Assembly (NCBI RefSeq): GCF_003334305.1 | Contig: NZ_QOWS01000004.1 | DNA length: 64,000 nt | Direction: 5' to 3' (one strand) | Source: Escherichia coli | GTDB lineage: Bacteria; Pseudomonadota; Gammaproteobacteria; Enterobacterales; Enterobacteriaceae | Shown: piece after piece, positions 1 through 64,000 of the stretch | Layout of the letters: each line of letters opens with the position of its first letter | How positions within the stretch are numbered: position 1 is the first letter of the stretch | Translations under genes and position numbers: made by a program | Notes under the pieces: generated by a model | What the model saw: the letters and a program-made list of their open reading frames with translations, nothing else | What the model was told of the DNA's origin: nothing | Databases searched by the model: none

Positions 1-68
1 CGGGAGGATTCGAACCTCCGACCGCTCGGTTCGTAGCCGAGTACTCTATCCAGCTGAGCTACGGATGC
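1..68 (-). tRNA. argY: tRNA-Arg (anticodon ACG), 3' end cut by window edge
   Basis: Reverse complement reads GCATCCGTAGCTCAGCTGGATAGAGTACTCGGCTACGAACCGAGCGGTCGGAGGTTCGAATCCTCCCG, identical to the full copy at 266-342; symbol assigned by position in the K-12 serV-argV-argY-argZ-argQ cluster. Confidence 0.9.
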
Positions 69-132
69 ATCGGGAAACTTACTTTACTGCAGATTTTTTG
101 ATACCGCTACTAAAGCCGTATCAAGTAAGAGG

Positions 133-151
133 TGGTGCATCCGGGAGGATT
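133..151 (-). other. 19-nt fragment identical to the 3' end (acceptor/T-arm plus CCA) of tRNA-Arg, inside the inter-tRNA spacer
   Basis: tggtgcatccgggaggatt matches the first 19 nt of the tRNA copies at 266 and at window start, then diverges. Confidence 0.6.
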
Positions 152-265
152 ACTCGCCTTGCGGCTCGCCCTTCGGGCCGTTGCTAAAGCAACGTTATCC
201 TCCCTGGTGCCTGCGGTTATACCGCCACCTCTTCCATACCTTCATCGCTGAAAGTACGTAGAATA

Positions 266-342
266 TGGTGCATCCGGGAGGATTCGAACCTCCGACCGCT
301 CGGTTCGTAGCCGAGTACTCTATCCAGCTGAGCTACGGATGC
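266..342 (-). tRNA. argV: tRNA-Arg (anticodon ACG), complete 77 nt with encoded CCA
   Basis: Reverse complement gives canonical cloverleaf GCATCCGTAGCTCAGCTGGATAGAGTACTCGGCTACGAACCGAGCGGTCGGAGGTTCGAATCCTCCCGGATGCACCA. Confidence 0.95.
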
Positions 343-345
343 AAA

Positions 346-438
346 TGGCGGTGAGGCGGGGATTCGAACCCCGGATGCAGCTTTTGACCGCATACTCCCT
401 TAGCAGGGGAGCGCCTTCAGCCTCTCGGCCACCTCACC
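346..438 (-). tRNA. serV: tRNA-Ser (anticodon GCU), 93 nt with long variable arm
   Basis: Reverse complement GGTGAGGTGGCCGAGAGGCTGAAGGCGCTCCCCTGCTAAGGGAGTATGCGGTCAAAAGCTGCATCCGGGGTTCGAATCCCCGCCTCACCGCCA; 3 nt from argV. Confidence 0.95.
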
Positions 439-753
439 ACACGCCTCTTACGAGTGCTTCGAAGAACTTGTTTATCGCTCATCGTCGCTGCGTGGCGCAC
501 ATATTACTTTCTGAGACTTATAAGTCAAACAATTTTTCCTACACTTTTATCGTTTGCACACTTCACGTTCAATTAGTCTGTAAAAACGTCAAAAAGAGTG
601 TTTTATCAACAGAAAAATGGAGGTCTGACAGATAGTAGTAATGCAAAAAAATGGAGACTTAAGTTGAATGAACGGGAGTAAAGCGAAAAGACTATAGAGT
701 GAAGGAGAAATTTTGAGGGTGCGTCTCACCGATAAAGATGAGACGCGGAAAGA

Positions 754-939
754 TTAGTAACTGGACTGCTGGGATTTTTCAGCCTGGATACGCTGGTAGA
801 TCTCTTCACGGTGAACAGAAACTTCCTTCGGGGCATTTACGCCAATACGTACCTGGTTGCCCTTTACCCCTAAAACTGTCACGGTGACCTCATCCCCAAT
901 CATGAGGGTCTCACCAACTCGACGAGTCAGAATCAGCAT
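754..939 (-). CDS. csrA: Carbon storage regulator CsrA (RNA-binding global regulator)
   Basis: ORF track 61 aa, [48 protein letters not shown], full-length CsrA. Confidence 0.97.
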
Positions 940-1173
940 TCTTTGCTCCTTGAAAGATTAAAAGAGTCGGGTCTCTCTGTATCCCGGCATTATCCATCAT
1001 ATAACGCCAAAAAGTAAGCAATGACAAACACATTACATGTAAGCAGTCATGGCATTACATTCTGTTAAACCTAAGTTTAGCCGATATACACAACTTCAAC
1101 CTGACTTTATCGTTGTCGATAGCGTTAATGCGAATGCCGTGAAGCGAGTCCACGGCATTGCCTGACGCTTATA

Positions 1174-3804
1174 TTATTGCAATTTCGCGCTGACCCAGCC
1201 TTTCACACTGGCTAACGCTGCAGGTAAGGCCGCAGCATCCGTACCACCGGCTTGCGCCATGTCAGGACGTCCACCACCCTTGCCGCCCACCTGCTGAGCG
1301 ACCATACCAATCAGTTCCCCTGCTTTCACACGATCTGTGACGTCCTTAGATACGCCTGCAATCAGAGAAACCTTACCTTCGGCTACCGTTGCCAGCACGA
1401 TAATTGTCGACCCCAGCTGATTTTTTAAATCGTCAACCATGGTACGCAACATTTTCGGCTCAACACCGCTAAGCTCGCTAACCAACAGCTTAACACCATT
1501 AACATCAATTGCCTTACTGGAAAGATTTGCGCTCTCCTGTGCGGCAGCTTGTTCTTTAAGCTGTTGTAGTTCTTTTTCTAACTGACGCGTACGTTCCAGT
1601 ACTGAGCGCACTTTATCCGCCAGATTATTGCTATCGCCTTTCAGCAGATGCGCGACTTCGCTTAAGCGATCGCTGTCTGCATGAACGGTGGTGATAGCGC
1701 CTTCTCCGGTTACCGCTTCGATACGACGAACGCCTGCAGCAGTACCCGATTCAGAGATGATGCGGAACAGACCAATATCACCAGTGCGGCTGGCGTGAGT
1801 ACCGCCACACAGCTCGGTGGAGAAATCGCCCATGCTCAGCACGCGTACACGCTCATCATACTTCTCGCCGAACAGCGCCATCGCACCTTTCGCTTTCGCC
1901 GCTTCGAGATCCATGATGTTGGTTTCGATCGGCAAATTGCGACGAATCTGTGCGTTCACCAGGTCTTCGACCGCACGAATCTCTTCCGGTTTCATCGCTT
2001 CGTTGTGTGAGAAGTCGAAGCGCAGCACCTTGTCGTTAACCAGTGAACCTTTCTGCGATACATGAGTCCCCAGAACCTGGCGCAGCGCAGCGTGCATCAG
2101 GTGCGTTGCGGAGTGATTCAGACGAATACGGGCGCGACGAGCCTCATCAACATCAGCCTGCACAGCGTCGCCCACTTTCAGAGAACCCGCAGCAAGTTTA
2201 CCGATGTGACCAATCGCCTGGCCGTATTTCTGCGTATCTTCCACCGCGAAGGAGAAGTTAGCGCCTTTCAGTTCGCCTTTATCACCAACCTGACCGCCGG
2301 ATTCCGCATAGAATGGTGTTTGATCCAGCACGACCACAGCTTCCTGGCCTGCATTGATGGCATCAACCGCTTTACCATCAACAAACAGCGCGGTCACTTT
2401 GCCGTTCAGTTCCAGATGGTCATAGCCTTTAAATTCAGATGCACTATCAACACGGATCATTGCGTTGTAATCGGCACCAAAGCCGCTGGCTTCGCGCGCG
2501 CGACGACGCTGCTCTTCCATTGCTGCTTCAAAACCAGCTTCGTCAACTTTGATGTTGCGCTCACGACAAACATCAGCCGTCAGGTCAACCGGGAAGCCAT
2601 AGGTGTCGTACAGACGGAAAGCCGTTTCACCATCCAGCGTATCACCAGAAAGTTTTGCCAGCTCTTCATCCAGCAACGCCAGACCGCGCTCCAGAGTACG
2701 GGCAAACTGCTCTTCTTCAGTCTTCAGCACCTGCTCAACCTGCGCCTGCTGGCGTTTCAGGTCTTCACCCGCAGAGCCCATAACGTCGATCAGCGGACCA
2801 ACCAGTTTGTAGAAGAAGGTTTCTTTCGCGCCGAGCATATTGCCGTGACGCACTGCGCGACGAATGATACGACGCAGTACATAACCACGGTTTTCATTGG
2901 ACGGCATTACGCCATCCGCGATCAGGAACGCACAAGAACGAATGTGGTCAGCGATTACGCGCAGCGATTTATTGCTCAGATCGGTCGCGCCAGTGACTTT
3001 CGCTACCGCCTGGATCAACGTGCGGAACAGGTCGATGTCATAGTTAGAGTTAACGTGTTGCAGCACCGCAGCAATACGCTCCAGACCCATACCGGTATCT
3101 ACAGACGGCTTCGGCAGCGGTTCCATCGTGCCATCTGCCTGGCGGTTGAACTGCATGAAGACGATGTTCCAGATCTCAATGTAGCGGTCGCCGTCTTCTT
3201 CCGGACTTCCCGGAGGGCCACCCCAAATGTGGTCGCCGTGATCGTAGAAGATTTCGGTGCACGGGCCGCACGGACCAGTGTCACCCATCTGCCAGAAGTT
3301 GTCAGATGCGTATGGCGCACCTTTGTTATCGCCGATGCGAATAATACGTTCGCGCGGGATCCCGACTTCTTTTTCCCAGATTTCGTAGGCTTCGTCGTCG
3401 CTTTCATAGACGGTAACCCACAGACGCTCTTTCGGCAGGGCAAACCATTTTTCGCTGGTCAGCAGTTCCCATGCAAACTGAATGGCATCGTGTTTGAAAT
3501 AGTCGCCGAAGCTGAAGTTGCCCAGCATTTCGAAGAAGGTATGGTGACGCGCGGTGTAACCGACGTTTTCCAGGTCGTTGTGTTTACCACCCGCACGCAC
3601 GCAGCGTTGGGAAGTGGTAGCGCGGGAATAATTACGCTTGTCGAGCCCAAGGAACACATCCTTGAACTGGTTCATCCCGGCGTTGGTAAACAACAAAGTT
3701 GGGTCGTTATGGGGTACCAGGGAGCTGCTGGCAACTACCTGATGTCCCTTACTATGGAAAAAGTCGAGAAACGCCTGACGGATCTCAGCGGTGCTCTTGC
3801 TCAT
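1174..3804 (-). CDS. alaS: Alanine--tRNA ligase
   Basis: ORF track 876 aa, starts [24 protein letters not shown]; class II aaRS; position downstream of recX. Confidence 0.97.
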
Positions 3805-3931
3805 AATTATCCTGAAATCAAGCTAACGAAATATCGCCACCAGCTCCAGCGTGTCTTAACCGCCGGGCTGGTAACTGAAAAGTGGGAATAAGATAAGTTT
3901 TCTTGACTGGGAAGTAAAATACCGTATGCGT

Positions 3932-4432
3932 TCAGTCGGCAAAATTTCGCCAAATATCCTGGATATCTTCCATCAGATAGCCACGATAGAGCAGAAAACG
4001 CTGGATCTTAACTTTTTCTGAAAAGACAGTTGGCAAAGGTTCACCATATTTTCGCGTCGCCTGATCGCGCGCCAGTGCGCACCAGTCGATGTCACATTCA
4101 CGCATCGCTTTTTCTGTCGCTTCGCGGGAAATACCTTTCTGATTCAGTTCCTGACGAATACGTGCAGGTCCATAACCTTTGCGGCTACGGCTGGCGATAA
4201 AGCGCGCAACAAATCGGCTGTCATCGAGATAGCCATGTTCATGGCACCAGGCAATAACGCGCTCGTAATCTTCTGCCGTAGCATCAATCTCTTCTGGGCC
4301 ATTTTTGCCCATAATCGGTGCCGCGAGTTTACGTCGCAGTTCTTGCTCACTGTGATCGCGCACCGCCAGAATGCGTACCGCACGATCCAACAGGCGAGCA
4401 TATGCCGGGCGACGGGACGTTGATTCTGTCAT
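3932..4432 (-). CDS. recX: RecA regulator RecX
   Basis: ORF track 166 aa, [36 protein letters not shown]; immediately downstream of recA on same strand. Confidence 0.95.
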
Positions 4433-4449
4433 GGCATATCCTTACAACT

Positions 4450-4480
4450 TAAAAAAGCAAAAGGGCCGCAGATGCGACCC
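4450..4480 (-). terminator. Rho-independent terminator hairpin between recA and recX
   Basis: Inverted repeat gggccgcagatgcgaccc (4463-4480) followed on the minus strand by a U-rich run (uuuugcuuuuuu). Confidence 0.6.
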
Positions 4481-4594
4481 AGGTTTTGCTGATAAACAGA
4501 TTTAATAGTCAATGAGTGTGCAGAATGTTCCCGCAGGCCCAATTCGTTAGAGGATCGAGGTGAGAGTAATTTTTCACGCCAGTGCTGGCCTGTT

Positions 4595-4631
4595 CCCCTC
4601 ACCCTAACCCTCTCCCCAAAGGGGCGAGGGG
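4595..4631. repeat. GC-rich imperfect palindromic intergenic element (cccctcaccctaaccctctcccc aaa ggggcgagggg)
   Basis: Visible inverted symmetry CCCCTC...GAGGGG around an AAA centre; lies in extra recA-recX intergenic DNA; resembles enterobacterial boxC-type repeats (identity is inference). Confidence 0.45.
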
Positions 4632-4674
4632 ACCGTCCGTGCACACATTATCTATTATCATCAATAACGAACGA

Positions 4675-5815
<1,141 letters not shown>

Positions 5816-6313
5816 TCAAGTGTTTTGTAGAAATTGTTGCCACAAGGTCTGCAATGCATACGCAGTAGCCTGACGACGCACCGCATCACGGTCGCCGCTG
5901 AAGCATTCCCGCCGGGTAATGCCTTCACCGCGGGCAGTGGCAAAAGCAAACCAGACGGTGCCGACAGGCTTCTCTTCACTGCCGCCATCCGGCCCGGCGA
6001 TACCACTAATAGACACGGCATAATCAGCACGAGCCGCTTTCAGTGCGCCTATCACCATTTCCACCACGACGGGTTCACTCACCGCGCCATGCTGCGCCAG
6101 CGTCTCTTCGCGTACGCCGATCATCTGCGCTTTGGCTTCGTTACTGTAGGTGACAAATCCGCGTTCAAACCAGGCGGAGCTACCGGCAATATCGGTAATC
6201 ACTTTCGCTACCCAACCACCGGTACAAGACTCGGCAGTTGTTACGGTTGCGCCACGGGCTTTCAGCGCCTGCCCAACCTGTTCACTTAACTGCATCAGTT
6301 CACTGTCAGTCAT
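5816..6313 (-). CDS. pncC: NMN amidohydrolase PncC (CinA C-terminal domain family)
   Basis: ORF track 5816..6316; protein MTDSELMQLSEQVGQALKARGATVTTAESCTGGW; position between recA and mltB. Confidence 0.9.
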   Translation of the reverse strand: MTDSELMQLSEQVGQALKARGATVTTAESCTGGWVAKVITDIAGSSAWFERGFVTYSNEAKAQMIGVREETLAQHGAVSEPVVVEMVIGALKAARADYAVSISGIAGPDGGSEEKPVGTVWFAFATARGEGITRRECFSGDRDAVRRQATAYALQTLWQQFLQNT

Positions 6314-6457
6314 CACAACCTCTGTCAGTCAAAAATTTATGCCGGACAAGATAGCACTTTCGTCAGGAAGATGGTGTTGGCGTTGCAATTTTACGAGGAG
6401 GATTCAGAAAAAAGCTGATTAGCCAGAGGGAAGCTCACGCCCCCCTCTTGCAAATAG

Positions 6458-7543
6458 TTACTGCACGCGCGCCAGCGCCACGGCTTGTCCTAACTGCCAG
6501 ACCGCCATTGCGTAATGGGTGCTGTGGTTATAACGGGTAATGGTGTAGAAGTTCGGCAGACCGTACCAGTACTGGTAACCGGTACCGACATCCAGACGCA
6601 GCAGGCTGGCTTGTTGATGGTTGCCCAGCGGCTGCTGTGGCGTTAAACCTGCCGTGGCAAGCTGCGAAATGCTGTACCTGGTTTTGAAGCCATTTGGCAA
6701 GCCAGGAGCCTGACCGTTTGCCATTACCGCGACCTGATCGCCTTTCACCCAGCCGTGCGCTTTGAAATAGTTCGCCACGCTACCGATCGCATCAACCGGA
6801 TCCCACAGGTTGATATGCCCGTCGCCGCTGAAATCTACCGCATATTGTTTGTAAGACGACGGCATAAACTGTCCGTAGCCCATCGCCCCGGCAAAGGAAC
6901 CTTTCAGATTGAGCGGATCGTCCTGCTCGTCGCGCGCCATCAACAGGAAGGTTTCCAGCTCGCCAGAGAAATACTCCGCGCGGCGTGGGTAGTTAAATGA
7001 CAGCGTTGCCAGCGCATCGAGGATGCGAGTTTTCCCCATCACGCGCCCCCAGCGGGTTTCAACGCCGATAATCCCGACGATAATTTCCGGCGGTACGCCA
7101 TACACCTGCCACGCGCGATTCAACGCATCTTCATACTGATTCCAGAAAACCACACCGTTCTGCACGTTGTCCGGCGTAATAAATTTTTTGCGATAACGGA
7201 GCCATGCGCCGTTCGGACCTGATGGCGGTTTCACCGATGTGGTTGGTGCCTGGTTATCCATCAGCCGCAGTACCGAATCCAGACGTTTCGCCTGGGAGAG
7301 AATTTCCTGCAACTGCTGACGATCGAAACCGTGTTTGTTCACCATTTTGTCGATGAACTGCTGGGCATTCGGGTTATTAGCGAAATCGCCGCCCATCTGC
7401 ATCACATTGTGCTGCGGCTCAAGCAGGAAGCCGCCAGACGGCGTTCCGGTGGTCGTTTCAGTCTCAGTAGGTTTTGGCTTGCTGCTACAGGCGGCAAGCA
7501 ACACAAAAAGGGGAAGCAATGTTACATAACGACGCTTGAACAT
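6458..7543 (-). CDS. mltB: Membrane-bound lytic murein transglycosylase B (lipoprotein)
   Basis: ORF track 6458..7648; start taken at MFKRRYVTLLPLFVLLAACSS (lipobox LAAC) giving ~361 aa. Confidence 0.9.
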   Translation of the reverse strand: MFKRRYVTLLPLFVLLAACSSKPKPTETETTTGTPSGGFLLEPQHNVMQMGGDFANNPNAQQFIDKMVNKHGFDRQQLQEILSQAKRLDSVLRLMDNQAPTTSVKPPSGPNGAWLRYRKKFITPDNVQNGVVFWNQYEDALNRAWQVYGVPPEIIVGIIGVETRWGRVMGKTRILDALATLSFNYPRRAEYFSGELETFLLMARDEQDDPLNLKGSFAGAMGYGQFMPSSYKQYAVDFSGDGHINLWDPVDAIGSVANYFKAHGWVKGDQVAVMANGQAPGLPNGFKTRYSISQLATAGLTPQQPLGNHQQASLLRLDVGTGYQYWYGLPNFYTITRYNHSTHYAMAVWQLGQAVALARVQ

Positions 7544-7780
7544 GAGGGGTCCATTTAACAGATTCAACCAGGGGCAAGTATGGTAAAGCATCACGCCCCA
7601 CACAAGGAAGCGGTAGTCACTGCCCGATACGGACTTTACATAACTCAACTCATTCCCCTCGCTATCCTTTTACTCAAACTTTCAAATTAAAATATTTATC
7701 TTTCATTTTGAGATCAAAATAACACTTTTAAATCTTTCAATCTGATTAGATTAGGTTGCCGTTTGGTAATAAAACAATAA

Positions 7781-9318
<1,538 letters not shown>

Positions 9319-9328
9319 AGGCTGAAAC

Positions 9329-10483
<1,155 letters not shown>

Positions 10484-10527
10484 TCAACAGCGGAGATCCG
10501 TTAAGGATCTCCGTGAGACTAATAGAA

Positions 10528-10556
10528 TGCCTGATGCGCTACGCTCATCAGGCCTA
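10528..10556. repeat. REP (repetitive extragenic palindrome) unit
   Basis: gcctgatgcgctacgctcatcaggcctac, classic REP palindrome between srlD and gutM. Confidence 0.8.
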
Positions 10557-10588
10557 CAGGACTTCCGCCACTACATTAAGGAAAAGTT

Positions 10589-10948
10589 ATGGTATCCGCA
10601 CTCATCACCGTCGCCGTTATCGCCTGGTGTGCGCAACTGGCCTTAGGCGGCTGGCAAATTTCTCGTTTTAACCGTGCCTTCGACACACTATGCCAGCAAG
10701 GTCGGGTTGGCGTGGGCCGTTCCAGCGGGCGCTTTAAACCGCGGGTCGTGGTCGCCATCGCGCTGGACGATCAGCAGCGTATCGTCGATACCTTGTTTAT
10801 GAAAGGACTGACCGTCTTCGCACGACCGCAAAAAATTCCCGCAATTACCGGCATGCATGCGGGTGATTTACAGCCCGATGTGATCTTTCCCCATGATCCA
10901 CTATCACAGAATGCTCTATCATTGGCGCTTAAACTGAAACGTGGATAA
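10589..10948 (+). CDS. gutM: Glucitol operon activator GutM
   Basis: ORF track 119 aa MVSALITVAVIAWCAQLALGGWQISRFNRAF. Confidence 0.9.
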   Translation: MVSALITVAVIAWCAQLALGGWQISRFNRAFDTLCQQGRVGVGRSSGRFKPRVVVAIALDDQQRIVDTLFMKGLTVFARPQKIPAITGMHAGDLQPDVIFPHDPLSQNALSLALKLKRG

Positions 10949-11014
10949 TTTCGTTGTGAATGTTACTTGCTTGCGAAGTTATCATTTTGAAACCTAAATC
11001 AGGTAATCACGCCC

Positions 11015-11788
11015 ATGAAACCTCGTCAGCGTCAGGCCGCCATTCTGGAGTATCTGCAAAAGCAGGGTAAATGCTCGGTTGAAGAATTGGCGCAATACTT
11101 TGACACCACAGGCACAACCATTCGCAAAGATCTGGTCATTCTGGAACATGCCGGAACCGTCATTCGTACTTATGGCGGAGTGGTGTTGAATAAAGAGGAA
11201 TCCGATCCGCCTATCGATCATAAAACACTCATCAACACCCACAAGAAAGAGCTGATTGCAGAAGCTGCCGTTAGTTTTATCCATGATGGCGATTCGATCA
11301 TTCTTGATGCTGGCAGTACCGTTTTGCAGATGGTTCCCCTGCTCTCGCGCTTTAATAACATCACGGTGATGACCAACAGCCTGCATATCGTCAATGCGCT
11401 ATCCGAACTGGATAACGAACAAACTATCCTGATGCCAGGCGGAACGTTTCGTAAAAAATCGGCCTCATTTCACGGGCAGCTGGCAGAGAATGCCTTCGAG
11501 CATTTCACCTTCGATAAATTGTTTATGGGCACCGACGGCATCGATCTCAATGCGGGCGTAACCACGTTCAACGAGGTTTATACCGTCAGTAAGGCAATGT
11601 GCAATGCCGCGCGCGAAGTGATTTTGATGGCGGACTCATCAAAGTTTGGCCGTAAAAGCCCCAACGTAGTTTGCAGTCTTGAAAGCGTCGATAAGCTGAT
11701 TACCGACGCAGGTATCGATCCGGCGTTTCGTCAGGCGCTGGAAGAGAAAGGGATCGATGTGATCATAACCGGAGAGAGCAATGAGTGA
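11015..11788 (+). CDS. srlR: DeoR-family glucitol operon repressor
   Basis: ORF track 257 aa; N-terminal [32 protein letters not shown]. Confidence 0.95.
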
Positions 11789-12746
11789 AGCACTACTGAA
11801 CGCGGGACGTCAGACGTTAATGCTGGAGTTGCAGGAAGCAAGCCGATTACCGGAACGTCTGGGCGATGATTTTGTTCGCGCCGCCAATATCATCCTGCAC
11901 TGCGAAGGCAAAGTGGTGGTTTCGGGAATTGGCAAATCGGGCCACATTGGTAAGAAAATCGCCGCAACACTTGCCAGTACCGGCACACCGGCTTTTTTTG
12001 TCCATCCGGCAGAGGCACTGCACGGCGATCTGGGGATGATTGAAAGCCGCGATGTGATGCTGTTTATCTCTTACTCCGGTGGCGCGAAGGAACTGGATCT
12101 GATTATTCCGCGTCTGGAAGATAAATCTATCGCGCTGCTGGCGATGACCGGCAAACCGACGTCACCGCTGGGCCTGGCGGCAAAAGCGGTGCTTGATATC
12201 TCCGTAGAACGCGAAGCCTGCCCGATGCACCTTGCGCCGACCTCCAGCACCGTCAATACCCTGATGATGGGTGACGCGCTGGCGATGGCGGTCATGCAGG
12301 CGCGCGGATTTAATGAAGAAGATTTTGCCCGCTCCCACCCAGCCGGGGCACTGGGCGCTCGCTTGCTGAATAAAGTGCATCATCTGATGCGCCGTGACGA
12401 TGCCATCCCACAGGTGGCGTTAACCGCCAGCGTGATGGATGCGATGCTGGAACTCAGCCGCACCGGTCTGGGGCTGGTGGCGGTATGTGACGCTCAACAA
12501 CAGGTACAAGGCGTCTTTACCGACGGCGATTTACGTCGCTGGCTGGTTGGCGGCGGCGCACTCACCACGCCAGTTAATGAAGCGATGACGGTCGGCGGCA
12601 CCACGTTGCAATCGCAAAGTCGCGCCATCGACGCCAAAGAGATCCTGATGAAGCGCAAAATCACTGCCGCACCGGTGGTAGATGAAAACGGCAAACTCAC
12701 CGGCGCAATTAACCTGCAGGATTTCTATCAGGCCGGGATTATTTAA
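11781..12746 (+). CDS. gutQ: D-arabinose 5-phosphate isomerase (SIS + tandem CBS domains)
   Basis: ORF track 321 aa; SIS motif [29 protein letters not shown]. Confidence 0.93.
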
Positions 12747-14257
12747 TCCTTCATTCCCAGACGTTTCGCCAGCCGATGCAGGTTGGCGACGTCGGTTTCC
12801 AGCATCCGCGCGCAGGCAGCCCAGTTGTGATGATTTTGTGCCAGCGCCTGACGAATAGTTTCACGCTGGAACGCTTCTGTCGCTTCACGCAGGTTTTGCT
12901 TAACAACGGGCACCGCCGCCGCTTCTGGCGGCGGCAACGTCACCTCAGGAAAAGCAAAATGTTGCGCCTCAAGAATCACTTCATCGCCGTTGCGGGTGGC
13001 TCTCGACAGCACTACCGCCCGATGAATAGCATGTTCCAGTTCGCGCACGTTCCCCGGAAAACGATAGTGTTGCAGTAAATTTCGCGCTCCGGCACTTAAT
13101 ACCACGCGGGAGAGCCCCAGCCGCAAACGACACTGCTCGCAGAAATACCCCGCCAGCAGAATGACATCATCGCCCCGCTCACGCAGCGGCGGCACCGAAA
13201 GTGGAAACACGCTCAGGCGATGAAACAAGTCAGCGCGAAATCGCCCTGCCAGCACCTCTTCGCGTAAGTCGCGGTTAGTCGCCGCCAGCACGCGCACATC
13301 GACCCGCAAACTGCGGTCATCGCCAACGCGCTGAATATCGCCATACTGCAACACCCTCAGCAGCTTGGCCTGCAATGCCAACGACAACTCGCCGATCTCA
13401 TCCAGAAACAGAGTGCCGTTATCCGCCATTTCAAACTTCCCGCTGCGGTTACTGATAGCGCCAGTAAACGCTCCTTTCACATGCCCGAACAGTTCACTTT
13501 CCGCCACACTTTCCGGCAGTGCGGCACAGTTGAGATAGACCAGCGGATTCACCGCCCGTGGCGAGGCTTCATGAATCGCTTTCGCCACCAGCTCCTTACC
13601 GGTTCCCGTCTCACCGCTGATCAGGACGTTGAGATCGGACGCCGCCACAATCTCAATCTCTTTTTTCAGTTGCGTCATGCCAGGGGACAAGCCAATCATC
13701 TGCGTCTGTTTCACCGCTTCAAACGGCGTGGCATCGCCTGGCATCATATTCTGGCTTTCCAGTTGTTCAATCAGCAACGCATTGCTTAACGCTCCCGCCG
13801 CCAGCGCAGCAATCAGCCGTAGCTCTTCGTCGCTGAAAACATCGAACTGATCGGGCTGCATCCCGTCGAGCGTCAGTGCGCCGATCAGGTTTTGCCCGGC
13901 AAACAATGGCAGACCAACGCAGGCGTGAACCTTCAGACTCTCCTGCCCAGGAATCAAACCGTCATAGGGATCGGGCAATTCGCTGTCTGCGGGAAAGCGC
14001 ACCACATCCCCGGCGCGGGCAATCGCTTCCAGCCGTGGATGCCCTTCCAGCGCAAAGCGTCTACCGAGTACATCCTTTGCCAGACCGTCGATGGCAAGCG
14101 GAATAAACTGCCGCGAATCGTAACGTAGCAACGCAGACGCATCGCACTCCAGCACCTGACGTAGCGTGGTGATCAGGCGCTGAAAACGATCCTGATGACC
14201 AATCCCACGCTGCAATTCGATGGCGATATTCGCCAGCACATCAACGGAAAAACTCAT
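12743..14257 (-). CDS. norR: Sigma54-dependent nitric-oxide-responsive activator NorR
   Basis: ORF track 12743..14332; start taken at [18 protein letters not shown] (504 aa); GAF + AAA+ (GETGTGKE) + HTH. Confidence 0.95.
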
Positions 14258-14269
14258 CTTTGCCTCACT

Positions 14270-14325
14270 GTCAATTTGACTATAGATATTGTCATATCGA
14301 CCATTTGATTGATAGTCATTTTGAC
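14270..14325. promoter_or_regulatory. Three NorR enhancer sites (GT-N7-AC): gtcaatttgac, gtcatatcgac, gtcattttgac
   Basis: Three copies of the GTCA-N3-TGAC motif at 14270-14280, 14291-14301 and 14315-14325 in the norR/norV divergent region. Confidence 0.85.
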
Positions 14326-14380
14326 TACTCATTAATGAGCATACTTTTATTTATATAGTAAAAACAATCAGATAAAAAAC

Positions 14381-14396
14381 TGGCACGCAATCTGCA
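14381..14396 (+). promoter_or_regulatory. Sigma54 (-24/-12) promoter of norVW
   Basis: TGGCACgcaatcTGCA matches the TGGCAC-N5-TTGCA consensus, ~50 nt upstream of the norV ATG. Confidence 0.85.
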
Positions 14397-14443
14397 ATTA
14401 GCAAGACATCTTTTTAGAACACGCTGAATAAATTGAGGTTGCT

Positions 14444-15883
14444 ATGTCTATTGTGGTGAAAAATAACATTCATTGGGTTGGTCAACGTGACTGGGAAGTG
14501 CGTGATTTTCACGGCACGGAATATAAAACGCTGCGCGGCAGCAGTTACAACAGCTACCTCATCCGCGAAGAAAAAAACGTGCTGATCGACACCGTCGACC
14601 ATAAATTCAGCCGCGAATTTGTGCAGAACCTGCGTAATGAAATCGATCTGGCGGATATCGATTACATCGTGATTAACCATGCAGAAGAGGACCACGCTGG
14701 GGCGCTGACCGAACTGATGGCGCAAATTCCCGATACGCCGATCTACTGTACTGCCAACGCTATCGACTCGATAAATGGTCATCACCATCATCCGGAGTGG
14801 AATTTTAATGTGGTGAAAACTGGCGACACGCTGGATATCGGCAACGGCAAACAGCTCATTTTTGTCGAAACACCAATGCTGCACTGGCCGGACAGCATGA
14901 TGACTTACCTGACAGGCGACGCGGTGCTGTTCAGTAACGATGCTTTCGGTCAGCACTACTGCGACGAGCATCTGTTCAACGATGAAGTGGATCAGACGGA
15001 GCTTTTCGAGCAGTGCCAGCGTTACTACGCCAATATCCTGACGCCGTTCAGCCGCCTGGTAACGCCGAAAATTACCGAGATCCTGGGCTTTAACTTACCA
15101 GTCGATATGATAGCGACCTCCCACGGCGTGGTCTGGCGCGATAACCCGACGCAAATTGTCGAGCTGTACCTGAAGTGGGCCGCTGATTATCAGGAAGACA
15201 GAATCACCATTTTCTACGACACCATGTCGAATAACACCCGCATGATGGCTGACGCTATCGCCCAGGGAATTGCGGAAACCGACCCACGCGTGGCGGTGAA
15301 AATTTTCAACGTCGCCCGAAGCGATAAAAACGAAATCCTGACCAATGTCTTCCGCTCAAAAGGCGTGCTGGTCGGCACTTCGACGATGAATAACGTGATG
15401 ATGCCGAAAATCGCCGGGCTGGTGGAGGAGATGACTGGTTTACGCTTCCGTAACAAACGCGCCAGTGCTTTCGGCTCTCACGGCTGGAGCGGCGGTGCGG
15501 TGGATCGTCTTTCCACGCGCCTGCAGGATGCGGGTTTCGAAATGTCGCTTAGCCTGAAAGCCAAATGGCGACCAGACCAGGACGCTCTGGAGTTATGTCG
15601 TGAACACGGTCGCGAAATCGCCCGTCAGTGGGCGCTCGCGCCGCTGCCGCAGAGCACGGTGAATACGGTGGTTAAAGAAGAAACCTCTGCCACCACGACG
15701 GCTGACCTCGGCCCACGGATGCAGTGCAGCGTCTGCCAGTGGATTTACGATCCGGCAAAAGGCGAGCCAATGCAGGACGTTGCGCCAGGAACGCCGTGGA
15801 GTGAAGTCCCGGATAACTTCCTCTGCCCGGAATGCTCCCTCGGCAAAGACGTCTTTGAAGAACTGGCATCGGAGGCAAAATGA
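14444..15883 (+). CDS. norV: Anaerobic nitric oxide reductase flavorubredoxin
   Basis: ORF track 479 aa; metallo-beta-lactamase and flavodoxin domains with C-terminal rubredoxin CxxC...CPxC. Confidence 0.95.
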
Positions 15884-17013
15884 GTAACGGCATTGTGATC
15901 ATCGGTTCGGGCTTCGCCGCCCGCCAACTGGTGAAAAATATTCGCAAACAGGACGCCACTATTCCATTAACCCTGATTGCCGCCGACAGCATGGATGAGT
16001 ACAACAAACCTGACCTCAGCCATGTTATCAGTCAGGGGCAACGTGCCGATGACCTTACCCGCCAGACGGCGGGTGAATTTGCCGAGCAGTTTAATCTGCA
16101 CCTGTTTCCACAAACCTGGGTGACGGATATCGATGCCGAAGCCCGTGTGGTGAAAAGCCAGAATAATCAGTGGCAATACGACAAGCTAGTACTGGCAACC
16201 GGTGCCAGTGCCTTTGTCCCGCCTGTGCCTGGGCGTGAGTTAATGCTGACGTTAAATAGTCAGCAAGAGTATCGCGCCTGTGAAACGCAACTGCGGGATG
16301 CCCGACGCGTGTTGATTGTTGGCGGTGGTTTGATTGGTAGCGAACTGGCGATGGATTTTTGTCGTGCAGGCAAAGCGGTCACGCTAATCGACAACGCTGC
16401 CAGTATTCTGGCGTCATTAATGCCACCGGAAGTAAGCAGCCGCTTGCAGCATCGGTTGACGGAGATGGGCGTTCATCTGTTGTTGAAATCTCAGTTGCAG
16501 GGGCTGGAAAAAACAGATTCTGGCATTCTGGCAACGCTGGACCGCCAGCGCAGTATCGAAGTGGATGCGGTAATTGCCGCCACCGGACTGCGCCCGGAAA
16601 CCGCCCTGGCACGACGCGCCGGGCTGACGATTAATCGCGGCGTTTGCGTCGATAGTTATCTGCAAACCAGTAATGCCGATATTTACGCGCTGGGCGATTG
16701 CGCGGAAATTAACGGTCAGGTATTGCCGTTCCTCCAGCCGATTCAACTTAGCGCGATGGTGCTGGCAAAAAATCTTCTCGGCAATAACACGCCACTGAAA
16801 CTACCGGCGATGCTGGTGAAAATCAAAACGCCGGAATTACCGCTGCATCTGGCAGGCGAAACCCAGCGTCAGGATTTACGCTGGCAAATTAATACCGAAC
16901 GCCAGGGAATGGTGGCGCGCGGCGTTGACGATGCTGACCAGCTTCGCGCCTTTGTGGTCAGTGAGGATCGGATGAAAGAGGCATTTGGATTGTTGAAAAC
17001 ATTGCCGATGTAG
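15880..17013 (+). CDS. norW: NADH:flavorubredoxin reductase
   Basis: ORF track 377 aa; FAD/NAD motifs [10 protein letters not shown] and [14 protein letters not shown]; overlaps norV stop. Confidence 0.95.
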
Positions 17014-17220
<207 letters not shown>

Positions 17221-17238
17221 GTCCAAATGCAACACGTT

Positions 17239-19491
17239 TTATCCGTTCTGGACTTCACCCGCTAACCAACGCGCCGCAGCAATAACCCCCTGCCCCAGAG
17301 ACAAACCGCCATCACCCGCCGGTAAACTCTGTGGAAAGAGCAATGTGAAATCAGCGAGATAATGCGCCAGACGTGCACGCAGCAAACGGTTATGAATAAC
17401 CCCGCCGCTAAATACCAGCGTAGTGATACCACGCATCGTGGCCTGCTCACGCATCAACGCGGCAAAACCCTGCGCCAGCGCATCATGAAACGCCCACGCG
17501 CGTTGATTAACCGGTGCCTGCCAGTTCAGCCACTGCTGCCAGAAAGTGGCGAGATCCAGTTGATTGTCCACCAGCGGCATTGTCACCGGATGCGTCACTC
17601 CGTGGCACGAAGCTGCGAGTGCCTCCAGAGCACAAGCCGCTTCACCTTCATAACTTAACGTGGCTGGCGCACAGCCCAGTGCCGCCGCCACGGCATCGAA
17701 CAACCGCCCACACGATGACGCCAGCGGCGCGTTAATTCCACGCTCAATGGCCCGCGCCAGCACGCTCCAGTTTTGCTGTTGCACACTTGCTGTTTCAGAA
17801 TAATTCTGCCACTCCGGCACAAAGCGCAGGCACTGCGCCAGCAGGTTTCGCCACGGCTGCTTCGCCGCCAAATCGCCACCCGGAAGCGCCACTGCAGGCA
17901 AGCCGCCCAGGTGCTCACATTCGCGATAGTTCACCCGCAGACACTCGCCGCCCCACAAAGCGCCGTTCTCCCCCATACCGATACCATCGAGCGTCAAAGC
18001 AATGACATCACCGCCATCCAGCGGCCACTGATGCTCTGCCAGACACGCCGCTGCGTGGGCATGATGATGCAGCACCGTTTGCGTCGGCATATTCATTTCG
18101 CTCGCCCACTGGCTGGAGACATAGCCCGGATGCACGTCATGCACAACGTATTGCGGAGTGAAATCGTAGATGTTTTGCATCAGGCGTAACGCTTCGCGCC
18201 ACTGCATCTGGATGCCATCGTCACTTAAATCGCCCAGATGCTGACTCAACACCGCTTGTTCACCGCGCACCAGGCAGAAGGTGTTTTTCAGATCCGCGCC
18301 AAGACACAGCACAGGCGGAACATTTTTAAAGCCCGGAGGCAAAACCAGCGCATCCGGCACATACCCGCGTGAACGGCGCAGCATTTCGCCGCTTTCGCGC
18401 ACCACCGAATCATCCATCCGCTGCACGATGTCGCGGTTATGTATCAAGAATCCGTCGGCAATGCCCTGCAAATCCTCCAGCGCCTGTTCGTTGCTGATAG
18501 CCGGTGGTTTACCGCTCAGGTTGCCGGAGGTCATCACCAGCGGGCATTGCAGTTCCTGTAACAGCAAATGCTGGAGCGGGTTCGCAGGCAACATTACCCC
18601 GACTTCGTTAAGGTCAGGGGCGATATCATCACAAAGCTCAGGAACGTATTTTTTATCCACCAGCACAATCGGCGCGGCGGGCGTGGTAAGCAACTGGCGC
18701 GCAGCGTCTGGTAAACCGTCAGCCACTGGCAACATGACCGCCAGCGGTTTCGCCGGGCGATGTTTGCGCGCCCGAAGTGTCGCCACCGCGTTACTGTTAC
18801 GTGCATCGCAGGCAAGATGAAATCCGCCAATCCCTTTGATGGCGACAATGTTGCCCATTTTTAACTGTGCGATAGCCGCCTGTAATGCCGCCTCTTGTTC
18901 TGCATGTTCACCATGACTTACCCATTCAAGATGTGGGCCACACTCCGGGCAGGCCACCGGCTGGGCGTGGAAGCGACGATCGAGCGGGTCGCGGTACTCT
19001 TTGTCACAAGCCGGACACAACGGAAACGCCGCCATCACGGTAAACGGGCGGTCGTAAGGCATGGCGCGAATAATGGTGAAACGCGGGCCGCAGTGGGTAC
19101 AGTTGATAAACGGATAACGATAACGCCGTTCGCCTGGGGTATTCATTTCGGCAAGACAGGCAGGGCAAGTAGCGGCATCGGGAACAATTTGCGTATTCAT
19201 GGTGCCGCCTGTGCTCTGGCGTATAGTGAACTCGGTGGGCAGTTGTGACCAGATGTACGGCTCACGCTCGACGCTATCAATACGCGCCAGCGGCGGGCAG
19301 TGCTGATGCAATTGAACAAGAAACGTTTCCGGGTCTTCCAGCAGCCGGACTTCTACGCCATCGCCGTCATTACAGACATCGCCGTGAAGATTTAATTGCT
19401 GTGCCAGTTGCCAGACAAACGGACGAAAACCGACGCCCTGCACTTTGCCTCGAATACGCAGTTGGACACCGCAAGATGTGTTTTTTGCCAT
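17239..19491 (-). CDS. hypF: [NiFe]-hydrogenase maturation carbamoyltransferase HypF
   Basis: ORF track 17239..19539; start taken at [27 protein letters not shown] (acylphosphatase domain), 750 aa; zinc-finger CxxC pairs. Confidence 0.93.
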
Positions 19492-19643
19492 TGAGTTATT
19501 CCCGCCATCATGAATTGCGTAACCCGCCCTGCCGGACACGACTGCGTCGTATCCGGCAGTCTCAGGTCGGCGATACCGCCAGCTCCGTATTCTACGAATA
19601 TTTCCGGGAATTCCTTTGATGCCAGAACAGTTCTATAAGATTT

Positions 19644-20171
19644 TTAGAACATCAGCGCCGTACGGCGACGTTTTTCTGCGCTCAGTTGTTCAAGTTTATT
19701 ACGATCGACACAAATCAGCGCATGGGTCGGGCAAGCCGCCATACACGCCGGGCCGTCTTCGCGATGGTTGCACAGGTCGCATTTATTGGCTTCAGCTTTG
19801 TCAGCCCGTACATTCAGCCCCGCGCCGCTGTTGCGGATCACCGGACGTACCACCACTTCCATCGCGCCATACGGGCAAGCCACCACGCAGGTTTTGCAAC
19901 CAATGCAACGTTCCTGCATCACATGAACAAACCCTTTATCACGGCTGATAGCACCATTCGGGCAGACGTTAGCGCACGGTGCATCTTCACACTGACGGCA
20001 GACTGTCGCCGTGGAAATGTTCACACCTTTAATGACATGGATTCGCGGTAAAAAGGTTTCCGGGGTCAGCGATGCACAGTCCTGATTTTCCTGATGAGAA
20101 ACCACGCACGCCACTTCACAGGTACGGCAACCAATACATTTACTCGCGTCAGCAATGATGAAACGGTTCAT
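19644..20171 (-). CDS. hydN: 4Fe-4S ferredoxin-type electron transfer protein HydN
   Basis: ORF track 19644..20186; start at MNRFIIADASKCIGCRTCEVACV, 175 aa; multiple CxxCxxCxxxCP motifs. Confidence 0.92.
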   Translation of the reverse strand: MNRFIIADASKCIGCRTCEVACVVSHQENQDCASLTPETFLPRIHVIKGVNISTATVCRQCEDAPCANVCPNGAISRDKGFVHVMQERCIGCKTCVVACPYGAMEVVVRPVIRNSGAGLNVRADKAEANKCDLCNHREDGPACMAACPTHALICVDRNKLEQLSAEKRRRTALMF

Positions 20172-20319
20172 CAAATTCTCCAGCAATGACAGTTAATGCG
20201 CCGATACATTCACAAATCATGCCAGTTTTTAATTTGCTGTTATTTAAGGAAATTAATTTCTGTAATGCAGGAAAAAAGATGTCATCGACACTAGTGACGA
20301 TGACATGTGATGACAATGT

Positions 20320-21330
20320 TTATCGCGAAAGGGCAATGAGTGAGTCGCGGCGGATCAGTTTTCCGCTGAAGGTTTTCGGCGGTGAGAAATCCCCGCCATC
20401 GAGCATAAAAATCAGCCGTCCAATAATTTCCTGAATCATCTCTGTTACCGGAATTTTTACGCTGGAGAGCGCCGGAACGGTGTAGGGGGCAATTGCGATA
20501 TCATCGAATCCGATAACCGACACCTGCTCTGGCACCGCTACGCCGCGCTCGTGCAACGCTTTGATCGCACCTATCGCCATATCGTCGTTACTGGCAACTA
20601 ACGCGCTAAATTTAGCCCCACGTTCGAGCAACGTTTCTACCCCTTCGGCCCCGCTGGCGGGCGTCCATTTACCGTTAGCGATAAGTTTTTCATTGAGCGC
20701 AATACCATGCTGCGACAGCGCGTCTTTATACCCGGCAAGACGTTCAACGCTGGTGGGGGAATCCATCGAGCCGGTAAGGAAAGCAATCTCCTGATGTCCG
20801 GCGTTTATCAACTCTGCCACGGCATTAAAGCTGGTCTGTTTATGATCGCACCAGACGCTATGGCTGCTGTTTTTGCGCAGGCGGCGATTAAGCACCATTA
20901 TCGGCTGACTGTGCGCGTCAATGATGTCATCAATCTCATCCACGCTTAAAAAACGCGGGTAAATCATAATGGCGTCGCAGCGCAAATCCAGCAGATACTG
21001 AATCGCCTGGCGCTCTTCTTCGGCGCTGTGTTTACCATCTGCCAATAGCAACTGCCGCCCTTTCTCTTCCGCCATTCGCGCGGCATGAAACAGTAATTCA
21101 CTAAAATAAATGCCGTGATAAAGCGTGTTGGTCACTACCAGCCCCAGCGTCTGAGTACTCTTCGCCGACAGATTGCGGGCCAGCAAATTTGGGCGGTAAC
21201 CGCTCTCTTCTACCGCCTGAAACACGCGATCTTTAGTCTCCTGGCTGACGTAGCCATTACCTGAAAGCACGCGGGAAACGGTCGCTTTTGAAACCCCGGC
21301 GCGCTTCGCCACTTCCAGCATCGTCGTCAT
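20320..21330 (-). CDS. ascG: LacI-family repressor of the asc (arbutin/salicin/cellobiose) operon
   Basis: ORF track 20320..21396; start at MTTMLEVAKRAGVSKATVSRVLSG (HTH), 336 aa. Confidence 0.93.
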   Translation of the reverse strand: MTTMLEVAKRAGVSKATVSRVLSGNGYVSQETKDRVFQAVEESGYRPNLLARNLSAKSTQTLGLVVTNTLYHGIYFSELLFHAARMAEEKGRQLLLADGKHSAEEERQAIQYLLDLRCDAIMIYPRFLSVDEIDDIIDAHSQPIMVLNRRLRKNSSHSVWCDHKQTSFNAVAELINAGHQEIAFLTGSMDSPTSVERLAGYKDALSQHGIALNEKLIANGKWTPASGAEGVETLLERGAKFSALVASNDDMAIGAIKALHERGVAVPEQVSVIGFDDIAIAPYTVPALSSVKIPVTEMIQEIIGRLIFMLDGGDFSPPKTFSGKLIRRDSLIALSR

Positions 21331-21417
21331 CATTTTCATCCCTTTACACGCAATCAACGCAGTGTACTGCACCGTTTGCCGATTGTCCTTGCGCAATCGG
21401 CGGGAAAAATATTCAGG

Positions 21418-21429
21418 TGACCGGTTTCA
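21418..21429. promoter_or_regulatory. Candidate AscG operator 1 (tgaccggtttca)
   Basis: LacI-type palindrome centred on CCGG in the ascG/ascF divergent intergenic region. Confidence 0.55.
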
Positions 21430-21491
21430 CAAATATAAAAAATGAACAATTAACTCTCTTGCTTATTTAGTGACAACTATTCATGATTTTG

Positions 21492-21504
21492 TGAAACCGG
21501 TTTC
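21492..21504. promoter_or_regulatory. Candidate AscG operator 2 (tgaaaccggtttc)
   Basis: Near-perfect palindrome TGAAACC/GGTTTC about 75 bp from operator 1. Confidence 0.6.
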
Positions 21505-21589
21505 CTAATTCCGTTTCAGCATCGGCATTTTTCCGTTACGTCGACTGATAACAACTACATCTACCCTACTGATAACAGGATAAAATCCG

Positions 21590-24480
<2,891 letters not shown>

Positions 24481-24488
24481 GTAACCGT

Positions 24489-24568
24489 GCCGGATGCGGC
24501 GTGAACGCCTTATCCGGCCTACATAGTTCGTGCGACATGTAGGCCCGATAAGCGCAGCGCATCGGGCA
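24489..24568. repeat. Pair of inverted REP units (BIME) downstream of ascB
   Basis: gccggatgcggcgtgaacgccttatccggcctaca and tgtaggcccgataagcgcagcgcatcgggca. Confidence 0.85.
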
Positions 24569-24593
24569 ATCTGGGGTTTGGCATCAGTCAAAA

Positions 24594-25013
24594 TCAAAGA
24601 AACCATTCCGGCTTAACGCCAAATCGGGCTGAAAGTGCCTTAATGTGGGATATTGTCAGGGATCGTTGTCCAGACAAAATCTGACTGACCAGGGATTTAG
24701 AGCCGATTTCGTTCTTCAAATCCGCATAGGTCAGATTATGTTGATCAATCAACGTGCGAAGTAACGCCACGCCAACCGGCATTGCCGCAACGGCTTTGTC
24801 GAACTCTGCAAACTTTTCGTTGTTGTTTTCATACTCTGCAATGCGGCTCGCCAGAAAGTCGATAAGTGGATTGGTGTCATCTTCTTCAATCAAATATTCG
24901 ACCAGTTCCAGTGCTTCACGATAATCATCTTCTGAGTCACTGCCTCCCAGAAAGGGGACTGCATTGACCAGTTCTCTTGTTGCTTTAACAGCGCGTGCAG
25001 CATTAGCAGTCAT
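24594..25013 (-). CDS. HigA-family antitoxin-like HTH (Xre/Cro-type) protein, no adjacent toxin gene
   Basis: ORF track 24594..25079 (TTG start); ATG at 25011-25013 gives 140 aa MTANAARAVKATRELVNAVPFLGG...GSKSLVSQILSGQRSLTISHIKALSARFGVKPEWFL; by eye about half the residues match my recollection of E. coli HigA (YgjM). Confidence 0.7.
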   Translation of the reverse strand: MTANAARAVKATRELVNAVPFLGGSDSEDDYREALELVEYLIEEDDTNPLIDFLASRIAEYENNNEKFAEFDKAVAAMPVGVALLRTLIDQHNLTYADLKNEIGSKSLVSQILSGQRSLTISHIKALSARFGVKPEWFL

Positions 25014-25032
25014 TCTTTGTTCTCTCTGTAGT

Positions 25033-25055
25033 AACGTGACGTCTGTCTGCACGTA
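25033..25055. promoter_or_regulatory. Inverted repeat ACGTG-N11-CACGT upstream of the HigA-like gene (candidate autoregulatory operator)
   Basis: aacgtgacgtctgtctgcacgtaa between the ORF B stop and the HigA-like ATG. Confidence 0.35.
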
Positions 25056-25083
25056 ATCCCCCTCATAGCCACTCTGCAAAAAG

Positions 25084-25857
25084 TCAGTTCTGGTTCACCC
25101 CATAAAGCACATCCCCCTTTATCAAGCAACGCTGCGTCTGCGCCAGATCTTCCGTTTGCGGGTCGCGCCCGGCGATGGGTTTGAGGACGAGTTTACGGTT
25201 GGGGGTATAAGTAAAACGCGTGAGCGCGGGATAGCTTAACTTGCCAAACCAGCCGTGAACACGCTGCCATTTGGCGTCTTTTACCTGATACAGACTGGTT
25301 ATCCAGTAACCAGAATTAAACTGCATATCCAGCAATTGCGTGTGACCATTGCCTTGCAAATCCAGCAAATCATCTACGCCAGTTTTGCTTGCGGTGTAGA
25401 ATCCCCTGGGTTCAAAGACACAGGGACGGCCTTCGCGCGTGAACGTCATAAGAATTAAATGTGCATAAGGAGCCAGACCATTACCGGTACTTGGTAACCA
25501 GATAACCAGATCCTGAATGCCGTTACGATCAAGATCGGCGCGATAGAGTTGCCCTTTGCCCGCTATGTTTGCCAGCATACCCACAGGCACAGACCAGGAT
25601 TTACCGGCGCGATCTTTACCGTTCAATTGCCATTCACTATCATCATTTGGCATCTTTTCAAGCGTCACGCCAGCAACGCCCACTTTTCTAAAATGCCAGG
25701 TTTGCTCGGCATCATAAGGCATGGTCAGGAGAGGTTTCAGCGCCCGCTTTTGCGCGTATTCGCTGTCACTCATTGGCAGATATTCGGTAAAGCTGGTGGC
25801 CTGTGCAGGCAGCACTAAGCTCAATAAAAAAGCGCACATCCCTGTTCTGATATTCAT
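25084..25857 (-). CDS. Sec-exported protein of unknown function with two DxDxNG-like (FG-GAP/calcium-loop-like) motifs
   Basis: ORF track 257 aa; signal peptide MNIRTGMCAFLLSLVLPAQA|TS; motifs ADLDRNGIQDLVIW and DDLLDLQGNGHTQLL; ATG 24 nt downstream of hycI stop, same strand. Confidence 0.65.
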   Translation of the reverse strand: MNIRTGMCAFLLSLVLPAQATSFTEYLPMSDSEYAQKRALKPLLTMPYDAEQTWHFRKVGVAGVTLEKMPNDDSEWQLNGKDRAGKSWSVPVGMLANIAGKGQLYRADLDRNGIQDLVIWLPSTGNGLAPYAHLILMTFTREGRPCVFEPRGFYTASKTGVDDLLDLQGNGHTQLLDMQFNSGYWITSLYQVKDAKWQRVHGWFGKLSYPALTRFTYTPNRKLVLKPIAGRDPQTEDLAQTQRCLIKGDVLYGVNQN

Positions 25858-25881
25858 TTCGCTGAATTCCCTGATGGAGAA

Positions 25882-26352
25882 TTATTCTTCTTCCACCGCT
25901 AACTGCGCGAAGCCGCCATTCCCTTCCCAGCCTTCCAGTCGTTGATAAACGGTTTCAACCGCATCTTTAATCGGCTGGGTCATCGGGTAGTAAAAGCCGA
26001 CGATATCCGGCTGGATGCCGAGGAAAATCACTTCGCCAATATCTTCTTTCAACTGGTCGATAAGGTAGTTCAACGGCATGTTATGGGTAGTCATCATAAA
26101 CATCTCGGCGATATCATCCGGGTCGATGATGCGGATCTCGCCGGGGTTTAGCCCCATATCAGTGGCGTCGACAATCAGCAGTCGCGTAGGGCGCAGTTCA
26201 CGGATGGCGACGATGTCGTTTTCCGGTGCACTACCGCCGTCAATCACCACCCAGTTACCTTTCGGCGCGGCGGCGCACTTTTCCGCCAGCAGCGGGCCTG
26301 CGCCATCATCGCCCATCATGCTATTGCCAACACAGAGTAAAACGTCAGTCAC
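25882..26352 (-). CDS. hycI: Hydrogenase 3 large-subunit maturation endopeptidase HycI
   Basis: ORF track 156 aa [25 protein letters not shown]. Confidence 0.95.
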   Translation of the reverse strand: MTDVLLCVGNSMMGDDGAGPLLAEKCAAAPKGNWVVIDGGSAPENDIVAIRELRPTRLLIVDATDMGLNPGEIRIIDPDDIAEMFMMTTHNMPLNYLIDQLKEDIGEVIFLGIQPDIVGFYYPMTQPIKDAVETVYQRLEGWEGNGGFAQLAVEEE

Positions 26353-26755
26353 GCAGTCTCCTCACCATCAAATAGATGGCGTTTTCCTGATGAATATCAT
26401 GCAGCATACTTAGCAGCATTGTACTCCATTCCTGCTGCTGCGAAGTTTGCGCTGCCCGGGCTTTATCGAATGCGTTGGCCAGCATCGGCACATGGTTAAT
26501 GTCGATGACGATCTCACCATATTTCGGCACGCCTTCCATTTTGCGGCGGGCTTCGCTGCCCGCCTCCAGAGTGGCAATCCATGCCAGATATTCATCCCAC
26601 GGGCAGGTGAGCGCCGCTTCCAGGCAATCGATAACCCCAAGGTGGTGACCAATCGCCAGGCTGTAATAGACCACCTGCTGCGCCTCGGCGGGCGTGGCAT
26701 CGTTCTCATCAATAAATTTACGGCTCAGTTGACTGAACACCACCTTTTCACTCAT
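26345..26755 (-). CDS. hycH: Formate hydrogenlyase maturation protein HycH
   Basis: ORF track 136 aa [28 protein letters not shown]; operon position. Confidence 0.93.
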
Positions 26756-27519
26756 CGGATACGCGCCTCTTCTACAACATGATTCAGATGGCTGACAATC
26801 TCGTTCAGACGCGGATCGTTTTCCGCTTCCAGCCAGCGTGCAACCTGTTCTTCGCCCTGCCCTAACTGTGTCAGGAAGTCATCGGCAATCTGACGACCGT
26901 AACGATAACCTGCCAGGCGGCGTGCTTCGCGATCCACTTTCACACGCAGCGGCTGCACCATATCGCCATGCAGGATTTCCGCCGGTTGTTCATCCTGCTC
27001 ACCCGGGCCACGGGCGTGAATTTTCTGCTCCAGCAGGCCGAGCGCCATTGCAAAGCCGTACAGCGTGGCGGCAGGCGTTGGCGGGCAACCAGGGATGTAG
27101 ACATCTACCGGGACGATTTTATCCGTACCGCCCCACACGCAGTAGAGATCGTGGAAGATCCCGCCACTGTTACCGCAGGCACCGTAGGAGATACAGATTT
27201 TCGGGTCCGGCGCGGACTGCCACGCACGCAGCGCAGGGGATCGCATTGCACGGGTGACCGCGCCGGTAAACAGTAAAATATCCGCATGACGCGGTGAAGG
27301 AACGACTTTAATGCCGAAGCGTTCTGCATCAAACAGCGGCGAAAGCGTGGCGAAAATTTCGATTTCGCAGCCGTTGCAGCCGCCGCAGTCCACGCGGTAA
27401 ACGTAGGCAGAACGTTTGATTTTTTTCAGTAACGACGCCTTCATGCTGGCGATGGATTCATCCACCGTCATCGGGACCGGAATGCCGTTGGCGTCACGGG
27501 GGCCTAATAAATTGCTCAT
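26752..27519 (-). CDS. hycG: Hydrogenase 3 small subunit (NuoB-like)
   Basis: ORF track 255 aa; NuoB-type Cys motifs ([12 protein letters not shown]). Confidence 0.95.
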
Positions 27520-28061
27520 CAGATGGCCTCTTTCATATGGCGAGTCAGTTCAATACGGTCGGACGGCACCAGGCATTTCTGGCGCTTACATTCCGGGCAA
27601 GTCTCAAAGCTTTCGCGGTGGTTTTCCGCGCGGCTGTCACCATTGTGCTTAAGCAGCGCAATGGCGTAGTCGATCTCTTTCTGGACGGCGAAAGGACGAT
27701 TGCAGACGCGACAGCTGCACAGCACAAAACGGGACTGTTGCAGGAAATCTTCTTTCTTCCACACCGCCAGTTCGTACTCTTGCGACAGTTTGATCGCTGC
27801 CGTCGGGCAGACTTCTTCGCAGCGTCCACAGAAGATGCAGCGCCCGAGATTAAACTCCCACGCAAGCTCTCCTGTGGCGAGGTCAGTTTCAACCGTTAAG
27901 GCGTTTGACGGGCAGGCATTGACGCAGGCCGCGCAGCCGATGCACTGCTGCGGGTTCTGCTCTGGCTTACCACGGAAGTTTTTATCAACCGCAATCGGCT
28001 CCAGCGGATAAGACGAGGTCGCCGTGCCGGTTTTGATGACTTTTTTGATAAAGGTAAACAT
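27519..28061 (-). CDS. hycF: Formate hydrogenlyase 4Fe-4S subunit (NuoI-like)
   Basis: ORF track 180 aa; two CxxCxxCxxxCP ferredoxin motifs. Confidence 0.95.
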
Positions 28062-28070
28062 GGCGATTCC

Positions 28071-29780
28071 TTATTTCAGCGGCGAGTTTTTACGCTCAAT
28101 GCTGTAACGCTCGAGTTCTTTGTACGGCACCACTTTGCTCTTCTTCTTACGCACATCGACCACGGTCATGCGGTCGGTACAGGAGTAGCAAGGGTCCAGG
28201 CTACCGATAATCAGCGGCGCATCGGAAACGGTGTTACCGCGCAGCATGTAGCGCAGGGTCGGCCAGTTCGCGTAGGTCGCGGCACGGCAGCGCCAGCGGT
28301 ACAGCTTCTGGTTGTCGCCGGTCATGCTCCAGTGGATATCGTCGCCGCGCGGCGCTTCGGCAAAGCCCAGCGCGAAACGGTGCGGAATGTAGGTAAAGCC
28401 TTCCACCATCAGCGGACCGCCCGGCAGGTTATCCAGACCGTAGTCGATCATGTTCAGCGCGGTATAAACTTCGTTGATACGCACTTTCAGACGGGAAATA
28501 ACGTCGCAGCCCTGCTCGCTGTGGACTTCCATTGGCAGCAGGCCATAACCGACAAACGGGTGATCGGCGCGAGTATCGCGGGCGTGACCGCTGGCGCGAA
28601 CCATCGGGCCAACGTTACTGAAATCGCGGGCGATTTCCGGGTCCAGACGACCAATGCCGACGGTGCGCTGTTCCATGTTCGGCGTACTCAGCAGCACATC
28701 CACCAGCTCCTGCACTTCACGACGCATTTGTTGCGCCAGCTGGCGGGTCTGGATCATGTCATCTTTCAGCAGATCGCGACGAATCCCGCCGATCAGGTTC
28801 AGGCCGTAGGTTTTACGCGCACCGGTAAGGATCTCTGCCATTTTCATGGAGGTTTCACGCACGCGGAAGAACTGCATAAAGCCGGAGTCGAAGCCAGTAA
28901 AGTGACAGGCCAGGCCGAGGTTGAGCAGATGCGAGTGCAGGCGTTCCACCTCCAGCAGAATGGCGCGGATCATCTGCGCACGTTCTGGCACCTGAATACC
29001 CATCGCGTTTTCCACCGACGTGGTGTAGGCGGTGCTGTGAGCAAAGCCGCAGATGCCGCACACACGGTCAGAGAGGAAGGTCACTTCGTTGTACCCCATA
29101 CGGGTTTCCGCCAGTTTTTCCATGCCGCGATGGACGTAGAACAGGCGGTAGTCGGCGTCGATAATATTTTCGCCATCGACGAACAGACGGAAGTGACCCG
29201 GTTCGTCGGAAGTGACGTGCAACGGACCAATCGGCACGACGTTGTTTTTCTTGTCACCCAGTTCATTGATGAACTCGTAGGTTTCAGCATCGGTGGTCGG
29301 CGCCGGACGCTGACGATAATCCATGCTGTCTTTACGCAGCGGATAAAGTTCATCCGGCCAGTCATCCGGCAGCACCAGACGACGTTCATCCGGCAGACCA
29401 ACCGGAATCAAACCGTACATATCGCGCACTTCGCGCTCGCCCCACACAGCCGCCGGAACGCGCGGCGTCACGGACGGATACTCCGGTTTGTTGGCGTCAA
29501 CTTCGACGCGAACCGTTACCCAACACTTAGTGCCCTTCTCCATCGACAGCACGTAATAAACGGCGTAATGACCATTCAGTTTGCGTTCGTCGTTACCAAA
29601 CAGCACCGACAGCCAGCCACCCTGTTTGTAGTAAAGAAACTCCACCACTTCCGGCAGGTAGTTCACCTTTACGGTGACAGTCAGCTGATCTTTGGTCTGC
29701 CAGGCGTGGTCCAGCACGACGCCCGGAAATGCCTCATTCAGCGCGGCGAGATAATGTTGACCTAATTTTTCTTCAGACAT
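28071..29780 (-). CDS. hycE: Hydrogenase 3 [NiFe] large subunit (NuoC/D fusion-like)
   Basis: ORF track 28071..29801; start at MSEEKLGQHYLAALNEAFPG, 569 aa; RVCGICGFAH and C-terminal DPCYSC Ni-binding motifs. Confidence 0.95.
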   Translation of the reverse strand: MSEEKLGQHYLAALNEAFPGVVLDHAWQTKDQLTVTVKVNYLPEVVEFLYYKQGGWLSVLFGNDERKLNGHYAVYYVLSMEKGTKCWVTVRVEVDANKPEYPSVTPRVPAAVWGEREVRDMYGLIPVGLPDERRLVLPDDWPDELYPLRKDSMDYRQRPAPTTDAETYEFINELGDKKNNVVPIGPLHVTSDEPGHFRLFVDGENIIDADYRLFYVHRGMEKLAETRMGYNEVTFLSDRVCGICGFAHSTAYTTSVENAMGIQVPERAQMIRAILLEVERLHSHLLNLGLACHFTGFDSGFMQFFRVRETSMKMAEILTGARKTYGLNLIGGIRRDLLKDDMIQTRQLAQQMRREVQELVDVLLSTPNMEQRTVGIGRLDPEIARDFSNVGPMVRASGHARDTRADHPFVGYGLLPMEVHSEQGCDVISRLKVRINEVYTALNMIDYGLDNLPGGPLMVEGFTYIPHRFALGFAEAPRGDDIHWSMTGDNQKLYRWRCRAATYANWPTLRYMLRGNTVSDAPLIIGSLDPCYSCTDRMTVVDVRKKKSKVVPYKELERYSIERKNSPLK

Positions 29781-29797
29781 GCTCAAACTCTCTTTAA

Positions 29798-30721
29798 TCA
29801 CGCCGCCAGCAAGGAGACGAACGCTAAAAATGCAAAGCCAAACCCAGCCCAGGTAATGCGCGGAGTAATATCAAGACGCAGACGGGCCATGCTGTTTTCG
29901 AACAGCGCGATAACCAGGACGCCGACCACCAGTTTGACGATGGCAATCACCAGCGCCAGCAGCAGTCCACCGGCGGTGAAGGTTTCCATTTGTCCCCACG
30001 GAATAAACACCCCGACGAACATCTGCAACACCACCAGCTGTTTCAGGCTGATACCCCATTTCATGACGCCAAAGCCGCTACCGCTGTATTCGGAGAGCGG
30101 ACCTTCCTGCAACTCCTGCTCGGCTTCCGCCAGGTCGAACGGCAGTTTGCCCATTTCGATAAAAGTGGCGAACGCACAGGCACAAAGCGCCAGCACCAGC
30201 GGGATGCTCTGGCTCAGCGGCCAGTGATAAACGGTGTCGGTGATGTTGCTGATGTTGGTGGAACCGGCAACCTGTGCGGCAACCCACAGACCAAGCAGCA
30301 GCATCGGTTCGACCAGCACGCCAAGCATCGCTTCACGGCTCGCGCCGATAGCAGTAAACGGGCTACCGGTATCCAGACCGGAAATGGCAAAGAAGAAACG
30401 CGCGATGGCAAAGAGATACAGTAAGGTGATCAAATCGCCCAGTTGCGGCAGCGGAGAACCGACGGTCACCACCGGCAGCGCAGTAGCGATAGTCAGCATG
30501 ACGCCCACCATCACATACGGCGTCAGGCGGAACACCCAGCCGGAGGCATCCGGGCCAACGCTCTGGCGGCCCAGCAGTTTGATAATGTCACGATACTCCT
30601 GCAACACACCCGGCCCACGACGGTTATGTAAGCGGGCTCGCGCCACGCGGGTAATACCGGAGAGCAGCGGCGCAACGGCAAATAGCACCAGCGCCTGAAT
30701 TAACGGATATAAAACACTCAT
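29798..30721 (-). CDS. hycD: Formate hydrogenlyase membrane subunit (NuoH-like)
   Basis: ORF track 307 aa, polytopic membrane protein. Confidence 0.95.
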   Translation of the reverse strand: MSVLYPLIQALVLFAVAPLLSGITRVARARLHNRRGPGVLQEYRDIIKLLGRQSVGPDASGWVFRLTPYVMVGVMLTIATALPVVTVGSPLPQLGDLITLLYLFAIARFFFAISGLDTGSPFTAIGASREAMLGVLVEPMLLLGLWVAAQVAGSTNISNITDTVYHWPLSQSIPLVLALCACAFATFIEMGKLPFDLAEAEQELQEGPLSEYSGSGFGVMKWGISLKQLVVLQMFVGVFIPWGQMETFTAGGLLLALVIAIVKLVVGVLVIALFENSMARLRLDITPRITWAGFGFAFLAFVSLLAA

Positions 30722-30723
30722 TC

Positions 30724-32550
30724 TCAGGCTCCTCGTGAAACAATAATCACCACCAGCACCGCCAGTTCAACCAGCGCCATCCGGCGGAACAGCAACGCAC
30801 TCCCCTCGCACTGCCAGCCCGGCACCAGAGACACCGGATTCAGCCATTTGCGTAGTTTCAGCACCGGCGCAAACGCCTGTTTCACCGGCATGGCAAAACC
30901 GTGAGCGGTAATCACCATTGATTTTTCGTGGTCGTAGCCGCACACCCAGGCCGAGCCGCGGGAACGCGACGGCAAACGATCGCCTTTGCAAATCGCCATA
31001 ATGATGAATGGCAGCAGCGGGCAGGCAATCAGCAGCAATGTGATCATGGGTTGAGAAACGGTGGTGTTAGCAGGCTCCAGAGGCAGAGGTACAGCAGCAG
31101 AGAGCATCGGCAGCAGCCACGGCGCAGCAACACCGCCAATTACGCAGCAAATCGCCAGTGCCACTACGCTTACGCTCATCAGGAGCGGCGCACAGGTGGC
31201 GTTTTCGGCTTCTTTGGTACGCGGCGCGCCGAGGAACGTGACGCCATAGACTTTCGCCATACACATCACCGCCAGCGCACCGGTAATTGCCAGACCCACA
31301 GCGAGCAGCGGCCCCAGCAGACGGGCAACAAACGCGCCACTATTGCTCAGTTTGAAGAAGGATTGATAGATAACCCATTCCCCGGCAAACCCGTTCAGCG
31401 GCGGCAGCGCAGCCATTGCCATTAACCCGACTAACATGGCGATGGAGATAACCGGCATTTTCTTGCCAATACCACCGAGTTTCTCGATATCGCGATGACC
31501 GGTACGGAACCAGACGCTCCCCGCCCCGAGGAACAGTACGCTTTTGAACAGGCTATGGTTAAGCAGATGGTACAGACCACCGACCAGGCCAAGAGCAATC
31601 AGCGCCGGTTGTTCGAACGCGATACCCGTTACGCCAGCGCCCAGCCCCAGCAGGATAATGCCGATATTTTCCAGGGTGTGGTAAGCCAGCAGGCGCTGGA
31701 TGTTGTGTTCCATCAACGCATACAGACCACCGACGAACGCGGTGATCATGCCGAGCACCAGCAGCGCGATCCCCCACCACAGCGGCGCGTTACCACCCAG
31801 CAGCGACAGGGTTAAAATGCCCAGCAGGCCAATTTTCATGACTACCGTAGAAAACAACGCGGCAGCTGGCGCAGAGGCGTTAGCATGTGCCTGCGGCACC
31901 CAGCCGTGCAGCGGAATAATCCCGGCCAGCAGGCCAAAGCCAATCACACCGAGCAGCCAGATATCGGAACCGAGCGGCAGCTGTTGCATACGCATATCCA
32001 GCAGGCGCAGATCCAGCGTGCCATAACGCTGCCACAGCAGCCAGCAAGCAATCGCCAGCAGCAGAGTGCCAAGACGCCCCAGCGCAAACCACAGTTTGCC
32101 CTCTTTGCTGTTGCTGGTAAGGAACACCGCACACAAGGCCATGACTTCAGCCATTACCACGAACATGCCGAGGTTGCTGGCGATGACGGCGCAGACGGCG
32201 GCAGCCATCAACATATTGATCTGCAAGCCGTTGCACTTCACCTGCGCGTGGCGATGCCAGTCAATGTTGTAGAGGCTGACAAACAGACCGCACAGACCGA
32301 GCGTAATCAGCCAAATCGCGTTAAGCGGAGAGATTTGCACATCGTAGCTTACCAGCGACAGCGCACCGCTCACGCCAACCGCGCCAGTCAGTACAGTGAA
32401 GCCCGCGGCTGCCGTATACAGACTACCAACCGCGCCGCCAATTCCGGCTATCCAGCCACTTAGCGTCTTTTGAAAAGAAAAGAGAAATGCCAGAACAGCG
32501 GCGGCGACAAACCATGCCACGCCGCTATTGATCAGGGAAATTGCGCTCAT
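30724..32550 (-). CDS. hycC: Formate hydrogenlyase membrane subunit (NuoL/antiporter-like)
   Basis: ORF track 608 aa, polytopic membrane protein. Confidence 0.95.
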   Translation of the reverse strand: MSAISLINSGVAWFVAAAVLAFLFSFQKTLSGWIAGIGGAVGSLYTAAAGFTVLTGAVGVSGALSLVSYDVQISPLNAIWLITLGLCGLFVSLYNIDWHRHAQVKCNGLQINMLMAAAVCAVIASNLGMFVVMAEVMALCAVFLTSNSKEGKLWFALGRLGTLLLAIACWLLWQRYGTLDLRLLDMRMQQLPLGSDIWLLGVIGFGLLAGIIPLHGWVPQAHANASAPAAALFSTVVMKIGLLGILTLSLLGGNAPLWWGIALLVLGMITAFVGGLYALMEHNIQRLLAYHTLENIGIILLGLGAGVTGIAFEQPALIALGLVGGLYHLLNHSLFKSVLFLGAGSVWFRTGHRDIEKLGGIGKKMPVISIAMLVGLMAMAALPPLNGFAGEWVIYQSFFKLSNSGAFVARLLGPLLAVGLAITGALAVMCMAKVYGVTFLGAPRTKEAENATCAPLLMSVSVVALAICCVIGGVAAPWLLPMLSAAVPLPLEPANTTVSQPMITLLLIACPLLPFIIMAICKGDRLPSRSRGSAWVCGYDHEKSMVITAHGFAMPVKQAFAPVLKLRKWLNPVSLVPGWQCEGSALLFRRMALVELAVLVVIIVSRGA

Positions 32551-33158
32551 TTAGCCTCTCCACTTTGAGCCTGCTGAAACAAGGTGAGATCGCCAAAGTC
32601 CGTGTTAAAGGTCAGCTCACGCTTACGTTTGCTGACGCGGGCGATATCGGTGTTATCCACCAGATGCAGGGCTTTAGTCGGGCACATCCGCACGCAGGCC
32701 GGACCTTGTTCATCAAAACTGCAAAGGTCACATTTGACGGCGATCGCGCGAATACCCGGCACCCAGTCAAGCAGCGTACTGATACGCGCCGGAGCAGGCG
32801 GTGCCGGTGGCGCTTTCGGGGTATTGGCATTTGCAGGAATATCCAGCGGACGGCTGCCGGAAAATTCAATTGCGCCAAACGGGCAGGCGATGCCGCACAG
32901 CTTGCAGCTTACGCACAGGCTTTCATTCAACTGCACGGCCCCATCAACGCGGGTGATGGCGTTAACCGGGCAGACCACCGCGCAGGGTGCATCTTCACAG
33001 TGGTGACAGAGCTGCGGCGCAGATTCTTTTTCATTTAGCATCACTCTCAGGCGCGGCATTGATTGCAGGCCGTGCTGGCGATGCGTCTCTGAACAGGCGG
33101 CCTCACAAGTGTGGCAGCCGATACAGAGCGTGGAGTCAGCAATTACAAAACGATTCAC
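32547..33158 (-). CDS. hycB: Formate hydrogenlyase 4Fe-4S ferredoxin subunit
   Basis: ORF track 203 aa; four Cys clusters. Confidence 0.95.
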   Translation of the reverse strand: MNRFVIADSTLCIGCHTCEAACSETHRQHGLQSMPRLRVMLNEKESAPQLCHHCEDAPCAVVCPVNAITRVDGAVQLNESLCVSCKLCGIACPFGAIEFSGSRPLDIPANANTPKAPPAPPAPARISTLLDWVPGIRAIAVKCDLCSFDEQGPACVRMCPTKALHLVDNTDIARVSKRKRELTFNTDFGDLTLFQQAQSGEAK

Positions 33159-33282
33159 CAGGCATTCCTCAGGTGATTGTCATTTTTGACGAAAACATGC
33201 CGATGAAATGTCATTTTCGACACTCATCGACACGCCCATCCCCAAACAGGCGTAACGCCTGCAAAACGGGCAAAGCCTCAGC

Positions 33283-33744
33283 TCATGCTGCCGGGCTTTG
33301 TCCCTTTACCAGTTGGCTTAAATTCACCGGCACATTGTTTTCAATGGCGGTGTATAAGCTGTCGTAAACGCCAGCGATTTTTTCGAGATAGTGTTCCAGA
33401 ACCTGTTCGCGATCGCGGATGTTGACCTTGCCATCAATCATGCCGTCAATGCTCAGTTGCGCCTGCGCAATCCGCTGTTTGTCTTCGCCATCTTTTGTTT
33501 CGACGTAATACTCGATGGTGTGGCTGTTAAAGCCATCCGCCAGGGTGACGTAAATACGAAAATGTTCAAAAAGGACGAAACAGAGTTCTTTGTCCGGCGC
33601 GCAGCTCATGGCGTGATGCAGGCGCGCTTTCGATAACGTGATCCCCTGAACCAGCGAATTGCAGTAGATGTGCCACTGGTCCTGTAGGCGACGATGCCGC
33701 TGTGCGATGTAATCGGCTTTCTCGCTTATTTCCCAAATAGTCAT
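33283..33744 (-). CDS. hycA: Formate hydrogenlyase regulatory protein HycA (antagonist of FhlA)
   Basis: ORF track 153 aa MTIWEISEKADYIAQRHRRLQDQWHIYCNS; first gene of hyc operon. Confidence 0.93.
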   Translation of the reverse strand: MTIWEISEKADYIAQRHRRLQDQWHIYCNSLVQGITLSKARLHHAMSCAPDKELCFVLFEHFRIYVTLADGFNSHTIEYYVETKDGEDKQRIAQAQLSIDGMIDGKVNIRDREQVLEHYLEKIAGVYDSLYTAIENNVPVNLSQLVKGQSPAA

Positions 33745-33781
33745 TGTCAGGTTACCCGTTTAACAGAGATGCCAGCTTTAA

Positions 33782-33796
33782 GCATTTTTTGTGCCA
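33782..33796 (-). promoter_or_regulatory. Sigma54 (-24/-12) promoter of the hyc operon
   Basis: Minus strand reads TGGCACaaaaaATGCt upstream of hycA. Confidence 0.8.
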
Positions 33797-33844
33797 ACTT
33801 TTAATTTATTGTTATTAAAGAGATTTTTAAGCTAAAGATGAATT

Positions 33845-33890
33845 TCGTCGCCGTGTCGACGTGTCATTTCGACATCATCGACATTATTCA
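33845..33890. promoter_or_regulatory. Candidate FhlA upstream activating region (repeated TGTCG / CGACA half-sites)
   Basis: tcgtcgccgtgtcgacgtgtcatttcgacatcatcgacatt, dense inverted repeats between the divergent sigma54 promoters. Confidence 0.55.
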
Positions 33891-33909
33891 CCGCAGGGAT
33901 AATCAACAC

Positions 33910-33925
33910 TGGCACAATTATTGCT
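33910..33925 (+). promoter_or_regulatory. Sigma54 (-24/-12) promoter of the hyp operon
   Basis: TGGCACaattaTTGCt about 30 nt upstream of hypA. Confidence 0.8.
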
Positions 33926-33955
33926 TGTAGCTGGCAATAGTTAATGGGAGGCGAT

Positions 33956-34306
33956 ATGCACGAAATAACCCTCTGCCAACGGGCACTGGAATTGATCGAA
34001 CAGCAGGCCGCAAAACACGGCGCAAAACGCGTAACTGGGGTCTGGCTCAAAATTGGCGCATTTTCTTGTGTCGAAACCAGCTCTCTTGCCTTTTGTTTTG
34101 ATCTGGTTTGCCGCGGCAGCGTGGCGGAAGGTTGTAAACTGCACCTCGAAGAACAAGAGGCCGAATGCTGGTGTGAAACATGCCAACAGTATGTGACGCT
34201 ACTGACCCAGCGCGTCCGCCGCTGTCCACAGTGTCATGGTGACATGCTACAGATTGTGGCAGACGACGGTTTACAGATTCGGCGGATAGAAATAGACCAG
34301 GAGTGA
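33956..34306 (+). CDS. hypA: Hydrogenase nickel incorporation protein HypA
   Basis: ORF track 33944..34306; start at MHEITLCQRALELIEQQ preceded by gggagg RBS, 116 aa; C-terminal CxxC...CxxC zinc site. Confidence 0.93.
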   Translation: MHEITLCQRALELIEQQAAKHGAKRVTGVWLKIGAFSCVETSSLAFCFDLVCRGSVAEGCKLHLEEQEAECWCETCQQYVTLLTQRVRRCPQCHGDMLQIVADDGLQIRRIEIDQE

Positions 34307-34309
34307 GCG

Positions 34310-35182
34310 ATGTGTACAACATGCGGTTGCGGTGAAGGCAACCTGTATATCGAGGGTGATGAACATAACCCTCATTCCGCGTTTCGTAGCGCGCCATTTG
34401 CCCCGGCGGCACGCCCGAAGATGAAAATCACCGGCATTAAAGCGCCTGAATTTACCCCCAGCCAGACTGAAGAAGGCGACCTGCATTACGGTCATGGCGA
34501 AGCGGGCACTCACGCACCGGGCATGAGCCAGCGTCGGATGCTGGAAGTCGAAATTGACGTGCTGGACAAAAACAACCGTCTGGCTGAACGCAACCGCGCG
34601 CGCTTTGCTGCCCGCAAGCAACTGGTGCTCAACCTGGTTTCCAGCCCTGGTTCCGGTAAAACCACCCTGCTGACGGAAACCTTAATGCGCCTGAAAGACA
34701 GCGTTCCGTGCGCGGTTATTGAAGGTGACCAGCAAACCGTGAACGATGCCGCACGCATTCGCGCTACCGGCACACCAGCGATTCAGGTGAACACCGGTAA
34801 AGGCTGCCATCTTGACGCACAGATGATTGCCGACGCCGCACCGCGTCTGCCACTGGACGATAACGGTATTCTGTTTATCGAAAACGTTGGCAACCTCGTA
34901 TGCCCGGCCAGCTTCGATCTCGGTGAAAAACACAAAGTGGCGGTGCTTTCCGTTACCGAAGGTGAAGACAAACCGCTGAAATATCCGCATATGTTTGCCG
35001 CCGCCTCGCTGATGCTGCTCAACAAAGTTGACCTGTTGCCGTATCTCAACTTTGACGTTGAAAAGTGCATCGCCTGCGCCCGCGAAGTCAATCCAGAAAT
35101 TGAAATCATCCTTATTTCCGCCACCAGCGGTGAAGGGATGGACCAGTGGCTGAACTGGCTGGAGACACAGCGATGTGCATAG
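34310..35182 (+). CDS. hypB: Hydrogenase maturation nickel GTPase HypB
   Basis: ORF track 290 aa; N-terminal [10 protein letters not shown] metal site, P-loop [10 protein letters not shown]. Confidence 0.95.
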
Positions 35183-35445
35183 GCGTTCCCGGCCAGATCC
35201 GCACCATTGACGGCAACCAGGCAAAAGTCGACGTCTGCGGCATTCAGCGCGATGTCGATTTAACGTTAGTCGGCAGCTGCGATGAAAACGGTCAGCCGCG
35301 CGTGGGCCAGTGGGTACTGGTACACGTTGGCTTTGCCATGAGCGTAATTAATGAAGCCGAAGCACGCGACACTCTCGACGCCTTACAAAACATGTTTGAC
35401 GTTGAGCCGGATGTCGGCGCGCTGTTGTATGGCGAGGAAAAATAA
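35173..35445 (+). CDS. hypC: Hydrogenase maturation chaperone HypC
   Basis: ORF track 35146..35445; start at [12 protein letters not shown] (conserved Cys2), 90 aa. Confidence 0.92.
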
Positions 35446-36566
35446 TGCGTTTTGTTGATGAATATCGCGCGCCGGAACAGGTGATGCAGTTAATTGAGCA
35501 TCTGCGCGAACGTGCTTCACATCTCTCTTACACCGCCGAACGCCCTCTGCGGATTATGGAAGTGTGCGGTGGTCATACCCACGCTATTTTTAAATTCGGC
35601 CTCGACCAGTTACTGCCTGAAAACGTTGAGTTTATCCACGGTCCGGGTTGCCCGGTGTGCGTACTGCCGATGGGTAGAATCGACACCTGCGTGGAGATTG
35701 CCAGCCATCCGGAAGTCATCTTCTGTACCTTTGGCGACGCCATGCGCGTACCAGGGAAACAGGGATCGCTGTTGCAGGCAAAAGCACGCGGTGCCGATGT
35801 GCGCATCGTTTACTCGCCGATGGATGCGTTGAAACTGGCGCAGGAGAATCCAACCCGCAAAGTGGTGTTCTTCGGCTTAGGTTTTGAAACCACCATGCCG
35901 ACCACCGCCATCACTCTGCAACAGGCGAAAGCGCGTGATGTGCAGAATTTTTACTTCTTCTGCCAGCATATTACGCTTATCCCGACGCTTCGCAGTTTGC
36001 TGGAACAGCCGGATAACGGTATCGACGCGTTCCTCGCGCCGGGCCACGTTAGTATGGTTATCGGCACTGATGCCTATAATTTTATCGCCAGCGATTTTCA
36101 TCGTCCGCTGGTGGTGGCTGGTTTCGAACCGCTTGATCTACTGCAAGGCGTGGTCATGCTGGTGGAGCAGAAAATAGCGGCCCACAGCAAGGTAGAGAAT
36201 CAGTATCGTCGGGTGGTACCGGATGCCGGTAACCTGCTGGCGCAACAGGCGATTGCCGATGTGTTCTGTGTCAACGGCGACAGCGAATGGCGCGGCTTAG
36301 GCGTGATTGAATCTTCTGGTGTACACCTGACGCCAGATTATCAACGATTCGATGCCGAAGCGCATTTCCGCCCGGCACCGCAGCAGGTCTGCGATGACCC
36401 GCGCGCACGTTGTGGTGAAGTATTAACGGGCAAATGTAAGCCGCATCAATGCCCGCTGTTTGGTAACACCTGTAATCCTCAAACCGCATTTGGTGCACTG
36501 ATGGTCTCCTCCGAAGGAGCGTGCGCCGCGTGGTATCAGTATCGTCAGCAGGAGAGTGAAGCGTGA
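35445..36566 (+). CDS. hypD: Hydrogenase maturation factor HypD
   Basis: ORF track 373 aa; motifs CGGHTHA, GPGCPVC. Confidence 0.95.
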   Translation: MRFVDEYRAPEQVMQLIEHLRERASHLSYTAERPLRIMEVCGGHTHAIFKFGLDQLLPENVEFIHGPGCPVCVLPMGRIDTCVEIASHPEVIFCTFGDAMRVPGKQGSLLQAKARGADVRIVYSPMDALKLAQENPTRKVVFFGLGFETTMPTTAITLQQAKARDVQNFYFFCQHITLIPTLRSLLEQPDNGIDAFLAPGHVSMVIGTDAYNFIASDFHRPLVVAGFEPLDLLQGVVMLVEQKIAAHSKVENQYRRVVPDAGNLLAQQAIADVFCVNGDSEWRGLGVIESSGVHLTPDYQRFDAEAHFRPAPQQVCDDPRARCGEVLTGKCKPHQCPLFGNTCNPQTAFGALMVSSEGACAAWYQYRQQESEA

Positions 36567-37573
36567 ATAATATCCAACTCGCCCACGGCAGCGGCGGCCA
36601 GGCGATGCAGCAATTAATCAACAGCCTGTTTATGGAAGCCTTTGCCAACCCGTGGCTGGCAGAGCAGGAAGATCAGGCACGTCTTGATCTGGCGCAGCTG
36701 GTAGCAGAAGGCGATCGTCTGGCGTTCTCCACCGACAGTTACGTCATTGACCCGCTGTTCTTTCCTGGCGGTAATATCGGCAAGCTGGCGATTTGCGGCA
36801 CTGCGAATGACGTTGCGGTCAGTGGCGCTATTCCGCGCTATCTCTCCTGTGGCTTTATCCTCGAAGAAGGATTGCCGATGGAGACACTGAAAGCCGTAGT
36901 GACCAGCATGGCAGAAACCGCCCGCACGGCAGGCATTGCCATCGTTACTGGCGATACTAAAGTGGTGCAGCGCGGCGCGGCAGATAAACTGTTTATCAAC
37001 ACCGCTGGCATGGGCGCAATTCCGGCGAATATTCACTGGGGCGCACAGACGCTAACCGCAGGCGATGTATTACTGGTTAGCGGCACGCTCGGCGACCACG
37101 GGGCGACTATCCTTAACCTGCGTGAGCAGCTGGGGCTGGATGGCGAACTGGTCAGCGACTGCGCGGTACTGACGCCGCTTATTCAGACGCTGCGTGACAT
37201 TCCCGGCGTGAAAGCGCTGCGTGATGCCACCCGTGGTGGTGTGAACGCGGTAGTTCATGAGTTCGCGGCAGCCTGCGGTTGTGGTATTGAAATTTCAGAA
37301 GCGGCACTGCCGGTTAAACCTGCTGTGCGCGGCGTTTGCGAACTGCTGGGACTGGACGCCCTTAACTTTGCCAACGAAGGCAAACTGGTGATCGCCGTTG
37401 AACGCAACGCGGCAGAGCAAGTGCTGGCAGCGTTACATTCCCATCCACTGGGAAAAGACGCGGCGCTGATTGGTGAAGTGGTGGAACGTAAAGGTGTTCG
37501 TCTTGCCGGTCTGTATGGCGTGAAACGAACCCTCGATTTACCACACGCCGAACCGCTTCCGCGTATATGCTAA
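36563..37573 (+). CDS. hypE: Hydrogenase maturation carbamoyl dehydratase HypE
   Basis: ORF track 336 aa MNNIQLAHGSGGQAMQQLI; C-terminal PRIC. Confidence 0.95.
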   Translation: MNNIQLAHGSGGQAMQQLINSLFMEAFANPWLAEQEDQARLDLAQLVAEGDRLAFSTDSYVIDPLFFPGGNIGKLAICGTANDVAVSGAIPRYLSCGFILEEGLPMETLKAVVTSMAETARTAGIAIVTGDTKVVQRGAADKLFINTAGMGAIPANIHWGAQTLTAGDVLLVSGTLGDHGATILNLREQLGLDGELVSDCAVLTPLIQTLRDIPGVKALRDATRGGVNAVVHEFAAACGCGIEISEAALPVKPAVRGVCELLGLDALNFANEGKLVIAVERNAAEQVLAALHSHPLGKDAALIGEVVERKGVRLAGLYGVKRTLDLPHAEPLPRIC

Positions 37574-37646
37574 TAAAATTCTAAATCTCCTATAGTTAGT
37601 CAATGACCTTTTGCACCGCTTTGCGGTGCTTTCCTGGAAGAACAAA

Positions 37647-39725
37647 ATGTCATATACACCGATGAGTGATCTCGGACAGCAAGGGTTGTTCGACATCACT
37701 CGGACACTATTGCAGCAGCCCGATCTGGCCTCGCTGTGTGAGGCTCTTTCGCAACTGGTAAAGCGTTCTGCGCTCGCCGACAACGCGGCTATTGTGTTGT
37801 GGCAAGCGCAGACTCAACGTGCGTCTTATTACGCATCGCGTGAAAAAGACACCCCCATTAAATATGAAGACGAAACTGTTCTGGCACACGGTCCGGTACG
37901 CAGCATTTTGTCGCGCCCTGATACGCTGCATTGCAGTTACGAAGAATTTTGTGAAACCTGGCCGCAGCTGGCCGCAGGTGGGCTATACCCAAAATTTGGT
38001 CACTATTGCCTGATGCCACTGGCGGCGGAAGGGCATATTTTTGGTGGCTGTGAATTTATTCGTTATGACGATCGCCCCTGGAGCGAAAAAGAGTTCAATC
38101 GTCTGCAAACATTTACGCAGATCGTTTCTGTCGTCACCGAACAAATCCAGAGCCGCGTCGTTAACAATGTCGACTATGAGTTGTTATGCCGGGAACGCGA
38201 TAACTTCCGCATCCTGGTCGCCATCACCAACGCGGTGCTTTCCCGCCTGGATATGGACGAACTGGTCAGCGAAGTCGCCAAAGAAATCCATTACTATTTC
38301 GACATTGACGATATCAGTATCGTCTTACGCAGCCACCGTAAAAACAAACTCAACATCTACTCCACTCACTATCTTGATAAACAGCATCCCGCCCACGAAC
38401 AGAGCGAAGTCGATGAAGCCGGAACCCTCACCGAACGCGTGTTCAAAAGTAAAGAGATGCTGCTGATCAATCTCCACGAGCGGGACGATTTAGCCCCCTA
38501 TGAACGCATGTTGTTCGACACCTGGGGCAACCAGATTCAAACCTTGTGCCTGTTACCGCTGATGTCTGGCGACACCATGCTGGGCGTGCTGAAACTGGCG
38601 CAATGCGAAGAGAAAGTGTTTACCACTACCAATCTGAATTTACTGCGCCAGATTGCCGAACGTGTGGCAATCGCTGTCGATAACGCCCTCGCCTATCAGG
38701 AAATCCATCGTCTGAAAGAACGGCTGGTTGATGAAAACCTCGCCCTGACCGAGCAGCTCAACAATGTTGATAGTGAATTTGGCGAGATTATTGGCCGCAG
38801 CGAAGCCATGTACAGCGTGCTTAAACAAGTTGAAATGGTGGCGCAAAGTGACAGTACCGTGCTGATCCTCGGTGAAACTGGCACGGGTAAAGAGCTGATT
38901 GCCCGTGCGATCCATAATCTCAGTGGGCGTAATAATCGCCGCATGGTCAAAATGAACTGCGCGGCGATGCCTGCCGGATTGCTGGAAAGCGATCTGTTTG
39001 GTCATGAGCGTGGGGCTTTTACCGGTGCCAGCGCCCAGCGCATTGGTCGTTTTGAACTGGCGGATAAAAGCTCCCTGTTCCTCGACGAAGTGGGCGATAT
39101 GCCACTGGAGTTACAGCCGAAGTTGCTGCGTGTATTGCAGGAACAGGAGTTTGAACGTCTCGGCAGCAACAAAATCATTCAGACGGACGTGCGTCTAATC
39201 GCCGCGACTAACCGCGATCTGAAAAAAATGGTCGCCGACCGTGAGTTCCGTAGCGATCTCTATTACCGCCTGAACGTATTCCCGATTCACCTGCCGCCAC
39301 TACGCGAGCGTCCGGAAGATATTCCGCTGCTGGCGAAAGCCTTTACCTTCAAAATTGCCCGTCGTCTGGGGCGCAATATCGACAGCATTCCTGCCGAGAC
39401 GCTGCGCACCTTGAGCAACATGGAGTGGCCGGGTAACGTACGCGAACTGGAAAACGTCATTGAGCGCGCGGTATTGCTAACACGCGGTAACGTGCTGCAG
39501 CTGTCATTGCCAGATATTGTTTTACCGGAACCTGAAACGCCGCCTGCCGCAACGGTTGTCGCCCAGGAGGGCGAAGATGAATATCAGTTGATTGTTCGCG
39601 TGCTGAAAGAAACCAACGGCGTGGTTGCCGGGCCTAAAGGCGCTGCGCAACGTCTGGGGCTGAAACGCACGACCCTGCTGTCACGGATGAAGCGGCTGGG
39701 AATTGATAAATCGGCATTGATTTAA
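37647..39725 (+). CDS. fhlA: Formate hydrogenlyase transcriptional activator FhlA (sigma54-dependent)
   Basis: ORF track 37611..39725; start at MSYTPMSDLGQQGLFDITRTLL, 692 aa; GAF domains + AAA+ ([14 protein letters not shown]) + HTH. Confidence 0.93.
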   Translation: MSYTPMSDLGQQGLFDITRTLLQQPDLASLCEALSQLVKRSALADNAAIVLWQAQTQRASYYASREKDTPIKYEDETVLAHGPVRSILSRPDTLHCSYEEFCETWPQLAAGGLYPKFGHYCLMPLAAEGHIFGGCEFIRYDDRPWSEKEFNRLQTFTQIVSVVTEQIQSRVVNNVDYELLCRERDNFRILVAITNAVLSRLDMDELVSEVAKEIHYYFDIDDISIVLRSHRKNKLNIYSTHYLDKQHPAHEQSEVDEAGTLTERVFKSKEMLLINLHERDDLAPYERMLFDTWGNQIQTLCLLPLMSGDTMLGVLKLAQCEEKVFTTTNLNLLRQIAERVAIAVDNALAYQEIHRLKERLVDENLALTEQLNNVDSEFGEIIGRSEAMYSVLKQVEMVAQSDSTVLILGETGTGKELIARAIHNLSGRNNRRMVKMNCAAMPAGLLESDLFGHERGAFTGASAQRIGRFELADKSSLFLDEVGDMPLELQPKLLRVLQEQEFERLGSNKIIQTDVRLIAATNRDLKKMVADREFRSDLYYRLNVFPIHLPPLRERPEDIPLLAKAFTFKIARRLGRNIDSIPAETLRTLSNMEWPGNVRELENVIERAVLLTRGNVLQLSLPDIVLPEPETPPAATVVAQEGEDEYQLIVRVLKETNGVVAGPKGAAQRLGLKRTTLLSRMKRLGIDKSALI

Positions 39726-39734
39726 CTGCAAATT

Positions 39735-39758
39735 GCCGGACAGATCTGCCTGTCCGGC
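39735..39758. terminator. Hairpin between convergent fhlA and ygbA (gccggacag-atctgc-ctgtccggc)
   Basis: Perfect 9-bp inverted repeat in the 36-bp gap between the two stop codons. Confidence 0.6.
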
Positions 39759-39761
39759 ATA

Positions 39762-40115
39762 CTATTCACGAGGTTTTTTCGGACGATATTTTTCCGGCAG
39801 TTCTGGCACCGGACGCTTGTCATCGATGAGATGACGCACGGTTAAGATCGGATGACGCCACAGCATTCTCGGCCCGGCCCAACGCATAATCTGTTTCATC
39901 TCTTCACGCTTTGCAGGCTGGTAACAGTGCACCGGACACTGCTTACAGGCTGGTTTCTCTTCGCCGAACACACATTTATCCAGCCGCTTTTGCGCGTAAA
40001 CAAACAACGCCTCGTAATGCTCCGGCTCCGCTGACGCCTGCGGGCATTTCGCTTGATAAAGATCGATCATTTTTTTAATCGTCAGTTTTTCACGAGAGAT
40101 ACGCTTGCCGGACAT
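39762..40115 (-). CDS. ygbA: Nitrosative-stress-induced protein YgbA
   Basis: ORF track 117 aa MSGKRISREKLTIKKMIDLYQAKCPQASAEPEHYEALF. Confidence 0.9.
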   Translation of the reverse strand: MSGKRISREKLTIKKMIDLYQAKCPQASAEPEHYEALFVYAQKRLDKCVFGEEKPACKQCPVHCYQPAKREEMKQIMRWAGPRMLWRHPILTVRHLIDDKRPVPELPEKYRPKKPRE

Positions 40116-40132
40116 GCTGCCTCCACCTCATT

Positions 40133-40155
40133 AAGATGTATTTATATTACATCTT
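40133..40155. promoter_or_regulatory. NsrR-type operator-like palindrome upstream of ygbA (aagatgtatttatattacatctt)
   Basis: 8-nt perfect inverted arms AAGATGTA / TACATCTT about 18 nt upstream of the ygbA start; ygbA is a known NsrR target. Confidence 0.6.
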
Positions 40156-40401
40156 AATCTTAAAGGGCACTATGACTCTAAAGAAGAAAGGTTCGCCAAC
40201 CGACGCAATTTTGCGTACTTGCTTCATAAGCATCACGCAAAAGCTGCAAAACAGCATCTTTCCCGGAACCAGCATCAAGAACTCACCGTTCGCTTCTTCC
40301 CCTGAAATGATTAACTCCGGTATCATGTGCGCCTTATGTGATTACAACGAAAATAAAAACCATCACACCCCATTTAATATCAGGGAACCGGACATAACCC
40401 C

Positions 40402-42963
40402 ATGAGTGCAATAGAAAATTTCGACGCCCATACGCCCATGATGCAGCAGTATCTCAGGCTGAAAGCCCAGCATCCCGAGATCCTGCTGTTTTACCGGATG
40501 GGTGATTTTTATGAACTGTTTTATGACGACGCAAAACGCGCGTCGCAACTGCTGGATATTTCACTGACCAAACGCGGTGCTTCGGCGGGAGAGCCGATCC
40601 CGATGGCGGGGATTCCCTACCATGCGGTGGAAAACTATCTCGCCAAACTGGTGAATCAGGGAGAGTCCGTTGCCATCTGCGAACAAATTGGCGATCCGGC
40701 GACCAGCAAAGGTCCGGTTGAGCGCAAAGTTGTGCGTATCGTTACGCCAGGCACCATCAGCGATGAAGCCCTGTTACAGGAGCGTCAGGACAACCTGCTG
40801 GCGGCTATCTGGCAGGACAGCAAAGGTTTCGGCTACGCGACGCTGGATATCAGCTCCGGGCGTTTTCGCCTGAGCGAACCGGCCGACCGCGAAACGATGG
40901 CGGCAGAGCTGCAACGCACTAATCCGGCGGAACTGCTGTATGCAGAAGATTTCGCCGAGATGTCGCTGATTGAAGGCCGTCGCGGCCTGCGCCGTCGCCC
41001 GCTGTGGGAGTTTGAAATCGACACCGCGCGCCAGCAGTTGAATCTGCAATTTGGCACCCGCGATCTGGTCGGTTTTGGCGTCGAGAACGCGCCGCGCGGA
41101 CTTTGTGCTGCCGGTTGTCTGTTGCAGTATGCGAAAGATACCCAACGCACGACCCTGCCGCATATTCGTTCTATCACCATGGAACGTGAGCAGGACAGCA
41201 TCATTATGGATGCCGCGACACGTCGTAACCTGGAAATTACTCAGAACCTGGCGGGCGGTGCGGAAAATACGCTGGCTTCTGTGCTCGACTGCACCGTCAC
41301 GCCGATGGGTAGTCGTATGCTGAAACGCTGGCTGCATATGCCAGTGCGCGATACCCGCGTGTTGCTTGAGCGCCAGCAAACTATTGGCGCATTGCAGGAT
41401 TTCACCGCCGAGTTGCAGCCGGTACTGCGTCAGGTCGGCGACCTGGAACGTATTCTGGCACGTCTGGCTTTACGAACTGCTCGCCCACGCGATCTGGCCC
41501 GTATGCGCCACGCTTTCCAGCAACTGCCGGAGCTGCGTGCGCAGTTAGAAACTGTCGATAGTGCACCGGTACAGGCGCTACGTGAGAAGATGGGCGAGTT
41601 TGCCGAGCTGCGCGATCTGCTGGAGCGAGCAATCATCGACACACCGCCGGTGCTGGTACGCGACGGTGGTGTTATCGCATCGGGCTATAACGAAGAGCTG
41701 GATGAGTGGCGCGCGCTGGCTGACGGCGCGACCGATTATCTGGAGCGTCTGGAAGTCCGCGAGCGTGAACGTACCGGCCTGGACACGCTGAAAGTTGGCT
41801 TTAATGCGGTGCACGGCTACTACATTCAAATCAGCCGTGGGCAAAGCCATCTGGCACCCATCAACTACATGCGTCGCCAGACGCTGAAAAACGCCGAGCG
41901 CTACATCATTCCAGAGCTAAAAGAGTACGAAGATAAAGTTCTCACCTCAAAAGGCAAAGCACTGGCACTGGAAAAACAGCTTTATGAAGAGCTGTTCGAC
42001 CTGCTGTTGCCGCATCTGGAAGCGTTGCAACAGAGCGCGAGCGCGCTGGCGGAACTCGACGTGCTGGTTAACCTGGCGGAACGGGCCTATACCCTGAACT
42101 ACACCTGCCCGACCTTCATTGATAAACCGGGCATTCGCATTACCGAAGGTCGCCATCCGGTAGTTGAACAAGTACTGAATGAGCCATTTATCGCTAACCC
42201 GCTGAATCTGTCGCCGCAGCGCCGTATGTTGATTATTACCGGCCCGAACATGGGCGGTAAAAGTACCTATATGCGCCAGACCGCACTGATTGCGCTGATG
42301 GCCTACATCGGCAGCTATGTACCGGCACAAAAAGTCGAGATTGGACCTATCGATCGCATCTTTACCCGCGTAGGCGCGGCAGATGACCTGGCTTCCGGGC
42401 GCTCAACCTTTATGGTGGAGATGACTGAAACCGCCAATATTTTACATAACGCCACCGAATACAGTCTGGTGTTAATGGATGAGATCGGGCGTGGAACGTC
42501 CACCTACGATGGTCTGTCGCTGGCGTGGGCGTGCGCAGAAAATCTGGCGAATAAGATTAAGGCATTGACGCTGTTTGCCACCCACTATTTCGAGCTGACC
42601 CAGCTACCGGAGAAAATGGAAGGCGTCGCCAACGTACATCTCGATGCGCTGGAGCACGGCGACACTATCGCCTTTATGCACAGCGTGCAGGACGGCGCGG
42701 CGAGCAAAAGCTACGGTCTGGCGGTTGCTGCTCTGGCGGGCGTACCGAAAGAGGTTATTAAGCGCGCACGGCAAAAACTGCGTGAGCTGGAAAGCATTTC
42801 GCCGAACGCCGCCGCTACGCAAGTGGATGGTACGCAAATGTCTTTGCTGTCCGTACCAGAAGAAACTTCGCCTGCGGTCGAGGCACTGGAAAACCTGGAC
42901 CCGGATTCACTGACTCCGCGTCAGGCGCTGGAGTGGATTTATCGCTTGAAGAGTCTGGTGTAA
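40402..42963 (+). CDS. mutS: DNA mismatch repair protein MutS
   Basis: ORF track 853 aa [40 protein letters not shown]; Walker [10 protein letters not shown]. Confidence 0.97.
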
Positions 42964-42969
42964 TAAAAA

Positions 42970-42996
42970 TTCCCGATAGTCTTTTGCTATCGGGAA
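42970..42996 (+). terminator. Hairpin downstream of mutS (ttcccgatag-tcttttg-ctatcgggaa)
   Basis: 10-bp perfect inverted repeat starting 7 nt after the mutS stop; weak T-run. Confidence 0.5.
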
Positions 42997-43068
42997 TATT
43001 AACGACAACTGACGAATCAAATAAAAATACCCTGTATAATAGGAAAGCTTATTTTACAGGGTAAAACC

Positions 43069-43725
43069 ATGCCATCTACACGCTATCAAAAAATCAATGC
43101 CCATCACTATCGCCATATATGGGTCGTTGGTGATATTCATGGTGAATATCAGTTATTACAATCCCGCTTACATCAACTCTCTTTTTTCCCCGAAACCGAC
43201 TTACTTATTTCTGTCGGCGATAATATTGATCGTGGGCCGGAGAGTCTTGACGTCCTGCGCCTGCTAAACCAGCCCTGGTTTATCTCCGTTAAAGGCAACC
43301 ACGAAGCAATGGCGCTGGATGCGTTCGCGACCGGCGATGGCAATATGTGGCTTGCCAGCGGTGGTGACTGGTTTTTCGATTTAAATGATTCAGAGCAACA
43401 AGAGGCAATAGATCTGTTGCTGAAATTCCATCACCTTCCACATATTATTGAAATCACTAACGACAACATAAAATATGTCATCGCACATGCAGATTATCCG
43501 GGGAGTGAATATCTCTTTGGTAAAGAAATAGCGGAGAGCGAATTACTCTGGCCTGTTGATCGTGTGCAGAAATCGCTTAATGGCGAGTTACAACAAATAA
43601 ACGGCGCTGATTATTTTATATTTGGACATATGATGTTTGATAACATTCAGACGTTCGCTAACCAGATTTATATTGATACCGGCACGCCGAAAAGCGGGCG
43701 GCTGTCATTTTATAAAATAAAGTAG
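43069..43725 (+). CDS. pphB: Serine/threonine protein phosphatase 2 (PPP family)
   Basis: ORF track 218 aa; metallophosphatase motifs GDIHG, GDNIDRG, GNHE. Confidence 0.93.
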   Translation: MPSTRYQKINAHHYRHIWVVGDIHGEYQLLQSRLHQLSFFPETDLLISVGDNIDRGPESLDVLRLLNQPWFISVKGNHEAMALDAFATGDGNMWLASGGDWFFDLNDSEQQEAIDLLLKFHHLPHIIEITNDNIKYVIAHADYPGSEYLFGKEIAESELLWPVDRVQKSLNGELQQINGADYFIFGHMMFDNIQTFANQIYIDTGTPKSGRLSFYKIK

Positions 43726-43726
43726 T

Positions 43727-43752
43727 CTCATGCTTCTTCTGTGAAGCATGAG
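43727..43752. terminator. Hairpin between convergent pphB and ygbI (ctcatgcttc-ttctgt-gaagcatgag)
   Basis: 10-bp perfect inverted repeat directly after the pphB stop. Confidence 0.5.
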
Positions 43753-43775
43753 TAACCAAATGTTATTGCAGGCCA

Positions 43776-44573
43776 TTATTCATTTTTCGCAACCAGCAAA
43801 GAGAGATCCTGCTTCGCCAGCGCGCGACTGGCACTCTCCGGCAAACCGTCGTCTGTGATAATCTGATCAAACTCGCTTAATGGTAACGCCAGCCATGTCG
43901 CCACCTGACCATATTTCGTCGCATCACAGACCAAAACTCGCTGGCGGCTGGCACTGGCAATCGCCCGTTTCACCGTGACTTTATCTTCCGCTGGCGTAGA
44001 AATCCCCCGCACACTCCATGACGATGCAGAAATAAAAGCCTGATCAATCATCAGGCTGCGCAGCATGGTCGCAGCGGCTTCCCCGACACAGGAACGGTTT
44101 TCCCGACACACTGCACCGCCAGTGTGAATAATTGTGCAATTACTGTTGTCGAGCAAGTAGTTCGCAATAACGAAATCGTTTGTGACCACAGTCAGTGACT
44201 CCATGTGAATCAGATGCTGTGCTATCGCTAACGTGGTCGTTCCCGCATCCAGATAGATACAACTTCCCGGCTGAACAAGACTTGCCGCCAGCTTGCCAAT
44301 AGCCGCTTTTTGCGTCATTGCCAGCGCAGTTTTTACCTGATGAGAAGGTTCATGCGCCACGCGTCCCGGAGACTGGACGCCTCCGGACACCAGCACAACG
44401 GCTCCCTGCTGCTCCAGTTTTTGTAAATCCCGACGAATGGTCATATGTGACACATTCATTCTGTCCGTTAGTTCAGCAATACTGACAATGCCTTTTTCAG
44501 CTACCATCTCAAGGATGATTTGGCGACGCTCTACGGGTATCAACTTTTGCTCCTTCCTTTGTCCTGCTGACAT
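43776..44573 (-). CDS. ygbI: DeoR-family transcriptional regulator
   Basis: ORF track 265 aa; HTH IVSIAELTDRMNVSHMTIRRDLQKLE; the true start may be a few codons internal. Confidence 0.88.
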   Translation of the reverse strand: MSAGQRKEQKLIPVERRQIILEMVAEKGIVSIAELTDRMNVSHMTIRRDLQKLEQQGAVVLVSGGVQSPGRVAHEPSHQVKTALAMTQKAAIGKLAASLVQPGSCIYLDAGTTTLAIAQHLIHMESLTVVTNDFVIANYLLDNSNCTIIHTGGAVCRENRSCVGEAAATMLRSLMIDQAFISASSWSVRGISTPAEDKVTVKRAIASASRQRVLVCDATKYGQVATWLALPLSEFDQIITDDGLPESASRALAKQDLSLLVAKNE

Positions 44574-44738
44574 TCTACGCTATTTGCCTGCGAAACGTGC
44601 GCGGCGCAACTAACGCTTAGTTCACATAAAATAACACACAATGTTAATTTATGTGAATCAGCTCACCATATCGTTATCTTCCAGCGCTTATATTCACAAT
44701 ATCAAACAAAATATCACTTAAATTAACAAGGAGAGCAG

Positions 44739-45647
44739 ATGAAAACGGGATCTGAGTTTCATGTCGGTATCGTTGGCTTAGGGTCAATGGGAATGGGAGC
44801 AGCACTGTCATGTGTCCGCGCAGGTCTTTCTACCTGGGGCGCAGACCTGAACAGCAATGCCTGCGCTACGTTGAAAGAGGCAGGTGCTTGCGGGGTTTCT
44901 GATAACGCCGCGACGTTTGCCGAAAAACTGGACGCTCTGCTGGTGCTGGTGGTCAATGCGGCCCAGGTTAAACAGGTGCTGTTTGGTGAAACAGGCGTTG
45001 CACAACATCTGAAACCCGGTACGGCAGTAATGGTTTCTTCCACTATCGCTAGTGCTGATGCGCAAGAAATTGCTACCGCTCTGGCTGGATTCGATCTGGA
45101 AATGCTGGATGCGCCAGTTTCTGGTGGTGCAGTAAAAGCCGCTAACGGTGAAATGACTGTCATGGCCTCCGGTAGCGATATTGCCTTTGAACGACTGGCA
45201 CCCGTGCTGGAAGCCGTTGCCGGAAAAGTTTATCGCATAGGTGCAGAACCGGGACTAGGTTCGACCGTAAAAATTATTCACCAGTTGTTAGCGGGCGTAC
45301 ATATTGCTGCCGGAGCCGAAGCGATGGCACTTGCAGCCCGTGCGGGGATCCCGCTGGATGTGATGTATGACGTCGTGACCAATGCCGCCGGAAATTCCTG
45401 GATGTTCGAAAACCGGATGCGTCATGTGGTGGATGGCGATTACACCCCGCATTCAGCCGTCGATATTTTTGTTAAGGATCTTGGTCTGGTTGCCGATACA
45501 GCCAAAGCCCTGCACTTCCCGCTGCCATTGGCCTCAACAGCATTGAATATGTTCACCAGCGCCAGTAACGCAGGTTACGGGAAAGAAGACGATAGCGCAG
45601 TTATCAAGATTTTCTCTGGCATCACTCTACCGGGAGCGAAATCATGA
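44739..45647 (+). CDS. ygbJ: L-threonate dehydrogenase (3-hydroxyisobutyrate dehydrogenase family)
   Basis: ORF track 302 aa; Rossmann motif VGIVGLGSMGMGAA. Confidence 0.9.
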   Translation: MKTGSEFHVGIVGLGSMGMGAALSCVRAGLSTWGADLNSNACATLKEAGACGVSDNAATFAEKLDALLVLVVNAAQVKQVLFGETGVAQHLKPGTAVMVSSTIASADAQEIATALAGFDLEMLDAPVSGGAVKAANGEMTVMASGSDIAFERLAPVLEAVAGKVYRIGAEPGLGSTVKIIHQLLAGVHIAAGAEAMALAARAGIPLDVMYDVVTNAAGNSWMFENRMRHVVDGDYTPHSAVDIFVKDLGLVADTAKALHFPLPLASTALNMFTSASNAGYGKEDDSAVIKIFSGITLPGAKS

Positions 45648-46906
45648 TCAAGATTGGCGTTATCGCCGATGATTTTACCGGCGCGACGGATATCGCCAGT
45701 TTTCTGGTGGAAAACGGTCTACCAACGGTACAAATTAACGGTGTTCCAACAGGTAAAATGCCGGAAGCAATCGACGCACTGGTGATCAGCCTGAAAACGC
45801 GCTCCTGTCCGGTGGTTGAAGCCACACAGCAATCGCTGGCGGCTCTGAGCTGGTTGCAACAGCAAGGTTGCAAACAGATCTATTTCAAATACTGCTCTAC
45901 TTTCGACAGTACGGCGAAAGGTAATATCGGCCCGGTTACCGATGCATTAATGGATGCTCTCGACACGCCGTTTACGGTCTTCTCTCCGGCCCTGCCGGTC
46001 AACGGACGTACGGTTTATCAGGGGTATTTGTTCGTAATGAATCAACTGCTGGCCGAATCCGGGATGCGCCATCACCCGGTAAATCCCATGACCGACAGCT
46101 ATCTTCCCCGTCTGGTTGAAGCGCAATCCACAGGGCGCTGCGGCGTCGTTTCGGCACATGTTTTCGAACAAGGTGTGGATGCCGTTCGTCAAGAGCTGGC
46201 TCGCTTACAGCAAGAGGGCTACCGCTACGCGGTGCTTGATGCGCTGACCGAACACCATCTGGAAATTCAGGGAGAAGCCTTGCGCGATGCCCCACTGGTA
46301 ACGGGTGGTTCTGGTCTGGCGATTGGCCTGGCCCGGCAGTGGGCGCAAGAAAACGGTAACCAGGCTCGCGAAGCAGGGCGTCCGCTCGCTGGGCGCGGCG
46401 TAGTGCTCTCCGGTTCATGCTCTCAAATGACCAACCGCCAGGTGGCACATTACCGTCAAATTGCACCAGCCCGTGAAGTTGATGTGGCACGCTGCCTCTC
46501 AACCGAAACTCTGGCCGCTTATGCACACGAACTGGCAGAGTGGGTTCTGGGCCAGGAAAGTGTACTTGCTCCACTGGTTTTTGCCACCGCCAGCACTGAC
46601 GCATTGGCAGCAATTCAACAGCAATACGGTGCACAAAAAGCCAGTCAGGCAGTAGAAACTCTATTTTCTAAACTAGCGGCGCGGTTAGCAGCGGAAGGCG
46701 TGACACGCTTTATTGTCGCAGGCGGTGAGACCTCCGGCGTAGTCACACAGAGCCTGGGCATAAAAGGGTTTCATATTGGCCCAACCATTTCTCCCGGCGT
46801 GCCGTGGGTAAACGCACTGGATAAGCCTGTCTCACTCGCCCTTAAATCTGGCAACTTCGGTGATGAAGCCTTTTTTTCACGAGCCCAAAGAGAGTTTTTA
46901 TCATGA
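45644..46906 (+). CDS. ygbK: 3-oxo-tetronate kinase (DUF1537 four-carbon acid sugar kinase family)
   Basis: ORF track 420 aa MIKIGVIADDFTGATDIASFL; overlaps ygbJ stop. Confidence 0.88.
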   Translation: MIKIGVIADDFTGATDIASFLVENGLPTVQINGVPTGKMPEAIDALVISLKTRSCPVVEATQQSLAALSWLQQQGCKQIYFKYCSTFDSTAKGNIGPVTDALMDALDTPFTVFSPALPVNGRTVYQGYLFVMNQLLAESGMRHHPVNPMTDSYLPRLVEAQSTGRCGVVSAHVFEQGVDAVRQELARLQQEGYRYAVLDALTEHHLEIQGEALRDAPLVTGGSGLAIGLARQWAQENGNQAREAGRPLAGRGVVLSGSCSQMTNRQVAHYRQIAPAREVDVARCLSTETLAAYAHELAEWVLGQESVLAPLVFATASTDALAAIQQQYGAQKASQAVETLFSKLAARLAAEGVTRFIVAGGETSGVVTQSLGIKGFHIGPTISPGVPWVNALDKPVSLALKSGNFGDEAFFSRAQREFLS

Positions 46907-47541
46907 GCGATTTCGCAAAAGTAGAGCAGTCTTTGCGAGAGGAGATGACGCGGATTGCCAGTTCATTCTTTCAGCGCGGCTATGCAACCGGTTCGGCTGG
47001 CAATCTGTCGCTGCTTTTACCTGACGGGAATTTACTGGCGACACCGACAGGTTCATGCCTGGGCAATCTCGATCCGCAGCGGCTTTCCAAAGTCGCCGCG
47101 GATGGCGAATGGTTAAGTGGTGACAAACCCTCAAAAGAGGTGCTCTTTCATCTGGCGCTGTATCGCAACAATCCGCGCTGTAAAGCGGTGGTGCATTTGC
47201 ACAGCACATGGTCGACGGCGCTTTCCTGCCTGCAAGGGCTGGACAGCAGCAACGTTATTCGTCCGTTCACACCATACGTGGTGATGCGGATGGGAAATGT
47301 CCCGCTGGTGCCTTATTACCGACCGGGCGATAAACGCATCGCACAGGATCTGGCGGAACTGGCAGCAGACAATCAGGCTTTTTTACTGGCAAATCATGGC
47401 CCAGTGGTTTGCGGTGAAAGCCTGCAAGAAGCCGCCAACAATATGGAAGAGCTGGAGGAAACGGCAAAGCTGATTTTTATTCTCGGTGACCGCCCGATCC
47501 GTTATCTGACCGCAGGTGAAATTGCGGAATTAAGGAGTTAA
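46903..47541 (+). CDS. ygbL: Class II aldolase/adducin-family 3-oxo-tetronate 4-phosphate decarboxylase
   Basis: ORF track 212 aa; overlaps ygbK stop. Confidence 0.88.
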
Positions 47542-47545
47542 TGCA

Positions 47546-48322
47546 ATGCCTCGTTTTGCAGCTAATTTATCCATGATGTTCACCGAAGTGCCTTTTATTG
47601 AACGCTTCGCCGCAGCGCGAAAAGCCGGGTTCGATGCTGTGGAATTTCTGTTTCCCTATGACTACTCCACCCTGCAAATCCAAAAGCAACTGGAGCAAAA
47701 CCATCTGACACTGGCGCTGTTCAATACCGCTCCCGGAGATATTAATGCGGGGGAATGGGGATTATCCGCCCTTCCCGGACGTGAGCACGAAGCACACGCA
47801 GACATCGACCTGGCACTGGAATATGCATTGGCGCTCAATTGTGAACAAGTCCATGTGATGGCAGGCGTCGTGCCCGCTGGCGAAGACGCTGAACGGTACC
47901 GGGCAGTATTTATCGATAATCTCCGCTACGCTGCCGACCGCTTTGCGCTACACGGCAAGCGAATATTAGTTGAAGCACTCAGCCCCGACGTTAAGCCTCA
48001 TTATCTCTTCTCCAGCCAGTATCAGGCACTGGCTATTGTTGAAGAGGTTGCGCGAGATAACGTGTTTATTCAACTAGATACTTTTCATGCGCAAAAAGTA
48101 GATGGCAACCTGACGCATTTAATCCGCGACTACGCTGGGAAATATGCGCACGTACAAATTGCCGGACTACCTGATCGACATGAACCGGACGATGGAGAAA
48201 TCAACTATCCGTGGCTGTTCCGCCTGTTCGATGAGGTGGGATATCAGGGCTGGATCGGTTGTGAATATAAACCTCGTGGCCTCACCGAAGAAGGGCTTGG
48301 CTGGTTTGACGCCTGGCGCTAA
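47546..48322 (+). CDS. ygbM: 2-oxo-tetronate isomerase (hydroxypyruvate isomerase-like TIM barrel)
   Basis: ORF track 258 aa [34 protein letters not shown]. Confidence 0.88.
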
Positions 48323-48410
48323 TTCGTTAAATCCCTAATTACAACGTACCCATACATCCCCCCATCTACGGATGGGGTAGGTTAACTATAACTTTCAGAC
48401 AGGGTTTCCC

Positions 48411-49775
48411 ATGTCCACAATTACATTGTTATGCATTGCGTTAGCTGGCGTAATCATGCTGTTGCTGCTGGTCATCAAGGCAAAGGTACAACCATTCGTT
48501 GCTCTGCTCCTCGTCAGCCTGTTAGTCGCACTTGCGGCGGGTATACCGGCGGGCGAAGTGGGTAAAGTGATGATCGCCGGGATGGGCGGTGTGCTTGGTT
48601 CCGTCACTATTATTATTGGTCTGGGCGCTATGCTGGGGCGTATGATCGAACACTCTGGTGGTGCAGAGTCACTGGCTAATTATTTCAGTCGCAAGTTAGG
48701 TGACAAACGAACTATCGCTGCGCTGACTCTGGCAGCGTTCTTCCTCGGTATTCCCGTCTTCTTTGATGTCGGCTTTATTATTCTTGCGCCAATCATTTAC
48801 GGTTTTGCCAAGGTTGCCAAAATATCGCCACTCAAATTTGGCCTGCCTGTCGCTGGAATCATGCTAACTGTTCATGTGGCGGTACCGCCGCATCCAGGCC
48901 CTGTCGCCGCAGCGGGGTTACTCCACGCAGACATCGGCTGGCTAACCATCATCGGTATTGCGATTTCTATTCCCGTAGGGATTGTTGGCTACTTTGCAGC
49001 GAAAATAATCAATACGCGCCAATATGCGATGTCGGTGGAAGTACTGGAACAGATGCAACTGGCTCCGGCCAGTGAGGAAGGCGCAACAAAATTAAGCGAT
49101 AAAATAAATCCACCGGGCGTCGCGCTGGTCACCTCGCTAATTGTTATTCCTATCGCGATTATCATGGCGGGTACGGTTTCCGCAACACTGATGCCGCCTT
49201 CGCATCCCCTGCTTGGTACGCTACAGCTGATCGGCTCACCAATGGTAGCTCTAATGATTGCGCTGGTGCTGGCATTCTGGTTATTGGCTTTACGTCGCGG
49301 CTGGAGCTTACAACACACCAGCGACATTATGGGCTCAGCCCTTCCCACTGCGGCGGTAGTGATTTTGGTTACTGGTGCTGGAGGGGTATTTGGCAAAGTG
49401 CTGGTGGAATCGGGCGTCGGCAAAGCCCTTGCCAATATGCTACAAATGATTGACCTGCCTCTGTTACCAGCCGCATTTATTATTTCACTGGCTCTGCGTG
49501 CATCGCAGGGGTCAGCAACCGTAGCAATCCTGACAACCGGCGGGTTACTCTCAGAAGCGGTGATGGGATTGAATCCGATTCAGTGCGTATTGGTGACGCT
49601 GGCAGCCTGCTTTGGTGGGCTTGGCGCGTCACATATTAATGACTCAGGGTTCTGGATTGTGACCAAATATCTGGGGTTGTCGGTAGCAGACGGTCTGAAA
49701 ACCTGGACAGTGTTAACGACCATTCTCGGTTTTACCGGATTCTTAATTACCTGGTGCGTATGGGCGGTAATTTGA
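48411..49775 (+). CDS. ygbN: GntP-family acid-sugar permease
   Basis: ORF track 454 aa, polytopic membrane protein. Confidence 0.9.
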   Translation: MSTITLLCIALAGVIMLLLLVIKAKVQPFVALLLVSLLVALAAGIPAGEVGKVMIAGMGGVLGSVTIIIGLGAMLGRMIEHSGGAESLANYFSRKLGDKRTIAALTLAAFFLGIPVFFDVGFIILAPIIYGFAKVAKISPLKFGLPVAGIMLTVHVAVPPHPGPVAAAGLLHADIGWLTIIGIAISIPVGIVGYFAAKIINTRQYAMSVEVLEQMQLAPASEEGATKLSDKINPPGVALVTSLIVIPIAIIMAGTVSATLMPPSHPLLGTLQLIGSPMVALMIALVLAFWLLALRRGWSLQHTSDIMGSALPTAAVVILVTGAGGVFGKVLVESGVGKALANMLQMIDLPLLPAAFIISLALRASQGSATVAILTTGGLLSEAVMGLNPIQCVLVTLAACFGGLGASHINDSGFWIVTKYLGLSVADGLKTWTVLTTILGFTGFLITWCVWAVI

Positions 49776-49780
49776 CCTTA

Positions 49781-49816
49781 ATAAAAAGGTCCGATGGGCA
49801 TCGGACCTTTTATTTA
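49781..49816. terminator. Bidirectional rho-independent terminator shared by convergent ygbN and ecdD
   Basis: ataaaaa-ggtccgatg-ggc-catcggacc-tttttattt: stem flanked by an A-run and a T-run. Confidence 0.8.
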
Positions 49817-50050
49817 ACGCTTACCTTCCACCAGCAGCGGCGGGATGCTCGGCACCATTGGCGCGTCATCAATATCTTTCTGCGTCATGCGGAACGCTTC
49901 GGGATAATGTTCGCGGCTGGTACGGCGCAGCGGTTCGGTATCGCGCCAGGTATAAAGGCAATGCTGGCACTGATATACCGTCCAGACATCTTTCACCGGC
50001 GATTTCGCCATCACTTCAATCTGTTCATCGGCACAACGTGGACAAATCAT
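49814..50050 (-). CDS. ecdD: Small zinc-ribbon subunit of UbiD-family phenolic acid decarboxylase (BsdD/EcdD-like)
   Basis: ORF track 78 aa MICPRCADEQIEVMAKSPVKDVWTVYQCQHCLYTW (CxxC...CxxC); last gene of the UbiX-UbiD-small subunit operon. Confidence 0.75.
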   Translation of the reverse strand: MICPRCADEQIEVMAKSPVKDVWTVYQCQHCLYTWRDTEPLRRTSREHYPEAFRMTQKDIDDAPMVPSIPPLLVEGKR

Positions 50051-50060
50051 CTTCTTCTCC

Positions 50061-51488
50061 TTATTTACGTGCAGCCAGCATAGCGGTCAGTTTTTCAGCC
50101 CAGGCTTTGGTTTCCGGTAAATCCACCACCGGTTGGCTGTAGTGACCACGGTTGTCCGGGGCGACAGGCGTAGTGGCGTCGATAATCAGCTTGTCGGTGA
50201 TCCCCGCAGGGCTTGAGCCTGGATCGAGTTCCAGCACGGACATATTCGGCAACTGCACCAAATCCCCTGCCGGGTTCACTTTCGAGGAGAGCGCCCACAT
50301 CACCTGCGGCAGGTTGAACGGGTCAACGTCTTCATCGACCATAATCACCATCTTCACGTAGCCCAGACCATGCGGCGTGGTCATTGCGCGCAGGCCCACC
50401 GCGCGGGCAAAGCCGCCGTAGCGTTTTTTGGTGGAGATAATCGCCAGCAGGCCATGGGTGTACATGGCGTTTACCGCCTGCACTTCAGGGAACTCGGCTT
50501 TCAGCTGCTGATACAGCGGCACGCAGGTGGCTGGCCCCATCAGGTAGTCGATTTCGGTCCACGGCATACCGAGGTACAGCGATTCGAAAATCGGCCTGGT
50601 GCGGTAAGAGACTTTATCGATGCGCACCACGGTCATGTTACGCCCGCCGGAGTAGTGCCCGGTAAACTCACCGAACGGCCCTTCGATTTCGCGTTTACGG
50701 CTTTCGATAACCCCTTCGAGGATCACTTCTGAACCCCACGGCACATCAAAACCGGTCAGCGGGGCGGTGGCGATCGGGTACGGGCTTTCACGCAGCGCGC
50801 CTGCCATTTCATACTCAGACTGATCGTATTTCAGCGGCGTGGCCCCCATCAGCGTGATGATCGGATCGTTACCGAGCGTGATCGCAATCGGCAGATCTTC
50901 ACCGCGCTCTTCTGCTTTATGCAGATGCAGGGCGATATCGTGCATCGGCACCGGTTGCAGGCCGAGCTTACGCTTGCCCTTCACTTCCATGCGGTAGATG
51001 CCGACGTTCTGCTTGCCGAAGTTATCTGGGTCGAGCGGATCGCGGGAAACCACGCAGGCTTTGTCGAGATAGAAACCGCCATCGCCATCGTTTAAACGAA
51101 ACAGCGGCAGGATATCGAACAGGTTAATCTCTTCGCCATCGACGGTGTTCTGCGCCCAGGCTGGATTGGCGCGGCGCTCCGGGGCAATCGGGAAGTTATC
51201 CCAGCGGCGGATAAACTCATCAATCTGCTTTTTGACCGGGGTGTTTGGTGGCAGGCCAAGGGAAATCGCGTGGTTCTGCCAGGAACCGATGGTATTCATC
51301 GTCACGCGGGCATCGGTAAAGCCGCGAATATTATCAAACCACAGCGCGGGCGCGCCGTCGCCGATACGCCCGGTGGCGTTAGCTGCTGCTGCCAGATCCG
51401 GCTCAGCGTTCACCTCTTCGCTGATTTTCAGTAACTGGCCGTGGTCATCAAGCGCCTGTAAAAAGCTGCGTAAATCATCAAATGCCAT
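50061..51488 (-). CDS. ecdC: UbiD-family (prenyl-FMN-dependent) aromatic acid decarboxylase
   Basis: ORF track 475 aa MAFDDLRSFLQALDDHGQLLKISEEVNAEPDL. Confidence 0.85.
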   Translation of the reverse strand: MAFDDLRSFLQALDDHGQLLKISEEVNAEPDLAAAANATGRIGDGAPALWFDNIRGFTDARVTMNTIGSWQNHAISLGLPPNTPVKKQIDEFIRRWDNFPIAPERRANPAWAQNTVDGEEINLFDILPLFRLNDGDGGFYLDKACVVSRDPLDPDNFGKQNVGIYRMEVKGKRKLGLQPVPMHDIALHLHKAEERGEDLPIAITLGNDPIITLMGATPLKYDQSEYEMAGALRESPYPIATAPLTGFDVPWGSEVILEGVIESRKREIEGPFGEFTGHYSGGRNMTVVRIDKVSYRTRPIFESLYLGMPWTEIDYLMGPATCVPLYQQLKAEFPEVQAVNAMYTHGLLAIISTKKRYGGFARAVGLRAMTTPHGLGYVKMVIMVDEDVDPFNLPQVMWALSSKVNPAGDLVQLPNMSVLELDPGSSPAGITDKLIIDATTPVAPDNRGHYSQPVVDLPETKAWAEKLTAMLAARK

Positions 51489-52081
51489 TATTCATTCTCC
51501 TGAGAAAAATTCCGGGCCTGCGGCAATCCTTGCCAGCGCCTGGCATGGGGATGTTCGAGGCCAAATTTATCCAGCACGCGGGCTACCACATGGTGGACAA
51601 TGTCATCTACCGTTTCGGGATGGTTATAAAAGGCAGGCATCGGCGGCACCATCGCCACGCCCATGCGTGAAAGTGCGAGCATATTTTCGAGATGGATGGT
51701 GCTAAGCGGCATTTCACGCGGCACCAGCACCAGTTTGCGGCCTTCTTTGAGCACGACGTCCGCCGCGCGCCCTACCAGGCCATCGGCGTAACCAGCGCGG
51801 ATACCGGCGAGCGTTTTCATACTGCACGGAATAACGATCATGCCGTCGGTACGAAAAGAACCGGATGAGATGATCGCCGCCTGATCCGCCGGGTTATGGC
51901 TGAAGTCTGCGAGGGCAGCAACATCGCGAGCGCTGTAAGGCGTTTCCAGTTCAATGGTGGTTTTCGCCCACTTCGACATCACCAGATGAGTCTCGACATT
52001 CGGCATCTCCCGCAGCGCTTGCAGTAATGCCACACCAAGAGGCGCACCGGTAGCCCCTGTCATCCCGACGATCAGTTTCAT
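51488..52081 (-). CDS. ecdB: UbiX/Pad1-family flavin prenyltransferase
   Basis: ORF track 197 aa MKLIVGMTGATGAPLGVALLQAL; stop overlaps the ecdC start. Confidence 0.85.
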   Translation of the reverse strand: MKLIVGMTGATGAPLGVALLQALREMPNVETHLVMSKWAKTTIELETPYSARDVAALADFSHNPADQAAIISSGSFRTDGMIVIPCSMKTLAGIRAGYADGLVGRAADVVLKEGRKLVLVPREMPLSTIHLENMLALSRMGVAMVPPMPAFYNHPETVDDIVHHVVARVLDKFGLEHPHARRWQGLPQARNFSQENE

Positions 52082-52227
52082 TGCTTATCCTCTTAATTGT
52101 TCGTATACGAACATTATTATTAACATACTCCTTCATTTCCACAGCGGCAAGGATTGAAAAGTAACAACATCTTCTTCGTCACTAAAAAACCGCTATGATA
52201 GCGACAGAGAATTAGCCCGGAGTTTAC

Positions 52228-52635
52228 ATGGCGTTACGAAATAAAGCGTTCCATCAGTTACGACAGCTTTTTCAGCAGCACACGGCTCGCTGGCAGCACG
52301 AGTTACCTGACCTGACCAAACCACAGTACGCGGTGATGCGCGCCATTGCTGATAAACCTGGTATCGAACAGGTGGCACTGATAGAAGCAGCTGTCAGCAC
52401 CAAAGCAACGTTAGCAGAAATGTTGGCAAGAATGGAAAATCGTGGCTTAGTCAGACGTGAACATGACCCCGCTGATAAGCGGCGACGCTTTGTCTGGTTG
52501 ACTGCCGAAGGCGAAAAGATACTTGCTGCGGCGATACCCATTGGTGACAGCGTGGATGAGGAATTTTTGGGGCGTTTGAGTGGAGAAGAGCAGGAGCTGT
52601 TTATGCAGCTGGTGCGCAAGATGATGAACGCATAG
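52228..52635 (+). CDS. hosA: MarR/SlyA-family transcriptional regulator
   Basis: ORF track 135 aa; winged-helix region QYAVMRAIADKPGIEQVALIEAAVSTKATLAEMLARMENRGLVRR; divergent from ecdBCD. Confidence 0.8.
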   Translation: MALRNKAFHQLRQLFQQHTARWQHELPDLTKPQYAVMRAIADKPGIEQVALIEAAVSTKATLAEMLARMENRGLVRREHDPADKRRRFVWLTAEGEKILAAAIPIGDSVDEEFLGRLSGEEQELFMQLVRKMMNA

Positions 52636-52646
52636 GGGGCAAATTT

Positions 52647-52680
52647 CCGGATGCGACGCTATCGCGTCTTATCCAGACTA
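52647..52680. repeat. REP-like element downstream of hosA
   Basis: ccggatgcgacgctatcgcgtcttatccagacta resembles the REP consensus. Confidence 0.6.
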
Positions 52681-52704
52681 CAAATACACCGACTCACCAA
52701 CCGA

Positions 52705-52737
52705 AAGAAAAAAGGCCAGCCTCGCTTGAGACTGGCC
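52705..52737 (-). terminator. Rho-independent terminator of rpoS
   Basis: Minus strand: ggccagtctcaagcgaggctggcc followed by uuuuuucuu, about 20 nt after the rpoS stop. Confidence 0.8.
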
Positions 52738-52755
52738 TTTCTGACAGATGCTTAC

Positions 52756-53748
52756 TTACTCGCGGAACAGCGCTTCGATATTCAGCCCCTGCGTTTGTAG
52801 GATTTCGCGCAAACGGCGCAGGCCTTCAACCTGAATCTGGCGAACACGTTCACGGGTGAGGCCAATTTCACGACCTACATCTTCCAGTGTTGCCGCTTCG
52901 TACCCCAGCAAACCGAATCGACGTGCCAGCACTTCACGCTGTTTGGCGTTCAGCTCGAACAGCCATTTGACGATGCTCTGCTTCATATCATCATCTTGCG
53001 TGGTATCTTCCGGACCGTTCTCTTTTTCATCGGCCAGGATGTCCAGCAACGCTTTTTCGGAATCACCACCCAGCGGGGTGTCTACCGAGGTAATGCGCTC
53101 GTTAAGACGAAGCATACGGCTGACGTCATCAACTGGCTTATCCAGTTGCTCTGCGATCTCTTCCGCACTTGGTTCATGGTCCAGCTTATGGGACAACTCA
53201 CGTGCGGTTCGCAGGTAAACGTTCAGCTCCTTTACGATGTGAATCGGCAAACGAATAGTACGGGTTTGGTTCATAATCGCCCGTTCAATCGTCTGGCGAA
53301 TCCACCAGGTTGCGTATGTCGAGAAGCGGAAACCACGTTCCGGGTCAAACTTCTCTACCGCGCGGATCAGCCCCAGGTTGCCCTCTTCGATAAGGTCCAG
53401 CAACGCCAGACCACGATTGCCATAACGGCGGGCAATTTTTACCACCAGACGCAAGTTACTCTCGATCATCCGGCGGCGAGAGGCGACATCTCCACGCAGT
53501 GCGCGACGCGCAAAATAAACTTCTTCTTCGGCCGTTAACAGTGGTGAATAACCAATCTCACCAAGGTAAAGCTGAGTCGCGTCCAACACACGCTGTGTGG
53601 CTCCCTGCGATAACAGTTCCTCTTCGGCCAAATCGTTATCACTGGGTTCCTCTTCTACTAAGGCCTTTTCGTCAAAAACCTCAACTCCGTTCTCATCAAA
53701 TTCCGCATCTTCATTTAAATCATGAACTTTCAGCGTATTCTGACTCAT
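52756..53748 (-). CDS. rpoS: RNA polymerase sigma factor RpoS (sigma-38), apparently intact
   Basis: ORF track 52756..53784; start at [21 protein letters not shown], 330 aa; no amber at codon 33. Confidence 0.97.
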
Positions 53749-53810
53749 AAGGTGGCTCCTACCCGTGATCCCTTGACGGAACATTCAAGCAAAAGCCTGG
53801 TTCCGCCGAT

Positions 53811-54950
53811 TTATCGCTGCGGCAAATAACGCAGCGGGTTTACGGATTTCCCCTTGTAACGAATTTCAAAATGCAAGCGTGTTGAACTGGTTCCGGTGCT
53901 ACCCATGGTTGCTATTTTTTGCCCCGCCTTCACTTCTTGTTGTTCCCGGACCAGCATTGTGTCGTTATGGGCGTAGGCACTCAGGTAATCATCATTATGT
54001 TTGATGATAATCAGATTACCGTAGCCGCGCAGCGCGTTACCGGCATAAACAACGCGGCCATCTGCGGTCGCGATAATTGCCTGTCCTTTGCTGCCTGCGA
54101 TATCAATCCCCTTGTTGCCCCCCTCAGAAGCGCCAAAGGTTTCGATCACTTTGCCCTCAGTCGGCCAGCGCCAGGTGGAGATAGGCGTACTGGTTGATGT
54201 ACTGCTGACAGTTGGCTCGGTTGTGCTTGCTGTTGGTACCGTTACAGGCGCTGTGACCGTGGTCGCAGCTGGCTTGTTGTTCGGCAACATTTTGTTAGCA
54301 CTCTGTTCACCCGAAGATTCAGAATACGTAATTGTCGGTTGCGACGCAACAGCAACGGTGGAATTTTGTGCAGGCTTGATCACAACTCCTTGCTCTGCTG
54401 CGTCGGCCTGGGTAATGGCATTTCCGCCAGTGATTGGCGTACCGGAAGCATTACCCACCTGCAAGGTCTGACCAACGTTCAGCGCGTATGGTGCCTGAAT
54501 ATTGTTGCGCTGAGCAAGGTCACGGAAATCGTTGCCAGTAATCCAGGCGATATAGAAAAGTGTGTCGCCTTTTTTCACGGTATAGGTACTGCCGCTATAA
54601 CTGCCTTTCGGAATGTTCCCATACTGACGGTTATAGACGATGCGTCCGTTTTCCATCTGTACCGGCTGCTGAGCTACTGGCTGCACTGGCTGGATTTGCG
54701 GTTGTTGAGTAGCCTGAATTTGTGGCTGCTGTACCGGCTGAATTTGCGGTTGCTGGGCTGTAGACGTCGTCCCCATTTTCGGCGGCGGCGTAATCAACAT
54801 ACCAGAATTGGTATTTGCAGGCGCATTGCCATTAACAGAGCTGACCGGTGCCGGTGGATTTGAAGTGTCAGAACAGCCTGCCAGCCATAGCGAAACCAGT
54901 GACAAAGCCGCAATGCGGCGAACGGTGAATTTTGGGCTTCCCGCGCTCAT
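53811..54950 (-). CDS. nlpD: Murein hydrolase activator lipoprotein NlpD (LysM + LytM/M23 domains)
   Basis: ORF track 379 aa; lipobox LAGCS; Gln/Pro-rich repeat QPQIQ. Confidence 0.95.
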
Positions 54951-55089
54951 TTATCCCCCAGGAAAAATTGGTTAATAACCAGTGACATAATTACCGTGCA
55001 AGGCACCCTACTGAACACTGGAAAAGATGTTCACGATACGCTGACCTGCGGCAAAATAACCAGGAAAAATCCAGGTATTTCCTCACGTT

Positions 55090-56451
<1,362 letters not shown>

Positions 56452-56471
<20 letters not shown>

Positions 56472-57501
56472 AATCACCTGTTGTGTTGATAAGTTCCCTG
56501 ACAACGCTGGTTGCAAAACTACCCGCCGGAAGCCAGAAACGGATCTCTACGGTGACGTCATCCCACCAATTCCAGCTTAATTGTTGCGGATACAGCAGCA
56601 TCGCTCTGCGCGCGGCTTCAACTTTTTCGCGCACCAGTAAAGCTTGTAATTCAGTTTCTGCGGCGACAGCTGCTTGTTCGAATGCCAGCGCTTCACGCTG
56701 AGTTCCCCATTCGCCACTGCCCGGCAATGCGGCGGTTATCATCAACTCTTTATCGTTGACGCGACGCTGTAATTCCGCCAGTTCTTCGGTGGTTGCTACA
56801 AACCAGCTACCACGTCCGGCTAATTGTAGCGCATCGCCGTCAACAACTTGATTAACGTCTGCTTTTTTGAGGCGCTCAGCAACAATCTGATTAAACAACG
56901 CACTGCGGGCTGCCGACAACCAAAAACTCCGTTTATTACGATCGCGCACCGGAGTATTGGTTTGCGCCCAGCGCAGCGCGCCCTGCAAGTTGCTACCGCC
57001 AATCCCAAAACGTTGGGCACCGAAGTAGTTCGGTACACCTTTTACGCAAATATCGATCAGACGTTGTTCAACGTCATCGCGATTGCTCACTTCGCGCAGA
57101 ACCAGGGTAAAAGCGTTACCTTTCAGCGCGCCTAAACGCAGCTTACGCTTGTGCCGCGCATACTCCAGCACCTGGCAGCCTTCCAGTTGAAAGGCGCTCA
57201 GATCGGGCATTTCCTTGCCTGGCACGCGAGCGCATAACCACTGTTCCGTAACAGCATGTTTGTCTTTTTGCCCAGCGAAGCTGACTTCACGGGCATGAAT
57301 TTTCAGGAATTTCGCCAGTGCATCCGCCACAAAACGGGTATTGCAGCCGTTTTTGAGGATTCTAACCAGAATATGCTCACCTTCACCATCAGGCTCAAAG
57401 CCCAAATCTTCCACCACCACAAAGTCTTCCGGATTGGCTTTCAGCAGCCCGGTGCCTTGCGGTTTACCGTGGAGGTAAGTGAGATTATCAAACTCAATCA
57501 T
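56452..57501 (-). CDS. truD: tRNA pseudouridine(13) synthase TruD
   Basis: ORF track 349 aa [29 protein letters not shown]. Confidence 0.93.
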
Positions 57502-57977
57502 TTTGTTGCCTTAATGAGTAGCGCCACCGCTTCACAGGCAATCCCTTCCCCACGTCCGGTAAATCCAAGTTTTTCCGTAGTAGTGGCTTTCACGTTAACA
57601 TCATCCATATGGCAGCCGAGATCTTCGGCAATAAACACGCGCATTTGTGGAATGTGCGGCAACATCTTCGGTGCCTGAGCGATGATAGTGACATCGACGT
57701 TGCCCAGGGTATACCCCTTCGCCTGAATACGACGCCAGGCTTCGCGTAGCAGCTCGCGGCTGTCGGCACCTTTAAATGCCGGATCGGTATCCGGGAACAG
57801 CTTGCCGATATCCCCCAGCGCCGCCGCGCCAAGCAATGCATCGGTCAACGCATGGAGCGCCACGTCGCCATCAGAATGCGCCAGCAATCCTTTTTCGTAA
57901 GGAATGCGTACGCCACCAATGATAATTGGGCCTTCACCGCCAAAGGCATGTACGTCAAAACCGTGTCCAATTCGCAT
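57498..57977 (-). CDS. ispF: 2-C-methyl-D-erythritol 2,4-cyclodiphosphate synthase
   Basis: ORF track 159 aa [39 protein letters not shown]. Confidence 0.97.
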
Positions 57978-58687
57978 TATGTATTCTCCTGATGGATGGT
58001 TCGGGTGAGGTAAAACTCGGCCAGTGCCAAATCTTCCGGGCGCGTGACTTTAATGTTATCCGCACGGCCTTCGACCAACTGAGGATGGAATCCGCAATAT
58101 TCCAGCGCCGAGGCTTCGTCGGTAATAGTCGCGCCTTCATTTAGAGCGCGCGTCAGACAGTCATGTAACAGCTCACGAGGGAAAAATTGCGGCGTCAGCG
58201 CGTGCCATAAGCCGTTGCGATCAACGGTATGAGCAATGGCATTTTTGCCCGGTTCGGCACGTTTCATCGTATCGCGCACTGGTGCGGCTAGGATCCCTCC
58301 CGTGCGGCTGGTTTCGCTCAACGCCAACAATCGCGCGAGGTCATCCTGATGCAGACAAGGACGAGCGGCGTCATGCACCAATACCCACTGCGCGTCGCCA
58401 GCGGCTTTCAAACCTGCCAGCACGGAATCGGCACGCTCATCACCGCCATCTACAACGGTGATTTGCGGATGATTCGCCAGAGGAAGTTGTGCAAAACGGC
58501 TATCGCCAGGACTTATGGCAATGACGACACGTTTCACCCGGGGATGCGCCAGCAGCGCATGCACCGAGTGTTCAAGAATGGTTTGATTACCGATTGAGAG
58601 ATATTGCTTAGGACATTCCGTTTGCATTCGACGGCCAAATCCGGCCGCCGGAACCACGGCGCAAACATCCAAATGAGTGGTTGCCAT
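57977..58687 (-). CDS. ispD: 2-C-methyl-D-erythritol 4-phosphate cytidylyltransferase
   Basis: ORF track 236 aa; motif [11 protein letters not shown]. Confidence 0.97.
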
Positions 58688-58705
58688 GTTAATTCCCGGG
58701 CTGAT

Positions 58706-59017
58706 TTATCGATTGTTTTGCCCCGCAGACTGTGCGCGCTTCGACGCGTCAGGCACCAGACGATAAAAAGTTTCGCCCGGCCTGGTCATGCTGAGTTCAT
58801 TACGCGCACGCTCTTCGAGCGCCTCCTGGCCGCCATTGAGATCGTCAATTTCGGCAAAAAGTTGATCGTTTCGCGCTTTAAGTTTCGCGTTTGTAGCTTG
58901 CTGTGCCGCCACATCATCATTGACGCGGGTATAGTCATGTATACCGTTCTTACCGAACCACAGCGAATACTGTAGCCAGACCAGAATAGCCAGCAACAGC
59001 AGCGTTAGTTTACCCAT
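58706..59017 (-). CDS. ftsB: Cell division protein FtsB
   Basis: ORF track 103 aa [29 protein letters not shown]. Confidence 0.95.
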
Positions 59018-59210
59018 CCTGCCCCCTGAAAAACGGCATCATCATCCCATGCATCCGAAGACGACTCTACATCCTCTGTTGGGGATACCGCGACAACGCG
59101 GGCAAATGTACCACATTTGTCCATTGTTACGTATACCCAGGGCGTGCAGAACATAATCTCATTATTAGTTACGGTTTGAATTATGAACAGAGGAGACAAG
59201 AAAGTACAAA

Positions 59211-59534
59211 TTAGCCCAGTAGCCACATAAACAGTGCGCCAAACATAATGCCTACTGTCACCAGGGTGAAAACAATACTGTAGCGTAGCTTTCCGTCCAT
59301 CAATGAATGCAGCGCAATCCCCACCACTACCGCGACGGGCATCAGCGCCAGAAAGAAAGGCCAGGTGTAGATAAAGAAGAACAGCGTGTTAGAGCCATAA
59401 ATCAACATCGGCATCGCCAGCGCAAATAACCAGGAGATAAAACCGACCACGGCACCAGGCAGTGACCATGTGGTTTCTTCATCCTCAGTAAGGCTGTCGT
59501 TATTTGTTAGTGTAATGTTATGGCTATTACGCAT
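59211..59534 (-). CDS. ygbE: Inner membrane protein YgbE
   Basis: ORF track 107 aa, three predicted TM helices. Confidence 0.88.
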   Translation of the reverse strand: MRNSHNITLTNNDSLTEDEETTWSLPGAVVGFISWLFALAMPMLIYGSNTLFFFIYTWPFFLALMPVAVVVGIALHSLMDGKLRYSIVFTLVTVGIMFGALFMWLLG

Positions 59535-59583
59535 ATTTGATCCTGTTACTTTGACGAACCGGGCATGGAAACCCGGTGGTGTC

Positions 59584-60189
59584 TCAGGATCTGATAATAT
59601 CGTTCTGTCTCAACAGATCTAATAATTGCTGTACCAAATTTGTTACTAATTGTTCACCATTGAGATGAATTTCTGCCGATTCAGGCGCTTCGTAAACGGA
59701 ATCTATTCCCGTAAAGTTGCGCAGTTCACCGGCACGCGCTTTCTTATATAAGCCTTTGGGATCGCGGGCTTCGCAAATCGCCAGCGGCGTATCGACAAAC
59801 ACTTCGATAAAGCGCCCTTCTCCTACGCGTTCGCGAACCATCTGGCGTTCGGCGCGGTGTGGCGAGATAAATGCGGTCAGCACCACCAGTCCGGCTTCAA
59901 CCATCAAATTCGCCACTTCACCGACGCGACGGATATTCTCTTTACGATCGGCATCGCTAAAACCGAGATCGCTGCATAATCCGTGGCGAACATTATCGCC
60001 ATCCAGCAGATACGTACTGACGCCGAGTTTATGTAACGCCTCCTCCAGCGCCCCGGCGACCGTTGATTTACCGGACCCGGAGAGGCCGGTAAACCACAGC
60101 ACTACACCACGATGACCGTGGTGTAGCTCGCGTTGTTGCACAGTGACCGGATGGCTATGCCAGACGACGTTTTCGTCATGCAGCGCCAT
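59584..60189 (-). CDS. cysC: Adenylyl-sulfate (APS) kinase
   Basis: ORF track 201 aa; P-loop GLSGSGKST. Confidence 0.97.
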
Positions 60190-61616
60190 TATTTATCCCC
60201 CAGCAAATCGCGCGCGCCCCAGTGCGGAAAGTGGCGGCGAACCAGAGCATTCAATTCCAGTTCGAATGCACTAAATTCAGATGACGCAACGGCGGCCTCG
60301 TTTTTCGGCTCATGCACCATACCGGCACCAACAGTCACGTTGCTCAGGCGATCGATAAAAATCAGCCCACCCGTCACCGGATTTTGTTGATAACGATCTA
60401 ACACCAGCGGCTCGTCAAAAGTGAGATCCACGAGGCCGATCCCATTCAGTGGCAGGTTTTCAACTTCACGCTGGGTAAGGTTATTAATATCAACCTGATA
60501 GCGAATGCCATCAACACGCGCGCGCGTCTTCTTACCGGCAATTTTGATGTCATAACTCTGGCCCGGGGAAAGCGGCTGTTCCGCCATCCATACCACATCC
60601 ACCGACGCGCTCTGCACAGCCGGTAACGCTTCGTCTGCCGCCAGCAGCAGATCGCCACGGCTGATGTCGATCTCATCCGTCAGCACCAGGGTGATCGCTT
60701 CTCCGGCAAAGGCTTCTTCGCGATCACCATCAAAAGTCACGATCCGCGCGACGTTTGATTCCACACCAGAGGGCAGCACTTTGACACGTTGCCCGACTTC
60801 CACGCGACCGGATGCCAGCGTTCCGGCGTAGCCACGAAAATCGAGATTCGGGCGGTTAACGTACTGCACCGGGAAGCGCATTGGCTGAGCATCCACCACT
60901 CGCTGGATCTCCACGGTTTCCAGCACTTCGAGCAGTGTAGGACCGCTGTACCACGGCATACTTTCACTTTGTGAAGCCACGTTGTCACCTTCCAGTGCGG
61001 AGAGCGGCACAAAGCGGATATCCAGATTCCCCGGCAGTTGCCCGGCAAAAGTCAGATAATCTTCACGAATACGTGTGAACGTCTCTTCACTGTAATCCAC
61101 CAGATCCATTTTGTTGATCGCCACGACCAGATGTTTGATCCCCAACAGTGTGGAGATAAAACTGTGACGACGGGTTTGATCGAGCACGCCTTTACGGGCA
61201 TCGATCAGTAAGATCGCCAGTTCACATGTCGATGCGCCAGTCGCCATATTGCGAGTGTACTGCTCGTGCCCTGGGGTGTCGGCGATAATAAATTTACGCT
61301 TCTCGGTAGAGAAATAGCGGTAGGCCACATCAATAGTAATGCCCTGTTCGCGCTCAGCTTGCAGGCCGTCCACCAGCAGTGCCAGATCCAGCTTTTCGCC
61401 CTGGGTGCCGTGACGCTTACTGTCGTTATGCAGCGATGAGAGCTGATCTTCGTAGATTTGGCGGGTATCGTGCAGCAGGCGACCAATCAGGGTACTTTTG
61501 CCGTCATCGACGCTACCACAGGTCAGAAAACGCAGCAGGCTTTTATGTTGTTGCGCAATCATCCAGGCTTCGACGCCGCCTTCATTAGCGATTTGTTGTG
61601 CAAGTGCGGTGTTCAT
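60189..61616 (-). CDS. cysN: Sulfate adenylyltransferase subunit 1 (GTPase)
   Basis: ORF track 475 aa; GTPase motifs GSVDDGKST and DTPGH. Confidence 0.97.
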
Positions 61617-61617
61617 C

Positions 61618-62526
61618 TTAAAAATACCCCTGACGTTTTTTCAGCTCCATAGACCCCGCCTGGTCGCGGTCAATCACGCGGCCCTGACGTTCACTGGTGG
61701 TGGAAACCAGCATCTCTTCGATGATCTCCGGCAGTGTTTGTGCATTTGACTCCACCGCACCGGTCAGCGGCCAGCAGCCCAGCGTACGGAAACGCACCAT
61801 CCGTTTTTTAATCACTTCGCCCGGTTGCAGGTCGATACGGTTGTCATCAATCATCATCAACATACCGTCGCGTTCCAGAACCGGACGTTCCGCAGCGAGA
61901 TACAGCGGCACAATGTCGATATTTTCCAGCCAGATGTATTGCCAGATATCCTGCTCGGTCCAGTTAGAGAGCGGGAAGACGCGGATGCTTTCGCCTTTGT
62001 TAATTTGCCCGTTGTAGTTGTGCCACAGCTCCGGGCGCTGATTTTTCGGATCCCAGCGATGGAAGCGGTCACGGAAAGAGTAGATTCGCTCTTTAGCGCG
62101 GGATTTCTCTTCGTCACGGCGCGCACCACCGAAGGCGGCATCAAAACCGTATTTGTTCAGCGCCTGTTTCAGGCCTTCAGTTTTCATAATATCGGTATGT
62201 TTCGCGCTGCCGTGCACGAATGGATTAATCCCCATCGCCACGCCTTCCGGGTTTTTATGCACCAGCAGCTCGCAGCCGTAGGCTTTCGCCGTACGATCGC
62301 GGAACTCATACATCTCGCGGAATTTCCAGCCGGTATCGACATGCAGCAACGGGAAAGGCAGCGTACCTGGATAAAACGCCTTGCGCGCCAGATGCAGCAT
62401 GACGCTGGAATCTTTACCGATAGAGTAGAGCATCACCGGATTTGAGAATTCTGCCGCCACCTCGCGAATAATGTGGATGCTTTCCGCCTCCAGTTGCCGC
62501 AGGTGAGTAAGTCGTTTTTGATCCAT
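61618..62526 (-). CDS. cysD: Sulfate adenylyltransferase subunit 2
   Basis: ORF track 302 aa; PAPS-reductase-like motif [15 protein letters not shown]. Confidence 0.97.
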
Positions 62527-62777
62527 AACCGTTCCTTTGCAATACCGCTATTTTCTTGCCATCAGATGTTTCGACTATAGGGAGCGTAAGAGAACGAATG
62601 AAATTACCAATTAGAATGAGTAGTTCCTTAACGGAATAACGATTTGGCAAAGCTAATATCAAAAAGTGCTTAAGGCACCGGATTTCGGGCGTTTAGGAAG
62701 ATTTGAAATTGTTTTAGCGCAGCGGCAGTTTCATACTATGGCGGTAAAAAAATTTGCATGGTATTTAAGGACTCACT

Positions 62778-63815
62778 ATGTTTTCCGCATTGCGCCACCG
62801 TACCGCTGCCCTGGCGCTCGGCGTATGCTTTATTCTCCCCGTACACGCCTCGTCACCTAAACCTGGCGATTTTGCTAATACCCAGGCACGACATATTGCT
62901 ACTTTCTTTCCGGGACGCATGACCGGAACTCCAGCAGAAATGTTATCTGCCGATTATATTCGCCAACAGTTTCAGCAAATGGGTTATCGCAGTGATATTC
63001 GGACATTTAATAGTCGGTATATTTATACCGCCCGCGATAATCGCAAGAACTGGCATAACGTGACAGGAAGTACGGTGATTGCCGCTCATGAAGGCAAAGC
63101 GCCGCAGCAGATCATCATTATGGCGCATCTGGATACTTACGCCCCGCTGAGCGATGCTGACGCCGATGCCAATCTCGGCGGGCTGACGTTACAAGGAATG
63201 GATGATAACGCCGCAGGTTTAGGTGTCATGCTGGAATTGGCAGAACGCCTGAAAAATACGCCTACCGAGTATGGTATTCGATTTGTGGCGACCAGCGGCG
63301 AAGAGGAAGGGAAATTAGGCGCTGAGAATTTACTCAAGCGGATGAGTGACACCGAAAAGAAAAATACGCTGCTGGTGATTAATCTCGATAACTTAATTGT
63401 TGGCGATAAATTGTATTTCAACAGCGGTGTAAAAACTCCTGAAGCAGTAAGGAAATTAACGCGCGACAGGGCGCTGGCAATTGCGCGCAGTCACGGAATA
63501 GCCGCAACGACCAACCCGGGTTTGAATAAAAATTATCCGAAAGGCACTGGGTGTTGTAATGACGCAGAAATATTCGACAAAGCGGGCATTGCTGTACTTT
63601 CGGTGGAAGCGACTAACTGGAATCTTGGGAATAAGGATGGTTATCAGCAACGCGCAAAAACACCTGCCTTCCCGGCGGGAAATAGCTGGAATGACGTAAG
63701 ACTGGATAATCAACAACATATTGATAAGGCACTTCCTGGAAGAATAGAACGTCGCTGCCGTGACGTTATGCGGATAATGCTACCGTTGGTGAAGGAGCTG
63801 GCGAAGGCGTCTTGA
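62778..63815 (+). CDS. iap: Alkaline phosphatase isozyme conversion aminopeptidase (M28 family)
   Basis: ORF track 345 aa with signal peptide MFSALRHRTAALALGVCFILPVHA. Confidence 0.93.
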   Translation: MFSALRHRTAALALGVCFILPVHASSPKPGDFANTQARHIATFFPGRMTGTPAEMLSADYIRQQFQQMGYRSDIRTFNSRYIYTARDNRKNWHNVTGSTVIAAHEGKAPQQIIIMAHLDTYAPLSDADADANLGGLTLQGMDDNAAGLGVMLELAERLKNTPTEYGIRFVATSGEEEGKLGAENLLKRMSDTEKKNTLLVINLDNLIVGDKLYFNSGVKTPEAVRKLTRDRALAIARSHGIAATTNPGLNKNYPKGTGCCNDAEIFDKAGIAVLSVEATNWNLGNKDGYQQRAKTPAFPAGNSWNDVRLDNQQHIDKALPGRIERRCRDVMRIMLPLVKELAKAS

Positions 63816-63835
63816 TGGGTTTGAAAATGGGAGCT

Positions 63836-64000
63836 GGGAGTTCTACCGCAGGGGCGGGGAATTCTAAGTGATATCCATCATCGCATCCAGTGCGCCCGGT
63901 TTATCCCCGCTGGCGCGGGGAACACTCACGCGCTGTTACCCAGTCCCTTTTTTTCAGCGGTTTATCCCCGCTGGCGCGGGGAACACCGCCGCGGACTCAC
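63836..64000. CRISPR. Leader-distal end of a type I-E CRISPR array: degenerate terminal repeat, two 29-nt repeats, 32-nt spacers; runs off the window
   Basis: Repeat cggtttatccccgctggcgcggggaacac at 63897-63925 and 63958-63986; spacers at 63865-63896 and 63926-63957; degenerate copy gggagttctaccgcaggggcggggaattc at 63836-63864 (18/29 match). Confidence 0.93.

Follow-up and report, generated by a model that had tools for sequence, protein, structure and literature searches.

raV, a tRNA-linked repeat in the argV-argY spacer of Escherichia coli, and its possible role as a tRNA-like processing handle

The serV-arg locus and the structured element in its first long spacer

The window, a stretch of 64,000 nucleotides from Escherichia coli (assembly GCF_003334305.1, contig NZ_QOWS01000004.1), corresponds at its left end to the alaS-csrA-serV-argV-argY locus, which is transcribed from the minus strand. 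This end was matched in 5,426 of 5,426 complete E. coli genomes, and K-12 and strain 504211 were used to assign the genes; the K-12 counterpart is alaS-csrA-serV-argV-argY-argZ-argQ, with all genes on the minus strand in the orientation of the window. Both ARAGORN and Rfam placed the spacer between the two tRNA-Arg copies at positions 69-265 (197 nt), as the preliminary description had stated, and this is the argV-argY spacer. It was present at a coverage of at least 80% in 5,097 of the 5,426 genomes, with 1-6 matching places per genome, and no annotated RefSeq feature was found under it in this set. The features of the region, including the element that we identify below as the tRNA-linked repeat (TLR) raV, are listed in Table 1.

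Table 1. Features at the left end of the window (positions in the window, strand and supporting evidence)
Feature	Position	Strand	Evidence
argY, tRNA-Arg(ACG), 5' 68 nt, cut by the window edge	1..68	-	Rfam tRNA 50.8 bits, 3'-truncated; identical to 275-343
B-type spacer, ordinary ~62-64-nt leader ahead of a tRNA-Arg gene, hairpin ~99-124	69..132	-	same sequence after argY and raZ in K-12; fold
Exact copy of the last 19 nt of tRNA-Arg (T-loop AAUCC, 3' strands of T-stem and acceptor, ACCA), forming the 3' side of the closing helix	133..151	-	
TLR core element raV: closing helix, three hairpins, tRNA-like tail	133..212	-	covariance model R1, 102.2 bits, E = 1e-28, sole copy in the window
Hairpin 3, GCC-GCAA-GGC, variable in sequence, pairing kept	156..165	-	columns 49/60 and 50/59 with GC, CG and AU pair types
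Hairpin 2, GCCC-GAA-GGGC ("tetraloop" of the preliminary description)	168..178	-	sequence, fold, alignment
Hairpin 1, CGUUGC-UUUA-GCAACG	179..194	-	fold; 98.8% of cells paired, pairs invariant
Closing-helix 5' strand, GCACC-A-GGGAGGAU	197..210	-	folds; compensatory changes at columns 10/73, 11/72 and 14/69
A-type leader of the TLR unit: hairpins A1 (235-258) and A2 (213-225)	213..265	-	folds
argV, tRNA-Arg(ACG)	266..342	-	ARAGORN and Rfam
serV, tRNA-Ser(GCU), first gene of the operon	346..438	-	ARAGORN and Rfam
Promoter-like site 5' of serV	501..528	-	consensus match only

Several calls in this region were discarded. The plus-strand tRNA-Arg(tcg) reported by ARAGORN at 251-322 and the sub-threshold Rfam matches to Plastid-ycf2 and psbI (plus strand, 268-342 region) are antisense artefacts of argV and serV. 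A terminator role was ruled out, since no terminator-like site (a GC-rich hairpin followed by a U tract) was present in positions 1-800. A coding role was also ruled out; the only ORFs are spurious and either cross the tRNA genes or belong to the strand that is not transcribed. Neither ARAGORN nor the Rfam tRNA model recognized a cloverleaf on the minus strand of 69-265, as a tRNA or pseudo-tRNA would require, and the part of tRNA-Arg that is copied in the spacer comprises only the T-stem and the acceptor 3' strand.

The sequence TGGTGCATCCGGGAGGATT is found at two places only, as the 3' end of the argV tRNA gene itself (266-284) and as its copy at 133-151, with 19 of 19 identities, and zero matches were obtained in 100 shuffles even when two mismatches were allowed. 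The preliminary description had reported this exact repeat, and it had also read correctly the tract at 197-211, atcctccctggtgcc; a repeat search revealed that the arms 137-153 and 194-210 are 82% complementary. The tetraloop hairpin that it placed at 167-178 had to be corrected, because the letters at this position are cgcccttcgggc and not gcccTTCGgggc. The real hairpin is GCCC-TTC-GGGC (168-178), with a 4-bp stem and a 3-nt loop, which on the transcribed minus strand becomes a GAA triloop, with no UUCG tetraloop.

Folding of the minus-strand RNA of 133-211 gave -38.9 kcal/mol, as compared with -23.9 +/- 2.9 for the shuffled sequences (z = -5.15). In the predicted structure an outer helix encloses three hairpins and the ACCA tail is left free. 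On the RNA strand this helix consists of 8 perfect base pairs and a 5-bp extension with bulges, an imperfection that arises because the t140:g207 pair of the plus strand turns into an A:C mismatch. When the whole spacer was folded (-81.6 versus -54.5 for the shuffles, z = -6.74), the structure of the 133-211 element was retained. These minus-strand folds support the earlier proposal that a large structured element is formed on the polycistronic serV-argVYZQ transcript.

In the predicted fold of the precursor, positions 226-233 pair with 127-134, sequestering the last CA of the CCA and 6 nt downstream of it. The resulting 8-bp helix (AAGAGGUG with CACCUCUU) can surround the entire TLR, and it is strengthened by the C that the strain of the window has right after the CCA, where K-12 has U. 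The modular layout of the 213-265 leader was likewise predicted in Klebsiella and Phytobacter.

Membership in the tRNA-linked repeat family

The element is not new: it is raV, an already catalogued TLR, and its membership in this family, which the preliminary description had overlooked, is near certain. According to the account given in PMC8144298, TLRs were first seen by Egan & Landy (1978), and Rudd (1999, Res Microbiol 150:653) compiled the catalogue. K-12 has 22 copies at ten loci, their hallmark is that the final 18-19 bp repeat those of the tRNA or rRNA that lies upstream, and they are described as having "no known function" (PMC8144298). The TLRs of the arginine operon are raV, raZ and raQ; the strain table of the same paper, which places raV among the 22 copies of K-12, includes a mutant devoid of all 22 TLRs and lists an "argY/Z/Q, raQ/Z/V" deletion (PMC8144298).

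As expected for a TLR, raV lies directly downstream of a stable RNA gene and on the same strand, between argV and argY of the serV-argVYZQ operon. It shares with the TLRs of K-12 this intra-operon site just after a tRNA gene, the 18-19-bp tail identity and the sequence of the core; it differs from K-12 raV in a few bases, for example CACCACCUCUU in the window versus CACCAUCUCUU just past the CCA. Comparison of the spacers of the cluster revealed that the tRNA 3'-end fragment noted in the preliminary description is also found in the argZ-argQ spacer and downstream of argQ, and that it is absent from the 62-nt argY-argZ spacer.

In a permissive scan, the Rfam model of RtT (RF00391) aligned to 133-259 of the minus strand with 28.3 bits (E = 0.004), below the 45-bit gathering threshold. 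The arg cluster of K-12 gave three sub-threshold matches to the same model (argV-argY, argZ-argQ and downstream of argQ; 22.8-31 bits), and the E values of all the arg elements were 0.004-0.4. Because these scores fall below the threshold, RefSeq leaves the arg TLRs unannotated. The Lys-linked TLRs of the E. coli lysT-valT-lysW cluster (L031:2266-2344 and 2489-2564), with 55-61 bits, pass the RtT threshold, whereas the Arg-linked copies (23-31 bits) fail; therefore, automated annotation labels some members of the family and leaves others blank. The EcoGene 3.0 paper mentions intergenic repeat families and does not refer to TLRs by name.

RtT (rttR; RF00391), which also belongs to the TLR family, is encoded at tyrT-tyrV and released from a tRNA precursor. 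It has a core homologous to that of raV, ending in GAGUAAUCC, and its closing helix also uses the 3' end of the host tRNA. Four full copies were detected with the Rfam RtT model at the tyrT-tyrV locus of K-12 (133-137 bits). When the Arg and Tyr elements were set side by side, a common core was apparent, composed of CGUUGC-loop-GCAACG, RCCCGAAGGGY, a variable third hairpin and GAGU(A/C)AUCC; past this core, the tail is the tRNA-Arg 3' end in the Arg elements and the tRNA-Tyr 3' end in the Tyr elements. RtT is a long form of ~130-171 nt, with an extra hairpin, the T-stem 5' strand copied together with UUCGA, and a tRNA-Tyr tail, whereas raV is a short form of ~80 nt with a tRNA-Arg tail. The annotated rttR RNA starts 7 nt past tyrV, and its 3' end coincides with the pseudo-CCA of the element. 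A role in the stringent response was first claimed for RtT and has since been withdrawn (PMC8144298).

The 5S-linked TLRs RrA, RrB and RrF, located between the dual terminators of rrnA, rrnB and rrnD (PMC8144298), have the same core of hairpins 1 and 2 as raV. Their 3' end also copies the upstream stable RNA, which in this case is the 5S rRNA 3' end, unlike the tRNA-Arg tail of raV, and GGA motifs are predicted in their loops, which is not the case for raV. The ends of RrB map to RNase E-type sites; RrA, RrB and RrF are processed there from a precursor, and the authors propose that the repeat directs RNase E (PMC8144298). Another 5S-linked TLR was observed at L033:7801-7866. 3'ETS-leuZ is, as raV would be, a spacer by-product of the processing of a tRNA operon, a class that persists as discrete RNAs; unlike raV, it base-pairs with sRNAs and has neither the tRNA-end mimic nor the TLR core.

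Covariation, anatomy and distribution of the elements

To evaluate the proposed structure we used an alignment of 28 short-form elements, Arg- and Lys-linked. Standard pairs occupied 88% of the cells of this structure, as compared with 25-50% when the partners were slid, and the covariation score (0.157 versus 0.061 in shuffles) was reached by 0 of 500 shuffles. Eight pairs showed changes on both sides. The informative changes are compensatory and lie in hairpin 3 and the closing helix; the invariance of hairpins 1 and 2 is weakly informative, because both fell within the search pattern. The 5' strand of the closing helix follows the host tRNA, with GGGAGG/CCUCCC in E. coli Arg, GGGAAG/CUUCCU in Hafnia, GAGAGG/CCUCUC in Pragia and GUGAAGG/CCUGCAC in the Lys elements. 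The covariance model R1, built from this alignment and thus with Arg and Lys copies only, found the four tyrT RtT copies (E ~1e-7) as well as 5S-, Pro-, Ser- and Arg(CCG)-linked copies. Since R1 recovers the RtT copies of tyrT and the RtT model aligns to the arg elements, homology is supported in both directions.

Long forms were found among the Tyr, Pro, many Lys, and the Yersinia and Serratia Arg elements. In these, the T-stem 5' strand of the host tRNA followed by UUCG is located a constant ~39 nt ahead of the scan motif GCAACG...GA, so that the long form resembles the 3' portion of a tRNA whose T loop has received the hairpin module. In the short forms (E. coli Arg and some Lys copies), the closing strand directly abuts hairpin 1. 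The helix reaches the discriminator base in the Arg copies only, where 13 bp plus ACCA come near the 12-bp acceptor/T-arm stack of a tRNA; in the Tyr and Lys copies it ends at ~10 bp and leaves an 8-nt tail. Two of the Arg-linked long forms carry larger tRNA segments: a 22-nt exact copy that extends from the anticodon stem to the T loop in Yersinia nurmii (L084), and a 9-nt exact copy in Serratia grimesii (L066). In both, the order is tRNA, terminator-like hairpin, copy of the tRNA segment, core and tRNA tail, and the trailer past the pseudo-CCA repeats the trailer past the real tRNA.

A pattern scan for GCAACGNCCCGAAGGGNGA, with one genome per species, yielded at least 120 loci, and ARAGORN was run on each. 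Among the loci listed, the core followed genes for tRNA-Tyr, Arg(ACG), Arg(CCG), Lys, Pro and Ser(UGA), and it was also embedded in copied 5S rRNA 3' ends; these loci belonged to Enterobacterales, to Gilliamella and Zophobihabitans, to Photobacterium, and to Marinobacterium and Amphritea. Of the 108 listed elements that have a tRNA upstream on the same strand, 85 copy its final 18 nt exactly, with ~11 more being 1 nt off, and at these loci the tails followed species-specific tRNA variants (4 Arg, 3 Tyr and 3 Lys). In several of the listed elements from outside Enterobacterales, the match between the tail and the host tRNA is limited to the first 10-13 nt. Chance matches accounted for ~25 of the 120 listed loci; these lie inside ORFs, with no tRNA nearby, in Actinomycetota, Alphaproteobacteria, Lentisphaerae and others. 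This number is near the ~35 random matches expected for 17 specified bases given the size of the database.

The TLR-like elements outside Enterobacterales were those of Marinobacterium and Amphritea (L006 and L065; tRNA-Arg CCG) and Photobacterium (L058 and L034), and further ones were found in Gilliamella and Zophobihabitans (L039, L040, L071, L072 and L076). In several of the elements from outside Enterobacterales, the matching part of the tail spans the T loop and the T-stem 3' strand and reaches into the acceptor strand, with no CCA. A different arrangement was observed in Pectobacterium zantedeschiae (L028:976-1200 minus; L027:9690-9760 minus), where ~79-nt tandem repeats lie downstream of a protein-coding gene. 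These repeats contain the module of hairpins 1 and 2 (AACGUUGC..GCAACGGCCCGAAGGGUG), a hairpin with an AAGGAU loop and an A-rich linker, and no tRNA or copy of a tRNA end was found near them, which indicates that the core module exists outside tRNA operons too.

Within E. coli the presence of the element is variable. The genomes of O157:H7 Balcarce and M-17 have 62-nt spacers after argV and only the terminal TLR copy, and BH100 has no arg TLR. The serV-arg cluster is thus polymorphic, with 4 or 5 tRNA-Arg genes and 0, 1 or 3 TLRs (L124, O157:H7 Balcarce_24.2; L125, M-17; L126, BH100; compared with positions 1-440 of the window), and in a 102-nt spacer of the O157 genome (L124:911-1012) the hairpin of the A-type leader is kept and the TLR core is missing. 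Given these naturally TLR-poor strains and the published strain without all 22 TLRs, any function of the element is non-essential; its absence from many natural E. coli together with the same mutant means that any benefit must be small.

Possible role of raV and competing explanations

From our analysis, the most likely role of raV is that of a tRNA-like processing handle, a model to which we give about an even chance. The tRNA-identical 3' end, presented on a tRNA-like helix, would be read as a tRNA 3' end by the maturation enzymes. RNase E would cut just downstream of the pseudo-CCA and 3' exonucleases would trim back to the CCA, and RNase P might act on the 5' flank of the Arg helix of 13 bp. 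As a result, the long spacer would be excised cleanly as a compact, CCA-ended RNA of ~80-130 nt, and the flanking tRNAs would be released normally. We infer these steps for raV by analogy, given that rttR ends at the pseudo-CCA of its element and that the ends of RrB lie at RNase E-type sites (PMC8144298). The suggestion in the preliminary description that the spacer holds a processing site can be retained to this extent, with the tRNA-identical 3' end as a plausible signal. RNase P recognition would not be family-wide, because only the Arg copies mimic the acceptor in full (13 bp plus ACCA); for this reason, mimicry of an RNase P minihelix was downgraded as a general mechanism.

The exact identity of the 3' end could stem from concerted evolution of the repeat array instead of selection, since the sequence past the pseudo-CCA is homologous to that past the real tRNA-Arg genes. 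Taken further, raV could be a neutral relic, that is, a copy of the tRNA-Arg gene in a tandem array in which the 5' part was replaced, the 3' identity is due to unequal crossing-over and gene conversion, and the RNA is functionless. The variation of the arg TLRs from 0 to several copies among E. coli genomes and the existence of the strain without all 22 TLRs are in line with this explanation, as are the match between the sequences past the pseudo-CCA and past the real tRNA genes, which suggests a duplicated unit, and the up to 22 nt of host tRNA sequence that long forms retain upstream of the core. However, the three-hairpin core has been kept behind different tRNAs and 5S rRNA in Enterobacterales, Orbales, Vibrionales and Oceanospirillales, and both hairpin 3 and the 5' strand of the closing helix show compensatory changes. 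Gene conversion is an unlikely cause of the changes in this strand, because its flanks are not homologous to the tRNA. We consider a neutral origin of this kind unlikely.

A trans-acting regulatory RNA or a protein sponge, similar to RrA, RrB and RrF (Hfq, CsrA) or to 3'ETS-leuZ, is a less probable explanation still, and we regard it as improbable. It would agree with the compact and stable fold of raV, with the location of the element next to csrA, and with the in vitro binding of Hfq and CsrA by its relatives RrA, RrB and RrF (PMC8144298). Nevertheless, the 19 tRNA-linked TLRs had scores below 0.01 in a CsrA-sponge predictor (PMC8144298). Moreover, the GGA motifs of raV (GGGAGGAU) are in the closing helix and its hairpin loops are UUUA, GAA and GCAA, so that it does not resemble CsrB or RrA as a CsrA sponge, and no target or partner of raV is known.

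Direct repeats of a tRNA 3' end that begin in the T loop resemble the attL/attR sites of tRNA-targeting islands, and the preliminary description had considered that this repeat could be the footprint of an integrase; we find it very improbable that it is an att-site duplicate left by an integrated or excised element, given that only 133 nt lie between the repeats, with no credible ORF and none on the transcribed strand, that one core is associated with the ends of at least five stable RNAs (Tyr, Arg, Lys, Pro and 5S), for which many different integrases would be needed, that in long forms the core splits a tRNA-like segment at the T loop and is not flanked by intact copies, and that the phage and plasmid collections, in which the matching records were mostly mis-filed chromosomal ones of megabase size, offered no genuine mobile context. 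TLR-like sequences were also seen in OR850888.1 ("Salmonella phage S.Kent 1-2-1", 7,356 bp, unannotated) and in two Klebsiella records filed as plasmids (14 kb and 121 kb); all three are probably chromosomal fragments or misassemblies.

Overall, we consider it highly probable that the element is raV, transcribed as part of the serV-argVYZQ precursor, folded through its closing helix, provided with a copied tRNA-Arg tail, presumably excised as a tRNA-like handle, and non-essential. Its value as a discovery is small, since catalogues have listed the element for decades and a TLR-free strain has been built; given that the arg copies are unannotated, scans keep rediscovering them.

A broader and more doubtful possibility, to which we give well below an even chance, is that the TLRs are not an E. 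coli curiosity and represent a selected and widespread gammaproteobacterial family of tRNA-mimic RNAs, with a three-to-four-hairpin module that in the long forms interrupts the T loop of an incomplete tRNA copy, and with a closing 5' strand that co-evolves with the 3' end of the host tRNA. This anatomy may have been described in part by Rudd (1999). Whether these RNAs act as processing devices or do something more can be approached through the tail specific to each host, the covariation in the closing helix, the insertion of the module in the T loop, and natural alleles that have or lack the element. Many copies that score below the threshold (the Arg, Pro and Ser ones and those from outside Enterobacterales) currently carry no annotation. 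If the TLRs are indeed a selected family, a conserved molecular partner would be expected for the core, or else a role of the core in the processing or quality control of tRNA operon transcripts.

Follow-up and report, generated by a model that had tools for sequence, protein, structure and literature searches.

The window considered here (i.e., the whole 64,000-nucleotide stretch of DNA that was analyzed) is from E. coli, and its recA coding sequence lies on the minus strand (4675-5736), followed by recX. Between the recA stop (4675) and the recX start (4432) is a spacer of 242 bp (4433-4674), just as an earlier note on this DNA had placed it. The same note had put the corresponding gap at ~70 bp in K-12, which would make the spacer of the window ~170 bp longer, and the annotation of K-12 MG1655 agrees, with recX ending at 2822639 and recA beginning at 2822708: K-12 has a 68-bp spacer and not the 242-bp one, and the net gain in the window is 174 bp. 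The flanking genes are 99.5% (recA) and 99.0% (recX) identical at the nucleotide level to those of K-12. When the two spacers are aligned, both have TAATCGT after the recA stop; they become identical again at GGGTCGCATC (4480) and stay so over the terminator, the recX ribosome-binding region and the recX ATG. Between these blocks, 190 nt in the window (4481-4670) stand against 16 nt (CTTGTTTGATACACAA) in K-12, and the difference at recA-recX is thus a 190-for-16-bp replacement, not a clean insertion.

The retained terminator has a 7-pair stem (6 G-C), a 4-nt loop and then TTTTGCTTTT, i.e., the makeup of an intrinsic (Rho-independent) terminator, and is conserved across genera in an alignment of outgroups. 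In a promoter and terminator scan, the stem-loop 4480-4463 with its T-run was the sole terminator-like site of the spacer, which is where the earlier note had seen a hairpin close to recX; no second terminator and no sigma-70-like promoter were found in the spacer. Being placed between the recA stop and this retained intrinsic terminator, the extra DNA is, judging from the sequence, part of the recA 3' UTR, and on this point too the alignment and the terminator scan agree with what had been proposed.

Table 1. Features between recA and recX, in the recA-to-recX direction (window coordinates).
Feature	Position	Strand	Basis or remark
recA stop codon TAA	4675..4677	minus	recA CDS boundary
Left terminal inverted repeat (arm), TCGTTATTGATGATAA	4655..4670	minus	Inverted repeats I1, I5; family alignments A2, A5, A6
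Left sub-terminal segment, TAGATAATGTGTGCACGGACGGT	4632..4654	minus	Counterpart of GTACAAAAGTGCTCAGACAGT in sibling copies
Intact BoxC/PIT/TMECO unit, type A (TTA loop): CCCCTCGCCCC TTT GGGGAGAGGG TTA GGGTGAGGGG	4595..4631	minus	TMECO regular expression, 4596-4630
Central spacer between BoxC units, AACAGGCCAGCACTGGCGTGAAAAATT	4568..4594	minus	27 nt; apical small hairpin in predicted fold
Decayed inverted BoxC unit, type B position: ACTCTCACCTCGATCCTCTAACGAATTGGGCCTGCGGG	4530..4567	minus	Aligned to sibling consensus ACCCTCACCCCGACCCTCTCCCTGAAAGGGCGAGGGGG
Right sub-terminal segment and right terminal inverted repeat (...CATTGACTATTAAATCTGTTTATCAGCAAAACCT)	4481..4529	minus	Abuts terminator stem directly
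recA intrinsic terminator: stem-loop GGGTCGCATCTGCGGCCC (4480-4463) and T-tract TTTTGCTTTTTT (4462-4451)	4451..4480	minus	K-12-identical
recX ribosome-binding region and ATG (4432-4430)	4430..4450	minus	K-12-identical by alignment

The whole length difference consists of a single imperfect palindrome of ~190 bp (4481-4670, Table 1), whose left arm starts 4 nt past the recA stop codon. An inverted-repeat search recovered two pairs of arms, 4486-4495 with 4655-4664 (90% complementary) and 4503-4532 with 4628-4657 (70%), and the element as a whole is ordered as a left arm, a type A BoxC unit, a 27-nt center, an inverted unit in the type B position, and a right arm. Sibling copies from five loci were aligned with the spacer (yggL-yggN, yijF-gldA, gcvP-ygfF, sstT-alx and eutG-eutH), and the insert aligned end to end with the composites at the first four of these. 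The type A unit and its immediate surroundings are 100% identical to the sibling consensus, at every position. Its partner (4530-4567) differs from sibling type B units by about a dozen substitutions and yields no match to the TMECO regular expression. The same unequal decay (consensus A unit, decayed partner) is seen in Escherichia sp. E1V33, and this asymmetry could reflect gene conversion, or selection on the A unit, instead of neutrality.

The extra DNA is one copy of the BoxC repeat (also PIT or TMECO) within this larger palindromic element. The pattern taken from PMC4666352 (CCCTCNCCC-N3-6-GGGNGAGGG-N3-GGGNGAGGG) matched the window once (4596-4630, minus strand). Three of the 23 TMECO copies tabulated for MG1655 (copies 7, 11, and 15) have an identical 36-nt core, and a single occurrence of the 23-nt G-rich core was counted in the 64-kb window, where shuffles led to an expectation of 0. 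The imperfect palindrome at 4595-4631, for which the earlier note had given the correct 37-mer and suggested a boxC-type repeat, is thus genuine and correctly assigned, on the strength of both the pattern and the three identical K-12 copies; its extent has to be revised, since the 37-mer is only a core and the length difference is explained in full by the ~190-bp composite around it. Nor is the segment single-copy: megablast of the spacer gave 37172 places over the 5426 E. coli genomes, with a median of 7 in each, and blastn a median of 15 places per E. coli genome, and all BoxC copies that were fetched lie between annotated genes.

The authors who described TMECO (Holder et al., PMC4666352) identify it with the BoxC repeats known since the 1990s and with what Hoyne and Maher called "potential intrastrand triplex" (PIT) elements. 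Members of this family occupy >20 unrelated loci, point in either direction and stand at varying distances from genes, and the same authors noted five A+B inverted pairs in K-12. The recA-recX locus itself is listed there as TMECO no. 91 of E24377A (Table S8), a strain whose spacer is likewise 242 bp. As with the published BoxC/PIT/TMECO repeats (Bachellier et al., 1990s; Hoyne et al., 2000; Holder et al., 2015, PMC4666352), the window element is intergenic, multi-copy, endowed with the matching core, and variable between strains, the repeats being most abundant in strains such as IAI1, 55989, E24377A, and O26. Its layout would correspond to the described pair of a type A (TTA loop) and an inverted type B (CCG loop) unit, the A unit being intact and the decayed unit in the type B position aligning with the type B units of sibling copies. 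It differs from them in its partner unit, which has decayed off the motif, and in its scale, since the published descriptions that were consulted treat a unit of 34-37 nt whereas the window has an arm-bearing composite of ~190 bp. The feature is therefore a known family member at a catalogued and common polymorphic site, i.e., real but ordinary.

Short (190 bp), non-coding and bounded by terminal inverted repeats, the element is also a MITE in the generic sense. It resembles the enterobacterial MITEs ERIC/IRU in being small, non-coding and palindromic with terminal inverted repeats, in being expected to give a hairpin RNA when inside operons and in its insertion polymorphism between strains. 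However, it has no sequence similarity to ERIC/IRU, which rules out that identity for the insert, and the duplications at BoxC sibling loci are whole stem-loops of 16-25 bp, in contrast to the short target duplication of fixed length of ERIC/IRU-type MITEs. To our knowledge, BoxC has no cognate transposase, and the BoxC literature that was consulted mentions none.

Among 5426 complete E. coli genomes, the long allele was found in 1635 (~30%) and the short allele in 3770, and by blastn ~1550 genomes have a long-allele copy at least 99% identical to that of the window. Anecdotally, strains with the long allele include E24377A, O111:H8 and O145 strains, and those with the short allele K-12, BL21-type, O157:H7, and JJ1887. 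To polarize these alleles, recX loci were sampled from one genome per species, giving 79 outgroup loci. Spacers of 66-73 bp predominate among them (Enterobacter, Klebsiella, Raoultella, Citrobacter, Kosakonia, Trabulsiella, and others), and the parts of the K-12 spacer (stop, ~20 nt, terminator, ~20 nt, recX) recur colinearly in Klebsiella, Enterobacter, Citrobacter, and Trabulsiella. The short spacer (~68 bp), being both predominant across Enterobacteriaceae and colinear, is therefore ancestral. That the long spacer came first and was deleted in K-12 is highly improbable: the K-12 16-mer (CTTGTTTGATACACAA) loosely resembles the right arm GTTTGTCAGCAA, and several Escherichia species have the long allele, but the K-12 20-mer aligns with those of the short spacers that predominate, in the same layout, across genera, and E. 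albertii keeps a K-12-type 20-mer intact upstream of an insertion of its own. A deletion in K-12 was thus ruled out by the comparison with the 79 outgroup loci.

The long form is not confined to E. coli. Escherichia sp. E1V33 has a 242-bp spacer, decayed partner unit included, that is ~5% diverged from that of the window, a divergence similar to that of its flanks (identity to the window of 97.6% for recA and 95.6% for recX), and Escherichia sp. MOD1-EC7003 has a decayed copy of the composite at the same site. With the long form in at least two other Escherichia species, this is an old presence/absence polymorphism. Both alleles span species boundaries, which corresponds to a long-standing polymorphism, to recombination or to both, and their persistence across species could be due to balancing selection or recombination as well as to neutrality. 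A recent introgression of the long allele and its flanks from another Escherichia was considered and rejected, the recA and recX of the window being 99.5% and 99.0% identical to those of K-12 and only 94-98% identical to those of the other species. Separately, some long-allele genomes (O145 RM8988-C1, O145 RM9873-C1, and O128ac:H12 AW1.7) have few other BoxC matches, with 2-5 places as compared to 10-12 in most long-allele genomes, which may point to recombination having carried the recA-recX allele from one lineage to another.

The outer ends of the insert are inverted repeats of one another, and also form the ends of BIME-1-type REP-pair elements. BIME-1 (RIP or RIB) elements are composed of REP y, an L linker with an IHF site, and REP z1. 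The terminal arms, GAGACTGATGACAAA and TTTGTCAGCAATCTG, were retrieved both in an alignment of four BIME copies and three BoxC composites (A5) and as inverted repeats (I1, I5), and the left arm of the window element (TCGTTATTGATGATAA) has its homologue in the GAGACTGATGACAAA arm seen in sibling BoxC composites and in BIME-1 elements. They are common to the BIME-1 elements at artJ-rlmC, entD-fepA, K-12 yggL-yggN, and E. albertii recA-recX, and across the alignment of BIME and BoxC composites there is one common left end (GAGACnGATGACAAA) and one common right end (CACTTTGTCAGCAATCTG). The E. albertii case is a REP-L-REP inside the same arms (150/158 nt, 88-92% identity with other E. coli loci, arms included), with the same right junction as the window element, TCAGCAAAACCT followed by GGGTCGC. 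BoxC pairs and BIME-1 thus have in common their terminal arms, a preference for sites beside terminator hairpins, and some orthologous sites (recA-recX in E. albertii, yggL-yggN in K-12). The latter locus holds a REP pair (BIME) in K-12 and most genomes and a BoxC pair instead in 65 genomes, and identity between the two alleles (L003:1455-1700 vs. L092:240-470) resumes inside the arm ends GATGACAAA and TTTGTTATCAATCT. As BoxC and REP cores lie within the same arm ends at yggL-yggN, they look like alternative contents of one frame; to judge from its sequence, the core at this locus appears to have been either exchanged in place or brought in by a second insertion at an identical site.

The window element is itself not a BIME, nor is it readily seen as a substrate for the Y1 transposase that accompanies REP elements (PMC3333891), since a motif scan of 4433-4674 found no REP/PU hairpin, no GTAG tetranucleotide and no L linker. 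REP/BIME-like sequences are present elsewhere in the window (~10529-10557, ~17155-17214, and ~24489-24567). All of these are devoid of GATGACAAA-type arms, so that the arms do not go with REP clusters in general; they may match the external motifs of early BIME papers.

At sibling loci, direct repeats of a stem-loop, usually the neighboring terminator, stand immediately outside the arms. Such flank repeats were found at E. albertii recA-recX (GGGACGTATCTGCG / GGGTCGCATCTGCG), at artJ-rlmC (AAGCCGCAACCGCGGCTT / AAGCCGCACATGCGGCTT), at yijF-gldA (19 of 25 positions matching) and at three loci from metagenomes, with a perfect 16-mer at one of the three. Overall, at 6 of 10 arm-bearing loci the flank repeats (16-25 nt) outscored all, or 99%, of the 88 cross-locus controls. 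The repeats above controls (L004, L011, L094, L155, L158, and L201) resemble an unusually long, hairpin-shaped target duplication. The metagenomic loci derive from a scan with the 17-nt right-arm pattern, which returned mostly chance matches from unrelated organisms; nine of the returned loci were true family copies, representing six distinct sites, of which three were new and usable. At the window copy itself no target duplication was detected, the flank score of 14 being reached by 13.6% of cross-locus controls, and given this result and the 190-for-16 replacement, we infer the mode of arrival from the sibling loci.

Two of the other Escherichia spacers bear on this arrival. That of E. albertii (L011:2762-3000, 238 bp) consists of a K-12-type 20-mer, a decayed copy of the terminator stem, an armed BIME-1, and the functional terminator. 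That of MOD1-EC7003 (L009:1978-3000, 1022 bp) begins with the decayed BoxC composite and a terminator-like stem-loop, followed by a tandem array (L009:2097-2971) of 5.1 units with a period of 169 and 94% matches, each unit being an armed BIME-1 plus a copy of the terminator stem-loop, with the T-tract kept in the last copy only. By comparison with these loci, the window element would have arrived through the process that places arm-bearing BIME-1 and BoxC composites beside stem-loops, with direct duplication of the hairpin; it replaced 16 bp of the ancestral ~68-bp spacer. The simplest reading, we infer, starts from an ancestor resembling E. albertii, with the order spacer, hairpin copy, element, hairpin, from which the upstream 16-mer and the hairpin copy were later lost; loss of this upstream hairpin duplicate at recA-recX would have left the element inside the transcript.

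Taken as a whole, we consider it probable that a ~190-bp MITE-like BoxC composite arrived by this sibling-type process and resides in the recA 3' UTR as a selfish or near-neutral non-coding passenger, and a near-neutral passenger is the most likely reading, ahead of those that assign it a role as regulatory RNA or as DNA structure. The element would be transcribed with recA and would probably fold into an imperfect hairpin of ~160 nt ahead of the terminator hairpin, and any effect on recA mRNA decay or recX read-through would be expected to be modest; for an effect of this kind, which the earlier note had suggested, the predicted long hairpin was the only argument to emerge. The 251-nt 3' UTR is predicted to form a long imperfect hairpin plus the terminator hairpin (-98.4 kcal/mol, z = -6.1). 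Signs of a dedicated function were looked for and not found: an Rfam scan of 3800-5900 at permissive thresholds returned only chance-level matches (best E=1.3), and the insert yielded no promoter, extra terminator, credible ORF or compensatory base pair.

An adaptive cis-regulatory RNA, in which this hairpin would alter mRNA decay (through access of RNase III or 3'-exonucleases) or recX read-through and thereby retune the RecX:RecA ratio, is the best of the alternatives, and an unlikely one. The element sits inside the transcript directly upstream of the terminator, its predicted fold is stable (the z-score above), and in the minimum-energy fold GCAAAA of the right arm can pair with the UUUUGC tract of the terminator. 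REP elements in 3' UTRs can attenuate read-through and stabilize upstream mRNA in a context-dependent manner (bioRxiv 10.64898/2026.03.23.713779), and recX is co-transcribed with recA in E. coli, going by Pages et al. (2003) as it is listed in PMC3062782. Since REP elements act in comparable 3' UTR positions and recX is co-transcribed, a modest effect on recX:recA would by analogy be possible. The closest parallel is REP325 at yjdMN, an attenuator and stabilizer in a comparable position, i.e., also a repeated hairpin between co-oriented genes with the potential to limit read-through and protect the upstream mRNA (bioRxiv 10.64898/2026.03.23.713779), but of a different repeat family, whereas at recA a strong intrinsic terminator already follows the element. 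Long retention, in ~30% of E. coli and in other Escherichia species, would also fit a regulatory role, as would the three C-to-U substitutions of the decayed unit, which keep G-U pairs in the recA-sense RNA.

However, this regulatory role has to contend with several observations. The BoxC family is dispersed over unrelated loci irrespective of orientation and gene distance (see above), and earlier tests of PIT elements, to the extent that they are related in PMC4666352, showed them to have neither promoter nor terminator activity and not to affect RNA polymerase. Across the consensus of five composites, RNA covariation analysis found none of 41 pairs to be compensatory, and the window copy breaks 8-9 of these 41 consensus pairs. 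The element is moreover absent from 70% of E. coli and decayed in one sister species.

Still less likely, by a clear step, is an action at the DNA level, in which an intrastrand purine-motif triplex of the G-rich BoxC unit, or a cruciform of the palindrome, would stall replication or transcription and make the site a rearrangement hotspot. The BoxC unit fits the triplex motif exactly, and its G-rich strand is the recA sense strand, i.e., the non-template strand of a highly transcribed gene. A triplex was seen in vitro with an isolated oligonucleotide that has the sequence of the K-12 copies identical to the window core, and variation from strain to strain is greater at TMECO loci than at control loci, but in vivo DMS footprinting left the guanines unprotected and gave no evidence of a triplex (PMC4666352). 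The spacer is also strikingly variable across Escherichia, with BoxC, BIME-1 or a 5-fold tandem BIME-1 array depending on the species; mobility of the elements explains this variability equally well, at this position other genera have repeats of unrelated kinds (ERIC among them) and no BoxC, and the long allele is highly uniform, as indicated by the ~1550 near-identical copies. Finally, a small protein or an independent small RNA gene within the insert can be discounted almost entirely: two mechanical ORFs cross it (71 aa at 4429-4644, minus strand, and 51 aa at 4582-4737, plus strand), but neither has an NCBIfam match and both span repeat units and the terminator, and a gene finds no annotated RefSeq feature at the insert among the genomes listed, no promoter-like site and no Rfam family.

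The element matters little in itself: it is a common strain polymorphism from a catalogued repeat family, unmarked by standard annotation. For ~30% of E. coli, though, it means 174 extra, strongly structured nucleotides in the 3' UTR of recA, a gene studied more than most in bacteria, ahead of the terminator that limits recX, and because the long allele alters this 3' UTR in many strains (e.g., E24377A), results on recA/recX transcript ends and read-through obtained in K-12 may not transfer to them. The collateral observations (arms common with BIME-1, duplicated terminator hairpins, and apparent in-place swaps of BoxC and REP cores) provide a testable handle on how these long-known and mechanistically obscure repeats spread. 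It is tempting to speculate, as a conjecture that we regard as rather doubtful, that BoxC pairs and BIME-1 REP pairs are alternative cargos of a single MITE-like chassis with ~17-nt terminal inverted repeats (GAGAYTGMTGACAAAG), which would integrate at stem-loops (usually terminators) and duplicate the whole hairpin (16-25 bp), with a core exchangeable in place. If so, the 3' UTR variants found in nature at recA-recX would form an allelic series, from the short spacer over the BoxC pair and the BIME-1 to the 5-fold tandem array of [BIME-1 + terminator], and these alleles could set recX read-through and tune the control of RecA filaments between Escherichia lineages.

Beyond BoxC, the stretch from the recA stop to its terminator is a recurrent landing place, colonized repeatedly across Enterobacteriaceae: depending on the species, it contains a BoxC pair, a BIME-1, a tandem BIME-1 array, an ERIC or another palindrome. 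Inserts in other genera were seen at six loci (L023, L064, L069, L036, L041, and L044). A full ERIC/IRU element occupies recA-recX in Silvania confinis, and in two further spacers (L064 and L069) just the ends of an ERIC are present. Unrelated palindromes stand at recA-recX in Kluyvera, Raoultella, and Superficieibacter, and the spacers of Salmonella and several Citrobacter measure ~105-116 bp.

Follow-up and report, generated by a model that had tools for sequence, protein, structure and literature searches.

The norR–norVW divergent control region of an Escherichia coli chromosome compared with its K-12 counterpart

Introduction

The closest described system is the norR–norVW region of E. 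coli K-12 (Tucker et al. 2004, J Bacteriol 186:6656; Tucker et al. 2010, PMC2831303), which is the same locus as the one analyzed here. The 2010 study replaced GT-N7-AC by GG-N7-CC in each NorR site and gives the primer sequences (PMC2831303). The published span of NorR protection runs from –137 to –84. NorR activates norV in vivo, and has its ATPase stimulated in vitro, only when all three sites are intact; a mutation in any one of them abolishes both effects (PMC2831303). On a 266-bp fragment comprising the three sites plus flanks, NorR forms a ring-shaped higher-order oligomer, and IHF binds between the enhancer and the start site (PMC2831303). Binding of NorR at these sites regulates both norVW and norR, and in engineered sensors removal of the second IHF site changes promoter output (PMC11334186). 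The AAA+ domain of NorR is controlled by its GAF domain, and NO at the GAF-domain iron relieves this repression (PMC2941729). A gSELEX peak for the RpoN holoenzyme has been found in the K-12 norR/norV spacer (PMC8743547).

A more distant counterpart is the fhpR(norR)–fhp(hmp) region of Pseudomonas. Like the E. coli locus, it has three boxes (GTCR-N3-YGAC) beside a divergent NorR homologue, an AT-rich spacer, a –24/–12-like element and an NO-detoxifying gene; the Pseudomonas version carries a TTGAT block in the spacer and an element of the form TGGCAY-N5-NTGAT. It differs in its target, a flavohaemoglobin rather than a flavorubredoxin, in its regulator, which is ∼50% identical, and in its –12 dinucleotide, GA instead of GC. 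The FhlA-dependent hyc/hyp promoters likewise use sigma-54, a GAF-domain enhancer-binding protein and upstream sites in a divergent spacer, yet they differ from norVW in activator (FhlA, which senses formate), upstream sequences and target genes. They lie in the same 64-kb window, by which we mean the whole stretch of E. coli DNA that was analyzed.

Results

The norR/norV intergenic region and its flanking genes

Inspection of the 64-kb window identified positions 14258–14443 as the 186-bp norR/norV intergenic region of the E. coli chromosome. The norR start codon reads CAT at 14255–14257 (minus strand) and the norV ATG is at 14444, so the region is the exact gap between the two genes. The genes are as follows.

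12743–14257, minus strand: norR, encoding an NO-sensing sigma-54 enhancer-binding protein of 504 aa with GAF, AAA+ and HTH domains
14444–15883, plus strand: norV, encoding the flavorubredoxin NO reductase, 479 aa
15880–17013, plus strand: norW, encoding the NADH reductase of NorV, 377 aa

NorR is a full-length match to the NCBIfam NorR equivalog NF003451 (825 bits versus a cut-off of 476), and NorV and NorW exceed their NCBIfam equivalog cut-offs similarly (1047 bits versus 711 and 685 bits versus 392, respectively). None of the three proteins has an internal stop or a truncation. The GAFTGA motif of NorR is present at residue 262, and the rubredoxin domain of NorV spans residues 427–472. Also present in NorR are R75, D96, D99, C113 and D131, which we take to be the residues of the iron centre as listed by Tucker and colleagues in 2008. 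Genes norV and norW overlap by 4 bp and form a full-length pair in one operon, with a joint extent of 14444–17013. The cognate norR is divergent and directly adjoins the boxes described below. RefSeq labels the flanks norR, norV and norW in K-12 as well as in a strain whose spacer is identical, and places gutQ/srlR on one side and hypF on the other.

The norR frame stays open upstream across 14258–14332 (minus strand) to an ATG at 14332, generating a 529-aa ORF that spans all three boxes. We rejected this longer ORF as a real gene, the true start being at 14257 (504 aa), although gene callers could be misled by it. A search with Rfam found no known RNA element in the norR/norV spacer; the only matches in the window were three tRNAs at its start.

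Farther from the region, we aligned the window with strain 504838, which has the same norR/norV spacer sequence; the alignment breaks in the norW–hypF spacer at 17114–17117, where ∼95 bp of the 504838 sequence aligns twice. This pattern suggests that the copy number of a REP-like repeat differs between the two sequences. Beyond ygbA, strain 504838 also has an island that carries IS3 elements together with Drt3b, a nuclease-related protein and an ABC-three-component system (L124:1-9640; window ∼40456). The window is without this island and runs directly into an ordinary mutS-to-cysN region, 100% identical to that of strains such as A7.

Three NorR boxes and their frequency by chance

The spacer contains three NorR boxes.

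14270–14280: NorR box 3 (promoter-distal), GTCAATTTGAC
14291–14301: NorR box 2, GTCATATCGAC
14315–14325: NorR box 1 (promoter-proximal), GTCATTTTGAC

All three are 11-bp near-palindromes of the form GTCA-N3-YGAC, that is, inverted repeats with a GT-N7-AC core. The centre-to-centre distances are 21 bp from box 3 to box 2 and 24 bp from box 2 to box 1, about two helical turns each, and the centre of box 1 lies 62 bp from the first G of the –24 GG. These boxes are the sequences that were mutated and footprinted in K-12 as NorR sites 1–3, with published numbering that runs from the promoter-proximal site 1 (14315–25) to site 3 (14270–80) (PMC2831303). The published Site1, Site2 and Site3 mutagenic primers all map to the window and differ from it solely at the designed bases, GT to GG and AC to CC. 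The 21-bp NorR1 oligonucleotide matches exactly at 14311–14331, as does the norV fusion primer at 14486–14505. By-eye comparison places the published 66-bp NorR123 oligonucleotide within the window at about 14265–14330.

The original prediction had called three NorR sites at 14270–14325 from a GT-N7-AC motif. The sites are where it put them, and they agree with the published primers apart from the designed changes, but the motif does not hold up as evidence. Bare GT-N7-AC occurs 199 times in the 64-kb window against 198 expected. At least three copies within 46 bp were seen in 210 of 300 random 64-kb sequences, and the real window has further such triple clusters at 3554 and 6524/6551. With a frequency at the chance rate, bare GT-N7-AC was rejected as an indicator. 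The extended form behaves differently: GTCA-N3-YGAC gave 16 strand-counted matches in the window versus 3.8 expected, and three copies within 56 bp appeared in none of 300 simulated 64-kb sequences and in none of 40,000 simulated 186-bp sequences with the spacer's own AT-rich composition. The significance of the boxes rests only on the extended palindrome repeated three times, a clustering far beyond chance. The practical lesson is that GT-N7-AC alone has no discriminating power, and that calls should be based on the extended palindrome, its occurrence as a triple array, and its genomic context.

A fourth strict match, GTCAACGTGAC, lies at 14481–14491, 38 bp into norV. We rejected it as a NorR box; the T of the match falls at the wobble position of a Gly codon, within the conserved peptide GQRDW. 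Because the match is kept in only 3 of 11 other enterobacterial loci, we attribute it to coding coincidence. Elsewhere in the window, the hycA/hypA spacer has dense repeats of the GTCGAC/TCGAC type at 33845–33885 (CGTCGCCGTGTCGACGTGTCATTTCGACATCATCGACA), including a NorR-like box, GTCATTTCGAC, at 33863. These repeats are probably FhlA upstream sites. The resemblance of the 33863 site to a NorR box is of note because FhlA and NorR both have GAF domains.

The sigma-54 promoter and the putative start site of norV

Downstream of the boxes lie the following elements.

14381–14396, plus strand: sigma-54 promoter of norVW, TGGCACGCAATCTGCA, with GG at 14382–83 and GC at 14394–95
14407, plus strand: putative norV transcription start, giving a 37-nt leader
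14435–14438, plus strand: Shine–Dalgarno element of norV, GAGG

The promoter element comprises 16 nt, TGGCAC-N5-CTGCA, in the canonical 12-bp GG-to-GC register. Its coordinates are those given by the original prediction, whose formula (TGGCAC-N5-TGCA, 15 nt) is nonetheless one base short. Compared with the strict consensus TGGCAC-N5-TTGCW, TGGCACGCAATCTGCA agrees at 15 of 16 positions, with C for T before the GC, and its doublets have the canonical spacing. It matches TGGCACN5YTGCW exactly. Such exact matches are expected about once per Mb at the local composition and number three in the 64-kb window. The element is identical in the window and in K-12.

From the published footprint numbering, we infer that norV transcription starts at 14407. 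A start here puts GG at –25/–24, GC at –13/–12, G14270 of box 3 at –137 and G14323 of box 1 at –84. It was chosen because it is the sole start that fits –137 and –84 to G residues of box 3 and box 1 and also gives –25/–24 and –13/–12 for the doublets. With this start, the published –137 to –84 span corresponds to the outer G residues of the boxes. Owing to the palindromic symmetry of the boxes, a start at 14409 also fits the footprint, via the bottom-strand G residues, if the other strand was labelled. That alternative is disfavoured, as it would place the doublets at the non-canonical positions –27/–26 and –15/–14. Comparison with published footprints had been proposed as a check on the original call of correct spacing upstream of norV. 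The comparison is consistent with the call: given a start at 14407, the –137 to –84 span maps onto the boxes, and the box-to-promoter geometry would fit both that span and the –24/–12 register.

Other promoter-like sequences in the spacer were also considered. A plus-strand sigma-70-like candidate, TTGTCA-16-GATAGT (14289–14316), was rejected, with one found versus 1.3 expected by chance. On the minus strand, a TATAGT hexamer is present at 14286–14281, between boxes 3 and 2. It is all that a search of that strand for a norR promoter returned in the spacer, where there was no acceptable –35 and no convincing –35/–10 pair.

A further 16-mer with an exact sigma-54 consensus, TGGCACATCTACTGCA, is found at 33660–33675 (minus strand), inside hycA, ∼70 nt after the start codon and in the same direction as the gene. 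It is separate from the expected promoters of the spacer, at 33781–96 for hyc (minus) and 33910–25 for hyp (plus). Either an intragenic RpoN site or a chance match would account for it.

The AT-rich spacer and differences from K-12

Between the boxes and the promoter are two further features, absent from the original prediction, which had left out the IHF-bent spacer between enhancer and promoter as well as the site numbering.

14326–14380: AT-rich spacer, 75–85% A+T, in which published work places IHF binding and DNA bending
14362–14374: IHF-like block, AAACAATCAGATA, with 2 mismatches to the IHF consensus WATCARNNNNTTR

The best IHF candidates in the window stand at 2 mismatches, a poor match. 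In 10 of 11 other enterobacterial loci, a block 5–6 bp upstream of TGGCAC has 0–1 mismatches to WATCARNNNNTTR. Tucker's 2004 work reportedly described two IHF sites.

Alignment with K-12 MG1655 showed the spacer to be 186 bp in both and 98.4% identical. The boxes, the –24/–12 element, the leader and the start codons are identical. All three differences (K-12 > window: 14338 G>A, 14344 A>C and 14356 G>T) fall in the AT-rich spacer, outside the boxes and the promoter. Relative to K-12, NorR has nine substitutions, NorV one and NorW three, and no defined functional element is touched. The window carries a common, non-K-12 allele of the spacer: 686 E. coli records match it at ≥99% identity. All 5426 complete E. 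coli genomes searched have the norR/norV spacer, some of them with 100% identity to the window.

E. coli isolate AF3, from a blood culture (NZ_OZ547117.1; L003:3489-3629), is the only one of these 5426 genomes to cover <80% of the spacer. It has a 45-bp deletion equivalent to window positions 14270–14314, which fuses the GTCA of box 3 to box 1 and leaves a single NorR box before an intact norR, norV and norW. Given the requirement for all three boxes (PMC2831303), AF3 is predicted to be unable to induce norVW.

Conservation in other taxa

We scanned one genome per species with a pattern that required three boxes, and at least 120 loci matched. Conservation of the boxes in this set is not independent evidence, the boxes being required by the pattern; the other features were not required. 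Among the 120 matches listed, 28 had a NorR homologue whose N-terminus lay no more than 250 bp from the array, 30 were unrelated tandem-repeat loci and 62 were single arrays without a nearby NorR. With at least 120 matches that include tandem repeats and arrays without NorR, the scan cannot serve to estimate the specificity of the array.

The 11 other enterobacterial loci come from Citrobacter, E. albertii, Enterobacter, Lelliottia, Pseudescherichia and Morganella. In the alignment of 12 enterobacterial sequences TGGCACG is invariant, a feature that the search pattern did not demand. The distance from box 1 to GG is 60–63 bp in the 11 loci. Box spacing is 21/24 bp in the enterobacterial loci and 19/24 in Morganella, with the 21-bp spacing kept in 10 of 11; the remainder of the spacer has diverged. 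Thirteen Pseudomonas loci, in which the neighbouring NorR homologue is ∼50% identical, have their elements in this order too. The downstream gene was examined in one of them and encodes an NO-inducible flavohaemoprotein (562 bits versus 432). This layout across taxa agrees with the comparative account in PMC1274295.

A strict sigma-54 regular expression missed most other genera, whose –12 element is TTGAT, and direct alignment was used in its place. Enterobacter, Lelliottia, Pseudescherichia and Morganella (L029, L039, L053, L072, L073 and L081), together with all 13 Pseudomonas loci (L009:1995-2010, for instance), have TTGAT or CTGAT at –12, where GA replaces the canonical GC. Among the norV/hmp promoters compared, CTGCA at –12 occurs only in Escherichia and Citrobacter. 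Conservation of a non-canonical –12 dinucleotide over such a distance is unexpected.

The triple-box pattern also matched tandem arrays of GTCR-N3-YGAC with a period of ∼21–24 bp in Bacteroides/Prevotella, Rathayibacter, Methanoculleus and Oscillospiraceae (L007, L022, L032, L041, L071, L074 and others). No NorR homologue was found near the arrays of these groups.

Discussion

The region at 14258–14443 is almost certainly the native E. coli norR–norVW divergent control region, functioning as published for K-12. The feature is already known in full detail and nothing about it is novel. The elements, their identity to tested K-12 sequences, the geometry, the conservation across genera and the intact genes come from this analysis; NorR binding, the need for three sites, the hexamer, the role of IHF and NO sensing come from the literature.

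Might the motif matches be chance hits of a short degenerate consensus in an AT-rich spacer, with no regulatory meaning? Taken by itself, the bare GT-N7-AC core would invite that reading, given its chance-rate occurrence and the ease with which triple clusters arise in simulations and elsewhere in the window. The extended palindrome does not, as no simulation reproduced its triple cluster. Moreover, the boxes are identical to sites that have been mutated and footprinted experimentally, and other genera retain both their spacing and the –24 element in an otherwise diverged spacer. The likelihood of a chance origin is thus practically nil. A different question is what the boxes mainly do. Their near edge is 13 bp from the norR start codon, which leaves no room for a norR promoter that does not overlap them; the minus-strand TATAGT sits between boxes 3 and 2; and NorR at these sites is known to regulate norR in addition to norVW (PMC11334186). 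All of this would suit an operator devoted chiefly to negative autoregulation of norR, with norV activation secondary. Yet a mutation in a single box abolishes norV activation and ATPase stimulation (PMC2831303), the conserved 60–63 bp to the sigma-54 promoter reflects a constraint of activation and not of repression, and the norR strand offers no convincing –35/–10 pair. We consider it very improbable that autoregulation is the main function. As an added role that does not replace activation, norR autoregulation is plausible.

It is also conceivable that the architecture is present but weakened, either by the three spacer substitutions or by the nine in NorR. The three changes do lie in the region of published IHF binding, where removal of the second IHF site altered the output of engineered sensors (PMC11334186). 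They nevertheless belong to a common natural allele, shared at ≥99% identity by 686 E. coli records, and occupy columns that vary freely between genera; for these two reasons impairment by the SNPs is unlikely. The NorR substitutions, for their part, avoid GAFTGA and the iron ligands, and the protein scores far above the equivalog cut-off. Overall, we regard a weakened system as improbable. There is a slight chance that the allele A14338/C14344/T14356 alters DNA bending or IHF occupancy and so shifts the NO threshold or the basal leak of norVW. If so, E. coli lineages would differ in their NO response through natural tuning by the spacer allele.

We return to the reading of the locus as an enhancer-dependent control region like that of K-12. 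In the proposed scheme, NorR dimers would bind the three inverted-repeat boxes, whose centres lie about 87, 111 and 132 bp upstream of the putative start, and the boxes, jointly and with flanking DNA, would nucleate a NorR hexamer. An IHF-induced bend in the AT-rich spacer would allow the hexamer to reach sigma-54 RNA polymerase, held as a closed complex at –24/–12. NO, by binding the non-haem iron of the NorR GAF domain, would relieve repression of the AAA+ ATPase. ATP hydrolysis would then open the promoter, leading to norVW transcription and anaerobic reduction of NO. The window has all the sequence components of this scheme, unaltered and in the right places, with the IHF-like block at 14362–14374 as a candidate for the IHF site.

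The value of the locus is as a control only. A first-stage reader, working from sequence, located with single-base accuracy an enhancer and a sigma-54 promoter that are real and have been defined by experiment. Its description of the region as a textbook arrangement and an internal check was apt: the elements are identical to tested K-12 sequences and can be used as a positive control for motif calls. Its further suggestion of an intact regulon is likewise consistent with what we found, namely genes free of stops and truncation, a NorR with GAFTGA and iron-centre residues in place, and differences from K-12 in the intergenic region confined to unconserved spacer. These data indicate that the NO-detoxification module is intact here, unlike in strains with a truncated norV or with the rare enhancer deletion of AF3.

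Follow-up and report, generated by a model that had tools for sequence, protein, structure and literature searches.

In the Escherichia coli strain studied here, the DNA between the divergently transcribed genes ascG and ascF is, we are confident, the standard and already characterised control region of ascG and ascFB, in which CRP would activate, AscG would repress at two sites and the operon would be silent. The two palindromes and the CRP box found at ascFB have been described before, and there is nothing new in the control region. The original prediction had proposed that this stretch is the regulatory region of an asc operon and contains a pair of AscG-type operators. The identity of the region is borne out by the comparison with K-12, to which it is identical at 255 of its 259 positions, and of the two operators the proximal one is supported. 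The distal one requires a different description, namely as a CRP box on which an AscG half-site has been overlaid. Throughout this text, the window denotes the whole 64-kb stretch of DNA that was analysed, and positions are given in its numbering.

The asc locus and its comparison with K-12

The window is a segment of the E. coli chromosome. On one side of the intergenic region the gene order is hypF-hydN-ascG and on the other ascF-ascB, followed by the hyc genes. The synteny from hypF to ascB is common to the window and to K-12 MG1655 (asc genes b2714-b2716). The three asc genes are as follows.

20320-21330, minus strand: ascG, a LacI/GalR-family repressor of 336 amino acids, 331/336 identical to K-12, no gaps
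21590-23047, plus strand: ascF, a PTS beta-glucoside IIBC component of 485 amino acids, 482/485 identical to K-12, no gaps
23056-24480, plus strand: ascB, a 6-phospho-beta-glucosidase of 474 amino acids, 472/474 identical to K-12, no gaps

The identities thus range from 98.5 to 99.6% in gap-free alignments, and all three genes are full-length, as had been claimed. A hidden frameshift in ascF or ascB had been named as a result that would speak against the prediction; neither gene has one, since both products align with their K-12 counterparts without a gap. AscF scores 1026 bits against the NCBIfam equivalog NF007311 (cutoff 722) and AscB 1089 bits against NF007356 (cutoff 623). For AscG, NCBIfam contains no specific model and its LacI-family models gave only sub-threshold matches, the best being GalS and GalR, so that the assignment of this protein rests on its 98.5% identity to K-12 AscG. 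The two proteins do not differ anywhere in residues 1-194, a stretch that takes in the DNA-binding domain. The five substitutions (I195V, A206S, M233T, M256I and P334L) all lie outside that domain, in the effector domain and the C-terminal tail. The segment 13-VSKATVSRVL-22, which we take to be the recognition helix from the usual layout of LacI-family proteins, is invariant in all of the 40 related loci described below.

The asc operon had been called apparently intact, which implies a contrast with K-12. This contrast does not hold, for the K-12 genes are equally intact and the control regions are nearly identical, and intact asc genes therefore do not set this strain apart from K-12. The asc operon of K-12 is silent through repression by AscG, for which no inducer is known (PMC3505978). 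Because the K-12 genes are intact and yet silent under AscG, the intactness of the asc genes says nothing about their expression.

The intergenic regions of the window and of K-12 are equal in length and differ by four SNPs, at 21393, 21452, 21505 and 21537. A comparison with K-12 had been suggested as a way of finding activating insertions or mutations; it revealed no insertion or large change, only these four substitutions. One of them, at 21505, falls inside a box, where it changes the last base of the proximal 14-mer (C here, T in K-12). The distal box of K-12 is identical to that in the window, and the proximal boxes are identical at 13 of 14 positions.

The intergenic region was found in 4699 of 5426 complete E. 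coli genomes. An exact 30-mer with the C of the window at 21505 is present in 2163 complete genomes and the corresponding 30-mer with the T of K-12 in 2346, which puts the C allele in about 46% of the E. coli genomes with the region. In other genera, too, C (…TTTCC) is the state seen most often. A 30-mer covering the distal site is identical in 4556 of the 4699 genomes with the region. The window therefore carries an ordinary, common E. coli allele of the control region. The ascG-ascF intergenic region is without a match in the remaining 727 of the 5426 genomes, in line with reports of a lower prevalence of ascG among extra-intestinal pathogenic strains (PMC6550539).

The proximal operator and the distal composite site

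The two boxes in the intergenic region are listed here; no strand is assigned to either.

21416-21431: distal composite site GGTGACCGGTTTCACA, a CRP box with its centre at 21423.5, overlapping an AscG-type 14-mer at 21416-21429
21492-21505: proximal AscG operator TGAAACCGGTTTCC, a 13/14 match to the palindrome, covering the predicted transcription start near 21494

The motifs on which the original prediction was based, tgaccggtttca at 21418-21429 and tgaaaccggtttc at 21492-21504, are exactly where they had been placed. As an operator-like palindrome, the proximal motif stands. The distal 12-mer does not qualify as such, because its left arm is degenerate.

The proximal sequence TGAAACCGGTTTCC differs at one position from the perfect 14-bp palindrome TGAAACCGGTTTCA, and it is the only match with one or no mismatch in the 64-kb window; in 100 shuffles there was none. 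This palindrome is reportedly the consensus obtained by Ishida, Kori and Ishihama in 2009 using genomic SELEX. TGAAACCGGTTTCT, a sequence from the K-12 promoter PascF, is listed as an AscG binding sequence in Table S3 of PMC8667592, and TGAAACCGGTTTCC agrees with it at 13 of 14 positions, the last base alone differing. When TGAAACCGGTTTCT was placed at +1 of a synthetic promoter, strong repression by AscG was observed (PMC8667592). The cognate AscG, with a DNA-binding domain identical to that of K-12, is encoded beside the proximal site. Judged by these sequence matches, the proximal box is an AscG operator.

The motif is not peculiar to AscG. PtxS of Pseudomonas, a LacI-family protein that responds to 2-ketogluconate, represses from operators near -10/+1 that contain the identical 14-bp palindrome TGAAACCGGTTTCA (PMC5902321). 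Because PtxS uses the same palindrome, TGAAACCGGTTTCA may be regarded as an operator typical of the family. The likeness between the two systems is limited to the operator sequence, for PtxS is another regulator with another effector and other targets, and in contrast to AscG it has no overlapping CRP site.

The distal site is first of all a CRP box, since GGTGACCGGTTTCACA matches the CRP consensus TGTGAN6TCACA at 9 of 10 positions. Sites with a single mismatch to this consensus are not rare, however, as three were found in the whole window and 1.8 were expected. The AscG-type 14-mer that overlaps the box, GGTGACCGGTTTCA (21416-21429), agrees with the AscG palindrome at 11 of 14 positions. Its right half, CGGTTTCA, is perfect and its three mismatches leave the left half degenerate. 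The number of matches to the palindrome with three or fewer mismatches in the window is 6, compared with an expectation of 3.1, and 8 of 100 shuffles reach this number; taken alone, the distal AscG match is therefore within chance. The other matches with three mismatches, at 2616, 7220, 30829 and 42896, were rejected as candidates, their number being that expected by chance. Calculated from 3.1 per 64 kb, about 0.013 such matches are expected in any one stretch of 259 bp. The distal and proximal sites have in common an exact repeat of 9 nt, ACCGGTTTC, at a spacing of 76 bp. Two AscG sites at ascFB are on record in the literature, and the overlay of an AscG half-site on the CRP box is found in E. 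coli and Kluyvera only. In an annotation, the distal "operator" is best entered as a CRP/AscG composite.

Conservation across genera

One genome per species was scanned with AscG, and 40 loci were found in which an ascF orthologue is divergently transcribed. The loci belong to Escherichia, Citrobacter, Enterobacter, Lelliottia, Kosakonia, Kluyvera, Phytobacter, Pseudocitrobacter, Pluralibacter, Cedecea, Aeromonas, Yersinia, Pectobacterium and Rahnella. The intergenic regions were anchored on the proximal box and 41 sequences were compared. The core of this box, AACCGGTT, is kept in 41 of the 41 sequences, which represent several families, and across genera the box usually takes the form TGGAACCGGTTTCC or TGGAACCGGTTACC.

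In 36 sequences the proximal box is preceded, at a centre-to-centre distance of 73-75 bp, by a CRP-type box with the pattern GTGAtc-N4-TCAC. In three more, from three genera, the distance is 65 bp, one helical turn less. A shift by one turn agrees with CRP action from a position of about -71.5 or -61.5. The GTGA and TCAC half-sites are kept in nearly all 41 sequences, while the 6 bp at their centre vary. It is in this centre that the AscG half-site is found, and here the lineages differ. In the 34 loci from other genera, the CRP half-sites alone are conserved at the distal position, and these sequences have 6-9 mismatches to the AscG palindrome, compared with 3 in E. coli and Kluyvera. The half-site CGGTTTCA occupies the centre of the CRP box only in E. 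coli (CCGGTT) and Kluyvera (TCGGTT), the AscG proteins of which are 72-76% identical. The Citrobacter version of the distal box is given for comparison.

Citrobacter version of the distal box: GGTGATCGTAGTCACA

Inspection of the aligned regions indicates that the general layout is one AscG operator plus a CRP box, the second AscG site being confined to a few lineages.

The predicted promoter and the ascF leader

The following elements lie around the proximal box.

21459-21464, plus strand: predicted -35 of the ascFB promoter, TTGCTT, the TTG keeping a constant spacing to the proximal box in almost every one of the 41 sequences
21482-21487, plus strand: predicted -10, CATGAT, 17 nt after the -35 and ending 4 nt before the proximal box
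21513-21518, plus strand: GTTTCA motif that resembles an AscG half-site, located early in the leader and 8 nt downstream of the proximal box

CATGAT or GATGAT is present at the equivalent offset in 26 of the 41 sequences. The start of ascFB transcription is predicted at about 21494, which would place it inside the proximal box. A simple scan of 21300-21640 for sigma-70 consensus promoters and for terminators found nothing. The lack of a sigma-70 match is as expected, because the promoter is taken to be activator-dependent.

TTTCA occurs 7 to 9 nt after the proximal box in 21 of 41 sequences, which represent several genera, and anywhere within 22 nt of it in 25; in shuffled windows of 22 nt its frequency is 2.6%. 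In 15 of 41 sequences, but not in E. coli, the promoter spacer has a GAAAC 19 nt upstream of the box. The GTTTCA and GAAAC motifs could be extra half-sites for AscG, or else an element of the leader.

Several further features of the leader were recorded. An exact direct repeat of 10 nt, ACTGATAACA, is present at 21544-21553 and at 21568-21577, the second copy adjoining the ribosome-binding site. The ascG-ascF intergenic region of E. coli is about 45 bp longer than that of Enterobacter (259 versus 214 bp), and the extra length falls downstream of the proximal box, ahead of the ascF start codon. In the predicted fold of 21494-21610, a stem is formed by 21520-21534 and the region of the ribosome-binding site and start codon, and the fold as a whole is no stabler than those of shuffled sequences (z = -0.12). 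Nothing in Rfam matched the region at E <= 1. On the basis of these two results, we rejected the idea of an RNA switch or antiterminator in the ascF leader. In E. coli strain 04A19CPO007 (NZ_CM151383.1), an IS1 element occupies positions 2714-3535 of the compared locus (L082) and interrupts the ascF leader at the equivalent of about 21543. This insertion is downstream of both boxes and of the predicted promoter, and it could either uncouple ascFB from AscG control or silence it.

A model for the control of ascFB

These elements may be combined in the following model. The sequence matches, the identity to K-12, the conservation across genera and the allele frequencies on which it builds are results of the present analysis; the position of the promoter and of the start, the binding of the proteins and the competition with CRP we infer or take from the literature. 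The ascFB promoter would be weak and dependent on CRP. The cAMP-CRP complex would bind to the distal box, the centre of which (21423.5) would fall at about -71 relative to the predicted start, where class I sites are located. AscG, encoded divergently, would bind to 21492-21505, beginning 4 nt after the predicted -10 and extending over the predicted start, and would block RNA polymerase there. In E. coli, AscG would also bind to CGGTTTCA inside the CRP box and compete with CRP, thus acting by anti-activation. With no inducer known for AscG, the operon would be silent in spite of its intact genes, as it is in K-12.

Much of this model has precedents. Ishida, Kori and Ishihama (J Bacteriol, 2009) are said to have described two AscG sites at ascFB and a repression that is exerted by interference with cAMP-CRP at a CRP box overlapping AscG site 1; AscG reportedly also interferes with the binding of RNA polymerase. 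GalR/GalS and CytR, like AscG in this model, are LacI-family repressors that act through two sites at a CRP-activated promoter. GalR forms DNA loops together with HU; CytR is positioned between two CRP dimers through protein contacts. By comparison, the AscG half-site lies within the CRP box itself, which points to direct competition, and there is no support for looping here. In a passage that cites the 2009 study, PMC3505978 says of ascFB that it "has two binding sites" for AscG. According to the same paper no inducer of AscG is known, and insertion of IS186 into ascG leads to transcription of ascFB (PMC3505978). AscG represses prpBCDE as well as ascFB (PMC6550539).

Alternative explanations

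A priori, the proximal palindrome might be the sole functional AscG operator and the distal box a pure CRP site, its likeness to an AscG site being incidental and due to the resemblance of TTTCA to the TCACA half-site. The 34 of 41 distal positions that keep GTGA and TCAC with 6-9 mismatches to the AscG palindrome agree with this, as does the distal match with three mismatches, which is within chance for the window. If the likeness were incidental, however, the same octamer, CGGTTTCA, would have appeared in the CRP box of two lineages, and this is unlikely without selection, because E. coli and Kluyvera are not sisters and their AscG proteins are only 72-76% identical. The exact 9-nt repeat common to both boxes also argues against a single operator, as does the report of two AscG sites at ascFB (the passage in PMC3505978 that cites Ishida 2009). 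We consider a sole proximal operator improbable. If both sites bind AscG, they might act by DNA looping, as part of a repressosome like that of GalR or LacI that encloses the promoter. The two sites do bracket the -35/-10 region, 76 bp apart from centre to centre, and LacI/GalR-family repressors commonly have paired operators (PMC3505978). On the other hand, a LacI-AscG chimera (LLhA/Q55A) depended less than 2-fold on operator spacing, and its authors noted the contrast with the presence of two sites. AscG, with 336 amino acids, is shorter than LacI, with 360 (PMC3505978). A spacing of 76 bp corresponds to about 7.2 helical turns at 10.5 bp per turn, which leaves the sites out of phase, and most genera have a single AscG box. 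The shorter AscG presumably also lacks the C-terminal extension by which LacI tetramerises. Looping between the two AscG sites is therefore unlikely, and direct competition with CRP at the distal box, together with occlusion of the start at the proximal one, remains the reading that we prefer.

Two other possibilities concern the strain and the reality of the sites. The operon may not be cryptic in this strain, if the variant AscG or the C allele of the operator permits induction or leaky expression. The five AscG substitutions, all outside the DNA-binding domain, and the one operator base that differs from K-12 are compatible with this, and cellobiose-6P has been proposed as the effector of the AscG group by comparative genomics (PMC4052901). 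But ascG is intact, with neither an IS element nor a frameshift, no inducer is known for E. coli AscG (PMC3505978), and the C allele, shared by about 46% of those E. coli genomes that have the region and common in other genera, is a normal operator variant. We therefore give a non-cryptic operon only a slim chance. Whether asc is expressed in this strain is not readable from the sequence, as the original prediction recognised; the intact ascG and the normal operators favour silence. Finally, both palindromes might be functionless chance matches, given how often short palindromes occur and that chance suffices to explain the distal match taken by itself. That the proximal box has no second copy in the window and no match in any of 100 shuffles, that it is conserved in 41 of 41 sequences and that its K-12 counterpart has been used experimentally as an AscG site (PMC8667592) leaves this explanation with next to no probability, and it was rejected as already refuted by conservation and published binding.

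The interval between ascB and hycI

Downstream of the asc genes, the window departs from K-12. The interval between ascB and hycI (24588-25861, about 1.27 kb) replaces 32 bp of K-12 and contains two ORFs on the minus strand, at 24594-25079 and 25084-25857, neither of which has an NCBIfam hit. The first is the counterpart of a helix-turn-helix gene that in strain E2865 adjoins an annotated HigB-family toxin gene; the second is hypothetical. Relative to E2865, a piece of about 412 bp, with most of the higB toxin gene in it, is missing from the window, and the antitoxin-like gene at 24594-25079 is consequently orphaned. The arrangement found in the window is shared by 1331 of 5426 E. coli genomes. 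The stretch that was queried, 24470-25900, also takes in DNA that is repeated at dispersed sites, the median being 37 places per genome.

Implications for asc crypticity

As a whole, these results matter little for the understanding of asc, since the control region is a published one and the allele is common in E. coli. The restriction of the second AscG site to a few lineages, on a CRP box that is widely conserved, is only a small addition. A more far-reaching interpretation, to which we give no more than a small chance, is that the AscG half-site in the CRP box is a lineage-restricted gain, made in Escherichia and apparently independently in Kluyvera, which adds anti-activation to the repression exerted at the start, so that a "double lock" keeps asc tightly silent. 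If this were true, the double lock would set the crypticity of asc in E. coli apart from the situation in relatives that possess a single operator.

Follow-up and report, generated by a model that had tools for sequence, protein, structure and literature searches.

The chromosomal HigB-HigA pair of Escherichia coli K-12 (YgjN-YgjM; 5IFG, 6JQ4) is the closest described relative of one of the two genes considered here. It is encoded toxin-first with a 4-bp overlap, and its antitoxin has a helical, toxin-binding part at the N-terminus and an HTH_3 domain at the C-terminus. The other gene has weaker likenesses to two groups of proteins: the FG-GAP/VCBS repeat proteins (PF13517, PF01839; integrin alpha propellers), for which a 7-bladed propeller is typical, and PliI, XAC2610 and Tsi1, which represent one fold class of peptidoglycan-hydrolase inhibitors (PMC10933484). 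Both genes lie between ascB and hycI in a stretch of 64,000 nucleotides of E. coli DNA, the whole of which we refer to as the window.

The ORF list and the raw sequence place the ascB stop codon of the window at 24478-24480 and the hycI stop codon at 25882-25884, with 1401 bp between them. In K-12 MG1655, ascB ends at 2842414 and hycI starts at 2842573, leaving a spacer of only 158 bp, and the claim of the first-pass annotation that the ascB-hycI interval holds extra DNA without a counterpart in K-12 is therefore correct. Two intact minus-strand ORFs fill the interval, one at 24594-25013 (139 aa), which is higA, and one at 25084-25857 (257 aa), which we term ORF B. The entire ascB-hycI stretch is 100% identical in E. 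coli strain H15, where PGAP calls the two genes WP_000126294.1 and WP_001026447.1. A BIME-like REP pair follows ascB (approximately 24487-24566, no strand assigned); it contains a 16-nt inverted repeat (I1), has a sub-threshold match to the REP-derived naRNA4 and aligns with the K-12 spacer. Judged by this alignment, the REP pair is common to K-12 and lies outside the variable DNA. The first 108 bases of this ascB-hycI stretch are present in a median of 37 copies per genome. Sequence comparison also indicates that both ORFs are real genes and not chance ORFs, because the HTH product has HigA homology at E=2.5e-35, and because ORF B has orthologues in four genera and a dN/dS of 0.15-0.3. Both genes had been expected to be intact in close homologues, and not degenerate or frameshifted, and this is what we found.

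We propose, with a probability of about 0.8, that the interval is a composite of an old gene, ORF B, and an inserted and decayed higBA remnant. The interval would then hold two elements that are unrelated to each other and have decayed to different extents. In an ancestral Escherichia, a higBA module paralogous to K-12 ygjN-ygjM would have become inserted between the REP pair and ORF B, and in the lineage of the window a later deletion of ~400 bp would have removed higB and most of the spacer upstream of it, with higA left intact. The interval had previously been described as a two-gene islet. Two genes absent from K-12 are indeed present, but the description is only partly right because the histories of the two genes are separate, ORF B being ancestral and higA coming from the inserted module.

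Alignments with K-12, N427 and E69, together with base composition, assign the remnant of the higBA toxin-antitoxin module to 24588-25083 on the minus strand. Homology to K-12 and E69 ends at GGCATCAG (24580-24587) and restarts at the ORF B stop codon, and the G+C content of the remnant is 46-47% as against 53% for the window. Residues 9-138 of the product of higA (24594-25013) match residues 8-136 of the solved E. coli HigA (5IFG_B) at the E-value given above, and its C-terminal 55 residues match Pfam HTH_3 (E=1.1e-8). It was thus rightly placed in the HigA family by the first-pass annotation, and it shares the architecture of K-12 HigA, with a toxin-binding helical part followed by HTH_3, as a paralogue encoded at another chromosomal site. 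A 161-aa reading of the HTH ORF from a TTG start was rejected, since HigA homology starts near the ATG at 25013.

The missing toxin gene is present in sister strains. N427, RM12581, E02 and 5283 carry a 312-bp higB, whose product matches 5IFG_A (E=4.5e-22) and whose stop codon overlaps the higA ATG as ATGA, so that these strains share the toxin-first order and 4-bp overlap of K-12 HigB-HigA. The full ORF B-higB-higA form is found in N427 and others. In the window, alignment with the same four strains shows higB reduced to its last 26 bp (25014-25039, minus strand), and the adjoining segment (25040-25083, minus strand) aligns, as a diverged remnant, with the far-upstream end of the higB-ORF B spacer and forms the right side of the ~400 bp deletion that took higB and most of the upstream spacer. 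Because only 26 bp of higB remain, window higA is, on this alignment, an orphan antitoxin and not a toxin-antitoxin system; compared with K-12 HigB-HigA, the window lacks the toxin gene and most of the upstream spacer and would have no functioning pair. The same deletion junction occurs in E24377A and UPEC-774U, and a second type of deletion occurs in ST131. Comparison of the two types indicates that higB was lost through at least two independent deletions. The absence of the toxin gene had been missed in the first-pass annotation; higB lies between the two ORFs in 748 genomes.

Matches to the PADLOC models for PD-Lambda-2 were also obtained. HigB of the sister strains matches PD-Lambda-2_A (E=1e-15), and HigA matches the first ~115 of the 402 positions in PD-Lambda-2_B (E=2.4e-14). 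PD-Lambda-2 is a three-gene system, and membership of this locus was rejected, the B component being far too short and no third gene being present at the locus. Going by these alignments, the resemblance reflects shared HigBA ancestry.

A site scan of the minus strand between ORF B and higA found nothing promoter-like, so higA would be transcribed only by read-through from ORF B and hyc. A promoter-like hexamer pair and a putative operator were read by eye in the spacer upstream of higB in N427, in a part that is deleted in the window. As neither a cognate toxin nor an operator is left at the locus, higA would be an inert remnant or else encode a free antitoxin able to neutralise incoming HigB (anti-addiction). 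Anti-addiction has been proposed in reviews as a role for orphan antitoxins (PMC7354431). It is in our view possible, if somewhat doubtful, that selection maintains the orphan HigA as a working protein, acting in this manner against the HigB of an incoming plasmid or phage or as a rewired transcription factor. The orphan state is a frequent form of the locus, with ~1417 of the 2509 higA-positive genomes lacking higB through at least two independent deletions. The identical protein, WP_000126294.1, is found in strains with and without higB (dN 0-0.006), and 3 of 21 positions at the window-type junction have diverged, which points to an old deletion. Because HigA is invariant in ~1400 higB-less genomes while the junction has substitutions, we suggest that higA has been kept by selection rather than persisting through passive decay, and such retention would favour an anti-addiction or regulatory role over an inert remnant. 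However, decay is viable only if the toxin goes before the antitoxin, and orphan antitoxins are thus expected by default, and the scan result near higA also argues against a working protein. The higA locus represents a natural decay series, comprising the full module, the toxin deleted in two independent ways and everything deleted, and this series could be used for testing whether anti-addiction keeps orphan antitoxins.

We determined the distribution of the genes in 5426 complete E. coli genomes. higA was present in 2509 of these, higB in 1092 and ORF B in 1463. The junction of higB with ORF B was present in the 748 genomes noted above, higBA without ORF B in ~344, including strain 5283, and ORF B cut to a 181-bp stub in ~837. 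ORF B is missing from K-12 and from about half of the complete E. coli genomes searched, and the exact ORF B protein occurs on at least 1000 contigs. The locus is thus a common and fairly ordinary polymorphism of E. coli, some form of it being present in approximately half of the complete genomes, and the pair does not mark an unusual strain.

The same survey bears on the idea of a single islet, in which an HTH protein and an exported protein, for example a regulator and its target, were acquired horizontally by non-K-12 strains as one unit. The genes do adjoin each other in one orientation, K-12 has neither, and 1331 genomes carry both. Yet each gene is also found alone, so the linkage of the pair in other genomes does not hold generally: ORF B is not accompanied by higA in E. 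coli E69, in other Escherichia species, in Salmonella or in Phytobacter, and higBA occurs without ORF B in the ~344 genomes that include strain 5283. The undeleted form has higB and a spacer between the two genes, K-12 retains the end-fragments of ORF B and not higA, the G+C contents of ORF B and higA differ (50.3% and 46.4%), and the homology of the HTH protein marks it as a genuine HigA. A single acquisition is consequently extremely improbable.

In the composite reading, ORF B is the old resident gene. It immediately follows hycI in Escherichia, Salmonella, Klebsiella and Phytobacter. Contigs of other genomes were scanned with a profile made from an 11-sequence alignment, and ORF B was found 3' of hycI in E. 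whittamii, Escherichia sp., E. albertii, Phytobacter and K. spallanzanii. In E. coli E69 the order is hycI-ORF B-ascB without any higA, and in Salmonella it is hycI-ORF B-hydN-hypF. The gap from hycI to ORF B is 24-27 nt across Escherichia and Salmonella (26 nt in Salmonella). On this comparison of gene order, ORF B is ancestral at the position after hycI. The K-12 spacer reads ...CATCAG-AGCTGGTTCACCCCATCAAGAACATCCC-TGTCCTGATT..., which is the 3' end of ORF B joined to its own 5' end, and the first 26 nt of this scar are identical to the UPEC-774U allele. Since the spacer retains the first and last ORF B codons, K-12 has deleted ORF B; the event would have been an internal deletion between two short ACATCCC repeats. 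Alignment shows that K-12 keeps these end-fragments of ORF B and zero trace of higA. The ORF B genes of E. coli appear to fall into two deeply diverged allele classes.

The product of ORF B (25084-25857, minus strand) is predicted to be an exported, FG-GAP/VCBS-like all-beta protein. Its signal peptide was read from the sequence as MNIRTGMCAFLLSLVLPAQA, with cleavage before TS, and by inspection the charged n-region, hydrophobic core and AQA cleavage motif of the N-terminus are conserved in the family. Searches of Pfam, NCBIfam, PADLOC, PHROGs and PDB sequences gave no match, and none was found in Pfam even at E<=10. The literature searches, with hycI and higA, STM2844, XAC2610 and FG-GAP, and CarG and lysozyme as terms, returned nothing on ORF B; CarG is presumably similar to PliI. 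That the 257-aa product has a signal peptide and lacks characterised relatives, as described earlier, was borne out. The family to which ORF B belongs comprises at least 489 clusters when grouped at 50% identity and has no Pfam model, and AFDB labels the relatives of ORF B VCBS ('VCBS repeat-containing') or FG-GAP. ORF B also provides a way into this sizeable, uncharacterised family, for which there is now a confident model and no functional annotation.

We modelled the structure from an alignment of 78 sequences built by exhaustive HMM search. The AF2 model has a pLDDT of 92.6 and is all-beta, with ~16 strands that would make roughly 4 blades; an earlier model from an 11-sequence alignment (pLDDT 55) was discarded in favour of this one. 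Among the 78 relatives, 26 match FG-GAP_3 at E<=0.1 and 4 match the FG-GAP, FG-GAP_3 or VCBS Pfam models at E<=0.001. The segment Y-R-A-D-L-D-R-N-G-I-Q-D-L-V of ORF B fits the FG-GAP calcium-binding loop, and the ORF B profile aligns to three calcium loops of integrin alpha-V. Within this segment the motif D108-L-D-R-N-G-I-Q-D116 is nearly invariant in the family, D108, D110, G113 and D116 each being at least 90% conserved among the 78 sequences, and one blade is accordingly predicted to carry a canonical DxDxNGxxD calcium loop. In contrast to FG-GAP/VCBS proteins, ORF B has no Pfam match of its own and a single clear calcium loop, and the ~16 strands of its model are too few for the 7-bladed propeller. 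We suggest that ORF B would be exported by a Sec-type route, form a compact, all-beta periplasmic domain that resembles a partial propeller of FG-GAP-like blades, and act by binding a partner rather than by catalysis.

Substitution rates were used to assess constraint on ORF B. Its dN/dS is 0.15-0.30, both within E. coli and between genera, with values of 0.15-0.2 between Escherichia, Salmonella and Klebsiella, where dS is saturating. ORF B is under purifying selection and is most probably a working gene. It evolves fast, its dN being ~10 times that of hycI. Positive selection was rejected, as the sliding-window dN/dS never exceeded 0.5, and in the variable central part dS is saturated and dN is not in excess. 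An alternative is that ORF B is a functionless, C-terminally truncated relic of a longer VCBS-like protein, and that the whole interval is decaying. Enterobacterial ORF B proteins are without the ~100-residue C-terminal domain found in most of the wider family, and could as a result be partly disabled; the gene is deleted in K-12, cut to the stub in ~837 genomes, frameshifted in the E. albertii type strain and present as fragments in many Salmonella, and the adjoining higBA is visibly decaying. The missing domain, the Salmonella fragments and the half of E. coli without the gene also speak against a function of ORF B. Set against this are the dN/dS of 0.15-0.2 between three genera, which indicates long-term constraint on the short form, the intact frame in 1463 genomes, and the retention of the calcium loop and other family motifs in a confidently folded model. 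We therefore consider a relic improbable.

As to what that function could be, the ORF B model resembles PliI-Ah (3OD9), X-Tfi XAC2610 (4QTQ) and Tsi1 (3VPJ) weakly and with low scores, and like these proteins ORF B would be periplasmic, by its predicted signal peptide. A profile-sequence search reached XAC2610 at E=1.3, and Foldseek against the PDB gave no significant match to the model. ORF B differs from these inhibitors in being ~2 times the size of PliI and Tsi1 and in having no lipobox, whereas XAC2610 is a lipoprotein. Tsi1 and XAC2610 are immunity proteins with an adjacent cognate effector, whereas the neighbours of ORF B are hycI and higA. Inspection of ORF B for an inhibitory loop identified none. 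By analogy with PliI, XAC2610 and Tsi1, ORF B could work on its own in the periplasm, where it would inhibit or bind a peptidoglycan hydrolase; we regard this assignment as tentative and on balance unlikely. No conserved neighbour of the family was found in 40 loci; this, the fast evolution and the common presence/absence polymorphism are consistent with a dispensable stand-alone inhibitor. The Foldseek result and the lack of a linked candidate hydrolase gene count against an inhibitor. A bolder and rather less probable proposal is that ORF B founds an unrecognised family of stand-alone, periplasmic, calcium-binding, FG-GAP-like inhibitors of peptidoglycan hydrolases. In enteric bacteria the protein would be induced together with hyc under anaerobic conditions with formate, as in the gut, and the two E. 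coli allele classes would reflect an arms race. Under that proposal it would represent a new class of lysozyme inhibitor or orphan immunity protein, distantly related to PliI, XAC2610 and Tsi1.

The position of ORF B also suggests how it is expressed. The spacer between the hycI stop codon and the ORF B start (25858-25881, minus strand) is 24 nt long and contains a Shine-Dalgarno-like AGGGA 10 nt before the ORF B ATG, and a site scan of it found no terminator-like site. Because ORF B is on the same strand as hycI, separated from it by 24 nt and with no terminator-like hairpin between them, it is most likely the last gene of the formate-induced hyc operon transcript. Work on formate hydrogenlyase has been done nearly entirely in K-12, where the gene after hycI is deleted; many other E. 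coli have ORF B there, as do some genomes of Salmonella, Klebsiella and Phytobacter. Should ORF B be co-transcribed with hyc, it would be a part of the anaerobic formate regulon that has never been studied. Current understanding is not overturned by these findings.

This position raised the further idea that ORF B is a tenth component of formate hydrogenlyase/hydrogenase-3, a periplasmic accessory or maturation-linked protein overlooked in K-12. The 24-27 nt gap without a terminator in Escherichia and Salmonella and the retention of the position across four genera are in keeping with it, as is a 35%-identical homologue in Thiolinea disciformis located 95 bp downstream of hypF-hypC-hypD-hypE on the same strand. 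This adjacency prompted the idea of a family-wide link to hydrogenase, which was rejected because 68 environmental (metagenome) loci (448 kb) contained no hyc or hyp homologue near a family member (0/68) and no conserved neighbour of any kind. The closer long-form relatives adjoin menF, or sit between fruBKA and ugd-arnT, and relatives in other Enterobacterales are thus found away from hydrogenase genes. The hydrogenase-3 catalytic module and its maturation are cytoplasmic, whereas ORF B is predicted to be exported, and K-12, like about half of the complete E. coli genomes in the survey, has no ORF B. Taken with the break in gene order in Klebsiella described below, this makes a hydrogenase component very unlikely.

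The corresponding spot in Klebsiella is taken by another toxin-antitoxin module, parDE, together with symE. In K. spallanzanii, symE separates hycI from ORF B, which breaks their linkage and speaks against co-transcription.

The window carries two genes between ascB and hycI. The ascB gene ends at 24480, on the strand opposite to hycI, and just after it lies a REP pair (~24487-24566). An HTH-encoding ORF, higA (24594-25013, 139 aa), and ORF B (25084-25857, 257 aa) follow on the minus strand, as does hycI, which ends at 25882. The ORF table and raw sequence agree with the first-pass annotation on both gene ends and both ORFs. The two genes are also missing from K-12 as it had claimed, since the MG1655 spacer between ascB and hycI is 158 bp, compared with 1401 bp in the window. 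This 1401-bp interval is 100% identical to that of E. coli H15, for which the NCBI annotation likewise contains both genes.

Searches of Pfam, NCBIfam, PADLOC, PHROGs and PDB sequences gave no match to ORF B. In a word-indexed search, full-length relatives were limited to Escherichia, Salmonella (71% identity) and Klebsiella spallanzanii (63%), apart from a few distant metagenomic proteins. The gene order is hycI - ORF B - hydN - hypF in Salmonella, with a 26-nt gap after hycI; hycI - symE - ORF B - parDE - symE - ascB in K. spallanzanii; and hycI - ORF B - ascB in Phytobacter diazotrophicus and in E. coli E69, which has neither higA nor higB and only 110 bp from ORF B to ascB. ORF B also lies immediately 3' of hycI in E. 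whittamii, Escherichia sp. and E. albertii. These gene orders show that ORF B is ancestral at the site. The pair is accordingly not the single islet first described: by sequence comparison, the toxin-antitoxin module entered later, between ORF B and the REP pair, a history that agrees with its lower G+C content (46.4%, versus 50.3% for ORF B). In K. spallanzanii, the ORF B orthologue lies among other toxin-antitoxin genes, a parDE pair and two symE toxin genes (~5400-7800 of locus L007; also L019), and toxin-antitoxin modules seem to have settled repeatedly at the end of the hyc operon.

After the REP pair, the K-12 spacer contains AGCTGGTTCACCCCATCAAGAACATCCC, corresponding to the 3' end of ORF B with its stop codon (…LDGVNQ); 26 nt of this 3' fragment are identical to the allele of strain UPEC-774U. 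The fragment is fused straight to TGTCCTGATT…, coding the first codons (…IRTGM), and the join sits in a short ACATCCC repeat found at both ends of the gene. This spacer is the deletion scar of ORF B. The reported absence from K-12 is thus correct as to gene content, and for ORF B it reflects deletion in the K-12 lineage. The ORF B copy of the E. albertii type strain is frameshifted, and many Salmonella entries in AFDB are incomplete, at 94-231 aa, suggesting that the gene has often become a pseudogene in that genus. AFDB A0A633HV03 (Salmonella enterica, 343 aa) is named 'hydrogenase 3 maturation protease', and its alignment to ORF B spans 188 residues, which makes it an apparent read-through fusion of HycI with ORF B. 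A contig labelled 'MAG: Collinsella sp.' (JAIJJM010000690.1) consists over its whole 1647 bp of the hycI end, ORF B, higA and the ascB end, with 91-100% amino acid identity to E. coli, and almost certainly represents E. coli contamination of an actinobacterial MAG bin.

The 139-aa product has an HTH_3 domain at its C-terminus and aligns over essentially its full length to HigA, the E. coli K-12 antitoxin of known structure (5IFG_B, E=2.5e-35), confirming the family originally proposed. In many of 5426 complete E. coli genomes the two ORFs are separated by a further ~400 bases that carry the annotation of a HigB-family toxin. This 103-aa protein of sister strains matches solved HigB (5IFG_A, E=4.5e-22), and higB precedes higA, the usual toxin-first arrangement, with 4 bp shared between the two genes. 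Alignment with higB-bearing strains identified the last 26 bp of higB at 25014-25039 on the minus strand of the window; the rest of the gene and most of its 173-bp upstream spacer have been removed by a ~400-bp deletion. To the right of the junction, 44 bases (25040-25083) preserve the far end of the spacer in diverged form. This higA is an orphan, a routine member of a well-known family, and an orphan antitoxin is an expected intermediate because module decay has to lose the toxin first. In strain N427 the higB upstream spacer, read by eye, contains a putative promoter-like pair (TTGTGA-17-TATAGT) and a nearby imperfect palindrome. A scan of the window found neither a minus-strand promoter-like site nor a terminator-like hairpin between ORF B and higA, so higA transcription in this strain would have to start upstream. 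ORF B would be co-transcribed with hyc, and higA likewise by read-through. PADLOC PD-Lambda-2 models match HigB of N427 (L001 3033-3341, E=1e-15) and, over the first 115 positions of the B component, HigA of the window (E=2.4e-14); we rejected these matches as a sign of a defence system here and attribute them to shared ancestry.

Among the 5426 complete genomes, higA is present in 2509 and higB is complete in 1092, with higB cut to its last 33 bp in 581 more; about 1417 genomes have higA without higB. ORF B is at least 80% complete in 1463 genomes and partial in 837 others, mostly as the 181-bp 5' stub seen in ST131. The higB-ORF B junction of the full three-gene form occurs in 748 genomes and higBA without ORF B in about 344 (for example strain 5283). 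Genomes that match the window interval over at least 80% of its length number 1331, those with the higB insert included. By subtraction rather than direct count, the window form (ORF B and higA, no higB) is estimated at roughly 580 genomes, about 11%. The aligned sequences indicate that the toxin was lost independently at least twice, the window and ST131 types representing separate losses. The window-type junction is common to strains with ORF B alleles up to 10% apart and itself differs at 3 of 21 positions between strains, so this deletion is old or has spread by recombination. The HigA protein WP_000126294.1 is identical in strains with and without higB. With HigA so perfectly conserved in ~1400 genomes that lack the toxin, a retained role such as the anti-addiction proposed for orphan antitoxins (PMC7354431) is possible, if on the unlikely side.

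By inspection, the N-terminus of ORF B (MNIRTGMCAFLLSLVLPAQA/TS) has the charged n-region, hydrophobic core and AxA site of a typical Sec signal peptide, in line with the signal peptide noted in the first-pass annotation, and the protein is predicted to be exported. Equivalent N-termini occur across the family. The first codon (25855-25857) is ATG in the window and TTG in most other alleles (the same codon in loci L010-L014). PGAP starts TTG alleles at Met7 (251 aa), which cuts off the charged n-region, and these models are probably 6 codons too short. With a dN/dS of 0.15-0.30 in comparisons within E. coli and between genera alike, ORF B is under purifying selection; no local dN/dS >0.5 was found along the gene, and its dN is ~10x that of hycI in the same strains. 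Nucleotide differences among E. coli alleles reach 15% and are concentrated in codons ~70-165; the alleles are mosaic, with synonymous divergence saturated over codons ~106-165. Across the central segment the alleles form two deeply diverged classes, between which dS over codons ~106-165 exceeds 1, as large as between genera; UPEC-774U is an example of a mosaic, and E. albertii has one of the two classes as well. This pattern could reflect balancing selection, introgression or recombination.

The conserved position of ORF B after hycI in four genera, across a gap of 24-27 nt with no terminator, would be consistent with a functional link to the hydrogenase system, as would a 326-aa homologue in Thiolinea disciformis (35% identity) that follows hypF-hypC-hypD-hypE on the same strand at a distance of 95 bp (region L025 3050-8909). 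This was the only non-enterobacterial homologue found beside hydrogenase maturation genes, and the adjacency may be fortuitous or a relic of ancient synteny in Gammaproteobacteria. However, hyc/hyp homologues were found at none of 68 metagenome loci with family members (448 kb scanned), and clustering the neighbours of 40 loci gave no conserved partner gene, indicating that the linkage to hyc is positional and does not amount to evidence of a role in hydrogen metabolism. Closer long-form relatives elsewhere lie beside menF or between fruBKA and ugd-arnT, and ORF B is missing from K-12 and about half of complete E. coli genomes. We therefore consider a functional link improbable. Its position would probably still give ORF B anaerobic, formate-induced expression.

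An exhaustive profile search of 1.84 billion representatives recovered 489 clusters of the ORF B family. Most members are 330-360 aa, making the enterobacterial protein a short form without a ~100-residue C-terminal domain. An AlphaFold2 model from a 78-sequence alignment confidently predicts almost all beta strands (pLDDT 92.6, pTM 0.88), and the best-conserved motif, Y-R-A-D108-L-D-R-N-G-I-Q-D116-L-V, fits an FG-GAP calcium loop, suggesting that ORF B may bind calcium. FG-GAP_3 matches at E<=0.1 were present in 26 of the 78 relatives, and the family profile aligned to three calcium loops of integrin alpha-V without significance (E=0.1). The family is already loosely labelled VCBS/FG-GAP: relatives are named "VCBS repeat-containing" in AFDB, and "periplasmic or exported protein" in E. 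coli 55989 and Salmonella. The exact ORF B sequence occurs on at least 1000 contigs, a widespread uncharacterised "hypothetical protein", and literature searches returned no account of its place at the hyc end, the K-12 deletion scar or the short-form architecture. PliI, XAC2610 and Tsi1 have a propeller-like topology in common and inhibit peptidoglycan hydrolases by a loop put into the active site (PMC10933484). The likeness of ORF B to these proteins is a lead rather than a demonstration, as ordinary beta-propellers score nearly as well. Our best guess, by analogy and with a probability of about 0.2, is that ORF B may work on its own in the periplasm, binding or inhibiting a peptidoglycan hydrolase, which would fit its fold neighbours, lack of operon partners, fast evolution and dispensability. 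Pli-type lysozyme inhibitors are likewise stand-alone genes. ORF B would be of greater interest if it were such an inhibitor.

On the ascB side, a sub-threshold Rfam naRNA4 match (40 bits, gathering score 59.5) falls at 24475-24519 in the REP element, as expected of REP-derived sequence. IS621 targets REP sequences; in E. coli E24377A an IS621 (IS110-family) transposase gene adjoins higA in place of the window's REP pair and ascB (L014 1-766). A DUF4259-family gene adjoins higA in ST131 strain MB1341 (L004 2017-2454), with hydN-hypF beyond it, and in strains E02 and MS1737 (L010 and L011, 91-519). The asc operon is missing in all three strains, indicating that the ascGFB region is itself variable.

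Follow-up and report, generated by a model that had tools for sequence, protein, structure and literature searches.

Organization of the ascB-hycI interval

The window analyzed here – a 64-kb stretch of Escherichia coli chromosome – contains the interval between ascB and hycI, with ascF and ascB located on the + strand and ending at position 24480. The ascB gene (23056–24480, + strand; 6-phospho-beta-glucosidase) forms the conserved left flank of a variable site, and is separated from the convergent higA gene by REP/BIME-like palindromic repeats (24481–24593) that were read directly from the sequence and are also kept in the K-12-like empty allele. The orphan higA gene (24594–25013, - strand) is intact, and proceeding upstream of it on the same strand are a 3′ stub of higB (25010–25038), recognized by alignment with toxin-bearing alleles and by tblastn; a 26-nt junction segment (25039–25064; GAGGGGGATTACGTGCAGACAGACGT on the coding strand) that replaces approximately 426 nt of the full allele; and a conserved spacer just 3′ of the hyp stop codon (25065–25083), which is common to full hyp-higB-higA alleles and represents the left edge of the deletion described below. 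Next is hyp (25084–25857, - strand), an open reading frame for an uncharacterised 257-aa protein, which the deletion has placed directly upstream of higA. The conserved right flank is hycI (25882–26352, - strand), which codes for the hydrogenase maturation peptidase and closes the hyc (formate hydrogenlyase) operon, such that the gene order on the - strand beyond higA is hyp, then hycI-hycH-hycG. The hyp gene starts 24 nt downstream of hycI, and its stop codon is 70 nt from higA. The open reading frames flanking higA are hyp and REP-derived frames, and an Rfam search over 24300–26000 found nothing.

The left flank of the higA site is polymorphic too, because in several strains – CFT073 (L006) and those carrying alleles L008, L010, L014 and L015 – hydN and a gene for a 142-145-aa hypothetical protein, annotated as DUF4259 in one record, take the place of ascFB on that side. 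Sequence NZ_CP116176.1 (H1) is 100% identical to the window over 1.8 kb, but has an IS621 (IS110-family) insertion of approximately 1.28 kb within the matched interval.

The higA open reading frame begins with ATG and has 139 codons and a stop codon. The initial annotation of this DNA, made from the sequence and describing a HigA-family antitoxin-like gene with no toxin partner, gave the product as 140 aa, one residue too many; the two peptide stretches that it quoted do both occur in the translation. The protein is identical to RefSeq WP_000126294.1, which is labelled 'helix-turn-helix domain-containing protein' in thousands of genomes and 'type II toxin-antitoxin system HigA family antitoxin' in some. 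A phmmer search of the PDB matches it to 5ifg_B, 'Antitoxin HigA', with an E value of 2.5e-35, aligning residues 9–138 with 5ifg_B residues 8–136, and BLASTP comparison with K-12 HigA gives 61/130 identical residues (47%) and 70% positives, in good agreement with the 'roughly half' of the residues that had been estimated by eye to match YgjM. Pfam HTH_3 (PF01381), an Xre-type domain, is located at residues 85–138 (E 7.9e-9), and the proposed two-part HigA layout is therefore present, with an N-terminal helical domain that is related to that of K-12 HigA, followed by a helix-turn-helix at the C-terminus. A search of NCBIfam gave no meaningful match, the one hit being a spurious antiporter that scored 16.9 bits where 156 are required. 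The similarity to K-12 HigA, a protein studied experimentally, covers the full length and includes a C-terminal Xre-type helix-turn-helix; it is far beyond chance, and higA is a real HigA antitoxin gene. The HMM and BLASTP comparisons with HigA/YgjM that the initial annotation had proposed as its own check thus bear it out.

The product of hyp has no match in Pfam, NCBIfam, PADLOC, PHROGs or the PDB, and a single-sequence AlphaFold model is all-beta with a mean pLDDT of 39.7, which is too low to use. Its N-terminus, MNIRTGMCAFLLSLVLPAQA/TS, looks by eye like a signal peptide, making the earlier description of the upstream gene as coding for a Sec-exported protein a reasonable one. At least 80% of hyp is present in 1463/5426 complete E. 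coli genomes, and it is unusually polymorphic within the species, with alleles differing by up to 118/774 nt. Relative to the window allele, those compared (L001, L002, L005-L007, L012, L015, L018 and L020) have dS values of 0.24-0.53 and dN/dS of approximately 0.17-0.28, and the amino acid changes are seemingly clustered centrally, as judged by comparing two translations by eye.

The toxin side of a higBA module has been deleted

The ascB-hycI interval is structurally polymorphic across 5426 complete E. coli genomes, among which we used the toxin-bearing allele of strain GENOMIC22-004 (L001) as a reference. The gene order in L001 is hycI - hyp - higB - higA, with higB coding for a 103-aa protein and overlapping higA by 4 nt. 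L001 HigB matches K-12 HigB in the PDB (5ifg_A, E 4.5e-22), and L001 HigA is identical to that of the window at 139/139 residues. The distance from the higA ATG to a conserved ATAGCC motif past the hyp stop codon is 451 nt in L001 and 51 nt in the window, so that the net loss amounts to 400 nt. What is retained of higB is a stub of 29 nt with the last eight sense codons (RYYRENKE) and the stop codon, in which the ATGA stop/start overlap of higB and higA is preserved, together with the native sequence immediately upstream of the higA start. The junction segment beyond it represents filler DNA or else higB sequence in an advanced state of decay.

A tblastn search of the 64-kb window with the allelic and the K-12 HigB as queries recovers the stub directly upstream of higA (E 0.048), and all other matches have E values above 0.5. 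The earlier statement that no toxin open reading frame flanks higA therefore stands, although the stub itself had been overlooked; it is the kind of remnant that a tBLASTN search had been suggested to reveal. The window has no intact toxin gene beside higA, and thus no complete type II toxin-antitoxin system, and its higA does not follow directly on a RelE-superfamily higB as HigA-family genes do. The allelic loci with an identical HigA do place higB first and directly upstream, and this establishes the ancestry of the window gene. Because other strains have higB next to a higA for the identical protein in this same ascB-hycI interval, and because the stub and the ATGA overlap are retained, the first of two origins that had been offered for this gene – a lost-toxin remnant – is demonstrated: higA represents the antitoxin gene of a chromosomal higBA module of type II that has lost its toxin side by deletion. 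It is an orphan antitoxin in the usual sense, a toxin-less homologue in the same context as valid pairs that keeps a remnant of higB and the ATGA overlap. The reverse scenario, in which higB was inserted beside a pre-existing solo higA, would leave the higB stub difficult to explain, and nothing contradicts an origin by deletion.

The higA gene is present in 2509/5426 genomes, always as a single chromosomal copy. A full-length higB is found in 1092 of the 5426, a partial higB match alone in 581 (a 33-nt 3′ stub in every row sampled), and higA without a detectable higB match in 836, so that toxin-less alleles (approximately 1417) are commoner than intact pairs (1092). The exact junction of the window, defined by a 66-nt probe spanning it at 95% identity or more, is present in 503/5426 genomes. 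In UTI89 and others a different deletion has fused hyp at approximately codon 58 to the 33-nt higB stub, leaving a 61-aa hyp fragment, and since the window junction differs from the UTI89-type junction, at least two independent deletions have taken higB and spared higA. The allelic states at ascB-hycI therefore include a K-12-like 'empty' site, hyp only (hyp without higA, L020), higBA only (directly beside hycI and without hyp; L003, L016 and L017), hyp-higBA, and the two toxin deletions.

In the K-12-like strain AML001_par (L019), the spacer at approximately 880-940 seems to hold remnants of both ends of hyp, ~32 nt from its 3′ end and ~16 nt from its 5′ end, that meet at an ACATCCC microhomology. 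The K-12 type of site would in that case have arisen by deletion of hyp rather than being ancestrally empty.

These allelic states also bear on whether hyp, as an exported protein, could be a non-canonical toxin or some other functional partner of HigA. The two genes are adjacent, on the same strand and 70 nt apart, and hyp has no known function. However, this adjacency was made by the deletion, as full alleles have higB and its promoter between the two genes; 581 genomes have hyp cut to the 61-aa fragment while higA is intact; and an antitoxin that acts in the cytoplasm would be unlikely to target a protein bearing a signal peptide. The occurrence of higBA without hyp (L003, L016, L017) and of hyp without higA (L020) rules hyp out as an obligate partner of HigA, and we regard a partnership of any kind as highly improbable.

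The higBA cassette of L001 is approximately 0.9 kb long and lies between the REP region and the hyp stop codon, bounded by a 4-nt direct repeat (TCAG, + strand), and the window holds a shortened form of this type of cassette. Divergence within higA and higB (dS ~0.08-0.09) is far below that of the flanking hycI (dS 0.30, window versus L005) and of hyp, which suggests that the cassette is younger than the allelic lineages that flank it and may have been spread among them by recombination.

Expression and maintenance of the orphan higA gene

The hyp-higB spacer of L001 contains a sigma-70-like site (TTGTGA-17-TATAGT, 2622–2594 of that locus, gene strand), and an imperfect palindrome read by eye (GTTTACA-TAT-TGTGAAC) overlaps its -35 hexamer. 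An inverted-repeat finder reported no exact repeat in the L001 promoter and identified one in the L003 variant only, which is 13 nt long and located where L001 has its palindrome. A palindrome over the -35 hexamer is the usual layout of an antitoxin-repressed toxin-antitoxin promoter, and we infer that the promoter-like site and palindrome of L001 form a HigA-repressed higBA promoter. Both are located inside the segment missing from the window, where the autorepression operator typical of the HigA family is consequently absent. Between hyp and higA on the - strand of the window there is no promoter-like (sigma-70) site and no terminator-like site; in the absence of a promoter-like site there, any transcription of higA must come from upstream (hyp, possibly hyc). 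A 39-codon TTG-initiated chimeric frame (25010–25129, - strand) runs from the 3′ end of hyp through the junction filler and the higB stub to the ATGA, and could, if translated, preserve translational coupling to higA.

Several observations concern the selective history of higA. Among 18 sampled alleles there are 30 variable sites in 420 nt, 25 of them synonymous and five non-synonymous, and pairs of alleles differ by up to 16 synonymous and no non-synonymous changes (dN ~0, dS 0.09-0.16). This pattern indicates strong purifying selection on higA, taken as a whole, within the species. Variants private to toxin-less alleles comprise five synonymous and two non-synonymous changes (P ~0.01 against a neutral expectation of 76% non-synonymous), approximately 1400 toxin-less genomes retain a full-length higA, and in just five of 2509 genomes is its DNA identity below 95%. 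Decay of the orphan does occur, as the UTI89-type higA of strain GPEC102 (L010, 2001–2395) lacks 25 bp and carries a frameshift annotation.

The window and L005 share the same junction, and their higA genes differ by eight synonymous and no non-synonymous changes, with 5/70 differences in the adjacent spacer. We considered this comparison as proof of purifying selection after toxin loss and rejected it, because the haplotypes are mosaic and the differing sites recur in other classes: the window higA is the same as that of L007, a toxin-bearing O145 allele, all eight sites at which L005 differs from the window are common to other allele classes, and the same junction adjoins hyp alleles differing by 65-74/774 nt. 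The mosaic haplotypes and shared sites are better explained by recombination than by new mutation. As recombination with toxin-bearing alleles can import sequence that appears to be 'selected', continued selection after toxin loss cannot be claimed from it. The approximately 1400 intact orphans, the low non-synonymous variation and the two deletions that spare higA do suggest continued selection, but the conserved sequence of the orphan gene could also stem from toxin-bearing alleles through recombination.

One role for which continued selection might act is that of an anti-addiction or immunity gene, in which the orphan HigA is selected to neutralise the HigB of a plasmid or phage-plasmid and so cancel post-segregational killing, an idea for orphan antitoxins that is established in the literature (PMC7354431, PMC7192599). 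Potential targets are abundant: HigB homologues with 60-80% protein identity and an adjacent helix-turn-helix gene are present on more than 500 enterobacterial plasmids; plasmids of Enterobacter, Leclercia and Citrobacter carry HigB at 78.6% identity; the 94-kb Cronobacter phage JK004 carries a homologue at 76.7%; and the plasmid HigA partners are approximately 78% identical to the window HigA. The orphan reading frame is also intact in some 1400 genomes with little non-synonymous variation. Against this, the native higBA promoter-like site has been deleted from the window, at least one orphan allele (L010) is frameshifted, and the conservation signal is confounded by recombination. Moreover, the plasmids with HigB matches are mostly from Klebsiella (653/1046, compared with 63 from Escherichia), and no plasmid among the 5426 E. 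coli genomes carries a near-identical higB. Overall, we consider an anti-addiction role possible and somewhat doubtful. The fuller proposal that the orphan HigA is a selectively maintained chromosomal antidote against plasmid HigBA, moved by two separate deletions to a position behind hyp at the end of the hyc operon, seems to us unlikely; if true, it would account for the excess of toxin-less alleles over intact pairs together with the preservation of the reading frame.

The second origin that had been offered for this gene was that of a stand-alone regulator, with HigA co-opted after toxin loss to control other genes. Some HigA proteins of other species are reported to regulate other genes, the helix-turn-helix domain is intact and the reading frame conserved, and both deletion classes put higA behind hyp or a 5′ fragment of hyp at the hyc tail, which could give it a new expression pattern. 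However, the protein is identical to its toxin-paired form and hence gives no sign of adaptation to a new task, and a search of the 64-kb window for the putative operator GTTTACATATTGTGAAC, tolerating up to three mismatches, found no copy. We found no positive support for this option, and it appears distinctly improbable.

The reading that we prefer, with a probability of approximately 0.88, is that higA is a deletion-origin remnant of higBA that is passively retained with latent antidote capacity and has no new dedicated job. The module has the order hycI - hyp - higB - higA between ascB and hycI in many E. coli strains, and in the lineage of the window a deletion of net 400 bp removed the higBA promoter-like site, the -35 palindrome and all of higB except its last eight sense codons. 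It left higA intact and with its native translation-initiation region, 70 nt behind the hyp stop codon. The product can presumably still fold as a dimer, with an N-terminal toxin-binding domain and the C-terminal helix-turn-helix, because it is residue-for-residue the same as the HigB-paired HigA of other strains, and the maintenance of an identical protein beside an intact HigB in 1092 genomes gives indirect support to its predicted binding and neutralisation of HigB. If made, HigA could bind a HigB-type toxin and the lost operator, neither of which is present in this genome segment, and its expression would need read-through of a hyp or hyc transcript. The passive part of this reading has to contend with the approximately 1400 intact toxin-less genomes, the 25:5 site pattern, and two deletions precisely sparing higA, which suggest otherwise.

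Relationship to known toxin-antitoxin systems and orphan antitoxins

The closest well-characterized relative is the HigA of E. coli K-12 (YgjM, with higBA corresponding to ygjNM), for which the structures 5IFG, 6JQ4 and 5YCL are available. The two proteins are of the same length class (138 aa in K-12, 139 aa here), collinear over their full length at 47% identity, and share the same N-terminal helical domain and C-terminal Xre helix-turn-helix. The operon logic of K-12 higBA is also that of the allelic strains at this locus, with the toxin gene first and higB overlapping higA, and higBA has been described as a relBE-like locus in which the toxin gene comes first (PMC2814082). The window higA is a paralogue of ygjM located at ascB-hycI, with ygjNM located at fadH-rlmG (PMC7232551), and unlike K-12 higBA it is without toxin, promoter and operator. 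The plasmid higBA modules of Klebsiella, Enterobacter and Leclercia belong to the same subfamily and have the same gene order, with HigB approximately 79% and HigA approximately 78% identical, but they are complete, whereas the window locus is chromosomal and toxin-less.

PADLOC matches the window HigA to the N-terminal, HigA-like part of PD-Lambda-2_B (E 2.4e-14, positions 9-115 of a 402-position profile) and the allelic HigB (L001, 2214–2522) to PD-Lambda-2_A (E 1.1e-15), matches that link this higBA subfamily to a validated three-gene anti-phage system. In the PD-lambda-2 system (Vassallo et al. 2022) the HigA-like domain is fused to a C-terminal peptidase and accompanied by a third component (PMC9519451). 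We do not assign the window locus to it, as the 139-aa protein has no peptidase domain and there is no third component; the similarity reflects the shared HigB and HigA domains only.

A literature search for the ascB-hycI locus (higBA and hycI) found no paper on it. Earlier work has reported orphan higA genes at other loci in E. coli (PMC7232551), and orphan antitoxins from decayed type II toxin-antitoxin loci have been surveyed in Klebsiella (PMC7192599). The fates discussed for such genes are those of remnant, anti-addiction gene and regulator (PMC7354431, PMC7232551, PMC7192599), with an anti-addiction role having been proposed and not established as general (PMC7354431, PMC7192599). For annotation, the appropriate label is that of an orphan antitoxin of the HigA family, left behind when higB was deleted, and neither a complete toxin-antitoxin system nor a new regulator.

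The feature is of an already known kind – an orphan antitoxin from a degraded toxin-antitoxin locus, in a gene that is already annotated – and the window locus as it stands is ordinary and would not surprise a specialist. The site offers a clean natural allelic series across several thousand sequenced E. coli genomes, which could be used to test orphan antitoxins as anti-addiction genes, a question that is still live in the field (PMC7354431, PMC7192599). Known orphan antitoxins are likewise found in the context of valid toxin-antitoxin pairs from which the toxin side has been deleted, and the window higA is no different from them in kind; what distinguishes the ascB-hycI orphans is that they outnumber the intact pairs (~1417 versus 1092) and derive from at least two independent deletions that are both widespread.

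Follow-up and report, generated by a model that had tools for sequence, protein, structure and literature searches.

The hyc operon, the textbook nine-gene unit of formate hydrogenlyase, was defined in Escherichia coli K-12. It is under the control of FhlA and sigma54, and the K-12 formate hydrogenlyase is fully active. Same-strand gene pairs of E. coli that are less than ~30 nt apart overwhelmingly belong to one operon. In the literature on the hycI/ascB intergenic region, on STM2844 and on the end of the hyc operon we found nothing on the gene described here, which we call ORF257, and no transcript data.

The described proteins that come closest in fold to the product of this gene may be periplasmic inhibitors of peptidoglycan hydrolases. 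Of these, PliI, X-Tfi and Tsi1 have a propeller-like fold in common, and a conserved Ca2+ loop is present in X-Tfi (PMC10933484).

We analyzed a window (the whole stretch of E. coli DNA studied, 64 kb in length) in which hycI is followed by ORF257 and by an orphan higA-like gene. We consider that ORF257 is an ancestral enterobacterial gene kept directly behind hycI, and that in Escherichia it is a distal passenger cistron of hyc. We put the probability of this at roughly 0.6.

The hyc operon and its junction with ORF257

The open reading frame list places the hyc operon on the minus strand, a detail that the first-pass annotation had left out. The nine known cistrons for formate hydrogenlyase, hycA to hycI, extend over positions 25882..33744 (minus strand), as indicated by the open reading frame lists and by the RefSeq annotation of identical and near-identical loci. 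Within the lists, hycA occupies 33283..33744 and hycI 25882..26352 (both minus strand). A pattern search identified a candidate sigma54 (-24/-12) promoter, TGGCACAAAAAATGC, at 33782..33796 (minus strand). Matches to this pattern are no more numerous across the whole window than expected by chance, and this one was assigned as the putative hyc promoter because it lies just upstream of hycA and the operon is known to be under FhlA/sigma54 control.

ORF257 (25084..25857, minus strand) is predicted, based on its homologues, dN/dS values and an AlphaFold2 model, to encode an exported FG-GAP/VCBS-like all-beta protein of 257 aa from an uncharacterised family. The first-pass annotation had located its start close behind hycI and had seen a purine tract but no hairpin or U-run in between. 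Re-reading of the sequence showed that its coordinates and its description of the junction are correct. The hycI stop codon (TAA, 25882-25884) and the ORF257 start codon (ATG, 25855-25857) are on the same (minus) strand and are separated by a gap of 24 nt (25858..25881, minus strand) that reads TTCTCCATCAGGGAATTCAGCGAA, is unstructured, and has a length that is invariant in Escherichia. The AGGGA Shine-Dalgarno-like tract (25868..25872, minus strand) is 10 nt before the ATG. Terminator prediction by consensus scan was negative for the minus strand between hycI and ORF257 (25858-25881). Neither a hairpin nor a U-run is present, and the 161 nt of junction RNA fold no better than shuffled sequences (z +0.71).

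Pairing of the AGGGA tract with the 16S anti-Shine-Dalgarno sequence is predicted to yield -5.1 kcal/mol, and the equivalent tract in three other alleles yields -5.7 to -6.1 kcal/mol. Thus, the signal at the first start codon is of moderate strength (-5.1 to -6.1 kcal/mol across alleles) and is conserved. Most Escherichia alleles have TTG rather than ATG at this position, in which case PGAP calls an ATG 18 nt further on. This second ATG, which would have a 42-nt spacer, is the less likely start given its weaker Shine-Dalgarno pairing (-1.9 to -4.3 kcal/mol) and the alignment of the K/N-I-R-T-G extension with the N-termini of the Salmonella and Klebsiella proteins. From the first ATG, the initial 20 codons (25798..25857, minus strand) encode MNIRTGMCAFLLSLVLPAQA, which is followed by TSF and reads, in the translation, as a Sec signal peptide with cleavage after AQA. 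Homologues have equivalent N-termini. The product is not predicted to be a lipoprotein, as there is no lipobox before a Cys.

We identified no credible sigma70 promoter within 900 nt upstream of ORF257 using a consensus scan, a method that can miss weak or non-sigma70 promoters. Poor matches were all that the scan returned between hycH and ORF257, the best being 8-9/12 with 15- or 19-nt spacers. One weak match, TTCGCG-19-AATAAT, overlaps the hycI stop codon in the window allele, and other alleles read GAGTAG in place of AATAAT.

Selection on ORF257 and its protein family

We judge ORF257 to be a real gene and not a chance reading frame, because homologues occur in several genera and the frame is under purifying selection. 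Values of dN/dS between E. coli alleles are 0.17-0.53 (0.17-0.27 in distant comparisons and 0.53 in the closest). For hycI and hycG most comparisons give 0.01-0.06, and hycH reaches 0.27. Based on these values, we regard selection on ORF257 as purifying but relaxed. Within E. coli, ORF257 alleles have 84.8% to 100% nucleotide identity. Divergence rises steeply toward the 3' end of the operon (window positions 25084-26352 compared with L002, L007 and L018): relative to strain PAR, dS is 0.05 for hycH, 0.31 for hycI and 0.54 for ORF257. This pattern suggests old allelic lineages or recombination at a variable operon end.

Full-length homologues are found in E. albertii (83% identity), Salmonella enterica (~71%), and Klebsiella spallanzanii and Phytobacter (~63%), and the E. 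coli 55989 protein B7LED0 is 91% identical to ORF257. Zoogloeaceae, Thiolinea and many Acidobacteria have more distant homologues. When 1.84 billion cluster representatives were searched with a profile, 488 family members were recovered at E<=1e-3. Most are 330-360 aa in length and have a C-terminal domain of ~100 aa that is absent from the enterobacterial proteins. In the non-enteric proteins this domain is conserved and ends in a CSPExxWA motif; it is wholly missing from those of Escherichia, Salmonella and Klebsiella. An AlphaFold database entry from Salmonella enterica (A0A633HV03, 343 aa), named "Hydrogenase 3 maturation protease", matches the ORF257 model over 188 columns. It appears to be a HycI-ORF257 fusion call, for which loss of a stop codon is one possible cause and an artefact of assembly or annotation another.

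Ancestry and repeated loss of ORF257

ORF257 had been described in the first-pass annotation as an islet. This does not hold: the gene has a GC content of 50.3%, which is ordinary for E. coli and not foreign, K-12 carries a deletion scar of it, and outgroups carry it at the same place. Because of the scar and the outgroup genes, we take its presence to be ancestral and its absence to be derived.

The hycI-ascB spacer of the K-12 type is 161 bp in length, including the hycI stop codon (L003 1582-1742). It contains, in order, the first 19 nt of the hycI-ORF257 spacer, ORF257 codons 2-7 (ATCAGGACAGGGATGT), the final 26 nt of ORF257 (24/26 identical), the sequence found downstream of higA, and the REP element. 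The start codon was removed from this scar by a further 15-nt deletion. Comparison of the K-12-type spacer with the window identified a 9-bp direct repeat, GGGATGTGC, with a 5' copy at 25834..25842 and a 3' copy at 25107..25115 (both minus strand). These repeats likely mark the deletion junction, with genomes of the K-12 type having lost the ORF between the two copies.

At least 80% of ORF257 is present in 1463 of 5426 complete E. coli genomes (27%), and the gene is partial in up to 837 more (up to 15%). The ST131 frame breaks off after codon 61, where it is joined to sequence from immediately upstream of higA; the E. albertii type strain has a shifted frame; and truncated forms are numerous in Salmonella. 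ORF257 is dispensable and has been lost repeatedly. The K-12 form of hyc is thus a deletion derivative, and an intact extra gene behind hycI is found in roughly one in four E. coli, in some Salmonella and in other enterics.

Where the gene is retained, it is on the same strand behind hycI in four Escherichia species or clades, Salmonella, Phytobacter and Klebsiella spallanzanii, with spacers of 24 to 766 nt. Each of the nine Escherichia alleles compared has a spacer of exactly 24 nt, although the ORF differs by up to 15% and the spacer sequence by ~25%; this length holds in E. albertii, E. whittamii and a cryptic Escherichia clade as well as in E. coli. In Salmonella, where hydN-hypF come next on the same strand, the gene has its annotated GTG start 26 nt after hycI, and another GTG, 59 nt beyond the hycI stop codon, gives a better alignment with other N-termini. 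A species-level scan found no ORF257 homologue in the Salmonella reference genome (the species representative), from which we conclude that the gene is in some serovars only. The spacer of Phytobacter is 80 nt in length and has a REP-like hairpin, and in Klebsiella spallanzanii 766 nt and an antisense symE gene separate hycI from the ORF. Because of these two cases, tight coupling to hycI is neither universal nor obligatory.

E. coli strain PAR (L018) and ST131 (L019) lack the asc operon at this site and have the order hycI-ORF257-(higB)-higA, one opposite-strand gene, hydN-hypF, as in Salmonella. Because this gene order matches that of Salmonella, the ascGFB block, rather than ORF257, looks like the inserted element. 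In Klebsiella spallanzanii, two symE-like toxin genes and a parDE pair surround the ORF (L005 3422-3661, 4877-5814). Taken with the higBA genes of E. coli, this arrangement shows that toxin-antitoxin modules have repeatedly landed at the end of hyc.

An orphan higA and the probable end of the transcript

Downstream of ORF257 in the window is a 70-nt stretch that can be read by comparison with other strains. In L001 and like strains, the gene order is ORF257-higB-higA, and a good higBA promoter (TTGTGA-17-TATAGT) is located between ORF257 and higB. In the window, this promoter and nearly all of higB are deleted. The remaining ORF257-higA spacer (25014..25083, minus strand) is the scar of that deletion; it has no terminator and is unstructured (RNA fold z +2.57). 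It is followed by an orphan gene for a higA-like HTH antitoxin (24594..25013, minus strand; 139 aa from the ATG) that has no promoter of its own. ST131 has a different deletion, from ORF257 codon 61 to near the end of higB. Thus two independent deletions removed higB and its promoter. The orphan higA genes of the window and ST131 differ at 14 nucleotides and encode the same protein. A full-length higA is present in 2509 of the 5426 complete E. coli genomes and a truncated one in none, and a full-length higB is present in only 1092. The retention of a promoter-less higA directly behind ORF257 is suggestive, as upstream transcription that runs on into higA would permit it.

Between higA and the convergent ascB gene is a REP/BIME palindrome (24475..24570) with a predicted fold of -49.4 kcal/mol (z -2.87). 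On the minus strand, no strong RNA structure comes between hycI and this palindrome. The consensus scan of this strand from hycI to the REP element gave one weak terminator-like site, inside the end of higA. The palindrome has a sub-threshold match to the REP-derived Rfam family naRNA4, and such elements occur in dozens of copies per genome. It is likely the 3' end of the transcript, and higA is probably an eleventh cistron in the window strain. One sequence, NZ_CP116176, is 100% identical to window positions 24400-26000, and an IS621 is annotated within the matched region.

Predicted structure and possible role of the ORF257 protein

AlphaFold2, run with an alignment of 82 sequences, predicts that the ORF257 protein is all-beta after an N-terminal helix of lower confidence (pLDDT 92.7, pTM 0.88). 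In the family alignment, D108, D110, G113 and D116 are nearly invariant and form a DxDxNGxxD loop. ORF257 itself has no match in Pfam (even at E<=10), NCBIfam or PADLOC. FG-GAP_3 is matched weakly by some family members (4/82 at E<=1e-3 and 29/82 at E<=0.1), and in a comparison of the family profile with PDB sequences the Ca2+ loop of the integrin FG-GAP repeat was the sole region touched (E ~0.04). Relatives in the AlphaFold database are named "Periplasmic or exported protein" or "VCBS repeat-containing protein". A Foldseek search of the model against the PDB gave no significant match. For the PliI/X-Tfi-type inhibitor family of Pfam (PF16743), ORF257 has no match and one of the 82 members matches at E 0.027. 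By these matches, ORF257 could not be assigned to either the FG-GAP/VCBS or the PliI/X-Tfi families.

With low confidence, the predicted fold appears to most resemble those of the periplasmic inhibitors of peptidoglycan hydrolases. By analogy with these proteins, binding or inhibition of an exogenous envelope-active protein would be the most likely role, again a low-confidence assignment. No effector-like gene was identified beside ORF257 in the window. A more elaborate scenario is that the ancestral hyc operon had a tenth gene for a PliI/X-Tfi-like periplasmic inhibitor or immunity protein, made specifically during anaerobic, formate-rich fermentation, and that the same read-through keeps the orphan HigA expressed. 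We consider this quite improbable. If true, it would link envelope defence against lytic enzymes to the gut-like state.

Expression of ORF257 and its relationship to hydrogenase

The first-pass annotation proposed, from position, that ORF257 is a tenth cistron of the hyc operon. This stands as far as the arrangement of the genes is concerned, given the shared strand, the 24-nt gap, the lack of a terminator and the conserved adjacency. It does not extend to ORF257 being part of the enzyme, as no functional link was found. We favor co-transcription from the hyc promoter because the genes are on the same strand with a 24-nt spacer, there is neither a terminator nor a credible sigma70 promoter, and the Shine-Dalgarno tract, spacer and gene order are conserved. 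Read-through from the FhlA/sigma54 hyc promoter would be the best-supported route of expression for ORF257, and a tenth cistron expressed in this way is, on the genomic evidence, the most likely arrangement, with odds somewhat better than even.

In such an arrangement, RNA polymerase would start at the FhlA- and formate-dependent sigma54 promoter upstream of hycA and, in the absence of a terminator after hycI, would cross the 24-nt spacer into ORF257. Translation would start at the ATG via the AGGGA tract, or by re-initiation after the hycI stop codon, and the signal peptide would direct the product to the periplasm by the Sec route. In the window strain, transcription most likely goes on through the promoter-less orphan higA and would end at the REP/BIME element before ascB.

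Alternatively, ORF257 could be an independent gene, with a weak or unconventional promoter of its own within the spacer or toward the 3' end of hycI. Its location would then reflect inherited synteny only, and its expression would not depend on FhlA or formate. The Klebsiella spallanzanii arrangement, where the distance and the antisense symE make tight coupling impossible, is consistent with this, as are the stand-alone homologues elsewhere, which have no conserved neighbours, and the weak promoter-like sequence at the hycI stop codon of the window allele. However, the promoter-like matches all have non-optimal spacers as well as low scores, the nearest is destroyed in other alleles, and the length of the 24-nt spacer does not vary across Escherichia. 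Moreover, read-through from hyc would be unblocked even if an internal promoter existed. Thus we consider an independent gene unlikely. Still less probable is that ORF257 is a relic in decay whose expression is no longer useful, the arrangement being without present function and headed for the K-12 state. Only a minority of complete E. coli genomes have the gene intact, and others have it truncated. It is frameshifted in the E. albertii type strain, truncated forms are many in Salmonella, the C-terminal domain seen in most of the family is missing from the enterobacterial proteins, and dN/dS is ten-fold above that of the hyc genes, reaching 0.53 in the closest comparison. Yet at longer distances dN/dS is well below 1, full-length frames persist in four genera that diverged long ago, and the signal peptide, the Shine-Dalgarno tract and the invariant core residues have all been kept.

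A direct connection to the enzyme is the most remote of the explanations considered. On this view ORF257 would assist [NiFe]-hydrogenase or formate hydrogenlyase as a genuine accessory factor, for example as a partner of the membrane arm in the periplasm, and K-12 would have lost it. In Enterobacteriaceae the gene is always behind hycI, and in Salmonella it is between two units of the formate regulon, hyc and hydN-hypF. In Thiolinea disciformis DSM 14473 a homologue (35% identical) is on the same strand 95 nt downstream of hypD-hypE (L017 679-3909). But this is one case in ~50 non-enteric loci: a tblastn search with all Hyc and Hyp proteins of the window against eight non-enteric loci found hyc or hyp genes near the homologue in Thiolinea only, and 42 metagenome loci (304 kb) had none, giving only generic similarity to sigma54 activators. 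Clustering of the genes within 3.5 kb of the homologues identified no conserved neighbour other than in near-identical contigs, and the contexts seen elsewhere include MenF, FruA, Ugd, EmrA, Map and response regulators. The adjacency in Thiolinea is probably a coincidence, and a family-wide association with hydrogenase was rejected, as the scans gave no further cases. In addition, K-12 and most E. coli are without the gene, yet the K-12 hydrogenlyase has full activity, and ORF257 evolves rapidly and is frequently lost. The family is a stand-alone gene elsewhere, and its association with hyc is a lineage-specific positional inheritance. We conclude that ORF257 is a passenger and not a subunit of hydrogenlyase.

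If co-transcription of ORF257 with hyc is correct, an uncharacterised family of periplasmic proteins would join the formate regulon, in many strains along with an orphan antitoxin, and hyc would offer a clear case of an operon that repeatedly loses a terminal gene through direct repeats. Nothing points to a different mode of action of formate hydrogenlyase itself. In practical terms little would follow: the operon annotation would change in strains other than K-12, and the exported protein would be a candidate for functional work.

Comparison with known systems

ORF257 shares acidic loops of the DxDxDG type with the FG-GAP/VCBS repeat proteins (PF13517, PF01839), but it has only two such loops and no seven-bladed propeller. 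The closest known folds may be those of PliI-Ah (3od9), X-Tfi XAC2610 (4qtq) and the related Tsi1 fold group.

Regarding higBA type II toxin-antitoxin modules, L001 and like strains have the module behind ORF257 with its own promoter. The window differs in that higB and the promoter are gone and the orphan higA directly follows ORF257.

Compared with hycABCDEFGHI of the FhlA/sigma54 formate regulon in K-12, the window has the same nine genes in the same order, with the same candidate sigma54 promoter. The extra product encoded in the window is, by prediction, exported and without a link to hydrogenase. ORF257 occupies the place where the K-12 transcript runs on toward the REP element: in K-12 this interval is the 161-bp spacer with the scar of the deleted ORF, whereas in the window it holds one or two extra cistrons, ORF257 and higA, before the REP element.
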